A model generated the notes under the pieces. It had not been told where the DNA came from, ran no database searches, and worked only from the letters and a program-made list of their open reading frames with translations. A program made the translations under genes and the position numbers. From Tricharina praecox (Eukaryota), in the NCBI RefSeq assembly GCF_024521635.1, contig NW_026250421.1:1-64000 (forward strand): 64,000 bases of DNA, read 5' to 3'. Positions within the stretch are counted from its first letter, which is position 1. Each line of letters begins with the position of its first letter. Below, one piece after another: positions 1 to 64,000 of this stretch.

Positions 1-1285
1 GTGTGACCTCCCCCCGCCGGTAGCATCAAAGCCCACTGTAGTTTCCCCTCCACCGGTAGCAGCTAGAGTTACATTATTCATCTCATCCGGCTTCGGCTCA
101 TAATGCCTCGAATGGGCGGTGAAGATATCTCCAAAAGTCTCCTCGGCCTCGGGCCTGATAAAAGGAACAAAAACCTTTCTCCCGTCATCGACATGCAGGA
201 AAACCTTGCTCTGCGAGAAGAGCACATCTCCCATATGCGAGGCGATGACATCGCTGCCGATGAATATGCGGATCTTCTCGCCCTCCTTCGATTTCGGCGC
301 GCGCACCGGGAGGATCGTGAATTCTACCGTTAGACGCGGAAGTTTGGAGGGACCAGTGATCCGGGAGTGCTGTTGGACTATCGCGTCCGGGAGAAAAACC
401 GCAAGCTCGATCTTGGAGTCGCCGGAGGATGTGCGGATTATGCGGTCTTGTAGGCCGAGATGGGCGACGAGCGACATCTCTATGGATGATCTAGCTGAGC
501 CAGTGCAAAACACGGCGTATAGAAGTGGCTCGTGGGAGGATGGGGCATCTAGCCAGCAGCGCACCACTGCGGGGGCAGGGCCTACCCGTGGGGCAGATGA
601 GCGATGTAAACACGAATCCAAGATATCGGAGCCTCTCGTCGGAGGTCGGAATACCGTGCCGTGGTCCCCCTCATACGAGGAGCTAGCTCCTTCGCCGAAT
701 GACCGCAAGCTCTGCCTGCCGTCGGACCGATTGTCCGACTTGTGTGAGGATGACCTCTCCGTCAGGGCGTACCCGCCGATGCCACCCACCGGCCGCTGGA
801 AGTAGTCGCTGGTACCGGGAGAATCGTGGATCCAGTGATTTGTAGTGGCGCTATCATCAAATCGTACACTGTTTGCTCGAGAAGCTCCCCGCCTCGGAAC
901 GTCGACCTCATCGAGCTGTAGCCCGGACAAGGCAAGATTGTGCTGCTGTTCGTACACGTTGAAGTTTCCCGGTTCGGCGTTAGGAGGTTCTAATCCACCC
1001 CCATGTCAGTCCACCATCGACCAGTCCACCCTCCGCCCCCCCTTCTCCTGGAGGTGATACGCAGCACCTACGTTGAGAAAAAGTCGAAAGCGGAGCCGGA
1101 AATGGAGACGCCGAGCTCCACAGCGACCTTATCCGCGAATCGTCATGTCGTTTCTCCAGTTTGCCCAAACGCTCGGAATGCTGCGAGAGACGCTCTGCAT
1201 GCTCAAATTGCGCCACCTTCAATAATCGGATCTCCTCCTGTAACCCCCAAGGGTCGTATACTCCAGCGAAGTGCGGAGGCTCCAT
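1..1285 (-). CDS. Conserved fungal protein with a degenerate retropepsin-like domain (partial; runs off the window edge)
   Basis: ATG at 1285 (MEPPHFAGVYDPWGLQEE). Intron 1071-990 (GTAGGT...ACTGAC...TAG). Exon 2 stays open to base 1 and encodes PRRGASRANSVRFDDSA, ERSSSHKSD, VVRCWL, LLYAVFCTGSARSSI and IRIFIGSDVI. Exon 2 is absent from the ORF track. Confidence 0.8.
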
Positions 1286-2894
1286 CCCCAACGCCGCCGG
1301 CGGACCATAAAATTCCCCCCCCACTCCGCGCCGAGGGACGCCCTAGCTCTGCCGTATGCCCGCTGGATGATGGACCGAATCGGAAAGAGCTTGCGGATAC
1401 GATCGGCGGAAGTTAGATGAGTAGTAAAATCGTTCGTAAAGCCAGCGGGGTCTTCGATCGGGCGGCAGCGGCGGCGGCGATAGTTGGTCCGAAGGTAGAG
1501 TAAGTGGTTAGTAGCTCAGTACAAACGAGCTCTCTCTGCACTGGCGAGCAATGGACGAGATCCACAAGCGAGGGGAGCTGTCGATGTTCCGTTGATCAAC
1601 TGACGAAAATTTGGACGTAGTCAGTGTGTATCCGCGAGAGGAAGGCGGTGACGGTAGCGAAGGCAAGAGGTTTGGCCGAATGGACAAGACAAACTGGTCG
1701 CTTCCGGGGGCAAACGAGGTTGTGAAAGAAGGCGCACGAAGCTGGTTTCAAGCTCGGCGCGGGAGAGGCACAATGGAATTCTTTTCTTTCTTCTTTTTTT
1801 CTTTCTTTGGCGGAGACAATATCCAAGGTATGAACGAATGGGAGCCAGTGCCAGTGTCAGTGCCAGTGTCGAGTACTGTTATTGCTATTGATTGTTGGTG
1901 TCGTGGTTTATTATTGGGCGTTTGGCACTCTGGGGGTGATGGTGGCCGTGGTGAGGGAGGGTTGTGGGGGAAGGTACAGGGAAGTTGGTCGGTCTCTCCT
2001 ACTCCGACTTTCTGAATTCCCCGCAGGGTCCACCTAGGTTTGGTTTCAACAGCTCGCCATGTTCCGAAATCAACAGGCGTTGGCTACGAAAATGTCTATA
2101 AAAATATCCCGAACACGAGCATTCCTCATCTTTGTTTTTCTTATCATACGGAAAACGCCCAGAAAGCAGAATGCCATCTCAACTTGCCGTCCGGTCACTG
2201 CAGTGGGGGAGTCCTTTCGGATGGAGGGAACTGCAAAGGGGAGTCTCGTATGGAGCGAGAATGCTCTCATCTCTGTCCGTTCGTCTTCTCGACAATTCCC
2301 ATGCCGTCGTTCATTGCTCAAGTCCTGCCCAATAGGGTCGCCATATTCGCAACCCCGCACTCATCCGCGCGCCCATCTGAACCGGTTCCTTTGCTTTAGA
2401 ACCACATCCGCCTTTATATCCAGCGCCGACTGGGCTCCAGTGATGCCAATTGCTGGAGGTCGACATGCATCATAATATGGAGTGGCCCCATCATCGCGCG
2501 GTTCCGCCTTACCAAACGATGCGGTCCTCTTTCCGCAGAATCTAGCTCCCGTCGTTGCGTGCTATCGATTGTCGATATCCTACATCTTGTGGGGTTTGTG
2601 GCGTCCGGTAGTCTTGCTAAGCTGGCTGATTCGGGTTCTTTTCATGCTCAGACCTTCATTTTGTGTTGGTGATGAGAGCGATCATGACGGAGCAGAGAGA
2701 CAAACGGACAGCCGCACACCCCATCGACGGTCGACGGAACAAACCTTCTTTCTAGAATAGCCATCCAGAGATTCCAGACCCTAACCCTGCGGCCAAGCCA
2801 CCCGTTTGGATTCTTTCTCATCGTCATCAACCATCCCACTTCCACCAACCCTCCCGTACTCCTCCACCACTTCATACTCAACACCACCGAAACC

Positions 2895-3394
2895 ATGGAG
2901 AACGTATCCGGAATGTTCGGGCTGAACGGAAATCAGTCCAAGGAAGACAAGAAGCAGGTACTTTGGGGACCTACCTCCATCCGGGAGTGTGAGCATCTAC
3001 ATTTGCTAACCACGGTTGGTTGCGACACAGATGTTGATGCAGACACTGCAGCAACAGCAGAACATTGAGAACGCCCGTGTTCTTATTGATGTGCGTCTCT
3101 ATTCCCCGCCAATCCCGCCATCCCCACTACTGCAACCGCCCCGCTGAGATCCGACAACCCAGAAAATCAACTCCAACTGCTTCGAGAAGTGCGTGCCAAA
3201 GCCCGGAAGCAGCTTGTCCGGCGGAGAGACCGTACGTCCACTACATCCTGTTCACACCGGGGGCGGTCCTTCTAATGTGGTGTTGGTTACGGTAGACGTG
3301 CTTGACCAACTGCATGCAGAAGTACATGAACGCGTGGAACGCTGTCAGCTCGGCCTACATCTTTCGGATCAAGAGCGACCCGTCTTCCAACTAG
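2895..3394 (+). CDS. TIM13: Mitochondrial intermembrane-space small Tim chaperone Tim13
   Basis: Four exons (2895-2957, 3031-3090, 3163-3231, 3296-3394) joined by phase-0 GT-AG introns give 96 aa. The protein has a twin CX3C motif (NCFEKC...TCLTNC) and KYMNAWNAVS. Confidence 0.93.
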
Positions 3395-4650
3395 AATATA
3401 TAGAAAGTTCAATTCGACCATTGTCCCCTTGTGGGCTTAATACTGTACCATTGTGCCCGGTCATTGGGATTGTGTAGGGAAAGGACACTGTGAACGATGC
3501 TCTGTGACTTCACATCTGTCCACGCCTATTTGATGATACATCAGCACGGACCCGAGTCTGCTCAGGTATTCTTGCTAGTTGAGTTCTCTAAACATTCGTC
3601 CGTTTCTCCGGACGACATTGCCCTCCGCCAGGTACTTGAGATCTCGATGGGCTCTATTAGGAATATGAAGCCAAAGCTTCTCCAGGGCTACAAGCAGCTC
3701 GGTAACCCGTTGACCCAACACATTCTTGGGTGAGAGGGAGTGAGGGAGAGAGATACCACCAATCGGTTTCGCATACTGCCTTCCAGACCAATCATCACCA
3801 GGATCGAGTCAGTATCTATGATCGAGCCATTGCTGGGACGCCCATACTATCCAAGTCTAGCTCCGACCATATTTTCCTGCAGACCGCGTAGAGTACATGC
3901 AGTGAGAGCCGGATGATTCGGCAACGGTTCAAGCTTTCCATGCAGCTTTAGTGCAGTGCAATCTGGGGAGTTTCGCGGAGGGCCGGCGGTTGGCGGCTGG
4001 CAACTGGCGTTAACGGCGCATGCTTCAACTTACCCCGTCCTCAAGTGTCGCGGCCTCTCGGTCCTGAAGACGTCAATTTTCCATCGCGGATGACCGGCTC
4101 TATGGTATGTTTTGTACTGGTGCAGTTTGAATTCGCATGTTGATACGGGTTTGAACGTTTGAAACGCACGGGCGAAACCCTCGGATATCCTCACCAAAGA
4201 AGTGGTATGTAAGTACTTACATAATGTACCTGACTTGTTCACCGGGTCCATGGCAGTTCGACGAGGAGACAGCCCGTCGAGCGACCCTCTGCTGGTAATC
4301 AAAAAATTCGTCGAATGGCCATTTGCACGAGGGGCGCTTGCCAATTGGCTGTTTGATGCAACACAACCGAACCCTGAGTATAGCTCATCCTTGCCTCTCG
4401 CTCAGCTCAACTTCCGCGCTATCCACGTGATAACCACTACTTCTCGGAACATCCCCTCCTTCTGCCAGCCTTGGAATTAGAAGTATCTTCAGGTACTTTC
4501 TACAGTCACCCAAATTGCCAGAAGCCTCTTGTCTTTGCTGGCCCGGATATTCAGCCTTTAATCTAATCCTTTCGTCGCTTGACGCCATAACCGTTTACCG
4601 CGAAACGTCATTGTCCTGAAACACACCCCTATCGACCACTGTCGCCAGAA

Positions 4651-7600
4651 ATGGCCGGCGTTCACCAGCCACGAAGCCAATCCCCACGACCAGAAAACGG
4701 GCGGTTAGAACGACGCCCCTCAAACTCGGCCTACGGTTCATCCCCCCATGCGCACCACAGGCAAACGTCGATCGTAAACGGTGTGCCGCACAGATCCGCC
4801 GGCGTCCATTCTCGCTCGGGCTCGTTCGTCAACTCTCCCGCGACGTCGCCGCTGTCCCCCGCCACCCAAGATTCGATACACATGTCGCAGGTCCCGTCGA
4901 CCCCAATAACAATGATGAATATCGCCAGCGTCAGCAACGGCGATGGCAGAGCACAGATACACCTCCCCCAGATACCCTCGTCGCCAGTTACCGCGCCCTC
5001 GACGCCCTCAGCTATCGGAGCACGGCCAGGAACATCATCAGGAGCGGGGGTCGGCAATAATATGGGCGCACAACCGACAGAGCGGCCCGGGTTGTTTCCG
5101 CAACATACTACGCCGGCGGTAATGCAGATACAGCAGCCTCCGCGGCGGCATCACCACTCGCATTCGCACCACCATTCCAAGAGCCGAGAGGAGGAGTGTA
5201 AGACCCCCGCCGAGTACGCGCTACACATACTATTCACCAATTTCGTGCGGCTGGCAGAACGCAAAGTCAACAGCTGTCTCCCGCCGAACCATCCTCTCGA
5301 GAAAGAGCCCGATGTCGAGAGCATATGCGGGCCTGGCGTGGATCCGGCGTTCGACAAGCTCATAGGCTCTTTGGGGTATATTGCTAGGCACAAACCGAAG
5401 CCCGTCATCGATAGCCTTATGATCTGGCGCAAGAGTAAGAGCGACGCGGCAGCACATCAACGACAGGAGTCGGCGGCGCAAGCTCGATACGCTTTACCGA
5501 GGAGAAATACGGAGCCTAACGGGCCGATGGATGGAAACCCGGCGGCGCGAGAAGGCTCATTGGTGGCGGACAGACGGACAACGGTTGCAATATACATACT
5601 TTGTCGGGTATTAATCGAAGTAATTGGGCAGACGACCCTAGATCGCGTTACAGAGGATATGGCGAAGCTGGAGCACATCATCTTCAACCAACTAAAGTCC
5701 GCAGATCCAGACGTTCTGGCGAGCTCCCCACTGAGATTGGCCAATTGGACTTTGTTTGGTCAACTTTTGGGCGTGATGAGCAGCATAGACTTTGAGCGAG
5801 TGACGGATCGCTTCTTTGTCGATCTCGAGGAGTGTGACAATGCGGGAGCAGCAACCAACGAAGCCAAGGTAGCATTAGTCGTGAAGGGAATGAGCTACAT
5901 CAAGTTGAAGGTTTGTAACCCCTGTCTAGCATTTCGGATTGTAGTTGCTGAACTCTGTGTTTGAAGTTCTATCCGGAAAACGTGCTTGAGGAGTCTGCAG
6001 AATTCATGGTATCACTGGCCAAATTTTTTGCGAAGGCGCCGGGTCCGACTGTAAGGACCGCATACTGCGAGATCTTCACCAAGCTCCTTCTACCGGTCGC
6101 AGCTTCGGCTACTACGGAACTCAACCATCCGACTTGGATGGAGTTTGTAAATCTCTTGCATCCTAGGCTGAACGAAATGATGTCCAAGCCACGGCTTTGG
6201 CACACTGCATTTCCAGTGATGGGAACCTTGCTGTGTGTCAGCCCGTACGAAGTCTTCACTCAGTGTTGGATGCCTCTCGTTGAAACTCATCTTCCAAAAC
6301 TACGAGATAAGGACAGATCAATGAGGGTTCCGATTGTGCAGACCTTGGCGCGCTTGGTGTGGACGTATCTTTTTAGATGCTCCGAAAATCTCAACGTCAT
6401 GACCAAGAAGCTGGAAGACGTCATAAACATCCTCCTGAAGAAGGAGAAGAAGGAGAAGCCTCTTGTTACGGCGGAGAAACAGGTGGTCGAGCCCTGCATA
6501 CAGCTTATCAGATTCATTGGGTTCAAGCACCAGGATCTCTGTTTCAGAACCATCATCTTTCCGTTGTTGAATGTAGACCTCCTTTCCGGAAGTCACTCGC
6601 TGAAGCTGCAAGATTTGTCACCGGAGGGCATGATGGTGGGGATCCGGGCATTTTTGGCCATAATGTCGGATCTGGAAAAGGGGGATGCCGGTCAACCGCC
6701 ATTTCCAGTTACCTTTGCGTCGAGTCACTCCGAGAAGATACCCCCAACATCCACATGGTTAGCGAAGATTGAGGCGGACAAGAAGGATGGACTCAAAGTG
6801 AAGGTCGACCGCCGGTCACAGGCAGTCGCCATCGACAAACTCGGCGAAACGGCCAAGGAATACTACGATCGGTTCTGCGAAGTGCTGGGCAAGATCATTG
6901 TGCTCTGCGACAGCAACTTTGGGGGCCAGGTTGTTCTGGACGAACGGCTAGCTGGTCAGAAGACCCCCCTGGAGTCCAAATTTCTCTTTGGCAGCAAGGA
7001 CGATGCTCTCACTTCCGCCGAACAGAGCAAGGGGTTCTATGACTTGCTGTGTGTTGCCATCGAGGCACTTCCGCGGTGTCTACCTCCGAATATACCATTT
7101 CACAAGGTAGTCAGCCTTTTATGCAAAGGGACGGCGCATATCGACCACAGCGTTGCGATAGCATCGGCAAATGCCCTAAAGAGCATCGCCAGGCAGTACA
7201 ACTCCCAGCAAGTTATTATTGGTTTTGCTCGGTTCATTTTCGCCTTTGACGAGCGGTATTCGACAATTTCCGACGGTGGCATGCTTGGGAATACCCACAT
7301 TGAAAACACCTTGAAACTCTACATCGAGCTATTGACCATCTGGTTGGAAACGATCAAGCAGAAGGTCAAACGATCACAGGATGCGGCTGTGGCAGCAATG
7401 AATGACTTGGATGCATCTCTGGACGATAGGGGACTCGGGAACCGTAGTGAGGAACTTGAGTATTCTAGCGTTCAGGCGTATGTTGAGGAGATCGAGTCCA
7501 ATGGTCTCTTCTTCCTGTGCTCTCAGTCTCGAGTGGTCAGAAGGTTTGCAATTATGGTCCTCCGGCTCATCACCGAGTTCGATGCGGTTCTATCAGATGT

Positions 7601-10600
7601 GGATCCGAATCAGCCAAAGCCAGGCCATTCGCGACAGTCGAGCAGGTCTACAGCCATTGAGATGTGTCCAAGAGTGATCCACATCTTGGAAGGCGACTCT
7701 CTCAATGTTATGAATCTCAATGACGAGAATCTACCGATTGCTGAGCGGAGTAGGCTGCAACGCGAGCTAAAAGGATCGAAAATGAAGGACGCCTTGGTAC
7801 ACATGGCGGTCAGTGATAACCATTACGACTCTAGCTTATGGTTCCGTATCTTCCCTAGCTTGATTCGGGTCTGTGTCGAGCGTTGCCTCACCACGGTCGT
7901 GCTCTGTCGGGATTTGGTGTGCGGTCGGTTGCTTCAACTGCATCAATCCATTTGCGCTGCCGCTCAGTCGCATACAGCTCCCGCGGCGGGTCCTTTGGAA
8001 ATCGCCCGGCCAGTACTGCGAACACTGCCTCCAACCAGTCCGGAATTGATGATCGAGCAATGGAAACTATACCTCATTGTAGCATGCGCGACCTTGACTT
8101 CGACAGACGGAGAAAGGACAACGCCTCAACCTCACACTCCACAGCACAACCGAATACCATCGAAGAACCAGACACCACTGGCTCCAGTTCATTTGGACCG
8201 TATCACGTCGGCCAGGGCGGTCTTCCAAATGGTGATTCCACTATTGGCCGTTGATAATCTAATGATCCGGGAGGCGGTGGTTTCGGGCCTTGGGAACATC
8301 AACATCAACCTATACAAGACGTTGATCGAAAGCCTGCAACCTACAGTGCTGAAATGGGGAACGGATGATAAGAGGGGGCGCGGAATCCACTCACCGAGAA
8401 GGAACCGTAGACAGGATCGGCTTCGCGCTGAGGTTACGCACGTGTTTCAACTGACGTCGCATTTTCTCCAAAAGGAGGAAGTGTACAAAGACATCTGGAT
8501 TTTGAGACATATGGTTGCCTTTATCAAGGATATGAAGACCTTCCTGAACGATCCGGAGGTTCAGAATGATTGGGAGCACCAGAAACTTCGCCGGTACTTC
8601 TGCGGGCTCACCGAGGAGTTGTACGAGGGTATCAAGAGGACTGACAAGCCGGAGGTTTGGCTACCCTTTGAGGGGAGATATTCCATATTCATCCTGATGC
8701 AAGACTGGTGTGGTCATGGACCCAACTACCAGGTGGTCAAGGAGAGGGAGGATCTGATGCGGAGGTCTCTCATGACCCTCCAACGAGACCTTTCGGACCC
8801 GGGAACCCTTTCGGCAGCGATGGAGATAGAAAAGAGGAATCTGAAGATTGCTGCCTTGAGTGCTATGGCTTCTCTCTGTGTAAGTAGTCTCCTCCCCTAC
8901 ATCCGCGTCAGAGAATACATTGGCTGATGAAACGAAGGCTGGCCCTGTTATGGAAGAAGTCGGCGCCGGAAGCAATGCGATGCTATCGTTCAATTTCGAC
9001 GAGCTTTTCCGATGGATCGAGTCAATCTTTGCAACCCCAAGTGATCGGACACATCGGATCGGTCGAAGGGCACTGAAGAATATCCTCTTGCACAATCAGA
9101 AGACTACTCTTCTCAACGATGCTATACGCTTGTGCTATGTCTACGAGTCATCGTCCAAAGCAACGCAAAGTTACTTTTCGGTCATTTGCGAAGTTCTCAA
9201 AGAGGTCCCGAATTATTTGGATGGCATATGGAAGATCATGACTCTATGTCTCTTCAAGCTCGGAGACGAAAATGCAGATATTCGATTGCAGGCCGCAAAA
9301 CTGCTCAGAGTTACCGAGGAGGGTGAATTCGGCATGTCTCGTGTCCAGGATTTCGAGGTTTCAATATCAGACAAGACGGTGGCTGTGTACAAACGAGCGC
9401 AGTTTCAGCTATCGAAGACGCTTTCGTTGTATTACTGTAATCTCGCCGTCTTCGTCTTCTCGGAGCTCACAATGTTCTTCAATCTCACGGAAGGCAAGGC
9501 ACAGCGTGACATCCTCCATGCGCTATTACCCTGGATCCAACAGATCGATCTTACCTTGGAGCCAAGCGGCGAGCTTTCACCGTCATCATATATGGTTCTC
9601 GCCAACCTTTTTGAGATCACTGTGAAGTTCAGCAGCAAGATTCATAGCGAGATCCAAGCGGTCTGGCAATCCCTCGCAACTGCACCATACATGGGCAACG
9701 TTCAGGTTATCCTTGATTTCATCATCAATCAAAGCTTAGAGCGCCGCGAACAGAGCTTTGTGGAGTTCGGCAAACAGATCATCGTTTTTCTGTCGGAGAC
9801 TCCGGCCGGGACAAAGTTGGTGGAGGCTCTCGCGATCTACTTGCAACCTAAGCTCATGACCATCGCCATGCGTGAGCCCTCGCCGATCCCAGATGGATCA
9901 ATGTTCCCCTATGTCGCCAATTTGAAGGAGGCTGTGCCAGAAGGCGGGAAGCCAACGGGTTTCTCGTATGGTCATCTTGCTATGATTTTGATGGTCGACT
10001 TGCTGGTTGGACCTGTGCCACAGATGGCGGACAAACTCACACTTCTCCTGCAAGTCATCTTTGTGCTGTGGGATCACTATGTACCCCTAGTTCAAGAGCA
10101 GGCGAAGGAGATGCTTATTCACCTCATCCACGAGTTGGTCATTCCGGTCCTTCACGATGAAGAACACCACGAACAACGCCATGCGACCCTCGAGTTCATC
10201 GAGACAGTCCGGCAGAGGGATTCCAAAACCCACTGGAGCTACGACGATATCTCTTCGATAGAAGAACGCGGTCTCCGCGTGCCGGAATCTATGGAGCATA
10301 TGATTTCGTCTGTTCTGGAGATGTTTTCGATCTTCCCAGAGCTCAAGGGCCAATGGGGCAAGATTGCACTTAGCTGGGCTACCACGTGCCCTGTCCGGCA
10401 CCTTGCCTGTCGATCATTCCAGGTTTTCAGATGCCTTCTCACCTCGATCGACCACGTAACTTTGGCGGACATGCTAGCGCGCTTGTCTAATACTATCGCA
10501 GATGATGTGACGGATATCCGGATGTTTGCGATGGAGATCTTGATCACACTCAACGCTATCGTCTCCGAGATGGACGGGGAGTACTTGCTGCAGTATCCTC

Positions 10601-12423
10601 AGCTATTCTGGGCAACAGTGGCCTGCCTGGACACGATCCACGAGGCCGAGTTCATGGAGGCTCTGAGCATCCTGGAAATGCTTCTCGATAAAGTAGATCT
10701 ATGCGATCCCGAGAAAGTCGAATTCATCATGGCGGCATTCCCGCCTAAGTGGGTGGGAACATTCGAGGGATTGCAGGCTTTGATTGACAAGGGCTTGCGC
10801 AGCTCCGTGTGCCTAAAACGGACCATGAGGGTTTTCGACAAGCTCAATGGAATCCCTACGAATGACCTTATGGGGGGCGAGACTCGATTGCTGTATGCGA
10901 CCCTGGCGAATCTTCCTCGGTTCTCGCAGGAGATGGAGGAAGGAACACCGGGGGAAGCTGTTGTGCGCTGCGCCGAATGGCTCAAGTTACTTGCGGAAGC
11001 ACAGGAATCGAAATCATTGGCAAGAGTGATGAGACTCTTCTCTGCGCAGCAATTCAGGTCACGGAAGGACTTTATTCAGCAAACCGTCAACGCCTTGAGA
11101 GAGACCTTCTTCCCGGAATACGAAGCTCAGGCCCTCATCTTCCTAGTTGGACTGCTGTCGAACGAGCTCAGGTGGATGAAGCTTAAGACTATGGAGGTTT
11201 TGACCGTCGTCGTCCCTTACATCGACATGCGGAAGCCCGCTTTCGCCGGTGTCGGTGCAGACCTCATATCTCCACTCCTGCGACTTCTACAAACGGATTA
11301 TGTCGAGCAAGCCCTCGAAGTTCTCGACAAAATGCTTACCATCTCTGGCGGGCCGATGGATCGCCACGTTATGCGCATGAGTATGGGTGGTCGCAACATC
11401 CGCAAGGAGTACGAAAAGACACAGACGCTATTCGGGGTTCCCGACGAAAGCGGCTGGGCTATTCCGATGCCCGCGATCCACGCCGGCATGACTAGAGACA
11501 ATGTACACGCCGTCTTCTATACTTGTCAGGATGCCATCTCGGCAGAGGAATCCGGCGTGGACGCACCACAGACTCCCGATGTCCAATTCCACATGGAGGA
11601 CTATTCCTACACATCGCTACCAGATCGTACGGCGACTATGCTATCCGAGGATGGTCGCGGCGAGGGAGGATTCAGCGATACGGTGCTTCGGCTTGGAGAT
11701 CTGGACGAGTTCTTTGGTGGCCACGACACAGGCACGTCGACGGACGCGGAAGGCGAAACGGTCCCGCAGCTCTACGATACCAGGGTGTTTGCCATCCTCA
11801 ACACTGCCTCCATGGTCCGCACTCCAAGCGTCGCTAGCTTCCAGGCGAGTTTCGGCGAATCAACGCTCTTCCCCTCCTCTTCTACTTCCACGCCCGTAAT
11901 ACGCGAGCGCACACTCCTTGGCGACGATAACCGCCCCGGGATCATGACACCAACGGCGTTCACAGCGCCTGCGCCGCCTCCGATCACTGGTGGTGGAGGA
12001 AGTAGCACAGCTTTCAGAGGGTATGCACCTTTCAGACCATCATCTAGTAGTGCTGCTGCCATCCCCCCATCCTCATCCAATCACTCTTCACCGTCGTCTT
12101 CTCTGTCATACCAAAGCAGCAACTATTTCGGCCAGAACCAGAGGTCATTGGTTAAACAGAAACTAGGTACTAGTTTTGACGAGGCGGCTGAAGCGTCCGA
12201 TCCCGAGAGTTTGCCTGGTGACCTACGGACGGCGACGTCGACGCCGACGAGGGGCAGGAATAGTCCCGAGATTGGTAGTGCTGGCAGTGGCGGGAGCAGT
12301 GGCGGTGCTTTCCTGCTGGACAATCTCCTCGACAAGTTGAAAGACAGTAAGAAGGGGAAGCGGAGTGCGTCTCGTGGCGCGTATGGAAGACCGGATGTTA
12401 CTAGTGTTCCGAGAGGCTTTTGA
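4651..12423 (+). CDS. TAO3: RAM/MOR network scaffold, cell morphogenesis protein (Tao3/Pag1/Mor2, Furry family)
   Basis: Three large ORFs are joined in frame by introns 5911-5966 and 8880-8937, giving about 2550 aa. Motifs: EYALHILFTNFV, YILCRVLIEV, EIESNGLFFLCSQ, WATTCPVRHLACRSFQVFR, LFGVPDESGW. Confidence 0.95.
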
Positions 12424-12739
12424 TTGATGATTGATACTTAATGATGATGATGATTTGATGGATGGGCGAATGGTGTTCTCTTTTCTGTTTCTGCTTCTGC
12501 TTCTGCTTCTGTTTCCGGGTGATGATAATGTTGTCTGATTCATGATTTTGCTTCTTCTGCTTTTGTTTTCTCAACCATGTATGTATGATGGTCTTGTAGT
12601 TTTTCCCATTGATAAGATGATTCTAGAGGTTGTAATGCAGAAGCAGTGCGGGATTTCCTTTCTTCTTTCTTTGATAGATATGGTAATGGTTTTACGACGG
12701 GGGGATAGAAAGATGTAGTAAATATAACGTCGACTCATA

Positions 12740-13300
12740 AGATTGTCTCGAAAAGATCGAGCCCATTTTTGGGCCCTTCAGGTTGGAACTTGGCATCAAT
12801 ACCGACACCGGCCCTTTTTTTTAGCCCGGCTGTCCAAATTTTAGAACAGACCGTCGTAATTTTAGGAGATTTAGACCATCACTCGTGTGATGTATCTACG
12901 ACCCACTATTTACGTTTAGACAACGGGACATTTTACGGTTTACCAGGCTTTTTTTTTGTTTTCCTGGCGGCCCTGGCGGCATTGGGGTGCTCAAAAGCTT
13001 GTTTCCCCGCTAATGTAGGCCTTCCGTCACTGGAGCTTTCTTTTGCCTTCTTCCTAACGAATTTGTACATAGCAGATACATAAAATTGACCCCGTTCCCC
13101 AGCATGAGGTTTTCCCGAGCCGCTTAGCCATCCCCGGGGCGGGCCGTTGGATAGCGACAGCTTGTCAGCTTCCCCTCATCTATATTTAGTCCCTGTAGGG
13201 CCAGCTCTGGTCGGAGCTTTGACTTTGGACGAGTTTCAGGTATTTGTGCGGTCTACCATTGGGGTCTATGACGATTTGGAACCAAGAACATATCATACTT
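12740..13300 (-). pseudogene. Possible degenerate coding relic (decayed gene or transposon fragment)
   Basis: Relatively AT-rich tract. One minus-strand frame reads as Lys-rich protein-like sequence interrupted by about five stops. The two plus-strand ORFs (12769-13083 and 13147-13404) share the complementary frame. No family recognised. Confidence 0.25.
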
Positions 13301-13816
13301 ACATTTACCTATACAGTCCCCGCGGGGCCATCAGCGATCCTGCACTGGATTGCTTTTCGATTGGTACTCTAAATGGCTGCTGCCTTCTGATGAAAAAAAA
13401 CTAAAAAACAAAGACAATTCAGCGGTGTCCAATCACCGCTTCCGCTGACCGTTACCGCCTGATAAAATGTTCGCCGGTCGACCCCAAACAGCGTCGCACA
13501 GAAGATATGACACACGTATGTACGGTACTGTGCAGAGGAGGCCTCGTGCGGGGTGTGAGGGGAATTGGACAAAAGGCCAGCCCACCCCCAGCCCCCATTG
13601 CGGACGGTAAAACGTTCAGCATCCAGCATCCAGCAATCTCAATCAAGCACTCGTCCAAACCCTCACTTTCTCGACAAATCACCTCCAAGGCTACATAGAT
13701 AGTCTTTCTGCCTGACCGACGCTAGAGCTTGAGCTTCTATATACTCTACTCGATATAGTAGATAACCAAGTACCTTCAGCCTTAGATACCCGTATTCACC
13801 CCGCACACGAGCAAAA

Positions 13817-16704
13817 ATGTCCAACCTTCCCCCGACGGGCCCACGGCGTTTCACGGGCCCGTGCAGATTCTTCCTCGAAAGCTCCTGCAACTTCGGCGAG
13901 AACTGCAGGTTCTCGCACGACGTCGCTGCGGCGCCGGCAAATAAACAACAGCGACCACCACCACCACCGACCAGAGGTCGGGGTTCGGGACGGCGTCGTG
14001 GAAGGGGCGGCAGACCAGTGCCGACTGGAAATAATTTCCCGACGAACATGAACCCCACCACCACCGGGGCGGCGCAGCTAGAAATGGCGATCAAGGAGCT
14101 TCTGGTTGGTGTCAAGAAGGGGAAAGAGGGGGAGATAACGGTTTGTTTTCCCCGGTGTTTGATATGTGGAGGCTGTGGCTAATGCGGACTTAGAGACGGT
14201 TTGTGGAGCAGCCTCCACGGAAGGAGCCAGAAGAGTCCCCGCACCAAGACAAACTGATGGGCGGGTACATGGCGGTCCGTTTCGGGCCCGGCTTGGAAAT
14301 CTTAACCATCCAGTCCACGGACGTAACCTCGCCTTCGGCGGTGATCGAGGGCCTACCCAAGAACACGTCGATGCAGGAGGCGTTGACTATCGCACGCGAG
14401 TTCAAACCCGATCTGCCGCCGCAGGCGGTGAGGACCTTTGTGCGTGGGGACAAACTGCAGGCAGTGGTGAACTATGACGACGTCCTCGTGGCGGATGCCG
14501 CGATCAAGGCGTTGGATGGAAGGAAGTGGAAAGATGGGACGCTGGCGGCCAGGGCGTTGAAACCCACGAGCGCCAGTGATGATGTGACGAAGATCCAGTG
14601 CTCCTGGTTTCAACCTGCCAAAGCTGCGTATCTGCAGTTCTCGCAACAGAGCGAAGTAGATGCTGCGGTTGCTACGGCTGGAAGGATCAAGGAGATTCGC
14701 GGGCAACGGTATAAATGTCTACCGCAACCGCCGCGGCCGGGGACCCGGTCGCACAGGGTTTTGCTGGTCGGATTGGATCGGGCGACGACTGAAGTTGATC
14801 TGCGCGGTATCTTCACTTTCGAGTCGCTCAATATGAAGGAACCAAAGTTCGATGTCTCCCGCGATGATGTCGTGGCCTATGTTCGCAGCCTCTTTGATGG
14901 GACGAAGATTACAGACTGGAAGATTGTATCCCACCCGGCTGACAGCAAGCAGAGGGTCCTGATCGATGTTGAGAGCGCCGACCATGCCAGAAAATTCTAC
15001 CGGGAGAATGATGGCAAGAAGCATGGCTTCTTGGGTAACACCACACTGAATATCAATCTCTCGTACAACGCTACCTTCCGCATCCCCGTCGACATCTTCA
15101 AGGCGGTCAAGGAAGAGGTGGTAGCTCTGGAGGTGGCCGAGCGGACGAAGGAACGAGAGATTGTGCGCGCAGGAAAAGCGAAGGAGTGGGACGCAGGCGA
15201 CGACTCGCCGGCCCGAGTTGTGATATACGACCGCTACGTGCCAGTAACGGTGCGGATCTTCGGCCGAGGTCGTCCCGCCGTAGTCCGTATCAAAACGGCC
15301 ATGCAAAAGCTGCTCCGCGGCGAGATAGTCTGCGATGAAGACGGACGAGCCATGTGGAATCCCACACTTAAGGGAATCGATGGTCACAAGGTCATGCGCG
15401 AAGTCAAGAACCGTACTGGTGTCCATATCAATCTCGACATCAGGAGCAGGACCATGACGCTTTACGGTACGCAAGAGCAGCGACAAGCGGCAAGGATGAT
15501 ATTGGCGGAGCAGTATCGGCTCCTGCTGGGTCAACAACATGATATCCCTTTGTCGGGACAGTCACTATGGCTTGTGCATCGAGGAGGTCTGGCCGGGGTT
15601 CAGAAACTTCTCGGAGCCGACAAGGTTATACTCGATCTCCCGAACAGGCGTCTCACCGTTACATGCAGCCCTGCGGTGATCGAGGAGGTCAAACGCCTTC
15701 TGCGCCAGCCTGGGGAAATCCATCGCTATGGAGGAGTGATGAACGGGGATGCCGCCACCGGAGGAGGGGAAGACGACTGTGCAGCATGTTTCTCCCCGGC
15801 CGAGCAACCTACCAAACCTCCCTGTGGCCACGTCTATTGCAAGCTCTGTGCGAGCGAGTACATTAACTCGACGATCGATACATCGACCTACCCTATCGTG
15901 TGCTTCGGCAACGAAGGAAACTGCAAAACGCCGTTCCCACTCGCCTTTATCCGCAGCCTCCTCACGAATGCAGATATGGACCGCCACATCACCCAAAGTT
16001 TCTCATCCTACATCCAAACTCACCCAAAAGAGTATCACTTCTGCCCGACGCCCGACTGCGGAACCGTCTACGGCGTGACCACGACCGGCAAAGTCTTCAC
16101 GTGCTCACAATGCTTCGTGGGGATCTGCACCACGTGCTGCACCGAAACGCACGACAACCAGACGTGCGACGAGTTCATGAGCGCGACCAACCCGGAGATC
16201 AGCGAGCAGCTGTTCCAAGGGTGGCGCGGCGAGCACGACGTCAAGAAGTGTCCGACGTGCAAGAGCTACGTCGAGAAGAACGAGGGCTGTCACCACATGA
16301 CGTGCAAGTGCGGCCAGCACTGGTGCTGGCTGTGCTTCGAAACCTTCCCCGACGGCGACCAAACAATCTACGCCCACATCGAGAGCGCGGCGTGTGTCGC
16401 CCGCCAGCGCCAGCAGACGGGGCTGCCGCAGGAGCCACCGCCGCCACCGCCGCCGTGGGAGTACAGGGCGGATTTCTTTGCGGAGCTGGGGCAGGAGGGT
16501 GTGGCCAGGGCGAGGAGGGAAGATATAGAGCGGATTAGACACATCCGCGCCGCCGCCGCCGAGCAGGAGGACGCACGGCGGGAGATGGCGGAACAGTTGT
16601 GGGCTCGCGAACGCCTACGGCGTGAGAGGATACGACAGGCGGATGAGCAAGCGGAACGTGAAAGGAGGAATGCCAGCGGTGGTGGGTTCTGCGCAATCAT
16701 GTGA
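13817..16704 (+). CDS. RBR (RING1-IBR-RING2) E3 ubiquitin ligase with N-terminal CCCH zinc finger, RRM/KH-like domains and C-terminal CaaX
   Basis: Exon 1 13817-14140 encodes CRFFLESSCNFGENCRFSH. Intron 14141-14193 (GTTTGT...GCTAAT...TAG) joins it in frame to the 833-aa ORF. RING1 CAAC..CGHVYCKLC, IBR CPTPDC..CSQC..CTTC..H..C, RING2 CPTC..EGCHHMTCKCGQHWCWLC. Ends FCAIM*. Confidence 0.9.
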
Positions 16705-17137
16705 GAGAGTACCTACGTTGTACTTGTACTCCGCCGCGCGCGGGGTGCCGTTTCTGTTGCCTTCGTACTTGCTCCCTATATTGATCGAGGTTGGAATTTT
16801 CTCTAGCTATCTATCTATCTATCTTATTTATTTTTTCAAATCTGTTGGGTGTGAATTTGTCTTGTTTTGCTTTTGGACCATTCTGTCTGTCTGTCCGGCG
16901 TGGCGATCTGCGAGGAATCTAGTTAGGAATTTGAGTTTTATATTGAGTCAATCATAGGCACTCACTCTACAATTAGCTCAATCACGTGCACGCGTCTTCA
17001 CTCTAGTCAAGCCTTGGTCACTTTACCTTCACGCAACCTCACCACCAACAACACTCTCCACTTCACTTCACTTCACTTCACCACCACCACCCTCACCACC
17101 CTCCTCCACCCACCCCCTCACAACAACCACCACCACC

Positions 17138-17588
17138 ATGTCCCGCCACCACCCTGACCTAGTAATGTGCCGCAAGCAGTCTGGGATCGCGATCGGGCGT
17201 CTCTGCGACAAATGCGACGGCAAGTGTCCGGTATGCGACAGCTACGTGCGGCCGACGACGCTAGTGCGCATCTGCGACGAGTGCTCGTTCGGCAACTACC
17301 AGAACAAGTGCGTGGTGTGCGGCGGCGAGGGCATCAGTGACGCTTTTTACTGCTTTGAGTGCACGCGACTTGAGAAGGATCGCGATGGGTGCCCGAAAAT
17401 TATTAATCTGGGCAGCTCGAGGACGGATTTGTTTTGTAGGTGCTCCCAATTGCGAGCCCCCGGTTCCCAGAATTGCAGACTGCGGAGACGGTGGTGGAGG
17501 CGGTGGTGGAGGTGTAAGAGGGAGAGGGAATACGTGCTAATACATGACGCGAATTGCAGATCAAAAAAAGAACTTCAGGAATCATTGA
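17138..17588 (+). CDS. RDS3: SF3b spliceosome subunit PHF5A/Rds3/Ini1
   Basis: [39 protein letters not shown]...[18 protein letters not shown]. Intron 17436-17559. The last exon gives YQKKNFRNH*. Confidence 0.97.
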
Positions 17589-18567
17589 TACGACGACGAC
17601 CACGACGACGACGCGTACGGCCGATGCGCACCCCCGGTGCACGAAGACTGCGGTGTACTACCTTTTACCTCCCCCGACACCCACAACCACCTACGACCTA
17701 CGACCTACCTCCACTACCTTTCTGTACTGTACAATAGGCGGGCTCGATTTCGTTTCGTTTCGTTTCTCTGTTGCGGCCTATACTTTAGTTTTGGCGTTCA
17801 TACTACATACCTATGTCATACCGTGGGCTCTAGGATGCGTTTTATACTGTAATTGCATGTATTGGTTGTTGTCTGGCTTCTCTTTGTATTTGCATACTTG
17901 CCATAGCCATAACCATAGCATTGAGCGGGATCAAGCATCAAGCATCGTTCATCACTCAGTCAATGCGACGACATTTGATACCTAGATCAAACCAACCATT
18001 TCCCCCCTCTATAGACAGTAGGCATACCTAAGTAGAGCTGAGCATGATTCGTACACGAAAAACGGGAAGGAAGGAAGAATAAAAAAAAGCACACAAACCA
18101 CAACAACCACCCGTTCCCCATCGCCACGCCCATCGCCATCTTCGGACACAAAAAAAAGGTGTATATTACAACAAAAAGAAACGAGGAAAAAAAGAATGAA
18201 GGAAGAGAAGAAGAACCGCAACCCCAGGCTTGAAAACTGAAACAGAAGAACCCCCCGCCCCGCGCGCCTCCCGCACCCCGCACTCCGCCGCCGCCCCCAA
18301 CTCGCTCCCATGACAAAAAGAAAAAGGATGCTGCAGCCGCTTGGTATAAGAAATTTACCCGTAAATGACAAACAGAAGGAAAATCAAAGGATTGTTGGTG
18401 GTGACGGACTAAACGGAAATTATGACACAAAAAAAAGCAAAGGGGATAAAACGCCATGGACACACACAGATCAGTGTCGTGTCCAAATCTAAATCGCGGA
18501 GTAGAGTACAGTGGGTGGGTGGTAGTATTTTCGTGTTGGAAGGGAAAGAAAGACAAAACCGCATGAC

Positions 18568-21500
18568 CTATGGAGCATGATCGGAAGTGGGCGCAACAAC
18601 AACCTCAATCTCCTTCTGCGCTGCTGCCACCTCATCGTTCTCAGCCCCATTCAACTTCACGATCAACTTCATCTCCTCGACCGCACTGCTGACTTCGGGC
18701 ACCTCGGCTAGCTGCTCCTCTTTGGTGTTACTTCCGCGGCGACTGAAGGACGGCTTGTGGACCAACTGCAGTGTCGACGTCGATGATGTTCCCAATTCCA
18801 CATCATCCCTCTTCGAGACCGTCGCCTGGCTCTCACGCCTGCTGAAGCTCATGGCGCTGTGCATGCTCTCAGTTTCGCCGCCGCCACCACCGTGAAGAGT
18901 GCCTGCGTCGGAATCCGCTTGGGTAGATTTGTGACGCTTGAGGCGGTCCTCGGGCGATATGCTCTGCCATTCGGAGCCGAAGGTGATGACGCTCGCCTTC
19001 TTGCCGTGAACCGTGAAGCTACCGGCAACGCGCGCGAGTCCTTCATCGGTACTCACCTTCTTCTCGGGTGTGACGGTATTCTCCTCGCCGTTGGACTTGC
19101 CCCTGCGATGGCCGATTCCCTGGCTCTCGCGTAGGGTACGCTGGAGGCTTCTGCGTACACTGGGTCGGCTCTCTCTGCCTTTGCCTTTGCCCTTGTCCTT
19201 TCCGCTCTCCCGGTCGTCATCATCCCGGTCGACTCCCAGGCTGGAGTGGTGAGATCTCGCTGGGCTGATCGATCGGCGACTGTCGGTGGTATCCATACTG
19301 TTCTGTCGAGAAGACCGACCAAGCATCCTGGCTGACGAGCCTGAAGGTGAACGAGGCCTAGGCACAGCGGACAACGCCGACTCTCTTCCGGTGCGTTCGT
19401 GCGGCGAGCCGGCGTGATCGCGATCGGTGGAGGGAATGCTCTTGTGACTGCTCGTCACGTGTGAAGAGCGGGACGAGACGTGAGACAACTGTTCGGTGGC
19501 CTGCGGAGAAAAGATGGCTTGTGTTGGAGTCTGTGTTCCGGAACCGGTATCCATGGTGGGAGAGCCGTGCGCGGACGGGATCGGAGATATACGAGACGAT
19601 GGAATCGGTGTGGTGATGACGAGATCCCTCTTGACTTGTTCCTGCACGGTCTTGCGTTCTTCGTCCAGGTCGAGAGCGAGGATGTCGCGATGGCACCGCA
19701 GCTTCCACATCTCCATCCGTACCCACTGCAACTTGGCCGCGAGCGTAGCTGCCGCCATGACCACCTGTTCTCTCGTCCTGGGCTGGATCGGTGTGAGGAT
19801 GGTCAAGTGTCTACCGTTCCTGAGATGGGTTTGCAGTTCCCGGTTCGCAGTGGCCAGACGCTCCTCCGAATCAAAGATCCTCTTCTGGACGACCTCCCTC
19901 CTTCTGACGATTATCTCGGCGGCCAGCTTGTGATCGATCCCCCCTCTGATTATCGATACTTCCCCGGTGGGTGTGATCACCGAGTGGCCGTTTGGCGATT
20001 GCTGAGCGGTCTCCATCCGCCGGATTCCCCTCAGGCGTTGTCCATCATAGTTCCCACCGACGACCCCGCGCATGCGCACACCAGCCGTCCGGAAGGTAGC
20101 CGCATAGTTGAGTTTTGCCAGCCAATCGTTCATTTCCACCTCAGAATCCGCAATGAAATACTCCTGGATTCCGCCGTGCCTGATGAAGGCGAAAGCATTC
20201 TTATGCTTCTTGTAGTTCTTATCCAGCAGCGCGACGGCATCGTCGGTCGATATCTGTGCGTCCGCCTTAAAATCCTCGAGCGGCGGCTTGAAGATGACCG
20301 GTGTACCAGGCCCTAGCTTGTGATGTTGCTCGTATTGATGCATCAAGCTCTTGATCCAGGTGATGTTGCGGAAGAAGTACAGCTGGGATCCCGTCAGGAT
20401 GGCACCCCACTCGTGCCATGGACTCCTCGTCTTCTTCTTCTTGAGCTCCTTCCGCCAGAGCAGTCCGACTTTCGTCACCTTCATCTCCACGACTCCGGGA
20501 TCCGCTTGCTCGGGATTTTCCGTCGATTGTTGCGTCATGAAAGCGTCGGGTCGCGAACGTGCCGAGACAATCTGCAGTACTGCCGACTTGAAGAAGGCAT
20601 TGTGCAGGGATGTCATGTCCAGTCGGGAAGCGGTCCCTGTGTACGAGTACGGGTCGTCGAATTGCACGACATCCTTCAGGCTGGCCCGCAAAAGATCCAG
20701 TCGGTTCTCAATGATCAACAGGTATGGGTCCACCGGCTCTTTGATCCGCTTCCCATCATACGAGTTGACGGCACGGTGAAACATGCTCTTCTTCGGACGA
20801 TGGGGTACGATCTTCTGGCCATTGATATCGAACTCATCTTCCAGGCGAATGAACGGAGTGTAAATGATGTTGGCATAAAAGCACTTGAGAGGAAATATAA
20901 GTCAGCTAGGTGCTCGAGTGATACATAGTGATGACACTACCTCCAGAATGTCCTTCGAAATACCCTCCTTGTCGAGGGCTCTCGAGGTGTTTTTGACATA
21001 ATCCGCCTTCTGCATTTTGTGCTTGTTATTCTTGTTGAAGAAATCGGTGTGAAGCATAATCAACGAAAAAGCAATGTAATATGCTTGATCTGCGGGACGG
21101 GGAAATGATACTCAGCAAAGCTAATCTCCAGGGATGACCATGAGAGGGGGATATTAATCTAACCTCCATCCTTGTAAACGAAAGGATTGCATTCGTGATA
21201 ACGGTCCGCAAACGCCTGCAGGACGCGGTCTATCTGTTGCGTTTCCGAGGGCAATTCGACTTCCATGAGAAGTTTTCTGGAAAGCACCAATCAGTAAACC
21301 GAAACACACGGTAGTAGTAGTTTCAAGGAGTAGACCCACCGTAAAGCCATATCCATGGGATCGTTCTCAAAGTCAAATGTTTCCATGTATGCCTTGAGCA
21401 CAGCCAGGTGGAACGTATCACCGTTTCGCGCCAATAGCGAAGCCACAACGCTCTTGCTCATCGCTTCGAACAGTTTCGACAGGTATACGGGCGGGGTATC

Positions 21501-22931
21501 TTCGTCATTCCTCTCCGGGATGGATATCTCGTGCGACGCTTTCCCGGATGGAGGCGCCGAGAGGGCAAGTTGTGGCTGTGGGGAAGAGGTCCGTGATGTG
21601 GAGCTGGAGAACGGCGGTTCACTATCCCGCCGTATTCGCTCGAGCAACATTCCGCCGAAACTGTTCCTCCCTCTGCCTTCACCGTGCTGTTCCAACGAGG
21701 ACATGGTCGAACTCCGGCCCCGTCGTTGGAGGCTGCCCGCCCTGAGCGCTGGGGAACCCGGGCTGGAGCGGCCGGAATTCGCCGATGCGATCGAGTTGGA
21801 CCGCAGGACGGGTACACTGCTCGCCGTCAACATGGTAGAAGTCGACGCCGGGTTATCGAAAGGGCCAGTTTTGGTCGGGCTTCCCGGCTGAGACATGGAA
21901 ACCATGGAATGCCGGCGCCCGGATGCTAGTGACCGGGGAGTGGCAGAGCCATCGTGGTCGTCGTGGGACGAACTCGCGCGGACATCCGAGGGCCGACTCG
22001 GCAAGGGGAGTGGGAAGAGAGGCGCATCCTTCTTCCTGCGTCGCGGTAGCCGGAAAAAGGTGGTGGTAGTGGTCGTGTGTGTGGTAGTGGTCGTATGGAA
22101 CGCGATGGTCTGGTCGCCCGAACTGACAGTCGAACGCGAGGATTCCGAGAGCCTTGGAGGCGGTAAGGGTAGCGGTAGCGACGAACTCTGATCGTCGTAA
22201 GGCGGTGGTTCCGTGGTCAACGAAGACAGAGTGGACTGGGCGGAGTGAGCACCACTGCTGCCGTCGGGACGTTCCGGTTCGTCAAAGGTGACCCTGCTGA
22301 GTCGCATGCTCGAACTGTTCCTACTCGAGCTCTGTGTGCGCTGTTTGGACAACGAGCTACGAAAGAGGGGCTCGGTATTACTGTGCACCGGCGCCCCCGC
22401 CCCTGCCGCCGGCCGCTCCTCCTTCTTGCGCCACAAGCGCATGGTACCCGAACGTTTCGGCAGCACGGTCGACGACGAGGAGGATGATGCCGCCAAAGGA
22501 GACATGAGATCGTCGGTACCGGATGTCACGTCGTTCGTAGGAGCCGTGGTGATGATCGCGGGCGGGTGGGGGATGGGCGGAGGGTTCACGTCGCGTGCTC
22601 TGAGGCCAAGCGCGGAGTCGGAAGCATTTCTGAATCGTGAGAGACTGAATCGCGGGCCAGCCTTATTGGACGGAGGGGATCCGAAGATCCTGATAGCGGG
22701 GGAACCCTGGAGGCCCACCGTAGCTGCGGATTGCGGTCTGCGATCGGCAACGGCGGCGGTGGCTGTAGCTGTAGCTGCAGAGGGGGCGACGGTGGATTCG
22801 GTGGTCTCGGGAAGAGGAGGATGGCGTGGGATATGTTCGCTGGAGCGAGCCTGCGCTAGGGCTCTGATGGCATCGAGACTGCGACGCGCTCGAAGGTCGG
22901 TATCGCTTTTGCGCTGATTTCGCTTGAACAT
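18568..22931 (-). CDS. Sec7-domain Arf guanine nucleotide exchange factor with PH domain (Syt1/Sec73-like)
   Basis: Four exons with introns near 21339-21278, 21163-21091 and 20940-20885. Sec7 motifs [32 protein letters not shown] (glutamate finger) and [15 protein letters not shown] domain KVGLLWRK...[13 protein letters not shown]. Confidence 0.9.
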
Positions 22932-25622
22932 ACTTTCTCGACGGTTACTTGGAAGTTGATCGATCGACCGATCGATCGACCGACTGGCCGACTGACTGGT
23001 TGACTGATTGGGAGTTGAGGGTGGAAGGGGGGGGTTCGACGAAGAGAGTATCTATGGGGGGAGGGGGGTTCGACAGAGTTCCGAGAGATTCAGGAATATC
23101 CGTGCAGACCTGTGTCACACGTGGGGTGCAGAGAATGAAATGTTTCGAATCGCTAAAGCGTGTGTATACCGCAAACGGCGATGTGGTCGCCGTCGACGTT
23201 AGCAGCAGTGGTGGTGGTAGTAGTAGTCGGGGGTCCGGGGAGGAAGGATTCGGAAGGGGGATATAGGTGGTAGAGGCAGTATAGTATGTAGTGCCCGGGG
23301 AATGGAGGGGGGGTGGTGTTGGAGGTTCGGGTTGGTCTCTTAGGACATTCCTGATTCTGATTCTGATGTTTTTTTTTCTCCTTCTTTCTTTCGTCTTCCG
23401 TTCGGGGTTCGAAAGTATCACGATTGGAATGTCAGGTTCGGTCTAGGCATACTAGGGGAGCAACGAAGAACGGAGGGTGAGGTGGTGAAGGAGACGAGGC
23501 GGAGAACAGACGGCGAGGAAATATCATCGAGATACGTGGGAGGACGAGTGTCAGAGCGAAAGGAATGTACGTGGGTTGGGGGGGAAGAGTGGGGAGGGGG
23601 GATATGGATATGGGTATGGGGGGTGGTCAGCCCGTGGGCGTGGGTGGTGGGAGTGAATGAGAGTAAAGGTGGGAGGAGGTGGAGGACGACGGGGATGGGG
23701 AAGCGGGAATGGGGGGAGAGGGGGGAGGTGCAGTGAGGAGAGTGAGCGAGTGTGAGGTCGAGTAGATACTTCTGAGTTTGGTTTGGCTGTGGTCCAGTCC
23801 CGTAGCTAAGGTAACTTAGGGCCGTTGAAACGGAAGGAGTAAAGGGACATAACTCTAACAGCAATTGCAGGTTCAGCCAGCCTGCGACCCCAACGCTCTC
23901 GGACAGCTCGTTTACCGGTTGACCAGGAACTCATACAGCAATCCAACTAGTTGCCGTCTAAGCTCTGCGCGCTTTCATCTCCCATCTCCCACGTCCCATC
24001 TTCCTCCTTCCGCTCTGTTCTTACTACATACCGGCATCCCATCGTACGCTCCACGTGCGCCGGAGACGGTCCGGCCACCTGTCCGCCGAATTGCAGCGTG
24101 CTTTCCACCTCGTCGAGACAAATCTTCACGACGCAAGAGTGCTTTCGGCCGGAAAATTGGTTCTCTCCGACTCGTTCTCGGGATGTTTTCCTGTTTCTGT
24201 TCCGGATCCGTGATGAGTGTCCAACTATCTGTAAATACGGCTGGGCATCTGGTAGCTGCGTACGTACGCACACCGTTCGATTGCTGACGTCAGGATCACA
24301 GTACAGCACAGTATCTACGGTACGATACAGCAAAAGTACACGTCCGGCGTTGCGGTGGAGAAGATATGTAGATAGAAAGGTAGGTGCTGTACTTGGGTGC
24401 CCGTACAAGAATAGGCAGAGCACCTACTACGATCTATAATACCCTCAGCCCTGTAGCTACCTACTCTCATACATACACACCCCGAATCCGAAACCTCCAC
24501 AGCTTCAGCTCGCTTCATCCACGAGTTGGCAACGAGAGGCCGAGACACCCCATTGACCAACGCAGTAACGAGAGTGGGCACAGGCCCCTCTTCAAGGAGG
24601 GAAAGTTCTGCGCACCACCAGTAGATAGTACTCGTAGCGACTCTGGATACTTATCCGCAGTGGCCATCCAGCGTCAATGGGGACTCTCTTTACAGGTTTC
24701 TCCATCTCATAGGTACATACATACCTCCATACCTCCATACCTCCATAGGCACCTCTACGCTCCTCCATCGCCGCCTTGCCATGGGATGCACCGTCCAATG
24801 GGAAAAATTCGACCGAATAAGTTTAAACGGCCAAACGAGATGCGCACCCTCGGCAGTATCCACGTGCGGAGTATATACCTTCTTGGTTACCGGTAGTCTA
24901 CCGTGGTCTAGACGGATGGATGGTGGATGCATGTTGGAACCACGGTATGATATCTACCGCCCCCGCCCCAGATTCTCCAGAGCTCTCACCCACCCTCCTT
25001 CCCGGCTTATCATCCAGAAGGCCGTAGTACAATACACGCGCATACGTAGCCCGTCTATGTGGAGTAAGGTGCTCTAGGCACCAACGTCCCGGGTAAAACG
25101 AAAACGGCGAATGAGGAGGAGAGAAAAGTTTGAAGATGGGGAAAGAGTGGGGGAGAGACAGCTGTTTGTTAGTTACCGGTGTGTAGAGCGAAATACCTAT
25201 CGACAACTACCGGTACTATGGCACAGAGTCGGCTTCGCCCCCTCCCCTCTATGCGGAGTAGTTACAAGAGGTGATTCTGTCTTCGCACGGAGTAATTCAT
25301 CAACGCATGTTCCGTGACACTCGCACTACCACCGTGTAAGCAGGTTTGCGGCTATGCATGAATCGCTAGAGTACATACACGGCTGTACTGTTGGAGACTA
25401 GAGTAGGGACTCATAGCTATCATACCGTAGTGGACTCTGCACAGTGCATAGGGTGCCTATTCTAAGCGCAGACCGTCGAATCGACGTCAACCTGACCACC
25501 GACCAGTTCTCCCCCATCTACATACGATCACGACAGCAGATACCTTCGGAGATCGTCCGAATTCCCAACAACGATAACAAAAACAACACCACGCCCGAGC
25601 ATACCATACGTGCGCGCCCAAC

Positions 25623-27443
25623 ATGCAGCTGCGGCAGTGCATCCTATTCGCGGCCGCGCTCCTGTTCCTCGAGTGTGTGGCCGCCGCCACCCTCCAGAAG
25701 CGGGACATCCCATTGCCGCCGACCTCCGCCGGCGGCGCGGACAAGACCTTGGGCTGGACGGACCGGCTTCGGCGGATATTCCTGCGGCCCTCTGGGGCGG
25801 CTCCGCGCGGACTACCGGCGGGCGAGCGCACGGTAGCGGGAGCGGGGCAACAGGCGTTCTCGCACAATCTCTCACGGTACGTCAATGACGTCGTGTTGCG
25901 GTTCAACATTACCGGGCGCGACGAGGCGCAGGCGATGGCCGAGGCGGTGAACATGCTGTACCTCGACGTGTGGTCGGCCACGAAGGACCACGTCGATATC
26001 CGCCTGCAACGCGGCACCGTGCCGCTGCTGCTCGATCTGCTGCCCGCCAGCATGCACGACTCCCATACCGCGCTGATGCATAACATCGCCCGCGAGGCGC
26101 TCGAGACGTACCCCGGCGGTATGCAGTCGCCGGTCCCGCATCCGTCGGTCACCAAAATGTTTGAGCCGATCGGGAAGGAAAAGGCAGAGGCCCTATTCTT
26201 TCAGGACTATCGTCCGCTCAAAGTCGCCGTCGCTTGGATGAAGCTGCTGGAGTCCCTGTTCCCCGCACATGTCGAGCTCATCACCATCGGCAAGAGCTTC
26301 GAGCAAAGGGACATCCATGCGCTAAAGGTGGGAACCGCCCATCCCGACGGGAAGCAGAAGAAGGCCGTCATCGTCACCGGCGCCGCGCACGCGCGGGAGT
26401 GGATCACCGTGTCGACCGTGTCGTATCTGGCCTACTCCATGATCACGGGCTTCAGTCGTGGCGATCGCGGGATCGACAACATGGTGAACCAGTTCGATTG
26501 GATCTTCCTTCCGACTCTGAATGTGGACGGGTTGGTTGCATCCGAACACCCCCTTTGGAGGATGGAAAAAAGAACCAGCGATTGACGGGGCTCGTTCAGA
26601 TATGCGTACACCTGGGAGCAGGATCGGCTGTGGAGGAAGAACAGACAGCCAACGTCGCTAGCGTTCTGCAAGGGAATCGATCTCGACAGGTAAGACGGGT
26701 GCCGTATCCATCCGCTCCCGAAACTTACACGTTTACCAGAGCGTACAACTTCCACTTTGACGACTCGCCGCAATCGTCGTCAAATCCGTGTAGCGAGAGT
26801 ACGTTCCTCACCGTTGTACACGTACACCCCTTCGCCGTCACACAGCGATACTGACATGTCTCAGTGTTCCCCGGCGGCTTCCCGTTCCAGGCAAAAGAGG
26901 CAAAGGTGTTTGCCCACTGGGCGGAAAAGCTCCTCAAGAACGGCACCAAGATCGTCGGGTTGCTCGATCTGCACTCGTACTCGCAGCAAAGTACGTGTCC
27001 CTGTTGTTGCTGTCGTACGGAATCTCATGACCTCTGACCACTGCCTAGTCCTGTACCCGTACTCCTACTCCTGCGACGTACCACCGCCCGACCTCGAAAA
27101 CCTCGAGGAGCTCGGCATGGGGCTAGCCAAAGCGATCCGCCTGCGATCCGGCGAGCACTACGAGGTGACGTCTGCCTGCTCTGGCACCGGCTTCGCCGGG
27201 CTGATCCCGGGCACGACGGGCAGTGGCAGCATGCTAGACTACTTCTACGGGAAGCTCCACGTCCCATTCACTTACCAGATCAAGCTGCGCGATACCGGCT
27301 CCCATGGCTTTCTCCTGCCAAAGGAGAATATCGTCCCGACTGGTGAGGAAATGTTTAGTATGCTCAAGTACTTTTCCCAGTTCCTCCTCGATGATGGGAG
27401 TCCTACCCTGGCGAAGGCGGCGAAGGCTGCGGATGAGCTGTGA
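25623..27443 (+). CDS. ECM14: M14 metallocarboxypeptidase-like protein Ecm14 (probably catalytically inactive)
   Basis: Signal peptide and pro-domain. Motifs HAREW, WRKNR, GIDLDR and DLHSYSQ. YQIKLRD has Lys at the catalytic Glu position, as in Ecm14. Four introns traced in frame. Confidence 0.9.
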
Positions 27444-28086
27444 GCTGTGAGCTGTGATGATGTGGAAATTTTGGGGGTGGGAGTTGTGCTTGCTTGCTTT
27501 TTGTTTGATTGTCTGCGCTGAGTCACTTGTGGACGCCATCGTCCCCCCCTCCTCTCACAAACTTGGGGATGTGAATGTGGACGGAGATTGAGATTGAGAT
27601 TGAGATTGTTTTTTTTATTATCCCCGTGTACTTCACTTTCACTTTCCGTGCATTTATGAAGGACAACCATCACCCCCATCCTTGGCTGACGATGAATGCG
27701 GAGTTTTGCTTTGGGGGTGCGCTCATGTAACTATCGCGCAATTGTTGATTCCAATCTACCTAATTGAATCTCGATACTTGTTGGACTTGCTGGTCTTGTG
27801 TAGTCGGATCATGATTTGTCAATCGTGTGGTGGAACCGATTCGCTCTTGATAGTGTTTAGCTATAAGGGTCTACGAGCTAGAACTTAGGCGTCAGGCTCA
27901 CCAAATATGGGCACGAATCGCCGTCTGATGGGAGAAACACCATCTTCATCGTCACCGCTACCGATCACCACTGAATATCACTCGCAACATACCCTCCTCC
28001 CCTCCACCCCCCTCAAGTCCAGACCTGCTGGATTCCAGGTACCACTGCATAAACAACCTCACCTCCGCCCATCACTTAGCCCAGCA

Positions 28087-28653
28087 TCACCACTTCAACC
28101 TCCTCCACCACCTCCCGCCCTTCCCCCCCACCTTCCCACCCATCCCACCCTCCGTCTCAAACGCCGGGTTATAATGCAGTGGCTCTCCCCTCCTCCTACG
28201 TTCATTCTTCTGCGTATTACTAATCCTAGGCGTGTACGCCTCTCCATAGTACTCCCTGGCCTCGTGCTCGTTCAAATACCTTAAGATATCATAATCCGAG
28301 TCCCTCGTCATCGCGGCATCCCTCGCGCCCGTGGTCGCGCCCTCAACCTTGATCTTCCCGCCGGCGGCCTCGAACGCCGCGTATGAGGACCGCAGTGTGT
28401 GGTTCTCGAAGTCGGCGAGGTACACGGTGATCCGGCACGCCGAGATGGGAGCGGAGAGGAGGTGGGATAGACACAGTGTGTCGATACCCGCCGCCGGGCC
28501 CATGATGAAGTTGTGGGATTGAGAGACTGCGAGCTGGAGAAAGGGGAGGTAGTGGGTTTCGAAGAAGTGCGCGGGTGGCGTTATGGGCCCGGAGATGAAC
28601 GCGGTAAGCGGCGGCGGCGGTGGGGCGGGCGCGGCAGAGGCGGGGGTGGGCAT
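28087..28653 (-). CDS. Intronless hypothetical protein, SLOG/YspA-like Rossmannoid fold
   Basis: ATG at 28653, 188 aa. Contains TAFISGP, NFIMGPAAGIDT, ITVY and RDAAMTRDSDYDI, an order of motifs resembling the SLOG superfamily. Confidence 0.7.
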   Translation of the reverse strand: MPTPASAAPAPPPPPLTAFISGPITPPAHFFETHYLPFLQLAVSQSHNFIMGPAAGIDTLCLSHLLSAPISACRITVYLADFENHTLRSSYAAFEAAGGKIKVEGATTGARDAAMTRDSDYDILRYLNEHEAREYYGEAYTPRISNTQKNERRRRGEPLHYNPAFETEGGMGGKVGGKGGRWWRRLKW

Positions 28654-28949
28654 GGTTTGTGGTTTGTGGCGTGCGCGAATGGAGCTTCGTAGGGCTGATG
28701 GTTGTAGATACATAGCGTAAGGGTTAATGGAGCGCCGCAGCCTGCAGGGCTGATGGTTTTCCCACGCTCGCTCGCTCGTTCGGTTGCTGCCTGCCGGGGC
28801 GCTATGCAGACTCACAGTGTGCGTCCGCCTGTGATGCCACGTGATTGCGTGCCTGAACCAGGACGGAGACGGGCTCACTCGTGCTGGTAAACCTTTACAT
28901 CACACATCACACACTACACACTTGACATCATACATCACGATTCACGACG

Positions 28950-29475
28950 ATGAGCTACGATCCCAACGCTGGTTACCGCGCGCTGCAAGGTGGCATCCCC
29001 CTGCCCGCCTCCCCCGCTACGACGTACTACAACCATACTAACCCCCTCCCGCTCCAGGCCGCGTAAACGCCGACACCGAGACCCTCTTGAAGCGGTTCGA
29101 GAACATCGCGATGCTGGCACCGGTCCTCCCCCCTCCCCCTTCCCCCTCCCCACATATTCCCCTCCGCTCTCCAACTAACACCCCCCGCAGGTTGAAAACA
29201 AAGACAAAACCATCGCGGCAGCAGAAGCGTACCAGATCGAGACGCACGCGTCGTCGATGATCCGGGCGGCGGAGGACCTAGTGGCGCTGACGCGGCAGCT
29301 GAAGGAGGCGTGGTTGTTTGGGCAGCTTGGCGGCGGGTTTGAGGGCGGCACTACGGGGGCCGATGCCGATGCGGTGGTCGTGGGCGAGATGCTAAGGAGG
29401 AGGGGGACGGAGAGGGTTGATAGTGAGGTGGTAAAGGAAAAGGAGGGGGGAAGGGAGGTGGTTATGGAAGGTTGA
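28950..29475 (+). CDS. MED22: Mediator subunit Med22 (Srb6/Surf5)
   Basis: Exons 28950-28989, 29058-29122 and 29191-29475 give LLKRFENI...AYQIETHASSMIRAAEDLVALTRQLKEAWLFG. Both introns have ACTAAC branch points. Confidence 0.88.
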
Positions 29476-29507
29476 ATCAAGTACCAACGTGAAATGACCG
29501 GACCGTG

Positions 29508-29513
29508 ACGCGT
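29508..29513. promoter_or_regulatory. MCB-like element (ACGCGT) upstream of DFR1
   Basis: Exact ACGCGT about 150 bp upstream of the DHFR ATG. MCB control of nucleotide-synthesis genes is established in yeasts, but a single 6-mer is weak evidence. Confidence 0.35.
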
Positions 29514-29659
29514 GGAGTTATTGGCCGTGTAAAGTACATTGACGAACGGCGGCGGCGGCATCGTTGAACACCGCACGCCGCAGAGCCCCACCCCACCATA
29601 CACCCCACCATCCTTCCCCATCCGCCACCACCTCCACCACCACCTCCCATCACGCAACA

Positions 29660-30304
29660 ATGACCACGCCCAAACCACTCACCCTCATCGTCGCGGCCAC
29701 GGGCGCGCCCACGCTCGGCATCGGCCGCAACGGCGCGCTGCCCTGGCGGCTAAAATCGGAACTCTCCTACTTCGCGCGGGTGACGAAGCGGCTCCCCGGT
29801 GGGTCCGCCAATACAGCGAGCACGGCCCAGAACGCCGTGATCATGGGCCGCAAGACGTGGTTCTCGATACCGCCACGGTTCCGTCCGCTGCCGGGGCGGA
29901 TCAACGTCGTTCTCTCGCGCGATGCGGCGCTGGACCTTGGTGTGCCCGGCGGTGCTGGCGCGGGCGCAACCACCGCCACGTCGGTGGACGATGCGCTCGC
30001 AAAGTTGGTGGAGCGCGGCGAGGCCGTCGGTACGGTTTTCGTTATCGGCGGTGCGGAGGTCTACAAGGCGGCGCTGCTGCACCCGCTCGCGCAGAATGTG
30101 CTCCTCACTAGGATCGATACGGAGTTTGAGGTGGACACGATTTTCCCCGTGCAGTTGACGGCCGAGGGGAGTGGGTGGGCGAAGGCGAGCTGGGAGGCGC
30201 TGTGTAAATTTGTGGGCGAGGAGGTGCCGAAGGGCGTGCAGAAGGAGGAAGGGGTGAAGTTTGAGTACGAGTTGTGGCAGAAGCAGAAGGCAGATGATGA
30301 GTAG
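29660..30304 (+). CDS. DFR1: Dihydrofolate reductase
   Basis: LTLIVAA..GIGRNGALPWRLKSELSYFARVT, NAVIMGRKTWFSIP..RPLPGRINVVLSR, FVIGGAEVY. Intronless, 214 aa from ATG 29660. Confidence 0.97.
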   Translation: MTTPKPLTLIVAATGAPTLGIGRNGALPWRLKSELSYFARVTKRLPGGSANTASTAQNAVIMGRKTWFSIPPRFRPLPGRINVVLSRDAALDLGVPGGAGAGATTATSVDDALAKLVERGEAVGTVFVIGGAEVYKAALLHPLAQNVLLTRIDTEFEVDTIFPVQLTAEGSGWAKASWEALCKFVGEEVPKGVQKEEGVKFEYELWQKQKADDE

Positions 30305-30471
30305 CATATGTAGCGATGGATCATGGCCTCACGAGAACGAATCAACCCAGATGCAAGCTGGAATTACATATGGCAGTCTGGTCTGTAAAAAAATAATCAC
30401 TCCCGAAAATGAACGTAGAATGGAATGAACGCTCGCTATGGTTATACACATTTATCCCACTTTCCGCTCCA

Positions 30472-31417
30472 TCAACGGACGTACTTATTCTACACGAGTT
30501 GGTCAGTCGATGGTAGCCAGCGGTAAAGGAATCCAGGATCGAACTCACCATAAACTTCTTGTGAAAGTCGGATCTCAAGAGATCGTTGACAAACTCCTTC
30601 TTCTTGCCCCTCTCATCCGTACCGCGCGCTTGGTTCTTGAAGATGACGTCGTCATCCCATCTCCGCTTAACGTTGAAGTCCGCCGCAGATTTCGGGTTCA
30701 GCAGCGGGTTTCCTCTGGCGATATCGAACTCCTTCTGTGCTTCTTCGGCCTCTTGTTTCTCCCGCTCCTACCACGTGCCACCGTGTCAGCATCGCCATCC
30801 CCTGTCACAACAGTCATCCCACCAGGAAAACAAACCTCCTTCTCCCTCTGCTCCGCACGCTCTCTCTTGATCTTCTCCAACTCCCTCAGCAGCTCCGCAG
30901 TTTCATCCTCCTCGTCATCACTGTCCTCCTCCTCCTCACTACTGCTATCACCATCACCATCGCCGCCCCCGCCCTCGCCATCCGAGTCCGCATCAATATC
31001 CCTCGTCTCCTCCAGGATCTTCCTCCGTTTGACCTCTAGATCGGCCTCAGCCCCGCCCTCACCATTCTCGTCGACCGGCGCATTCTCGAGCGCACGCTTA
31101 TTAGACGGGCTAGCAACACCGCCGTCCTTCTCCTCCACGCTCTTCCCCTTCCCTCCCCTTTTCGCGATCGCGGCCGCCTCGGCGACCAGTAGCTCGGCGC
31201 GTAGGTCGCGGACTTCGCTGTCGGCTGCTCCGCCCTGCCCCGGCTGGCGCGTCTTCAGCTTCGTGTGCGCGGGTAGCAGGCGTTGGTGGTACGCGGGCCC
31301 TTTGGGAAGCTCTTTGCCGCGCGCTGGGTCGAAGGTCGGTCTGCACGGTGGATGGGTCAGCGGGTTTGTGCAAAAATGAATAGATGGGTGGGTGGGTTAC
31401 CTGTGGGCTGTAGTCAT
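30472..31417 (-). CDS. CWC15: Pre-mRNA splicing factor Cwc15/Cwf15
   Basis: [15 protein letters not shown]...[15 protein letters not shown], acidic linker [18 protein letters not shown], then [16 protein letters not shown]...[20 protein letters not shown]. Three introns. Confidence 0.95.
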
Positions 31418-31738
31418 TGTTGCAAAGGTTACTGGTTGTGGTGTTGGTGGTTGTGGTGGGCTGTCTTAGGAAATCTAGTGGTCGATGGTGGTGGTTGTGT
31501 TGGTGGTTGCTGCTGTCGTAATTATGTGTCTGTCCTTCCGTCTTTCTGCCTGTCTGTCGCGAAAGGAAAGATCCCCTTCTTGACGGCTTTCCTCGCGTGC
31601 AGCGTGCGGCTGGCTTATGTAACACCGCAGTGCCACTAGCACCCTAGCTTTCCCTTAGCGGGAGCGAAACGAAATGGGTAGCATGTATAGTGGGACACCT
31701 CCGTCCACCACCACCACCGTCAACCACCACAATTCACA

Positions 31739-32713
31739 ATGCCAAAAGAGCTCGACCCCTCCACAAACGAAAAGCTCTTCATCCTCGATGCGCTAAAACA
31801 GGGACACCGCCTCGATGGCCGCGATTTCGACTCCTTCCGCCCCCTGGAACTCACGTTCGGTCGCGAATACGGCCTCGCCGATGTGCGACTTGGGAAAACA
31901 CGGTACCGCCCCTCAGAACCACGCATCTCCTCCGGCTGGTATAGTTGGCGACTAACACAGCCGGCCTGCAGAGTTCTAGCGCGAGTCTCAGCGGACGTCG
32001 TCCAGCCCTTCTCGGACCGGCCCTTCGAAGGGATCTTCACAATCACGACGGAGCTCGGTCCGATGGCCTCACCGGCCTTCGAGACGGGACGATCGACGGA
32101 GCAAGAAGTGCTTCTAGCACGTTTGATCGAGAAGTCCATCCGGCGATCCAACGCGATCGACACAGAGTCGCTCTGCATCGTAGCGGGGCAGCGGTGCTGG
32201 CACGTCCGGGCGGACGTGCACTTCCTGAACCACGACGGGGGGCTGGTGGATGCGGCGTGCATCGCGGTCGTCGCCGCGCTGCAGCACTTCCGCCGCCCCG
32301 ATGTCAGTGTCGACGGCGAGCGCGTCACCATACATACCCTTGCCGAGCGCGTCCCCGTCCCGCTGTCGATTCTCCACGTGCCGATCTGCGTGACGTTTTC
32401 GTTTTTTGAGGGGGAGAAGATGGAGGACGCTGAGGAGGGCGAGCCGCTGTTTCTGATTGATGCTGCGCTGCAGGAGGAGCAGCTGAGGGATGGCGATATG
32501 ACGGTTACTCTGAACAAGTTTGGTGAGGTCTGTCAGGTTGCGAAGGCGGGTGGATTGCCTATTGAGGCCGTGGCCCTGCATAGGTGCATGCGTAAGGCGC
32601 TGGTCAAGGTGGAGGAGATTACGGCGTTTATTGCGAAGAGGCTCAAGGAGGATCACGACGAGAGGGTCAGGAGGGATAACCTTCTGGAAAGTACGGCCGA
32701 AAATGAACGGTAG
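31739..32713 (+). CDS. RRP45: Exosome core subunit Rrp45 (RNase PH family)
   Basis: RLDGRDFDSFR, IRRSNAIDTESLCIVAG, HFLNHDGGLVDAACIA, ALQHFRRPDV. One 69-nt intron at 31903-31971. Confidence 0.95.
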   Translation: MPKELDPSTNEKLFILDALKQGHRLDGRDFDSFRPLELTFGREYGLADVRLGKTRYRPSEPRISSGWYSWRLTQPACRVLARVSADVVQPFSDRPFEGIFTITTELGPMASPAFETGRSTEQEVLLARLIEKSIRRSNAIDTESLCIVAGQRCWHVRADVHFLNHDGGLVDAACIAVVAALQHFRRPDVSVDGERVTIHTLAERVPVPLSILHVPICVTFSFFEGEKMEDAEEGEPLFLIDAALQEEQLRDGDMTVTLNKFGEVCQVAKAGGLPIEAVALHRCMRKALVKVEEITAFIAKRLKEDHDERVRRDNLLESTAENER

Positions 32714-32744
32714 ATCACCATAAATGACCATGGCGCGAGTGAGA

Positions 32745-32745
<1 letters not shown>

Positions 32746-32790
<45 letters not shown>
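32746..32790. repeat. (CA)n microsatellite
   Basis: About 22 perfect CA units just downstream of RRP45. Confidence 0.95.
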
Positions 32791-32792
<2 letters not shown>

Positions 32793-33045
32793 ACAAGTCA
32801 CGATCACCAGCACATTGCTCTACAATCCCCTCCATCTCTATTGCAATCTAAACCTAGCCCGCCGCTGCTATCAAAGGGGATATCAAATGGACAAACGAAT
32901 ACAGGAACCAGTGAAGGTGAATTTGCTGGCGAGGGAATAAACAAAGAAGACGCCAATGCTATGCCCAGATGCATTAACATTATAACCAAAGACAAAATGC
33001 ATACTGAATCCTACCCGCCTAGCCCATGCTGCCTCATCCCCGCTC

Positions 33046-36000
33046 TCATGTTGCTCGACCCTCGTGCACTTCCTTAAGATACTTTACAAACGCCTTCTTG
33101 TGAACCTGCGGGCAAGAACTATATTAGCAATGGGAATACTCCAGAAACTAGGAATAGCCACAATAACATACCACGCCAGCAAACTTGCCATCCCGTAGGA
33201 CACAGAGATACCTGAGCCCCAGCTTGGCGAAGCACTCATATACCAGGTCCATGGGAGAATTCCTCTCGAGGGCCATGGGGGCAGGATCAATGTACGGGGT
33301 AAAGTCCGTAGGATCCTTGACAGAGCCATCCTCATCGGAAGACAAGTAATCGTCTCTAGGGGCCATCAAGCAGAACTCGTCTTCCTCCTCACTCAGCCTA
33401 TCGAGGCCGTACTCCAGATCGGGAGCGGGGATCAAGCCGACCAGGACTCCGTCGCGGAGGATGGGAAGCCCACCGTCGAGTTGGCCGGCTGATTGCAGGA
33501 GCTTCAGCTTTGCGCGGAGCTCGCTGGCGATGATTAGGGAGGACTCTGAGATGTCGATTACTCGATCCATTTTGAGACGTGGACAGATGTCGGCCAGGTG
33601 CGATGAGAATACCGGTTTGGACTTGGTGTCCAGGTAGGGATACGAGTTCAGGTCGGTCAGGAGGTCCTAGCGGAAAGATTGTTAGCACCGAATGGCCTCG
33701 AAAAACCTCACAGCAAGACTTACATAGATACTCAACGGCTCAATCGCATCAGCAGTCCACTTGGAGACAAGAACAGCCAACGAAAACGGCAGGACGTGAT
33801 CCAAACTTCCCGTCAACTCGAACAGGATTACCGCAAGAGTAACGGAGAGTCGAGTGACTCCACACATCACAGCTCCAGCACACACCATCGCGTAGACTCC
33901 AGGGACGACGCACTTGCTAGGCGTATCGACTCCACACGAAGCGAATATGGCCGAGTCCGGGAAAATGTAGTAAGCATACTCGACGGTCAGTCCCACAGCG
34001 TGCCCCATGATACCACCGATCACCATGGTGGGAACGTAGACACCGGCCGGGACTTTCGTTCCGAACGTGATGACGCTTCTTGACGTTAGAAAAGACCCAA
34101 GGAAGGATGAAAGGTCACATACGTCAGGAAACTCTTCAGAGCAAGGGCAATCAGGAGGTAAATGATAGTGCCGGGTATCTCATCGGGCTTTGGGCAGAGT
34201 CCCGAGTTCTCCGAAGGGTTTGCAGAGCAGGGACTAGCAAGTTCAAACAACAGCTCACTGACTGCCAACCTCACATATCGGTTCCAATACGAAAGGAGAC
34301 CGGTGATCAGAGCCACGAAAGCCAGCTCCCAGACTGGGTGAGACTTCACCAACTTGTTTTTCCTGAAGGTCGTTGCCCAGTACTTGCTAGCCTTGATGAA
34401 CATGGCACCGTAGACTCCACCACAGACACCGAGGAAGACGAAGACGAACAGCTCGAAGAAATGCCAGTCTGTGACGTAACGGACTTGGAACAGTACAATC
34501 TTTGATGTTCCATAGGGATTCAGGAACTTCAGAGACAGTGCAGCCACGATACAGCAAAAGAATGTTCGGAAAAGCGTCTTCGCCGGGAAGTAGTAACTGC
34601 CACGGCTTTTAGCATGGAACAACTGGCGGTGAAGCACACTACCCACCTCACTTCCTCCAAACTGAACAGGACACCTCCGATGGGCGCACCAAAAGCGACA
34701 GCCACTCCACTTGCTGCACTCGCACTGAGGATCTCTCGTCGTTTTGCTACGTATCGATGAGCCACCGCATGAAGACACAGTTAGGGGGTTTTTATATACC
34801 GTCATTGTGGTTGTATTTGGAGAACAATCGACAGGCAATATTACCAACACAGGTAGCGATATGGACAAAGGGTCTATAGACGTCAGGAACAGCCGCACAC
34901 ACACAAGACGTACTGATACTGACCCTTCTTTGCCCAAGCTCATGCCGGAAGACACACTCAGGATCAAGGCGAAAGTTTTGACTACCAGAGTCTTCAAGCC
35001 AAGATATCCATGGAGAACGAATCCGGACAGAATAACTTTGACTTCCGCAACTCCACTGCCAGCGGCTGAGTAATAACTAATAGGCTCGGACATGACTGGT
35101 TCGCGAACAGTTGACGAATCCGAGCTATTCGGAGGAGCGTTGATCTGCGACAGGTCCTCATCCACCGTATGGATTTGGAGCGCACCCGGGAGCACTGTCC
35201 GGGTGGTCATGGTGAGGAGCGATGCCAGAGTCGCCAAAAACACGGTGAGAAAAACATATACGGCAAAGTCTATCCATTCCACGGGTGTTTCGGAACCGGC
35301 GATGAGTTTTGACCAGTGGTTCCACATGGGACAGAATTCGTTCGCTGCATCCACATTAGCAGGTTTCACCGGGCACTAAGGTTAAAGGTTTCCACGAACA
35401 GTCCTCGCTCAAGCAGCATTTCCTCTTGCTGTAATACCATGCATCTGTAGCGCAACTGTTAGCGGTGTGTGTCGAAGACAGGGATCGAGACGTCTTTCGC
35501 GCGTACTCGTGCAATATCCATCTTTGTAATCGAAAAGGACATTCTCCGTGACGTCCACAAAGAATGCCACGCAAGCCGTCAAGAAACCAATGATCGCCAC
35601 CAGAATCCAGCCCTGCGCGCCGTCGAACCAAGCCCAGAGCTTTCCCCGGATATCCTGTCTTGCTCGTAGCGCCTTGACGCGATAGGCGTCTTTGATCGCA
35701 TCGTTAATCCAGTCTAGGGCGTGTGAGTAACTTTATCCGTGCGATGGGGGGGGAGCACCGCGCCACGCACCCGTCGAAGTAAACTGATCGTACCACACGC
35801 GGTCTTCCAAGTACGGCTCGTCGCGCTTGTTTTTGAGGTCATACGACGAGAGGGCTTTCGTGAGGCGCTGGGTAAACGACGGCGCTCTACTAGCCCGTGC
35901 CGCCATGGGACCCAAGTTGGAGGACTGGTGACGTGATAACCGTGGACGCGGAGTGCCCGGCACAGACGAGTAGCTTCGACGATTGATAACATCGCTGGCA

Positions 36001-36158
36001 CTCAGCAAGCCAGTGTTCTCGTCCGGATCGTGCTGGCTGTTTTGACTCCTATAACTCTTCTGCGATAAGCCAGACGGTCGGCGCCGATGGTGCCGGCCGG
36101 CGTGGACATCCGGGGGCGACGTCTCGCGGGACAAAGCCGATCCGCCTCCGTCGTCCAT
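33046..36158 (-). CDS. CLC family chloride channel / Cl-H+ antiporter with CBS domains (Gef1/ClcA-like)
   Basis: Ten exons traced in frame. CLC motifs [35 protein letters not shown] and VILFELTG. C-terminal CBS pair, ending [19 protein letters not shown]. Confidence 0.93.
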
Positions 36159-36240
36159 AGGTCCGTCCGTCGGTGACGTTACGTGCGAGCGAGGTGGGGT
36201 CGACGGGAGGGGTTTGAGCGTGGCTGGCTGGCCGGCTGGG

Positions 36241-36289
36241 TGACTGACTGACTGACTGACTGACTGACTGACTGACTGACTGACTGACT
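36241..36289. repeat. (TGAC)n tetranucleotide microsatellite
   Basis: About 12 perfect TGAC units upstream of the CLC start codon. Confidence 0.95.
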
Positions 36290-39200
36290 GGCCCGAGACT
36301 GGTTTAACTTTGGCGACGATACGCCTTTTTCGAACGTGTTCTCAACTTAATGGAACAGACTTAGAACCAAACTCAGAGGGACAAAAAGCGAGAGAGTGCT
36401 CCGGGCTGCTGATGCATCTAGGAGAGGGGTGTGGGTGGGGGGGGGGAGGAGGAGCGATAGCGAGTATATGAAGGGGCTGGCTAGGGGTTGGTTATTTGCA
36501 GAGCAGTCCCTCGGGGATCCGTACGGTATGTGAGGATATCTACTATGGATCTAGGTATAGAGTAAGTAAGTTATCGAGGCCAGGAAGGTAAAGTAAACAA
36601 GCTAGCTCTTTACTATTTAGCAGCCTTAGCACGATATGCCTGTCCCATGCACCCGTGATGAACTCTGAGTGGTGGATGGCCATGGCACATGGCAACCAGT
36701 TCTTTTACGATGCGCCAAAAACACTCCCCCCCCGTGCACGCAAATCGTTTGGGCATGGCCAGGTGCGCCGGCTACCAGCTCGCCCGAAGTAACCCCGCAG
36801 CGCTATGGATCCACTGGGCGCTCTTGGCCCGGGGTAAAAGACGCGGAGAGCGGAGAACGGGCGGAGAATGACGTCGACGGGCAGCCCCGGGCGGCAGCTC
36901 AGACCCGGACCCTGTCGAGATCACGTGCGGCAGCCAACTAGCCTGGTTTCGGCAGGGCTACAACATGCGATGTCACTCGGATAGCAAGCAATGTGAGGTC
37001 GATCGTGAGGACGCCGCCAAAGAGGGGCCTAAGCTTTCAAAGAGTCGATACCAAGCATATCCCTAGATAGCTATCACCGCCAGACTGGCGGATGACCGGA
37101 AAGATGCCTGAAGATATCCAGTGCAACATATTTACATCACATATCACTCGTGTTATCGGACGGTGGGCCCTATCATCAAGCGCAGATATTGCTCTTCCGC
37201 ATGGAAACAATGATTAAACAAAGAAACGTAACTATTGCGCCTGCCCAGACACTAACCTTGTGCGGCCCCCACGGCCCGTTGCGCTCAACAAGCGAATACC
37301 AAGGAAGATAGGCGGTGATCGCGTGGGATACGGTACGGTACCGGTAGGCACCTACCATACCGTAGGTAAGTACTACTCCCACACATGGCGAAGGGTGTTG
37401 CGCATCGTCTTTTGCATAGCATATGTACCAGTCACGGATCTTAGCCACTATGCAACACCCGGACTCCACAGAAAGAAAGCCCTATGATATGACGAATGAC
37501 CTTCTCCTTTCCATGCACGGCAGAAGCGCATGACAGTTCGTACGCACGAACCGGAAGCGAACATTCTTCACATATTTAATCTATGCACTCGCAAGCAAGA
37601 GCCACACTCACACACCGAAAATCTTCGTGTATAGCGTGCTTGGAATATGTAATAATGTCAAGACTCGAGAGCGAGCGAGCAGCGGAGCGCTGCACACGCC
37701 GTCCCATCTTTTTTCTTTTTTTGCTTTCTTTCTTTCTTATTGTTTTTACGGCGAGGGATGGCCCGCGGCGCAGCGCAGCCCTTTTTCCCTTTTTCCTTTT
37801 TTCCCAGCCGCAGGATTGCAGAAAGTTCAGACTGCATGTTGTTATGTTGCAGAGTGCCCGCCCAGCGCCCGCAACTAGCCCCCAGCATGAAAAATCACAC
37901 CACATACACTACACTGCCAAACCGAAAATTATTCAAAGTCCAGACTCCGCGTAATATATATGATATGATATGATAGATGAACTGCGCTCCGGTCCCCGGC
38001 GCTTGTAACTATGTACGGTAGCACAGGAAAGATCAGAAGGATGTTCCTTTATCTGTGGCACCCATATTTAGATGTTGATGTTGCCGCGCTAAAGAATAAC
38101 AGTAACGGACCACGGTGCGATGTGCACACTGCAGTGTGGATATAAAAAACTAGTGCGAAAGTGCTGCGGAGTCGATCAAAGATGGATTCGTGCCACCAGA
38201 CCCTCACTTCGCTCGTCACGTGATGGGCGAAGGGTGCCAAAGGCGAGACAAGATCGAAGCGCTCTCGTATACAAAAAACCCGCTTCCTTGGTTGATTCTC
38301 AATGCACCTGAGCATTTCGATCCCGAGACTGTCGGATAACCCACACCGAGAAATTTGATTTTTGTAGGATCACGGCCTACCAGCCATGCCAGTCATGCCA
38401 GCGATAACCCTCTCGATCTCGGCGGTCTCAACTTTCAAGTTGAGCTTCATCTGCTGGCCACCCAACAAGCACAGCACTTCTTCAAGCCTTTCTTGCCCAT
38501 CCCGACGTGGTAACTGCGATGCTCCATACGGTATTCCGGCCAACACTGAACGGGATCGCCCGCGGCTCGTGGCCCGTGGACTGCCAGTAGGTATCCTTCC
38601 CATTATGCAGGTACAACTGTCCATGATGGGTGATTGCATTCGCACCCTCATGAACGAACGGCAAGGCCGTGCATGCCGTGCATGCCGTTCCTCTCTCCCT
38701 CCTTAGCTTCGGTGTAGGTACATAAGCCGGCGTCCTACATACCAGATGTGGCGTAGTATGTACCAATGCTGGCTGGAACTTGGACTTCCCGACAGCCCGA
38801 AGCCGGGGCCCGGGGCCTTTCGCGCCGTCCGTCCGTTCGTCCCTAAGCCGAAGCCGCTCGGGAAGTTCGTATTCCTCAAATCTGTGGGTTCGGCATCGGA
38901 TAACGTATCTAGGTATTAGTTGGGACCAGCGGGTGTGCCGAACTCACCTGGAAGTTCAGGTAGGTCGGTAGTGGCCATACTCCTCAATGCCGTAGAATAA
39001 TACCCAAAGCCTGCGTCTATGTTGCTTCCGAATCGATCGGTAGGTGTACCTGCTCCAGCTACATTGCCGCAGTACCGCTGTCAACACGGACGGCTGAGTG
39101 CGCAATGTGCTGTAGAATATCAATGACGTGGTGGGTTAGGTACTTCGGATGTCGAGACTCGAACTACCGTACCCACAGAGTAGATTTGCTGGTACCAGTA

Positions 39201-41261
39201 CGTACATCCGGGAGGAAAAGTAAGGAGGGATGTATGTAGGATATGATTATGTTCCGCTTGATTGCAAGGCTCGAGCTGCCTGAAGTAAGGGAGTGGTCCC
39301 AGACTCTCAGTATCCGAAGGGGGCTTATGCGTGTCGAGTGATAAGTATGATGTGGACGGTGTTTGCAGGGGCATCCGTGTGAGATCCGCCATGCTTGTTT
39401 GTCATGGGACGTAATCGCTACTCGAAACAAAGCCTTCCCCAACGTACTCTATTATTTATTGTGGAGACGGCAACAGCTTCAAGCCCTTCCCGCCCCCCGC
39501 CCTCTCCCCGTCCCTGTCGTTTTCATCCACACAAGGACAAGATGGTTTCTATATGGTGGCCCGTGGACCAGGAGGGTGACCGTTGCTTAAGTAGAGAGAT
39601 AAAGTAGGGTTGCCACTCGTTCGCTTCTTTTTTTCCTTCTACATGCTTCCCCGCAACTCCTTCAGCGGTGGCGACTCTCTACTCGAGGCATCTTCGCGAT
39701 GAGGTACTTCTTCCTACAGCTCCTGCATAAGTGCGAAGACACGGGTTTGTGTGTGTGTTTGAGCTGCGACAATCTTCTTCTCCATGATAGGTACCACGCT
39801 AATCGTCAACAGTTTTTGTTTACACCGCAGCAGCAGAGAGTCAGAGACATGATCGAACGCGAACCCCGGCCAAAAAGCCTCGAGTTTCATGATGAATGGG
39901 GGGCTCTGGATCATCCCGCTGAACTCGCCGTGATCGCGGATAACTACCCAGGCTACCTATCGCTTACTACATACACACATACATTGGATAACGAGCGGCC
40001 TCTCATCCCAAGGACAAACATGAGATGCTCTCCACACCGACATCTACATACAGACATACAGAGATACATACCGTACCTATCCAGGGAGTTCATCGGTGCG
40101 AACGGGGGGTCCAGTGACCACCAGCGGATGGCAACACCAAGCATTCGATCGAACTGCGCTCTTCGCAAACGCCCTTAGTGCAGGAGCACGCATCCGTGGG
40201 TATGGAATGGAAAACCTAGATAATGCTGTGTGCAGAAAGCTTCCAGCGGCCAGCAGGCAGCTCTCCATCCCCGATCCGATCCACACCCCTCCTCCCTGTG
40301 TTTGGACCAGGTTGGACGCAACGGTAGGTAGGTATCTACTATCCAGCATCCCCCCGATCCCCCAAAACCCTGCAACGATGATGCAGTTGTTGTCAAGCAC
40401 ATCCCCTGCGGCCCTGCCTGCGGGGAGAAGCTTCGAGCATTGGATGCCGTCATCTTTGTTTGAACCGCAACGACCGAAGTCGGGAGCGACGTAGGCTTCT
40501 CGTTCCAAACATGCAGTCGGGCATACGGACGGACGGACAGGCGGGCAGAAACATTAGGGGAAGCTGGGATGGAGATATTCTTGTTGCGGGTTCTGCGTTC
40601 ATCCTGGACTTTCATGAGAAACAATAGGAAAGGCAAAACCGGTAAGCATACGAGGAAGAAAGCCTCAAGGAAGCACGTACTAGTTATACTCGGGCAACGC
40701 AAGGGGAGTACTATATACGACCTATAGCGCAGTGACTACAGCAGCTACGACTAACGAGGACGCGACGAAGAAACGCGGAATTGCCGACTCAAGGTGTCTT
40801 CAGTGCGCGGGTGGCTGTCGAAAAGCCGCACTGTGGTTTGGTTGGAGCTCCGGAATTCGGAAGGGCAACGGTGGGTTAAGTCCCGGTATTCCATGTGGGC
40901 CCGAACTCGAATGCGAACGCTCTGTTTGCAGAACATAACGATGGGGGTTCCTATAGCACTATGGAGACCGCTTTGTTGGTAGGCTCCCGTCACGGCGCCA
41001 TGGCTCACGACATCTGACTAACTGGTTCCATCCAGGCCTGGGCAATCCGATGGCACCAAGCTGCTCTGCCGCGTCGGCGTGCTTCCGCCCCTCCATTGCC
41101 GAGTGAGAGGCCACCTACCGTGCCAACAAAATCTTTCGTCGTGCCGATAGCCTGATACATGTACGGCAACCAACAAGCACTAGTTACTGGCTGGAGAATC
41201 AGCATCCAGTAGCAGAATACCGGTAGATACGTGAACGTCTAGCCCACAGGACGACCACAAT

Positions 41262-41269
41262 TCTCTCTT

Positions 41270-41314
<45 letters not shown>
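41262..41314. repeat. (CT)n microsatellite
   Basis: Long CT dinucleotide run. Confidence 0.92.
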
Positions 41315-41317
<3 letters not shown>

Positions 41318-42695
41318 CCCACGCTGTAAGTCCCCGGCCACGAACGAGATTAAGACCCGAATCCACGAAGGGTTGCAATATCGGTTAATTCTCGCTTCTC
41401 TGCAACATCGACCACCAATCTGCGAAAGCGCCGTTGGCGGCATCACTGGTCTGGCACGACGCGCAAGAAGAGAAGGTGGTGCAGCTGGACGACGGTCGGT
41501 CGAGATGGAAGAGATCCGGGACGACAGGGTGTGTGTGTGTTTGGCTGGCGAGTGGCAGCGCTCTGGACCACGGACTGTTTCCCGCGGCCGAAACCGAGCT
41601 GGATGAGGGAAGCAGGTATGTGGTACCGTGGTTGACGGTCGACGGAAGGAGTGCGCATACGCATACTATATAGACGGGGAGCAAATCCTCATCGTCGGAG
41701 CGGGACCGTGAGTGTGTGACTTCTGCTTGCGGGCAGGTTGAGGGAGCTCGAAAGAAGCTGCAGAGCCTCGACAGAGCCTCGATAGAGACTGGTGTCTCAC
41801 CAACAGCGGGAACCCCTGCCCGGCTTCAGGAAACCCTACGACAGCATCCTCGTTGGCTCCACTGCTGCACTGCAGCTTCTCGACAGTTCTGCCCCTTGCA
41901 GTTCGTCAGGAGAACTTCCAACAGCGCGCGAAGCCGACCGTACCAAGTAAGTACTCGTACCCGCCGGGCAGGCTCTCGAGAACACGCCCGTCAATAACCA
42001 ACGGCCACGGCGGCATGGAGGAAAGCGCAGTGGAGAAAAGGAAAATGGAAAGGAAAAGGAAAAGAACGACAGAACAACAGAACAAAAGAGCGAAAGAAAC
42101 AAAGGAAACAACAGAAACAAAAGAAAGAAACAAGAAAATGTGTCGGTCGGTGGTGGTGGCCGAGACGAAACCGAACAACTGGCATCGCGAGCCTCGCGTG
42201 GTCAAAGGCCTGGGGCCCATGGCCAGTCAACCGGACGTTTGTCCTCGCATTCTGGCCGTGCCTGCCTGGTGCTTCATCTCCGCTTCCACCACCTCACCTC
42301 ACGTCTACCCACACGTAGCGATGTAGGCTCATGTCGCCCCCACAAGTTCTCCACACACAAGCCCCTTGGAAATTGCTCTAAGCAGTTTGCGTCACTGCGA
42401 AGAGCATCATTTTGTGAGATAGTGGGATCTGTGGCACCCACATACGGTAGGTTGGCTGGTCACCGGCGCGAACGTACAGTATAGAGTATCTAGTACACAT
42501 CTGGAGCATACACCATCCGCATGCTAGGTAGATACATATCCTATCGATTCCCTCCCTCCCTCCCTCCTCCTCCTCCCCCAGAATCCCGCCCACCACCACC
42601 ACTACTACCACCACCCTTTGGCACCACCGCACCTCCGCAACCACCGCACCTCCATATCACCGCATCACCTCGATCCCAAACGGCCAAACTCGAAT

Positions 42696-42738
42696 TGTGT
42701 GTGTGTGTGTGTGTGTATGTGTGTGCGTGTGCGTGTGT
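42696..42738. repeat. (GT)n imperfect microsatellite
   Basis: GT/GC dinucleotide run upstream of the gene at 42962. Confidence 0.88.
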
Positions 42739-42961
42739 TGTTTCACGTCAGAGCCTACGACATTGCTCATCACCACCACGCCCCAATCATTGGGCCACGA
42801 AGCGCCGATTGCACCGATACGGCCTCAACTTCGGTCTCTGGGATTGGGTCGCTGGGACTGCCTTCTCGCGCTCGTCATTGGTCGTCCACCATCGTTCATT
42901 CCACACCTCCGCACCTCCCACAACACCAAGCTGTTAAACGCCCAGCGTATAAATCCGCGCA

Positions 42962-44671
42962 ATGCCTGCTACGACAATTCCCACCCCGAAAACACGCGGA
43001 TCGTCCCGGGGACATGCCCCCGAAAATCCAACAACAGCAGATTCTTCGTCGCAGAACATCGAGATACAGCGACAGTCCCTGTACGGAGTCGTCAATTCCT
43101 CGACCGAATCCCTTTGTACTGGGTACATGAAGGTCAACTGCTTTACCGGTACGGGTTCCAGCCGCAACGACAGCGTCCGTAGCGCCATGAAAACAGCAGC
43201 GAGCCCATTGATGGACTGCACTGACTTTGACAGTCTGCCTCCCGCGGTAAAAAGAAAGGTTAGTTTCGCGATCGCGAGAGAGATGCGGACTGAGACATCC
43301 CTAGAAGCTTTGGATATCCCTCGCTTCGCATGCATGGGACTGTTTTACTGACTTTTTCGTTCGTTTTTCTTGCTTCAGTATTTCTCCTCGCTGGAAAGAT
43401 TACGATTTGCACAACACTCGGCCGCCCCACCGAAGTCAAGCGGGCATCTACGAAACCTGAGCAGTGCTAGTGGGAGGCTTATGGGCTCCAGGATGCGAAG
43501 TAGGCCATCCACCGATAGCTCGCGCAATCAGTTCCGGAAACATCGCAACGCGGCGGACGCGTTCGTGCTCTCTCAGAGCGACGCCCAATGGTTTTTGGAA
43601 CTACCGGAGAACATCCGAAAGAAGCACTTCTCGAGGGAAGAGCGCATATTACTGGCAACCAAGTGCGAGAGTATCATTGTGGATGCCGCAGACGAGACCC
43701 TATACAGAATGAATTGCCGGCCAAAGAGCATGGATAGCATATCGACGACATCCGATATAGGCTCACTGTACCGGCCTTCATTCGAGTCGGACGTGATAAG
43801 GGCTAGGGAAGAGATGCGAATGTCGTTCCGGTGGATGGAGGAGGACGGTGACTTAGACCTGCGCCTTCAGCCGTTCCAAGAACGCGAGGTGCATTCGGCG
43901 CCGCCACCGAGGAACCGGAAACGGCGCACTCTGTCGCTGTCCTCCAAGAGAACCAATAGCTCGTCCTCCACCGCGACCGCGACAAGCTTAAGCCGACCGT
44001 GCCTGAGTCGGCGTGCTGCTTCCACCCCGAAGTCTTCTGGCGCGCCGCCTTCTTCGGCGTTCTCGTGCGATTCCGAGGCCACCTACTATCAAGACCCCGA
44101 GGCACGACTTAAACTACGAGTATATCTCGCTTCACCCCAAAAATTCGATGAGGCCATCGAATTTGGATTTCCATCTCAGACCGACGCGCATAACTTCTTC
44201 AAACTGCACCCAGGCATGCCCACCATCCGAAGAGTACCACCCGAAGATTCGGAGGACCCATTAATCGTCGACGATTTCTTCGCCGAGTCCGAGGACGCTG
44301 CGGAGCTTACCGACGACGACGAGGAGGAGGAGGGGGAGGATGCGGAGGAGGTGGCTGAGGTAGCCGACACGGTTCCCGAGTCACCGATGCGAATGCGAAG
44401 CAGTGGTTCGAATTCCTGCAGGGCACTCATTCCCGTGATTTTGGATCATTACCCGCACACTAGCCCGGGGAATCGCGAGATGACCTTGAAAATGACGCTC
44501 ACGCGGAAAGACCTGAGGGATGACGATGGCCGCCACGCGAGCAGGGACGGCGCCCTGGCATTGGAGGAACTTCCCCCGGAGGGCGAGCAATGCAACGTCG
44601 ATTGGGATGCCATCGACAAAGAGTCGGCATCAGGCCTCAAACGGCTCTGGCGGAAGGTGAAGAGGCATTGA
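42962..44671 (+). CDS. Conserved filamentous-fungal hypothetical protein of unknown function
   Basis: Intron 43259-43378 joins FDSLPPAVKRK|YFSSLERLR. Further conserved-looking blocks are LPENIRKKHFSREE, YYQDPEARLKLRVYLASPQKFDEAIEFGFPS and REMTLKMTLTRKDLR. The start could be a later ATG such as 43188. Confidence 0.82.
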
Positions 44672-47007
44672 CGACGACAAAATATTTTCTTCCAGTTTCG
44701 TCTCGCCGTTTTTTTTTCCCAGCCTTGTAATGGGCAGCACACGGGGGAGCGTAATTTGCTATTCTCTGTTTTTTTTTTGTTTCCTATCCGTTCATCTTCA
44801 TCTTCATCTTCAATTTTACATGGTTGGTCATCTGGGGGTTTTCGGAGCGGGAGTACAGCGTTGAATCTTGATGTTTTTGGTCTTTTTTTTTTGTGTTCCT
44901 TCCTTCCCCTTCTCATAAGTACTTTCTTTTTAACTTTTACCTACCTGCCATTCCATATTCTCTCGGAAATCATCATCATCTCTCCTACAGAAGATGTCAC
45001 TGCCACACGTCACTCATTGCGCGTTCGGTCGGTTGCATGCATGCCTTGCTTAGCACATTCCACTCTTTTGCGTATTACTCTACGTATTCCGCCTTTCCTT
45101 TGCTTTGCTTTCCTTATCTTTTGTTTCCGGGTTCGTAAACACAAAATTACGGCGCTTTTCCGGTCGGTCCTTCTTCAGGTTGTTTTTATTTTTCGATTCT
45201 TTTTGTTTTCTTAGGCAGATTTTCATATGTGTTGGGGGAAGGTGGGTGGGCTGGCGGGATGGTACTGGTATCGGATGCGGATGGGGGTTAGGTATTCTAT
45301 TCTATTCTATTCTATCGGTTGTGTGGGTTGTGGGGGAAAGGGAAAGGGAAAGGGGAGTTGAGTTCTTTTGGATGGATGGTCCCGAGCTCGGGAGGTTGTG
45401 TTGTATGTACATACATAAATGGACAAATATCTCGGACGTTGGTGCTTCACAGTTATCATACTCGGCATTGTCATGCTCGGTACATCGCAGTCGGTACATG
45501 TTACTCTATTTACCGTGAAAAGAGCTCGGGTTCGAAGAATCGTTGACATCTCCCACGTGGGGCGGTGTCGGCGGTGTGATCGACAGGCAGACAGGTCGAG
45601 TCAACGCTATATATGATAGGTACGGCAGTAAGGACTTGCACCCATCAACCATGTCTGTCGTCGGGGCCATCACCATTACCATCCACGTTTGGCTTGCCGT
45701 TTGCACACCTACCGCACTCAACTAGTACCTAGAGCTATCCTGAATACGATCCCCAGGGCCCAGTGGAGTTGCAAGCCACAGGGTCCTTCTTTCTCCACTC
45801 CCCAGGGTCCTGTCCCCACTCGCACCCACTCGCACCCGCGCACCCGCACTTTTTGGTTTTAGTTTTGGAATATCACTTCTGCTTTCACACTTTGTTCCAC
45901 ACTTTGTTTCTCACTTTTTCACTTCTGGGTCACATCGAGTGGTTATGTACTAGTTAGGCTCGGGGGTAGCATGTGGATCCCTACCATAGCACCGAGACTA
46001 ACTGCTCCTGCTCCTGCTCTGTAGTAGGTACCGTACTCTACTGGTACATACTCCGGATGGAGGCTGCGGCGGCGGGCGGGCGGTCGGGCTGAGAGTCTAA
46101 GACCGAGTGAACCACCACAACGCCCAAGGCATGATCTGCTACGGTACTACGCCGAATGTCATGATCTGCTACCGGTACTCTACTATATACAGTACAGTGT
46201 GATGTCCGAGCAAGATGATAGATCGATGTCGTGATTTGCGTCGTGTTGAGATCCGTGTTGAGATCCGTGTTGAGACCTCCGATCGAGACCTCCGATTGGG
46301 CGCGGGTTGGGCGCGGGTTGGCGGGTCGGTGATGATCACGGATGGTCGGAGCAGGCGGAGGAGGGGGAGGGGGGAAAGGGAGGGTTCAGACTCGTCACTC
46401 GTGGAGGTGATGGCTGCTGCTGCGATAACCTCTTATGTATGTCACTTATACACACATACTCCAAATTGGGTGAAGACGGAGGGCTTCAATCGTACGACCG
46501 ACTAACTATCTGTCCGTCGTAAAGCCCACAACCACGGCGTCCCACATGGTCAACTGGTCAACTGGTCATATGGTCTGGCTCCAAACCGGTGGCTGCTCTA
46601 TAAGACTGTAATCACCCACCTACATGTACCCACCCAGCACTGTAGTTAGTCGATTGTGGAGACATCGAGATCAGCAATTTCCTTCGTCCTGGCGCCATAC
46701 ATAAGTATGCATCCGAGCGGCTTCTGCACTTGGCACACGGTGGCGGCGGTTGTCGTGGTTAACCAACCAATACCATCCAATACCATCCAATACCAAGGCG
46801 TTGCTATAGGTAGTGTCGGGAAGTTCACCTCCGAGGGGCCTCGGGACTCCGGAGAGACGATGGATGGAGGATGGATGGAGGCTGAGCTGGTTGTGTGTGT
46901 TTTGTTTTGTTTGTGTGGATTGGCGATGGGTGGATGGGGAAGGATGTTTGTTAGTTAGTCGGGGTACGGTAGCTAACGTGGAGGGGTGAGGAGCAGGGAA
47001 TCGGAGG

Positions 47008-47550
47008 ATGAGGGGGAAGGGGAGACGGAGGACGAGGACTGTTCCTTTTAATCGAACTATGGGCACCTGGCAGGCCCTCCATCCATCCCTACCTACGAAT
47101 GTCACCGGCCATCAACCCTTCAGTCTTCAGCCGGCGTTCCCATCCCATCACCGCAGCATCTACCTACCTAGGCACGTATTTACCGTAGCAGCTCTCGCTC
47201 GACGTCCAAACCCGGGCCCAAACTCGGCTACCCATATAGCCGAACGCATATTGGAATCCAATAAGTTGCTACATAGAGCAGTTACCGAGCAGAGTGCTCG
47301 GATCACCAGTCTTCTGTCGGCGATAGAGTGGGGGTTCAATCTCGAGAGTCGAACCCCCCCGGCCCGACCCGGCGCCGGCTCCGTCATACATCACTACTCG
47401 GCGTTTCTGGATTGCTTGCGGAATGTACTGGTACCTGTGTATGGTGTTCGGATGTCCGTCGAGACGTGGGGACTGTTGCGTGGGATATGGCCGAATTCTT
47501 GTTGTCGCAAGTTGGAACGGGCGTTGTGGTCGGGGGAAGGTTGTTGGTAA
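47008..47550 (+). CDS. Possible orphan protein
   Basis: A 180-codon ORF of normal complexity in an otherwise repeat-rich intergenic region. An upstream GCTAAC...AG may be an acceptor. No recognisable domain. Confidence 0.3.
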   Translation: MRGKGRRRTRTVPFNRTMGTWQALHPSLPTNVTGHQPFSLQPAFPSHHRSIYLPRHVFTVAALARRPNPGPNSATHIAERILESNKLLHRAVTEQSARITSLLSAIEWGFNLESRTPPARPGAGSVIHHYSAFLDCLRNVLVPVYGVRMSVETWGLLRGIWPNSCCRKLERALWSGEGCW

Positions 47551-48378
47551 GTTCTCGGTTCGGAGCAGCATTGACTTTCGACGATGGGATACCGTGGTTC
47601 GGATGGAAGAATATGTAGAAGACTTGCGGATAGGTATACTTGGTACTATGTATACTTGCCACCGTGCAATATCGGTTCGTCCCAGGCAACGGCACCCCTC
47701 ATGTGCGCGTCATCAGGGGTTTGGAGTACCGGTAGCATCATCACGCAACGTTTCGTCTCCCGTCGAGTCAGAAACGCCGCGACGTGGTTGACCAGGTACT
47801 ATGTAAGGCATGTTACTGTACATATGTGTGTACGGTACATATCGGTTCTGTGGTTACTCTGCAGGCGAAACGCCCTGGCAGGACTGGTGATGCTACTCTA
47901 ACTAACGTAGATTTGATAGTAACTGTACCTAGCAGTGCCGCCAGATAGCAGACGCCCTTCAGGATTCCCCCCCTGAGCTTCCCTGCACCCCTGGCCAATG
48001 GCTCAAGGCGTCCAGCCAACCGTAGCCCTGTTGTGCTTTTTGGCCGCCAGTTTGCCTCCTCCTCCCTGCCCCAAGAATCCTGCTACGCCTCTGGTTACGG
48101 ACACCGTTCGACCAAACCGACTTCGATACACAACGCTCATTTCAACAACCCCCCCACCGAGGGATAGTTACCTACTCCAACGACGAGGATCGACGTACTA
48201 CACCAATACAGCAATATGATCTCTTGATTGGACTCGCTCTCTCAACACACTCATTTAAAACTATAACACTCCTTACAACAAATATCACAGTCCTTCTTTC
48301 TCTCATTTCAAAAATCAGTTGCGCCGGTCGCATTCTCGGAGTCGGGGTTCTATACATACATACAATAACACAGTCCTT

Positions 48379-50509
48379 ATGTCGGTTTTGACGCTTTGCA
48401 ACACGCGATCGCTCGGTGCACATGCGGTGGTGGTGGTGGATGAGGACTCAGGAGAGCAGGCTCTGAGGTCTTCGTGGGAGGGGGGATACGACGACGAGTA
48501 CGAGGACGATGAGGAGGAGGAGGAGAAAGGAAGGGTGACGCCGTTGGCAGACGAGGAAGGATCAAACGTGTCGACGAAACAGCTGGCCCTCATCTACTCG
48601 CTCCAGCTCGCAGAAGCGTACGTCCCACACTGTCTCTTCGCATTGCCTTGCACAACACCACCACCACCACCACCACCACCACCATATGCTCCACTGCACA
48701 CTCCCCGGGTTCTCGCGCTTGAAATCGGATGCACGAACCAAAAACTGACAACACCCTGAACACAGCATCGTGGCGGCCAGTTTACAGCCTCAGCTGTACG
48801 TGCTGCTGAGGAGCGAGAAGTGCGGAAGTGTCAATTCGGCATACTATACGGGACTGGTCGAGGCCATCTTCGCCTTCGGCTCGCTAGCCGGTACGTATTC
48901 GGCTTGCTTGAATTGGTTGGGGCCGCTTCGACTGACGACGATTATGCAGGTCTCTTCTGGGGACGGATTGGCGATCGACGAGGTCGCAAACCGATAGCGC
49001 TGATTGGCATGCTCGGACTCTCGATGTCCTGCGTAGCGTAAGGACCACCACCACCTTTATCATCATCATCATTCCTCTTGCGATGATTCGCCCGGTTGTT
49101 TTTTCTTCTTTTTCTCGGCATGTGCTCACATTGTGGTGATCGCGGTGTAGCATGGGATTCAGTGACGGCATCTTTACGTGTGCGCTGATTCGCGCATTTG
49201 CCGGTGTTATGAGCACGTCTATTCGGGTTGCCATGAGTATGTGGTTGATATTTCCCTCTTTCGGGTGAACGGTGTGGTTAACAATCATGCAGGCACCATG
49301 GTTGGAGATGTCAGCGTCTCGTCCCGTGCCAAAGCGCGCAACTTCTCCAGATTCCCATTGATATCCACCGGCGGAGTCATTGGCCCGCTCCTACAGGCGG
49401 CCCTTGCGCATAGAGCCGGAGACAGCGCATTCTGGCAGAGATTCCCGATTCTGAGCTCCCAGCTGGCATGTGCCGGTCTGATGCTCGTGCTATTCCTGGT
49501 CAACCTGGTGCTTCTGAAGGAGGTATGTACTGCAGCAGTCTCCTTCGATAAGGTTATCCCCCGAGCGGTCATGCTAAGCGATGTATAGACACTCCCGCGA
49601 GCTTCGGAAAGCGATCTTGACGAGGAAAAGCAAATCTTCACGTTTGGCCGCCGCAGGGGCAGCGAATCCTCTGATGAATTCGGCGAGCAGGACGCATTCC
49701 TCGGCCAACACACCAACAAGAACACCAGCACCACCAGCACCACCACCAGGATTACCGAATCCAACGATACGATTCAGCCAATCCGTCTATCGGATATTAT
49801 CCGTGCACCCAGCTTGATGCTCATCGTTGCATCGTACTCGTTTCTCTCGGTGCACTCTGCGTCTTTCGATCAGCTGCTGCCACTTCTGGGTAACTCTTCG
49901 ATCAAGCACGGCGGTCTCGGATTGCCATGTGCGTTCATTTCGCTGGTGGTTCTCTTTTCCAGCATCGCGGCCGGTGTTGTGATCCTCAAGTTCTTTGAGA
50001 GGTCGGTGCAACGACTGGGGCTCCTGCAGTTGTTCCGTCTCTGCAGCTGGGTCTTCCCGGTCATCTACATCCTGACGCCCCTGCTCTCGAAGCTGGCACA
50101 AGGATCGCAAGCGGGAATCATCGTCGCGTCTGCCACTTCCGTATTCGCCAAAACCCTAGTCACTAAGTTCGCGCAGACACTCGTGCTCGTGCTCGTGACC
50201 AGCGCCTCGCCAGACTCCTACAGCCTGGCGACCATCATGGGATTCATGCAGTGCGCCAGCGTATTCCGCAGTCTGGCGGTCGCGGGCACGGGAGTTGCGT
50301 TCTCGCTCAGCGACGAGTTGAGCATTCAGACCACTAATTACGGCCTGTGGGGGACCATGGCGGCTATGAGTCTCGGCGGCGCCGTGGTTGCGTACTTTGT
50401 GCGCGATCATCCAACCGTGAGGGATTACCGCGACATCCTCAAGTGGGAGGTCTGCTACGATTCTTCAGAAGACTTGGGTTACGTGAGTGAAAAGGAATCG
50501 GAGGATTGA
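48379..50509 (+). CDS. Major facilitator superfamily transporter (DHA1-like)
   Basis: Six exons traced in frame. MFS motif A FWGRIGDRRGRKPIALIG, multiple hydrophobic helices and a central hydrophilic loop. The start codon is uncertain. Confidence 0.85.
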
Positions 50510-52593
50510 GGCGGGGGAGGAGAGGGGTAGTCTTGTTTGCAATGTATGTGTGTATATATGGGGGGAACTTTTGTTGTGTAAATTCTGTTTCGATTTTTTA
50601 GGTATATCCTTTTCTTTGGCGATCCTTCTCCTGCGAGCATTCGCGTTTTTTTCAATTGCGCGGTTTTTCTTCTTCTTTTTTCTTCTTTTTTCTTCTTTTT
50701 TTCGTTTGTTTGTTTTTTATCTCTACTATTTCTCTCCTTTGATTCCCCATTCGTTCTCCTTTCTGTGTGGTGTTGCTTGCTTCCCTTCCCTTCCCTTCTG
50801 TTCGGACGCTCCTTTGTGTTACATATCAAATACCATCTCCACTGTCTCTCTCGACTCGGCTCGGCTCGTTTGGAAAGAATCGATTGATCGCCTAGGGTGC
50901 GTAATCCCTCGTGACGGATGGTAGGTAGCATACATGGAGTCGTGGACTCGACAGAGCCCGTCGAGCCGGGAAGGTTAGGATGTCCCGCACTCTGGATCCA
51001 CGACTGTCAAAATGTGGGAATAAACTCGCCGGTCGGTCGGTTGATCATGAGCAATGTCAAACATGCCGTCAAGGTTGAAATGTACCGTACACAGTGTACG
51101 TAGTGTACCATACGTAGTGGATGTAATGTAAGTGTGGTGTAAGTGTGGTGTACGTACAGTACATGTATGCCGACGATATGCGCTGGCCGTCCGTCCAGTC
51201 CAGCCAGCCGGGCGCACTCATGTATGAATCTACAGTACAGATGTATCATATGTGTATGCAGTGAGGAATGGCCCCCGTGCGGCGTGCGGCGTGCGGCGTG
51301 CGGTATGTAGAAGTAGGCTAGTACCGGTACTCCGCCGTCCATCCCATCCCTTCCCATCCCATCCCAGTGGAGCAGTATCCGGCGAGCGAGCAAGCGCGGT
51401 ACTGCACTGCACTGCACTGTGCAGTGTGCAGTGTGGAGGATTATTGTTGTTATTTTGCTTGCTTGCTTGCTGGCTTTCTTTCGTTCTTTTCGGGGCGGGC
51501 ATCCGGTTAGGTAGAGTACTCTAGAGTACCGTATGTACCCCACATGTATGTAGATAGAGTAGAGTAGAGCATCGTGCTTTCGAATGTATTGGCAGAGGAG
51601 GAGGAGAGACAGTTCCAGTTCCACATGGGGGCGGGAGGGGAGGGGGGTATGTACGGTATGTAGGAAGGCGAATCTTCAGCGGAGAAGGGATCAACGACAA
51701 ATCTACGGGACAGAGTGATTGGCCGCAGAAGCAGTCGGCGGATGGCCATGCATGTAACGTAACCTACTATATAGTGCTCTACTACGGGAACGGATGGACC
51801 TGCATACGGACGGAGAGAGCGCACAGCGTGGGGCAGCTGTGCGGAGCGGAGCTGCGGAGGGGAGGGAGGACACTGGAAGAAGCAAGACGATGGATGGATG
51901 TGTGGATGGATGTGTGCGCGTATTGCGTTGATTCCTCAGCCGCCGAGGGAATGATTTGCCTGGTGTGTGGTATGTGTGTGTGAGGGTGGGGCGGCGAATG
52001 GGTGGGTGGGTGTGTGGAACTCTTTGTTTGCCTCGAATTCGCCATTTATCATCGGTATTATTATTATTCAGGCCCGGAGCCGGACGTCACCGAGCATGCT
52101 TGCTTACTTCTTGGGGACTTCCTGCTCACTTGCTCACACCACACACACCACACACAGGCGACTGGATTATGATTGCCAAGCGATGTGTTGAATAAGCAAG
52201 CAAGCAGGCAAAAAAATCAATGTGGGCAGGAAGCCCCGACGGAAGGAAGGTAGGAGGAAGGAAGGTGGCAGCATGATGGATGGCCCATGGATGGATGGGA
52301 TGATGTATTTGTAAGTCGATGGCGACATCTCGAGTATGAAATTGTGAATACTGCTTGCGTGGGATTTTCACGAGGGGGCGGGGGGGGGGGGGGGCGAGGG
52401 GGCTCATTGGGGTTTAAGAAGGGGGTTTAAGAAGGCCGATCGAGAAGGACCGGATTGAAGGCCTCTCTCTCGTCTGCTCTGTTCCCATCCATTCGCATCT
52501 CATCTGCCTCATCGCCGTCGCCCGCCGAAGCCCGCTCCGAAGCCCGCCAAACCCTCCCGTCCCCGGTATATAGCTTCCCCAGATCAGTAGTTC

Positions 52594-52678
52594 GCCACCA
52601 CTGCCACCACCGCCACCGCTGCCACCACCGCCACCGCTGCCACCACCGCCACCGCTGCCACCACCACCACTACCACCG
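52594..52678. repeat. 18-bp minisatellite (CTGCCACCACCGCCACCG)
   Basis: Three full copies from 52601 plus partial flanking copies. Confidence 0.85.
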
Positions 52679-52933
52679 CACCGGCTTCCCGCAGGCAAGC
52701 TAGAGTAGCACCCGCGCATCTCCCATCTGCCTTTACCCTTTCCAGTGCCATCGGAAGCGTATCCAAGTAGAAGAGGAACAACGAGAACGAAAGAGACCTT
52801 GCACAATATTATTCGACTATTCTAGAGCTGCCAGCTGATCCTCAGCCCTGCGAACAAACGAAAGGACCTCCGAACGGAGTCGGAAGCGCTACCGGCAACC
52901 CCACCACCATAAAATTCAACCCGCACTCAACCG

Positions 52934-53010
52934 CCACCACCCACTCCTGCTGCCCACCACCACCCACTCCTGCTGCCCACCACCACCCACTCCTGCTGCC
53001 CACCACCACC
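52934..53010. repeat. 23-bp minisatellite (CCACCACCACCCACTCCTGCTGC)
   Basis: The core CCACTCCTGCTGC occurs at 52941, 52964 and 52987 (period 23). Confidence 0.88.
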
Positions 53011-53248
53011 TCCACCTCCACATTTACCTCCACCCCCCCTTCAACTCCGTGCTCACATAAACTCGGAAGTACAAGTATCTGCGAGTCCCGCCCACTGCTC
53101 CTCGCTAGAAAATAATTCCTCATCTTCTACTCGTTACCACCCCCACTGAGCTCGAGCATACAACCATCTGCCTCTGCCAGCTCCACCACTCCGACAAATC
53201 ACCCCCACCAACCAACAACAAGCTTTTACTCGTACTATACAGCTCGAA

Positions 53249-54681
53249 ATGACTGTCCTGCCTATCACTCCCCCCTCCGAGACCGAGCCCCGCTTCCAGA
53301 AGGACGTTCGTGGATTTGGAACTCGTGCCGTACAAGCCGGTGCCCCTCACGACCCTGTCACCGGTGCTGTGATCGAGCCTGTAAGATACCCAGATCCCTT
53401 GCCGCCGCCGCTGCACGATCGATATTTGTTTCACCACACGGAAAAATAAAAACTAATGCTCAGCCCCACAGATCTCGCTGTCCACCACCTTCGCCCAGAC
53501 ATCCCTGGGTCGTCCGATCGGTGAATATGAGTACACCCGCAGCTCGAACCCCAACCGTAACAACTTCGAACATGCCGTTGCTGCCCTTGAGAACGCCCAC
53601 TATGCTCTCGCCTTCTCTTCGGGCCTTGCCGCTATGGCCATCACGCTCCAAGCCCTCGCTTCCGGCTCGCATGTGATCTCGATCGCGGATCTGTACGGTG
53701 GCACCCATCGTTACTTTACCAAGATCGCACACACGCACGGCATCCGAGTCTCGTTTACCGGCTTGATCGAGGTCGATGTGAGACGGCTGCTCGAGGAGAA
53801 CCCAGACACGAAGCTGGTCTGGATCGAGACGCCGAGTAACCCCACACTCACTCTGGTCGACATCCAGGCCGTGGCCGAGGTCGCGCACGAGTACGGTGTT
53901 TACGTGGTCGTCGACAACACCTTCCTGAGCCCTTACGTGCAGAATCCGTTGGACCACGGTGCTGATGTGGTGCTCCACTCGGTCACCAAGTACATCAACG
54001 GACACAGTGTAAGCTTCGAACCTTAATCGACGATATGCTTCGTGTTTACTGACGGAACCGGTATAGGATGTTCTGATGGGTGTCACCGCATTCAACTCGG
54101 CTGAAATCAACGAGCGCATGAGCTTCCTCCAGAACGCCATCGGTGCAGTCCCTTCCCCCTTCGACTGCTGGCTCGCCCACCGCGGTCTCAAGACCTTGCA
54201 CCTGCGCGCCCGTGCTGCGAACGAGAGTGCAACCGCCATTGCCGCGGCGCTCCAAGCATCCCCCAACGTTCAGTCCGTCAACTACCCAGGCCTGAGCTCG
54301 CACCCCCAGCGCAAGATCGCCGTCAAGCAGCACCGCAAGGGTATGGGCGGTGGTATGCTCAGCTTCCGCATCAAGGGTGGCCGCCACGCCGCCGAGCGCT
54401 TCTGCCAAATGACCAAGATCTTCACCCTGGCCGAGAGCTTGGGTGGTGTCGAGAGTCTTTGCGAAGTCCCTGCGGCGATGACGCACGCCGGTATCCCTCG
54501 AGAGTCCCGCGAGGCTACTGGTATCTTTGACGACCTGATCCGCCTGAGTGTGGGCATCGAGGACACCGACGACCTAGTCGCCGATATTGTCCAGGCCGTC
54601 GACGCCGCCATCGAGCTAAGCTCCGATGAGACATCCTCGGGCTCTTCTACCCCATCCGATGTGGTCGAGTTGGTCGTATAG
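53249..54681 (+). CDS. CYS3: Cystathionine gamma-lyase
   Basis: GFGTRAVQAG..VIEP|ISLSTTFAQ..YEYTRSSNPNR, WIETPSNPTL, VVDNTFLSP, HSVTKYINGHS|DV (PLP lysine) and FTLAESLGGVESL. Introns at about 53381-53471 and 54009-54067. Symbol is the yeast name. Confidence 0.95.
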
Positions 54682-56439
54682 AGCGGAGCGGTGTGTGGTG
54701 TGTCGTTTGTGGTGTCTGGGGCTTGTGCTTCCGGCTTCATCCTGGTGTGCATAGCATTTGCATATATGTTTTCCCTTTGCTTCTTGAGGTGTAACGTTTG
54801 AAATGCGGGCAAAACTTTGTCTTTGTCTATAGACGTTTCGTTTGCTGGTTGTTTTTTTTCCTTTTTCTCCTTTCACTTGGACTGTTACTTTTGCTTTTGC
54901 TTTTTACATACACTGTAGTGTATGATCACGGCGTTTAATGGTGGGGATTTTTATAGTATAAGGGAGGGAATTATGTGAAATGGATTGTATTTGACTGGAA
55001 AACTTTGAACTTTGTGCTCTGCCGAAACGAATGTTACGATATGCATGCATGGCCAGGGTGTTCCCCGCAATATCGTGACGAAAGTTATGTAAGAGCAACC
55101 TGTACCCCGCAACAGGGCAGCAGGGACGGACGCTGCGCTCATGCGCTCCCCATGCAGGTGGGCTCTACGGTAGGTGGCTAGCGGGATGAAGGGATGGGGA
55201 AATGAAAAAGAAGGGAGTGATGTCAGCGATGGGGCAAAATAAATGTTGCGCGAGTGAATGCATCCGTCGGGAGTCGAACCCGAGCCAATTGCTTGGAAGG
55301 CAATTATCCTACCGTTGGACCACGGAAGCAGATGCTAACCTGGCGGAGAAAGCTGTATCAACGTGCTTTGGGGACTGCTACCAGTATCCACGGGGGAAAG
55401 GCGGCTTGCTGGACTTGTTGGATTACAGGATGCTTGCGCCCTTTCTGCTGGCGAGTTGGTTGGTTATAGTAGTGCTGGCTCGTCGTCTTGTTATCCATCC
55501 GGTTCATGGCTTGAGGTTCATCGTTCTGTTCTATTTGCTGATGGTGTTCACTGTTTGGTCATAACGACGGACACATACCGTAGTAGTCTCGTCCCCCACC
55601 CACCCCCCATAGTTTTATAGGGTTTGATGAGCGATTGCTTGCGACCTACTACCCAAGTACTAACTTACCAGTAGATCATGATAATCAGTACTCCACTTTT
55701 GCACTCACTCCGTTTCCTCATCCACTGTCCGACCCGACTTTTGCCAGGCAGTCCGTCGTGGCTTCACCCTGCCCTTCACCCTGCCCCCCTCCGCCCTGGT
55801 TTGACCAAAAATACCCTGCATGTGTTCTACTCTCCTCTAATCTATCCCGGAGCATACCAAGGAAACAAAGCTACATGCATGAGAAAAGAAAGGGTCCGCT
55901 CCGCAGCTCACACCTCCAAAGTCCGCATCGCCCCTGCCTCTTCATCGGCAGATGCCAGGAAGGAAGGAGGGGTGTGCATTTTGCGGAGGAATAGTGGGGG
56001 TGACCCCCTTCCCCCTGCTCCTCAACCGCAGCGCCATCCTCCCCCTCATCCTCTACGCCTGTCGTGTCACCCCTTCCATACCGGATGGACTACATGGTGG
56101 AAATGTGACTTCGAGTGATGCTTCATGAATATCCATAACAAATCGGCGAAGGATCGGTGATATGTACGCGAGACTTCCTCGGGCGTTGTTTTTCACGGGT
56201 TGTCTTCATATCAGCCAGTGATCAGGGCAAAGCGACGGTGTAACTTATGCGTGAGCCGCGTAGACTCCCTATCGGCCGAGCCGTATGTGTGTGTTGTATG
56301 GTGGTAATTGTACAAGATGATGATGCTACATGCCTCCCCAGCCCAGCCCGAACTCCCGCACAAATTCAGTCCCTGTAAATCCCCTCCGCCTGCGCTTCCG
56401 TGTTCAATTTTCCGTCCTCCTCCGCCCCCATCCCCGTCT

Positions 56440-57098
56440 TCACCGCACACTGATCTCCTTCTCGACCTCGGTCGTGGTAGTAGTCGACTTTTCGCTGAGC
56501 ACCTCGGAGGCGAGCGCCTTGAGCCGGCTCCGGTCGGGATTCGGCTCCTTGTACGCATACGGCCCCAGCGTCTTCTGGCTGATATCGCGCTGTTTCTCGA
56601 GTGCCTTCCAGAGCTCATTATCCCAGCTGTCGTCGCACACGTATCAGCGCCCATCCCCCGTCCCCCATCCCCATCCCCATCCCCCCCTCTCCCCCATCCA
56701 GGTTCAGGTGTAACATACGGACTCAAATCCTCCGGCTCCGCGGGGTAGACAAACGGCTTTACGAGCTCGACGGTCATCTTCTTGACAGCCCTTGGGCGCC
56801 AGTAATCGACAGCCTCGGGGCGCTCCGGCCGCGTCCGCTGCAGCTTCTGCTGCACGATGAACGAGCGCACGTTGTAAACGTCAACATCGTACACGTTCTT
56901 GAGGTAGTCCCGAAGGTCCAGCTTGTTGATGTTCAGCGGAACGACGAATTGCGCGAAGTTCGCGGGCAGGTGCGGGGTTCGCACGAGCGAGATCGTGAAA
57001 TTCGGGCTAATGGGAGGTGGGGTTAGTAGGGAGGAGGGGGAGCGGGGGGGGGGAGGGACGGAGAAGTACAGGTAGACGGCTTTGGTTCCGACGGGCAT
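56440..57098 (-). CDS. MRP20: Mitochondrial large ribosomal subunit protein uL23m
   Basis: MPVGTKAVYL|PNFTISLVR...FVVPLNINKLDLRDYLKNVYDVDVYNVRS...KKMTVEL. Introns 57069-57007 and 56718-56627. Confidence 0.9.
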
Positions 57099-58744
57099 GG
57101 TGGGCGTGGTAAGTGGGTGGTGGGTGGGATGCGTTGACCGGAGGTGTCGTTTTTTGCGGGATGCACTGCAGGGTAACGATGGTGGGTCATCGGGTGGCAC
57201 TCGGTTATGGAGTCGGCCCGGTTGGATCGGGAGGCGGGTGGTTACGTAATCATCCGTGCTACTGTGTATGGTCGGGAATGGTACACAGGAGTACCGTATG
57301 AGCTGAGTTGGGCTCACTGTTTTGGTCTTCTGGCTTGCGCAGGCCGTGGGGGAACGAATGTCTCGACTCCGGTGCATCGGTTGACGTGCCTGGGAAATCA
57401 TCAGAACAGTGTGTAGATAACTTGAGGCAACTCGCGACGATAGTACTACATAAAGGGTGTAACCCGTCGTGTTTGAGGTATGTCTCTGTGTGTTCGGCTA
57501 CGATCACGATTTGTGACATCGCCGTCTCACGCATGCGCAACCAAAGCGTTGGGGGGTGGGTCGACATGACTCTTCAGAGCCATGGTTGACCACGGAGGGG
57601 AGAGCGGAGGCTGAAAGGTGAAACCATGCGATATCGGTCTGTACCGAAATCACTCTATTCCCCTGATAGCTGCCATGAACTCCACTCTACTCTAGAATCC
57701 AGATACGTCAAGCAGCCAAGAGCGGCACATGGAGCTTCGATTAAGATGGGCGCACACGTTTGATTGGAGGCCGGCGTCGAATGGCGGGCCCATCCTGCAG
57801 CCCAGCGACGCATCGAGCAAGCGATTGCTTCCCCTCCACTTTAGAGTAGATCTCGTCCCGCACATTAATCATTAATGTTCCAGCCTCCCGCACGCCCCGT
57901 CCGCTCGCTTGCTCACTAGACGTCTGCTGCGGCTCCTTTCCTTGCCATCGCCGCCTTCCAGCGCCTTCCGTTCCATTTGTTTGTTTGTTTGTTTGTCTGC
58001 GGTTTGTTTCGGGATAGAGCGTGAGCGGCGCTGCATTCAGCAGAGTCATCGCCTGTGATTCCGAGTAACTCCACCTTTCAATATCCACGCTAAGCCCAAA
58101 GTTCCAGCGTCTGAGCCGTGCGGCAACCAACCTCACGCACTCCACATCTCCTCACCCGACATACGTCAGATCGTCCAGCTCTCTCCCCCCAACCTCCCAC
58201 TTCCCACAAACTCCACGGTCCCCACCCAATACACACAACTCACACGCACCCAAACGAATCCTCCGTAATAGCGTCGTCCTGTTAGGAGTACAGCACACGA
58301 GCACCCATCCAGCAGACCTGGCGGTTACGTCCAAAGTACCTCCATAGGTACGTCTCCTGCTTCTCCGTATCTCCAATAGCCCCCATCGGATCCGTCTGTC
58401 GACGCCGGCAGGAGGGTGGTACTGTGTGTCGGCGAGGGGGAGAGTTTGCGGCGATGGCGAGGGGCGGCGATGCGCGTGACAGCAGCAGCAGCAGCTCCAC
58501 ACGGGCTGAGCTGGGGTCCTAATCCCCGCCGCCGCTTGTGTGCTCTCTCCCGATCATCCCGCTTCCCCACCGAAAGATCCTGCAGGACTCCCCCAATCCC
58601 TCCCTCCCACACTTCCACCTTTCGCGCCTTATTGCCATCTCTCACTCTCTGTTCTCTCACTCACTCTCTTTCTCTCTCTTTCGACTTAGCAGATCACTGA
58701 CCTTGCGCTCATCCGCGCGCCAATCGACAGAACCGAAGATTGTT

Positions 58745-61700
58745 ATGGCAGATTCGCATACTACTCGAAATGTGGAAAGCCCTCTAGTGTGGTCGGTTGT
58801 CGATCCCTCGACGACCGGTGTTGATGCAAGCAAGTCTACAAGCACCTCCGACGCCCCTGGCGACAGCCCTTCAAACACCACAGCTTCGCCGAATACCAAT
58901 CCTACCACGAGCACGACCACCGATTCGTCGAACCCAGAGATCCGTAAAAACGATGGACAAACAGAGACTGGGGGAGTGGTGGATGAGATGGTGAGCACGG
59001 GCGACGCGCATTGCACTTTGTGGTGGAGGAGGGGTTGGTGCTGACCAGATTCGTGAAGGGCGGAAATCTCGACAGCAAGGACGGTGCGCGATCCGGTGAA
59101 GTGGGAAGTGATGTCGACAGATCGGGCAGTGCTTCGCCGACGAAGTCAGATCGCAAACTGGCCACGAAGAAGCTCTCGTTCAAGCCGGTTTCGCTCAACA
59201 GGGCGTTTTTGGGGGATGCGCCAGCGACGACCGCTGCGCCAGCTTCAATGAGTTCTGCACTCCAGTCGAAAGGTACAGTAGAACTCCCGATTATCACGTC
59301 CGGAGCGATTGTGTTGACACTGCTTCGTAGGAACCGGATTGAGCACGGGCCTGTCCCTGGCCGCACCACGACCCATTGCTACATCTAAGCTGAAGCTCAC
59401 GCGGAGCGGCAGTTCCTCGCAAACCTCCAGACCAACCTTAGGATCAGGAGGCATTGGTTCAGGTGGTGGCAACTCTCAGCCGGTCTGGAACAAGAATCAA
59501 CGTATGTGAACGCTTGCGCTCTGTATTTCTGCGGTCCGCGGAAGAGACTGACATGAAATAGCTACACCTCCGCCTCCAAAGAAGGAGTTCACCGATGAAG
59601 AGCTCAGCAAGAAGTACGGAATCCATTTGGCTTCGAGACTTGGCTCCGACGACACGACAAACAAAGAGGCGAAATGGGCAGATATTGACGACGATGACGA
59701 TGACTGGGTCCCCACAACGATCGAATGGAACGACGGCATGAAGGCTACCATTCCAGATGCACCTCCTGCCGTACCGACACCGGAGCCAGTAGGGGAGCCA
59801 GCCAAGGAACCGGTGAAACCACCAGCGAAAGAGCCAGCCAAGGAACCGATCAAAGATGCAATTAGAGAGCTGGTGAAGAATGCCCTCCAGCCGCAATCGT
59901 CATCTGGCAAGCCATCAGCTCCCGCTCCGACCAAAGAGCTGTTGACTCTGAGCTCGTCGGGACACAAGACGCTCGTTACCCAGAAGCCCGGCACCAAAAC
60001 GTTGCAGACTACCCCAGTTCCACCCACTGTTCGGCAATCACCATGGGCAAAGCTGCCGCCTATCAATCCGGCACCACCTGTTCAAGTTAGCCCAACTTTA
60101 AACTCGCGTCGTCCTCTGGATAATGCGTCCCATCGTGTGGAACGAGAGCCACCTGTGGTCAGGGAGGTCTCTGCAGAAGTCTACGATCGCTCATGGCGTG
60201 ACAGGAATGGCGCTCAAGGCAACAGAGAACTCTTCAATTCACAGACCGGCAAGATGGAGCCCGTTCCGGATGATCGTAGGCCCGCCCATTCGCCGGTTCC
60301 CAAGCCAGCAGTACTTCAGAGGCCAGCAGGACCGCCTCAACAATCAGGAGGGCCTGCTGAACCATCTGCCGCTTTCCAGACTGGGCGCAGTAGCCATCGC
60401 CCCGACGACTTTAGACGTAGAAGGACTTCATCTAACGTAAGTGGGGGCAGCGGAAGCGTTGGCCGCAGACTTTCATTCACACGCTTTGCGGGTGGTGATC
60501 CGCCGACACCGGACGACATGGGGTTTGCCCGCGATAGGCCCATGTACAGTAATCCGTTCGATGAACATGGACCTCCGCAGCGGCAGTATGGTGGTTACGG
60601 ATCCCATCACATCCAGCCTCCGTTCCACCAGGGGCACAAGGAAATCTCACCGACCATTACAAACGCCTCGCCAGTGCCACGATTAGTTGTTCCCCACAGC
60701 CCAGTCCCTGTTCCCCCGCAAGAGGAACCGGAAGCCCAGCCGCAAGTACAGCCCGAGACGCAGCCACAGCCACCTCAAATCCCAGAAGAGTCCGCGGAAG
60801 ATCTGCTCGCTAAGCAAGAGCGTGTCATGAGGGAAGCACGCGAAATGGCGCGGAAACGGAAAAAGGAAGAGGAAGAGAGAGAAGAGGCTGCGAAGAAGGA
60901 GCGACTACGGGTTAAGCTTGAGGCGTTAGAACGGTTAGATAACGAGAAAGAAGCTGCTCGTAAGGCTGAGGAAGAGCGAGAGCGAATCGCTAAGCAGAAG
61001 CAAGAGGCGGAAGAAGCCGAAAGGCGGCTTGCCGAAGAGCGAGAGAAGGCGCTAGTGCGGGAGCGGGAGAGCGCCAAGGCAACTGCCGAAGCTGAAGCTC
61101 AATTGCAGTCGAGACAGCACCAGACGGCAAGCTCGCGCAACGACCCCTCACATTCCATAGTGCCTAGCGAGCGGTCAAACTTTGCCGAGAGGTACGTTCG
61201 GCGGCCTAGCTTTGCCCGCTCTGCAGCACATACTTCAACCTCATCTCCTAGCTCCCTTCTCTCCCAACCTCAACCAACTCAACCCTCATCCACAAACCCT
61301 ACTTCTTACCTTTCCTCTTCTACAACCACCACTTCCTACCTTCCCTCTTCCACAACCTCTACATCCTACCTTCCATCCTCCACAACCACAAGTTCCTACC
61401 TTCCATCCTCCACAAACACTACTTCCCACCTTCATACTTCGACCTATCGTCCACCTCATCTATCCCCTCACTCTCCTACCTTGTCCAACATGTCTCCAAG
61501 CTCTCTCAACGAGAATCCCGTCGGAAAGCGCAACAACAGTATCGGCAGCAACAACTCTGGAAACAACTTCCCTGGAAGTAACAGCGGCTACCCAAACAAC
61601 AATCGCAACCCTACCTGGAAGAGCGGTGCGACTAATCCGAGAGGCAACAACAACACTCAGTGGGGCTCGTCTCAATCTTCTAGCCCTTGGGGCGCAGTTG

Positions 61701-63514
61701 GCGATGGATCTCGACCTGGTGTAAACAGCGCCAACAACAACATGTCCGGTAACGTCATGAATAACAGTAACAACAACCGTCCCGTCTTCGATGGACCCCG
61801 TCCCGGTCATGATGGATCTCGTTACAACAACATCAATAATGGCAATAACAACAACGGTCTTCGTTACAACAACAATCGCGCGAACGGCGGCAACGGCGGC
61901 AATGGCTACAATAACCACAACGGCGGAGGTGGATACAACAGAAACGGTGGCAATGGATACGGCAACAGGCACAGAGGTGACCGACACAGCGACCGCCGCA
62001 CTCCTTCTCCAACCAGTGGCCCACTGGGTGCGATTTCGAGAGACGACCGTGATCAAGCTGTCAATCGTTGGAACATGCTTCCGTCGCAAATTGACGCCGA
62101 CGCTGCGGCTGCTCGCGAGATTAACCATGCGGCTCGACTTGCCCGCGAAGCCGAAGAGGCTGCGACCGGTATCAAGAAGCAGACTCCAACAATCAACTAC
62201 GATATCGTTGAGGAGTTCAACGAATATCAGCTTGACGAGACTGGACCCAAGGTGGACAGAGCTCTCATCGCAAAGACCGTCAAGGAACGTAAAGATATCG
62301 AAGATTCGAAGACGGCCATCGAGGCTTCCCAAGTTGGTGCCCGTGTCACTCAGGTGGACAGAGCTCTCATCCCGAAGACCGTGAGGGAACATAACGATAT
62401 CGAAGTTTCGAAGAGGGCCATCGAGGCTTCCAAGGTTGGCGCCGGTATCTCCCCGAGCGAAGAAGTCAACAACAAGCTTGCTGCTATCCTCATGGCTCAC
62501 AATCATCACCACCGCCAGCATGACGAAGCTGGATCCGAGACTCACAAGATTGGGAAGCTACCCGAGAATACCATTGCTATTCCAAAGGGTCCTGCTGGCA
62601 CCAAGCCTTCTCGCTTCTTCCCTACACAGGCCAACAAGACAATCGCCGAGCACATCGCCGAGCACATGAAGCAGAACGAGGAGATCGCCAAACCCGCGGA
62701 CGCCAAGCTTGGTCAGGCAGGATATCGCAAGAACGACAATCCGGTTCAGCGATCGTTCTCGCCACCTCCTCCGATGTCGGCAGACCATCCCGTCCATGGT
62801 GCGACCAAGATCGCCCGTGTTCAACTTCCGGGCGGTGCTGGCATGCACACAGGGGGGGAGGAGCCGGGCCACAGTGGCACAATGAAGCGCTTCGAAGAAG
62901 TTCAGCGCCGAATTTTGGCCGGTGTCCCAGGACATGCTGCTCCCGCCGTGCTCGGCCCTCCGGGTCTCTTCAAGGAAGGACGTGATCGGATGACGGTGGC
63001 CTCCAAGCCATCGTTTGACGATACTCCTGAGAAGCAGCTCAAGGTACCGACCGTGTCGTTGCCATGCAAGGTCGAGGAGTCTGCCGGTGACGTGAGCATG
63101 GTCACCGTGCTCGACAGTGAGGAGTTCATCACGGAGTTCTTCCAACAGGACTTCGGATCAACTCCGAACGTTAGGATTCCTCGGCCGGCACATGGCTTCG
63201 ATGTTCCCGCGGCAACCAACGGTAGAAATACCGTCAAGAGAGCTGCCGTCAAGGACGGAGTTCAGTCTGTGCCGTTGTACCACCCCTTCGGATTCAAGGA
63301 CTTCACCAATGGGCAAGGTGAAAAGTTCATTCCCATCCAGTTTCCTGGAGGGATCCGTAAGGAGGTGGCCTACAACGGGCAGCTGTTCTTCCCCGGAAGC
63401 GGTAGTGGTGGTAGCGGGGACAAGCGGGGCGGCAGGGGGTTCCCGAAGAAGAGGGGCGGTGGGCGCGGGGGGTACGCTGGTGGCTTCGGCCGGAAGAAGG
63501 CCCCAGAGGCCTAA
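58745..63514 (+). CDS. Large low-complexity protein (possibly PRRC2/BAT2-like) with coiled coil, N/G-rich region and C-terminal RGG
   Basis: Exons 58745-58990, 59059-59272, 59331-59501 and 59562-63514 join in frame. Conserved-looking blocks FKPVSLNRAFL, PVWNKNQ, FTDEELSKKYGIHLASRL and KWADIDDDDDDW. The family assignment is inference. Confidence 0.82.
61301..61440 (+). repeat. Coding 30-bp tandem repeat (TSYLPSSTTT-like, about 5 copies)
   Basis: ACTTCCTACCTTCC-like units at 61301, 61331, 61361, 61391 and 61421. Confidence 0.88.
62252..62450 (+). repeat. Coding 102-bp tandem duplication (34 aa, two copies)
   Basis: GTGGACAGAGCTCTCATC occurs at 62252 and 62354. The copies encode VDRALIAKTVKERKDIEDSKTAIEASQVGA and VDRALIPKTVREHNDIEVSKRAIEASKVGA. 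Confidence 0.9.
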
Positions 63515-64000
63515 ACGGTTGTCTGGAGGCGGGAGGGGGGAGGCGGAGGCGAGCGGGCGGGCGGAAGGACGGGCGGGGCATTGGGACGCTCGCGTCCATT
63601 TTTACCAATAAATTTTTTTTCCTTTAGTTTTCACTTCGTCTTCTTCTGTTCATTTTGTGCACTTTGTTTTCTTCATATTTTTACGACGGGCTAGGGATGG
63701 ATGGGGGAGTTTCTTACTGCTTGCATGCGTTCCTTGTTTTGGAGAGGTATCATTGTCGGAGTACGGATTTGACTGGGGCAAGGGCGCATCTTTTTGTGTG
63801 ATTTGCTATGGTCATGGCTGGGCCGCCATGAGGAGGTCGAGAGGCGCGGCAATCGGGGGAGTGTGTTTTTTTTCTTCTCTTTTCTTTCCTCTTTCATGGC
63901 AGCACAGTTAAGTTACCCATATAACGCAATGTACCTAACTCCTATGATATTGGAGGAACCGGCAAGTGGAATAGCATGGCATATTGATTTGATCATCTAC

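What the first reader, a model, noticed from the sequence alone, without database searches (positions are those of the whole stretch)
13817..16400. RBR ubiquitin ligase carrying a CCCH-RRM-KH RNA-binding array
Seen: splicing joins a C-x7-C-x5-C-x3-H finger and an RG-rich patch (RGRGSGRRRGRGGR) to the main ORF. That ORF has RRM-like segments (AVVNYDDVLVADAAIKALDG; AAYLQFSQQSEVDAAV) and a KH-like GxxG unit (LKGIDGHKVMREVKNRTGVHINLD...LYGTQEQRQAARMIL). These precede an intact RING1-IBR-RING2 with the catalytic Cys (EGCHHM). Established: RBR ligases ubiquitinate through that Cys, and RRM/KH-plus-RBR resembles the non-helicase part of plant DEAH11/12. Inference: an RNA-activated E3 that could serve in RNA surveillance or antiviral sensing. 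I know of no functional characterisation in fungi.
Basis: partly seen in the sequence, partly recalled or inferred. Interest (0 to 1): 0.75.

Follow-up and report, generated by a model that had tools for sequence, protein, structure and literature searches.

The report
Fungal ubiquitin ligase with membrane tag
This expressed fungal gene encodes a ubiquitin ligase with seven RNA-binding-type domains and a conserved lipid-attachment signal at its tip; it is an unstudied, helicase-less offshoot of an old ligase family and may tag RNA-bound proteins at cell membranes.

Summary
The gene is real and the splice is shown: RNA contigs from two studies skip the 53-nt GT-AG intron (14141-14193), giving 944 aa. 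Layout: one CCCH finger, RG patch, three RRM folds, three KH-like domains, intact RING1-IBR-RING2 (catalytic C807). The RRM-KH block alone aligns colinearly with a DEAH-helicase RBR (91.8 bits; shuffles at most 3.2), so this is a helicase-less fungal relative of the Helicase/Plant I (DEAH11/12-type) RBRs. The family is large (760 clusters at 50% identity; Asco- and Basidiomycota), not rare. CaaX marks one Pezizomycete clade (16 of 17 rows) and a separate Agaricomycete group; a single clade is rejected. Against easy RNA sensing: the 'GxxG' is acidic and kept in 12 of 106 rows, and RRM1 lacks RNP aromatics. dN/dS is about 0.3 versus at most 0.13 in neighbours, with no sign of positive selection. 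Best reading: a probably farnesylated, RNA/RNP-recruited E3 at membranes. An antiviral role (ZAP-L/OAS1-p46-like) is plausible (25%) but untested. New variant of a known kind; interest 0.55.

The parts
13608..16928 (+). Extent of the spliced RNA contig in run X1 (lower bound of the transcript; contigs cannot show true ends)
   Evidence: table 8
13817..14140 (+). Exon 1 coding part, residues 1-108
13862..13918 (+). CCCH zinc finger C16-x7-C24-x5-C30-x3-H34
   Evidence: Pfam PF18044 E 1.4e-8; a CCCH exon also lies upstream in L022-L025
13973..14014 (+). RG-rich patch, residues 53-66, in a low-confidence linker
   Evidence: sequence; pLDDT <50; RG-rich stretches also in L022-L025 exon 1
14141..14193 (+). 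53-nt phase-0 GT..AG intron, branch-site-like GCTAAT at 14178
14194..16704 (+). Exon 2, residues 109-944 plus stop
14266..14565 (+). Beta-hairpin plus RRM1 (about 133-232); RNP1/RNP2 aromatic positions not aromatic
14584..15066 (+). Two further RRM folds (about 239-399); inferred nested: a circularly permuted RRM (251-323) inside the third; conserved W246 (91%) and aromatic at 254 (79%)
   Evidence: secondary-structure order, profile; topology inferred, model coordinates not inspected
15067..15318 (+). KH-like domain 1 (about 400-483), no GxxG
15322..15528 (+). KH-like domain 2 (about 485-553) with acidic G-I-D-G loop
   Evidence: PF24641 E 3.4e-4, PF00013 E 5.4e-4, both under cut-off
15535..15705 (+). 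KH-like domain 3 (about 556-612), R-G-G loop
15778..15924 (+). RING1 (C637-C685)
15994..16167 (+). IBR (709-766)
   Evidence: PF01485 E 1.2e-12
16249..16395 (+). RING2/Rcat (794-842); catalytic Cys807 codon at 16288-16290, His809
16396..16689 (+). Pro-rich hinge and E/R/Q/A-rich long helix (model helix 875-935); length 88-247 aa in relatives
16690..16701 (+). CaaX box C941-A-I-M944, predicted farnesylation signal
   Evidence: invariant C and M in 10 of 10 first homologues; 19 of 159 proteins end C-x-[IVLF]-M

Best explanation
A cytoplasmic RBR E3 that is brought to RNA or an RNP by its N-terminal half and to a membrane by its tail. Shown: the gene is spliced and expressed; the domain order; the intact RING1-IBR-RING2; homology of the RRM-KH block to DEAH-helicase RBRs; conservation of the CaaX box. 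From established RBR and CaaX chemistry (recalled): RING1 binds E2~Ub, ubiquitin passes through C807 to the substrate; a C-terminal C-a-a-M is farnesylated and favours the cytosolic face of endomembranes or the plasma membrane. Inferred: the rigid 3xRRM + 3xKH array, with the CCCH finger and RG patch replacing the ancestral helicase, binds single-stranded RNA with low sequence specificity and presents RNA-bound proteins (or itself) to RING2; the ~60-residue charged helix is a spacer. Most likely job: ubiquitination of membrane-associated RNPs in general RNA surveillance, with the short-tailed paralogue (P0020) as the soluble counterpart. Step odds: active E3 about 0.9, prenylated about 0.8, binds RNA about 0.65.
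For: Splice and expression. RBR intact; C807 and H809 invariant in the 97 rows of A5, which I chose for having RING2. RRM-KH block confidently modelled as one unit. Middle-only profile aligns colinearly over residues 1318-1728 of the helicase-RBR P0170, 91.8 bits against at most 3.2 in 200 shuffles, so the ancestor worked beside an RNA helicase. All N-terminal domains after the linker are neutral to basic (+1 to +7). CaaX kept while the preceding tail is unalignable; all 19 end in Met, no other Cys in the last 60 residues; 1 of 1,336 window ORFs ends this way, the gene itself. PARP14 KH1-KH2 binds ssRNA by EMSA (PMC10450202, passage) and DTX3L, whose KH-like domains lack GXXG, binds ssRNA (PMC11460948, passages).
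Against: No binding, activity, localisation or substrate data. No canonical GxxG in any of the three KH-like domains family-wide and no RNP aromatics in RRM1. In DTX3L/PARP9/PARP14 some KH-like domains are protein-interaction modules (PMC11080071). No second membrane signal (no Cys in the six residues before the box; mixed charges), so a single farnesyl may give only weak anchoring. The acidic residue of ARIH2 before the WxC motif is His817 here (at least 90% of A5). HHalign with the shallow alignment A2 against P0170 was weak (probability 8%, E 0.004). The choice of 'general surveillance' over 'antiviral' rests on thin evidence.
Confidence: 0.4

Rival explanations
1. Antiviral sensor-effector: the array recognises mycoviral RNA on replication membranes, where the farnesyl tail places it, and the RBR ubiquitinates viral replication proteins or signals; ZAP-L plus TRIM25 in one chain.
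For: CCCH + CaaX is the ZAP-L design and CaaX is needed for OAS1 p46 to reach viral RNA (PMC10747524, PMC8357416, passages). Nearest Atlas feature hits for residues 130-614 are RBM43/NID/PARP14-RRM clusters (0.75-0.85, lead only). Family turnover: 760 clusters, 0-10 CCCH fingers, a 28-row clade with no RING2 motif, CaaX on two separate branches, a paralogue with a deleted tandem copy in this genome, dN/dS 0.28-0.33 against 0-0.13 in neighbours. Helicase RBRs were lost repeatedly in plants and animals (PMC2904391).
Against: No domain has dN/dS above 0.44; the gene sits in conserved synteny between TAO3 and PHF5 in L022 and after TAO3 in L023; Pfam gives KH_PARP14_8 in only 3 of 64 members and no NID or PARP14 RRM family among the 25 of 47 families listed; no infection data. 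Fast evolution and CaaX are equally compatible with other roles.
Confidence: 0.27
2. The RRM/KH array has become a protein-binding or oligomerisation scaffold; the enzyme is a membrane-tethered E3 for protein substrates and needs no RNA.
For: Degenerate GxxG with acidic third residue, non-aromatic RNP positions; helicase absent; KH-like domains of DTX3L and PARP9/14 mediate dimers and partner binding.
Against: CCCH fingers and RG stretches were gained or kept; W246, the aromatic at 254 and the basic G-R at 278-280 are conserved; domains are net basic.
Confidence: 0.18
3. Same RNA-linked E3, but the CaaX box does not set membrane location (not processed, or used as a protein-contact lipid); the protein acts in soluble or nuclear RNPs.
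For: No second anchor signal; 85 of 159 relatives and the helicase-bearing P0170 end right after RING2 with no tail, so the core works without it.
Against: Strict C-a-a-M retention across proteins down to about 28% identity and on two branches implies recognition by a prenyltransferase.
Confidence: 0.15

Closest known systems
Helicase / Plant I subfamily of RBR ligases (DEAH11/DEAH12-type; Marin 2010, PMC2904391)
   Same: Hairpin-RRM-RRM-RRM-KH-KH(-KH)-RING1-IBR-RING2 in the same order; Pfam KH_DEAH11 and KH_DEAH11_2nd are the commonest KH matches (25 and 23 of 64 members at E<=0.05); P0170 ends in the same H...HGG motif as the short-tailed fungal forms.
   Different: No DEAH/HA2/OB helicase module; CCCH finger(s) and RG patch instead; added helical tail with CaaX. 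I had no named plant DEAH11/12 sequence; the comparison is to Pfam models and to one unnamed helicase-RBR.
DTX3L, PARP14, PARP10, RBM43/NMI/IFI35 (RRM plus KH-like arrays)
   Same: Rigid RRM-KH arrays lacking GXXG ahead of a modifying enzyme; Atlas feature likeness.
   Different: RBR rather than RING-DTC or ART; no macro or WWE domain; homology beyond shared folds not shown.
ZAP-L (PARP13) and OAS1 p46
   Same: RNA-binding protein with a C-terminal CaaX box; CCCH finger as in ZAP.
   Different: Analogy only: different catalytic modules, one CCCH rather than four, no shared ancestry shown.
Ariadne RBRs (ARIH1/ARIH2)
   Same: Closest solved RBR cores (E 2.8e-10).
   Different: No Ariadne domain after RING2; different N-terminus.

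Membership tests
RBR E3 ligases | RING1 (C3HC4)-IBR-RING2 with zinc ligands | tested here: met
RBR E3 ligases | Catalytic Cys (with His two residues on) in RING2 | tested here: met
   C807, H809; aligned to ARIH2; invariant in A5
RBR E3 ligases | Thioester formation and ubiquitin transfer | not testable with these tools
   needs an assay
Helicase/Plant I (DEAH11/12) RBR subfamily | DEAD/DEAH, helicase-C and HA2 domains | tested here: not met
   No such Pfam match in either exon; spliced RNA contigs begin 89-209 nt before the ATG and the upstream gene is TAO3; none in 27 long relatives
Helicase/Plant I (DEAH11/12) RBR subfamily | RRM-KH block homologous and colinear with that of helicase RBRs | tested here: met
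   91.8 bits vs P0170, shuffles <=3.2; KH_DEAH11 models; weak by HHalign with six sequences
Helicase/Plant I (DEAH11/12) RBR subfamily | RBR supradomain groups with this subfamily against the other 13 in a tree | not tested
   No reference set of the 14 subfamilies was at hand
RRM fold | [quoted passage not shown] | tested here: met
RRM fold | Aromatic residues at RNP2-2, RNP1-3, RNP1-5 | tested here: not met
   Absent in RRM1; only the RNP1-5 position of the second RRM is mostly aromatic (254: W45 Y23 F11); RRM3 has F in 31%
Canonical RNA-binding type I KH | Type I KH fold | tested here: inconclusive
Canonical RNA-binding type I KH | GxxG loop without acidic residues | tested here: not met
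CaaX-prenylated proteins | Terminal C-a-a-X, conserved | tested here: met
   CAIM-stop
CaaX-prenylated proteins | Actual farnesylation and membrane location | not testable with these tools
   needs labelling and microscopy
PARP14/DTX3L/NMI RRM-KH group | Sequence homology to NID, RRM_PARP14 or KH_PARP14 models | tested here: inconclusive
   Atlas features 0.75-0.85; KH_PARP14_8 in 3 of 64, best E 0.0034

The most novel reading that the evidence does not exclude
Filamentous fungi have a large, unstudied family of RNA-sensing RBR ligases, derived from the ancient helicase-RBR by swapping the helicase for CCCH fingers, that acts in antiviral defence apart from RNAi; at least two fungal lineages independently added a prenylation tail to aim it at viral replication membranes, converging on the ZAP-L/OAS1-p46 strategy, and Agaricales made RING2-less, multi-CCCH versions that may act as sensors or decoys.
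Probability: 0.25. Interest if true: 0.82.

Novelty: new variant of a known kind. Interest (0 to 1): 0.55.

Why it matters
No function was found in print for the Helicase/Plant I RBRs or these fungal forms in the ten searches run. The fungal forms are half the size, expressed, and in this genome come as a natural pair (with and without CaaX), so they make the open question 'what does an RNA-domain RBR ubiquitinate, and where' directly testable. A CaaX box on an RBR ligase did not turn up. If the antiviral reading holds, fungi would have an RNA-sensing ubiquitin arm of defence that converged on the membrane targeting used by ZAP-L and OAS1 p46.

Tried and rejected
Unspliced reading of exon 1 (ends at a stop after 121 codons): rejected, RNA contigs are spliced. 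Rare or orphan gene: the word-index searches found only 10 and 8 relatives, but the full HMMER scan found 760. Upstream helicase exons: none. Positive selection: pairwise NG86 never above 0.44 per domain; only two relatives, so site-level selection was not tested. Single origin of CaaX: rejected by AU test, though I had seen the first tree before naming the group, and the test cannot exclude an ancient tail lost many times. Viral relatives: the scan of viral contigs could not be run with A3; the BFVD fold search gave only low-TM or single-RRM matches. KH part alone against PDB sequences: one chance hit; no KH or NID chain among 55 PDB hits of A2, which is no evidence of absence. PF24471 in the own genome: nothing rang anywhere, uninformative. 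Contact between the RRM-KH block and the RBR (autoinhibition) remains untested: no complex model was obtained. Run X3 (soil metatranscriptome) laid nothing; contig depths were not used to rank expression. Earlier scan findings: none. Eisenhaber 2007 was not held; Lucas 2006 and Marin 2009 were seen only as references; they may already mention fungal RRM-bearing RBRs. PMC10282164 and PMC3670738 held nothing relevant.

Full report
Gene structure. An ATG at 13817 opens a 108-codon exon; a 53-nt phase-0 intron (14141-14193, GT..AG, branch-like GCTAAT at 14178) leads to an 836-codon frame ending at 16704. The spliced product has 944 aa and equals P0001, annotated in NCBI as a hypothetical protein of Tricharina praecox. 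Of three runs laid, X1 and X2 (two studies; their RNA status is a guess of the tool) each give one contig that skips exactly this intron; both also skip a 146-nt GT..AG piece upstream, X2 skips the PHF5 intron, and neither covers 12804-13406, so they behave as RNA. X3 laid nothing.

RNA-contact residues. In 106 aligned rows the first Gly of the proposed GxxG is present in 13% and the last in 74%; the full G-x-x-G stands in 9 of 16 rows of the close clade, each with D or E third, and in 3 of 90 others. KH1 has no such loop and KH3 has R-G-G. RRM1 has no aromatic at the usual RNP positions; W246 (91%) and an aromatic at 254 (79%) are kept. RNA binding is thus not guaranteed. Published analogues cut both ways: DTX3L's KH-like domains lack GXXG, the protein binds ssRNA and ssDNA, and the authors leave the KH contribution open (PMC11460948, passages); KH-like domains of DTX3L, PARP9 and PARP14 mediate protein contacts (PMC11080071, passages); PARP14 KH1-KH2 shifts ssRNA (PMC10450202, passages).

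RBR core. Zinc ligands, C807 and H809 are in place and align to ARIH2. They are invariant in the 97 rows of A5, chosen from 159 for having RING2; by a plain motif 97 of 159 carry the Cys and 62 gave no match, many being cut gene calls or RING2-less forms. The residue that is acidic in ARIH2 before the WxC motif is His817.

The missed tail. After RING2 come a Pro-rich hinge, a charged helix (875-935) and G-G-G-F-C-A-I-M-stop. C941 and M944 are invariant in the first 10 homologues although the tail before them does not align. Of 159 proteins, 19 end C-x-[IVLF]-M, 85 end within 45 residues of RING2, mostly in an H...HGG motif, 50 have no RING2 motif and 5 have other tails. One of 1,336 stop-to-stop frames of the window ends this way, this gene. 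That C-a-a-M is a farnesyltransferase signal is recalled knowledge; the general rule is stated in PMC8357416 (passages). No upstream Cys or clean polybasic run accompanies it.

Family and origin. A profile of the RRM-KH block alone (six sequences, no RBR) found 760 clusters at E<=1e-3, 431 at 1e-10 and 47 at 1e-30 among 1.84 billion representatives; only the best 150 were seen. The Atlas lists several Ascomycota and Basidiomycota clusters with IBR plus CCCH, RRM or KH_DEAH11. Named members are Pezizomycetes (Sphaerosporella, Tirmania, Kalaharituber, Geopyxis, Pyronema) and Agaricomycetes. None of 27 long members scanned has a helicase domain. A search for long proteins with a similar RBR returned 1 of 76 candidates, P0170: 2,030 aa, DEAD, Helicase_C, HA2, KH_DEAH11_2nd, KH_DEAH11, IBR, no taxon given. 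A deep profile of the fungal middle region, RBR left out, aligns colinearly to its residues 1318-1728 (91.8 bits; best of 200 shuffles 3.2), and it ends in the H...HGG motif. HHalign with the six-sequence alignment gave the same register but only 8% probability. The Helicase/Plant I subfamily is described as ancient, present in unikonts and bikonts and often lost, with fungi left for future work (PMC2904391, passages; soybean members in PMC3904995, passages). The fungal proteins lack its defining helicase, so I file them as a helicase-less relative, not a member.

History of the tail. On a tree of the middle region (153 of 159 rows; six with under 330 matched columns left out), 16 CaaX proteins and one cut gene call form one branch (SH 99) next to short-tailed forms that include this genome's paralogue P0020; two more CaaX proteins (P0089, Marasmius oreades; P0129, unnamed) lie far away with short-tailed kin. 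On 30 chosen rows rooted on P0170, tails excluded, holding the 10 CaaX rows together costs 297 log-likelihood units (p-AU 1.7e-6). With a short-tailed outgroup, two gains are the simplest reading; the tree is a quick one with long branches.

Context and rate. The order TAO3 - gene - PHF5 - Sec7/PH gene is kept in L022, and TAO3 - gene in L023; L024 and L025 show none of these neighbours within the DNA held. Pairwise dN/dS is 0.33 (784 codons, L022) and 0.28 (439 codons, L023), against 0.06 and 0.13 for TAO3, 0.09 for the Sec7/PH gene and 0 for PHF5; no domain exceeds 0.44 (own NG86 script). This is purifying selection, looser than the neighbours'. The genome holds one full paralogue (G000:C25, two CCCH fingers, short tail) followed by an 81% identical copy with most of the middle deleted. 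CCCH counts range from 0 to 10 (zeros include gene calls lacking exon 1).

Mechanism and odds. Best: an RNA/RNP-recruited RBR tethered to membranes by farnesylation, ubiquitinating RNP proteins in general surveillance (0.40). Rivals: antiviral sensor at replication membranes (0.27), as ZAP-L and OAS1 p46 use CaaX (PMC10747524 and PMC8357416, passages); RNA-independent scaffold (0.18); tail not used for membrane location (0.15). The Atlas feature likeness to RBM43, NID and PARP14 RRM clusters (0.75-0.85) is a lead only. 'RNA-activated' is untested.

Literature. Ten searches listed no paper on these fungal proteins or on a CaaX-bearing RBR; most subscription papers are outside the library, Eisenhaber 2007 was not held, and no supplements were read, so gene lists in supplements (for example mycovirus-infection transcriptomes) may hold members unseen. 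Verdict: new variant of a known kind; interest 0.55.

Noticed in passing
window:12020-12165: Both RNA runs hold a short contig skipping 146 nt (GT..AG) inside the open C-terminal part of the TAO3/PAG1 frame (8884-12423), beside contigs that keep it; the shorter side is only 20 letters. Possible alternative splice changing the TAO3 C-terminus.
   Followed up: no
window:17138-17588: PHF5/RDS3 gene directly downstream, 124-nt intron at 17436-17559; in run X2 one contig runs from the RBR gene into PHF5, which shows no single transcript.
   Followed up: partly
G000:C25:150722-152854 (L002, L021): Full paralogue P0020: two CCCH fingers, same RRM-KH-RBR, short H...HGG tail, no CaaX, 31% identical in the middle region. 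The database model adds about 186 upstream residues that look like a separate exon set.
   Followed up: partly
G000:C25:about 154048-155613 (L021:7048-8613): Tandem copy of the paralogue, 81% identical, keeping the CCCH exon and the 3' end but lacking about 1,950 nt of the RRM-KH-RING1-IBR region; probably a decayed duplicate.
   Followed up: partly
P0056, P0073, P0074, P0091, P0112, P0134, P0143 and kin: A 28-row clade (SH 100) with no RING2 motif; 20 or so end within about 20 residues of the IBR, and long members carry 5-10 CCCH fingers; named members are Agaricales. Without the catalytic Cys they could be RING-type E3s, sensors or decoys; gene-model truncation not excluded.
   Followed up: partly
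P0089, P0056: Marasmius oreades has both a CaaX-tailed form and a RING2-less multi-CCCH form.
   Followed up: no
P0077: Leucocoprinus member with 510 residues after RING2 ending in a second partial RING1-IBR-like piece; tandem fusion or mis-joined model.
   Followed up: no
G000:C17:179604-183579: Two other IBR-bearing genes lie about 3.6 kb apart; 18 IBR matches in the genome in all, and none of the other RBR frames read ends in CaaX (exon-wise reading only).
   Followed up: partly
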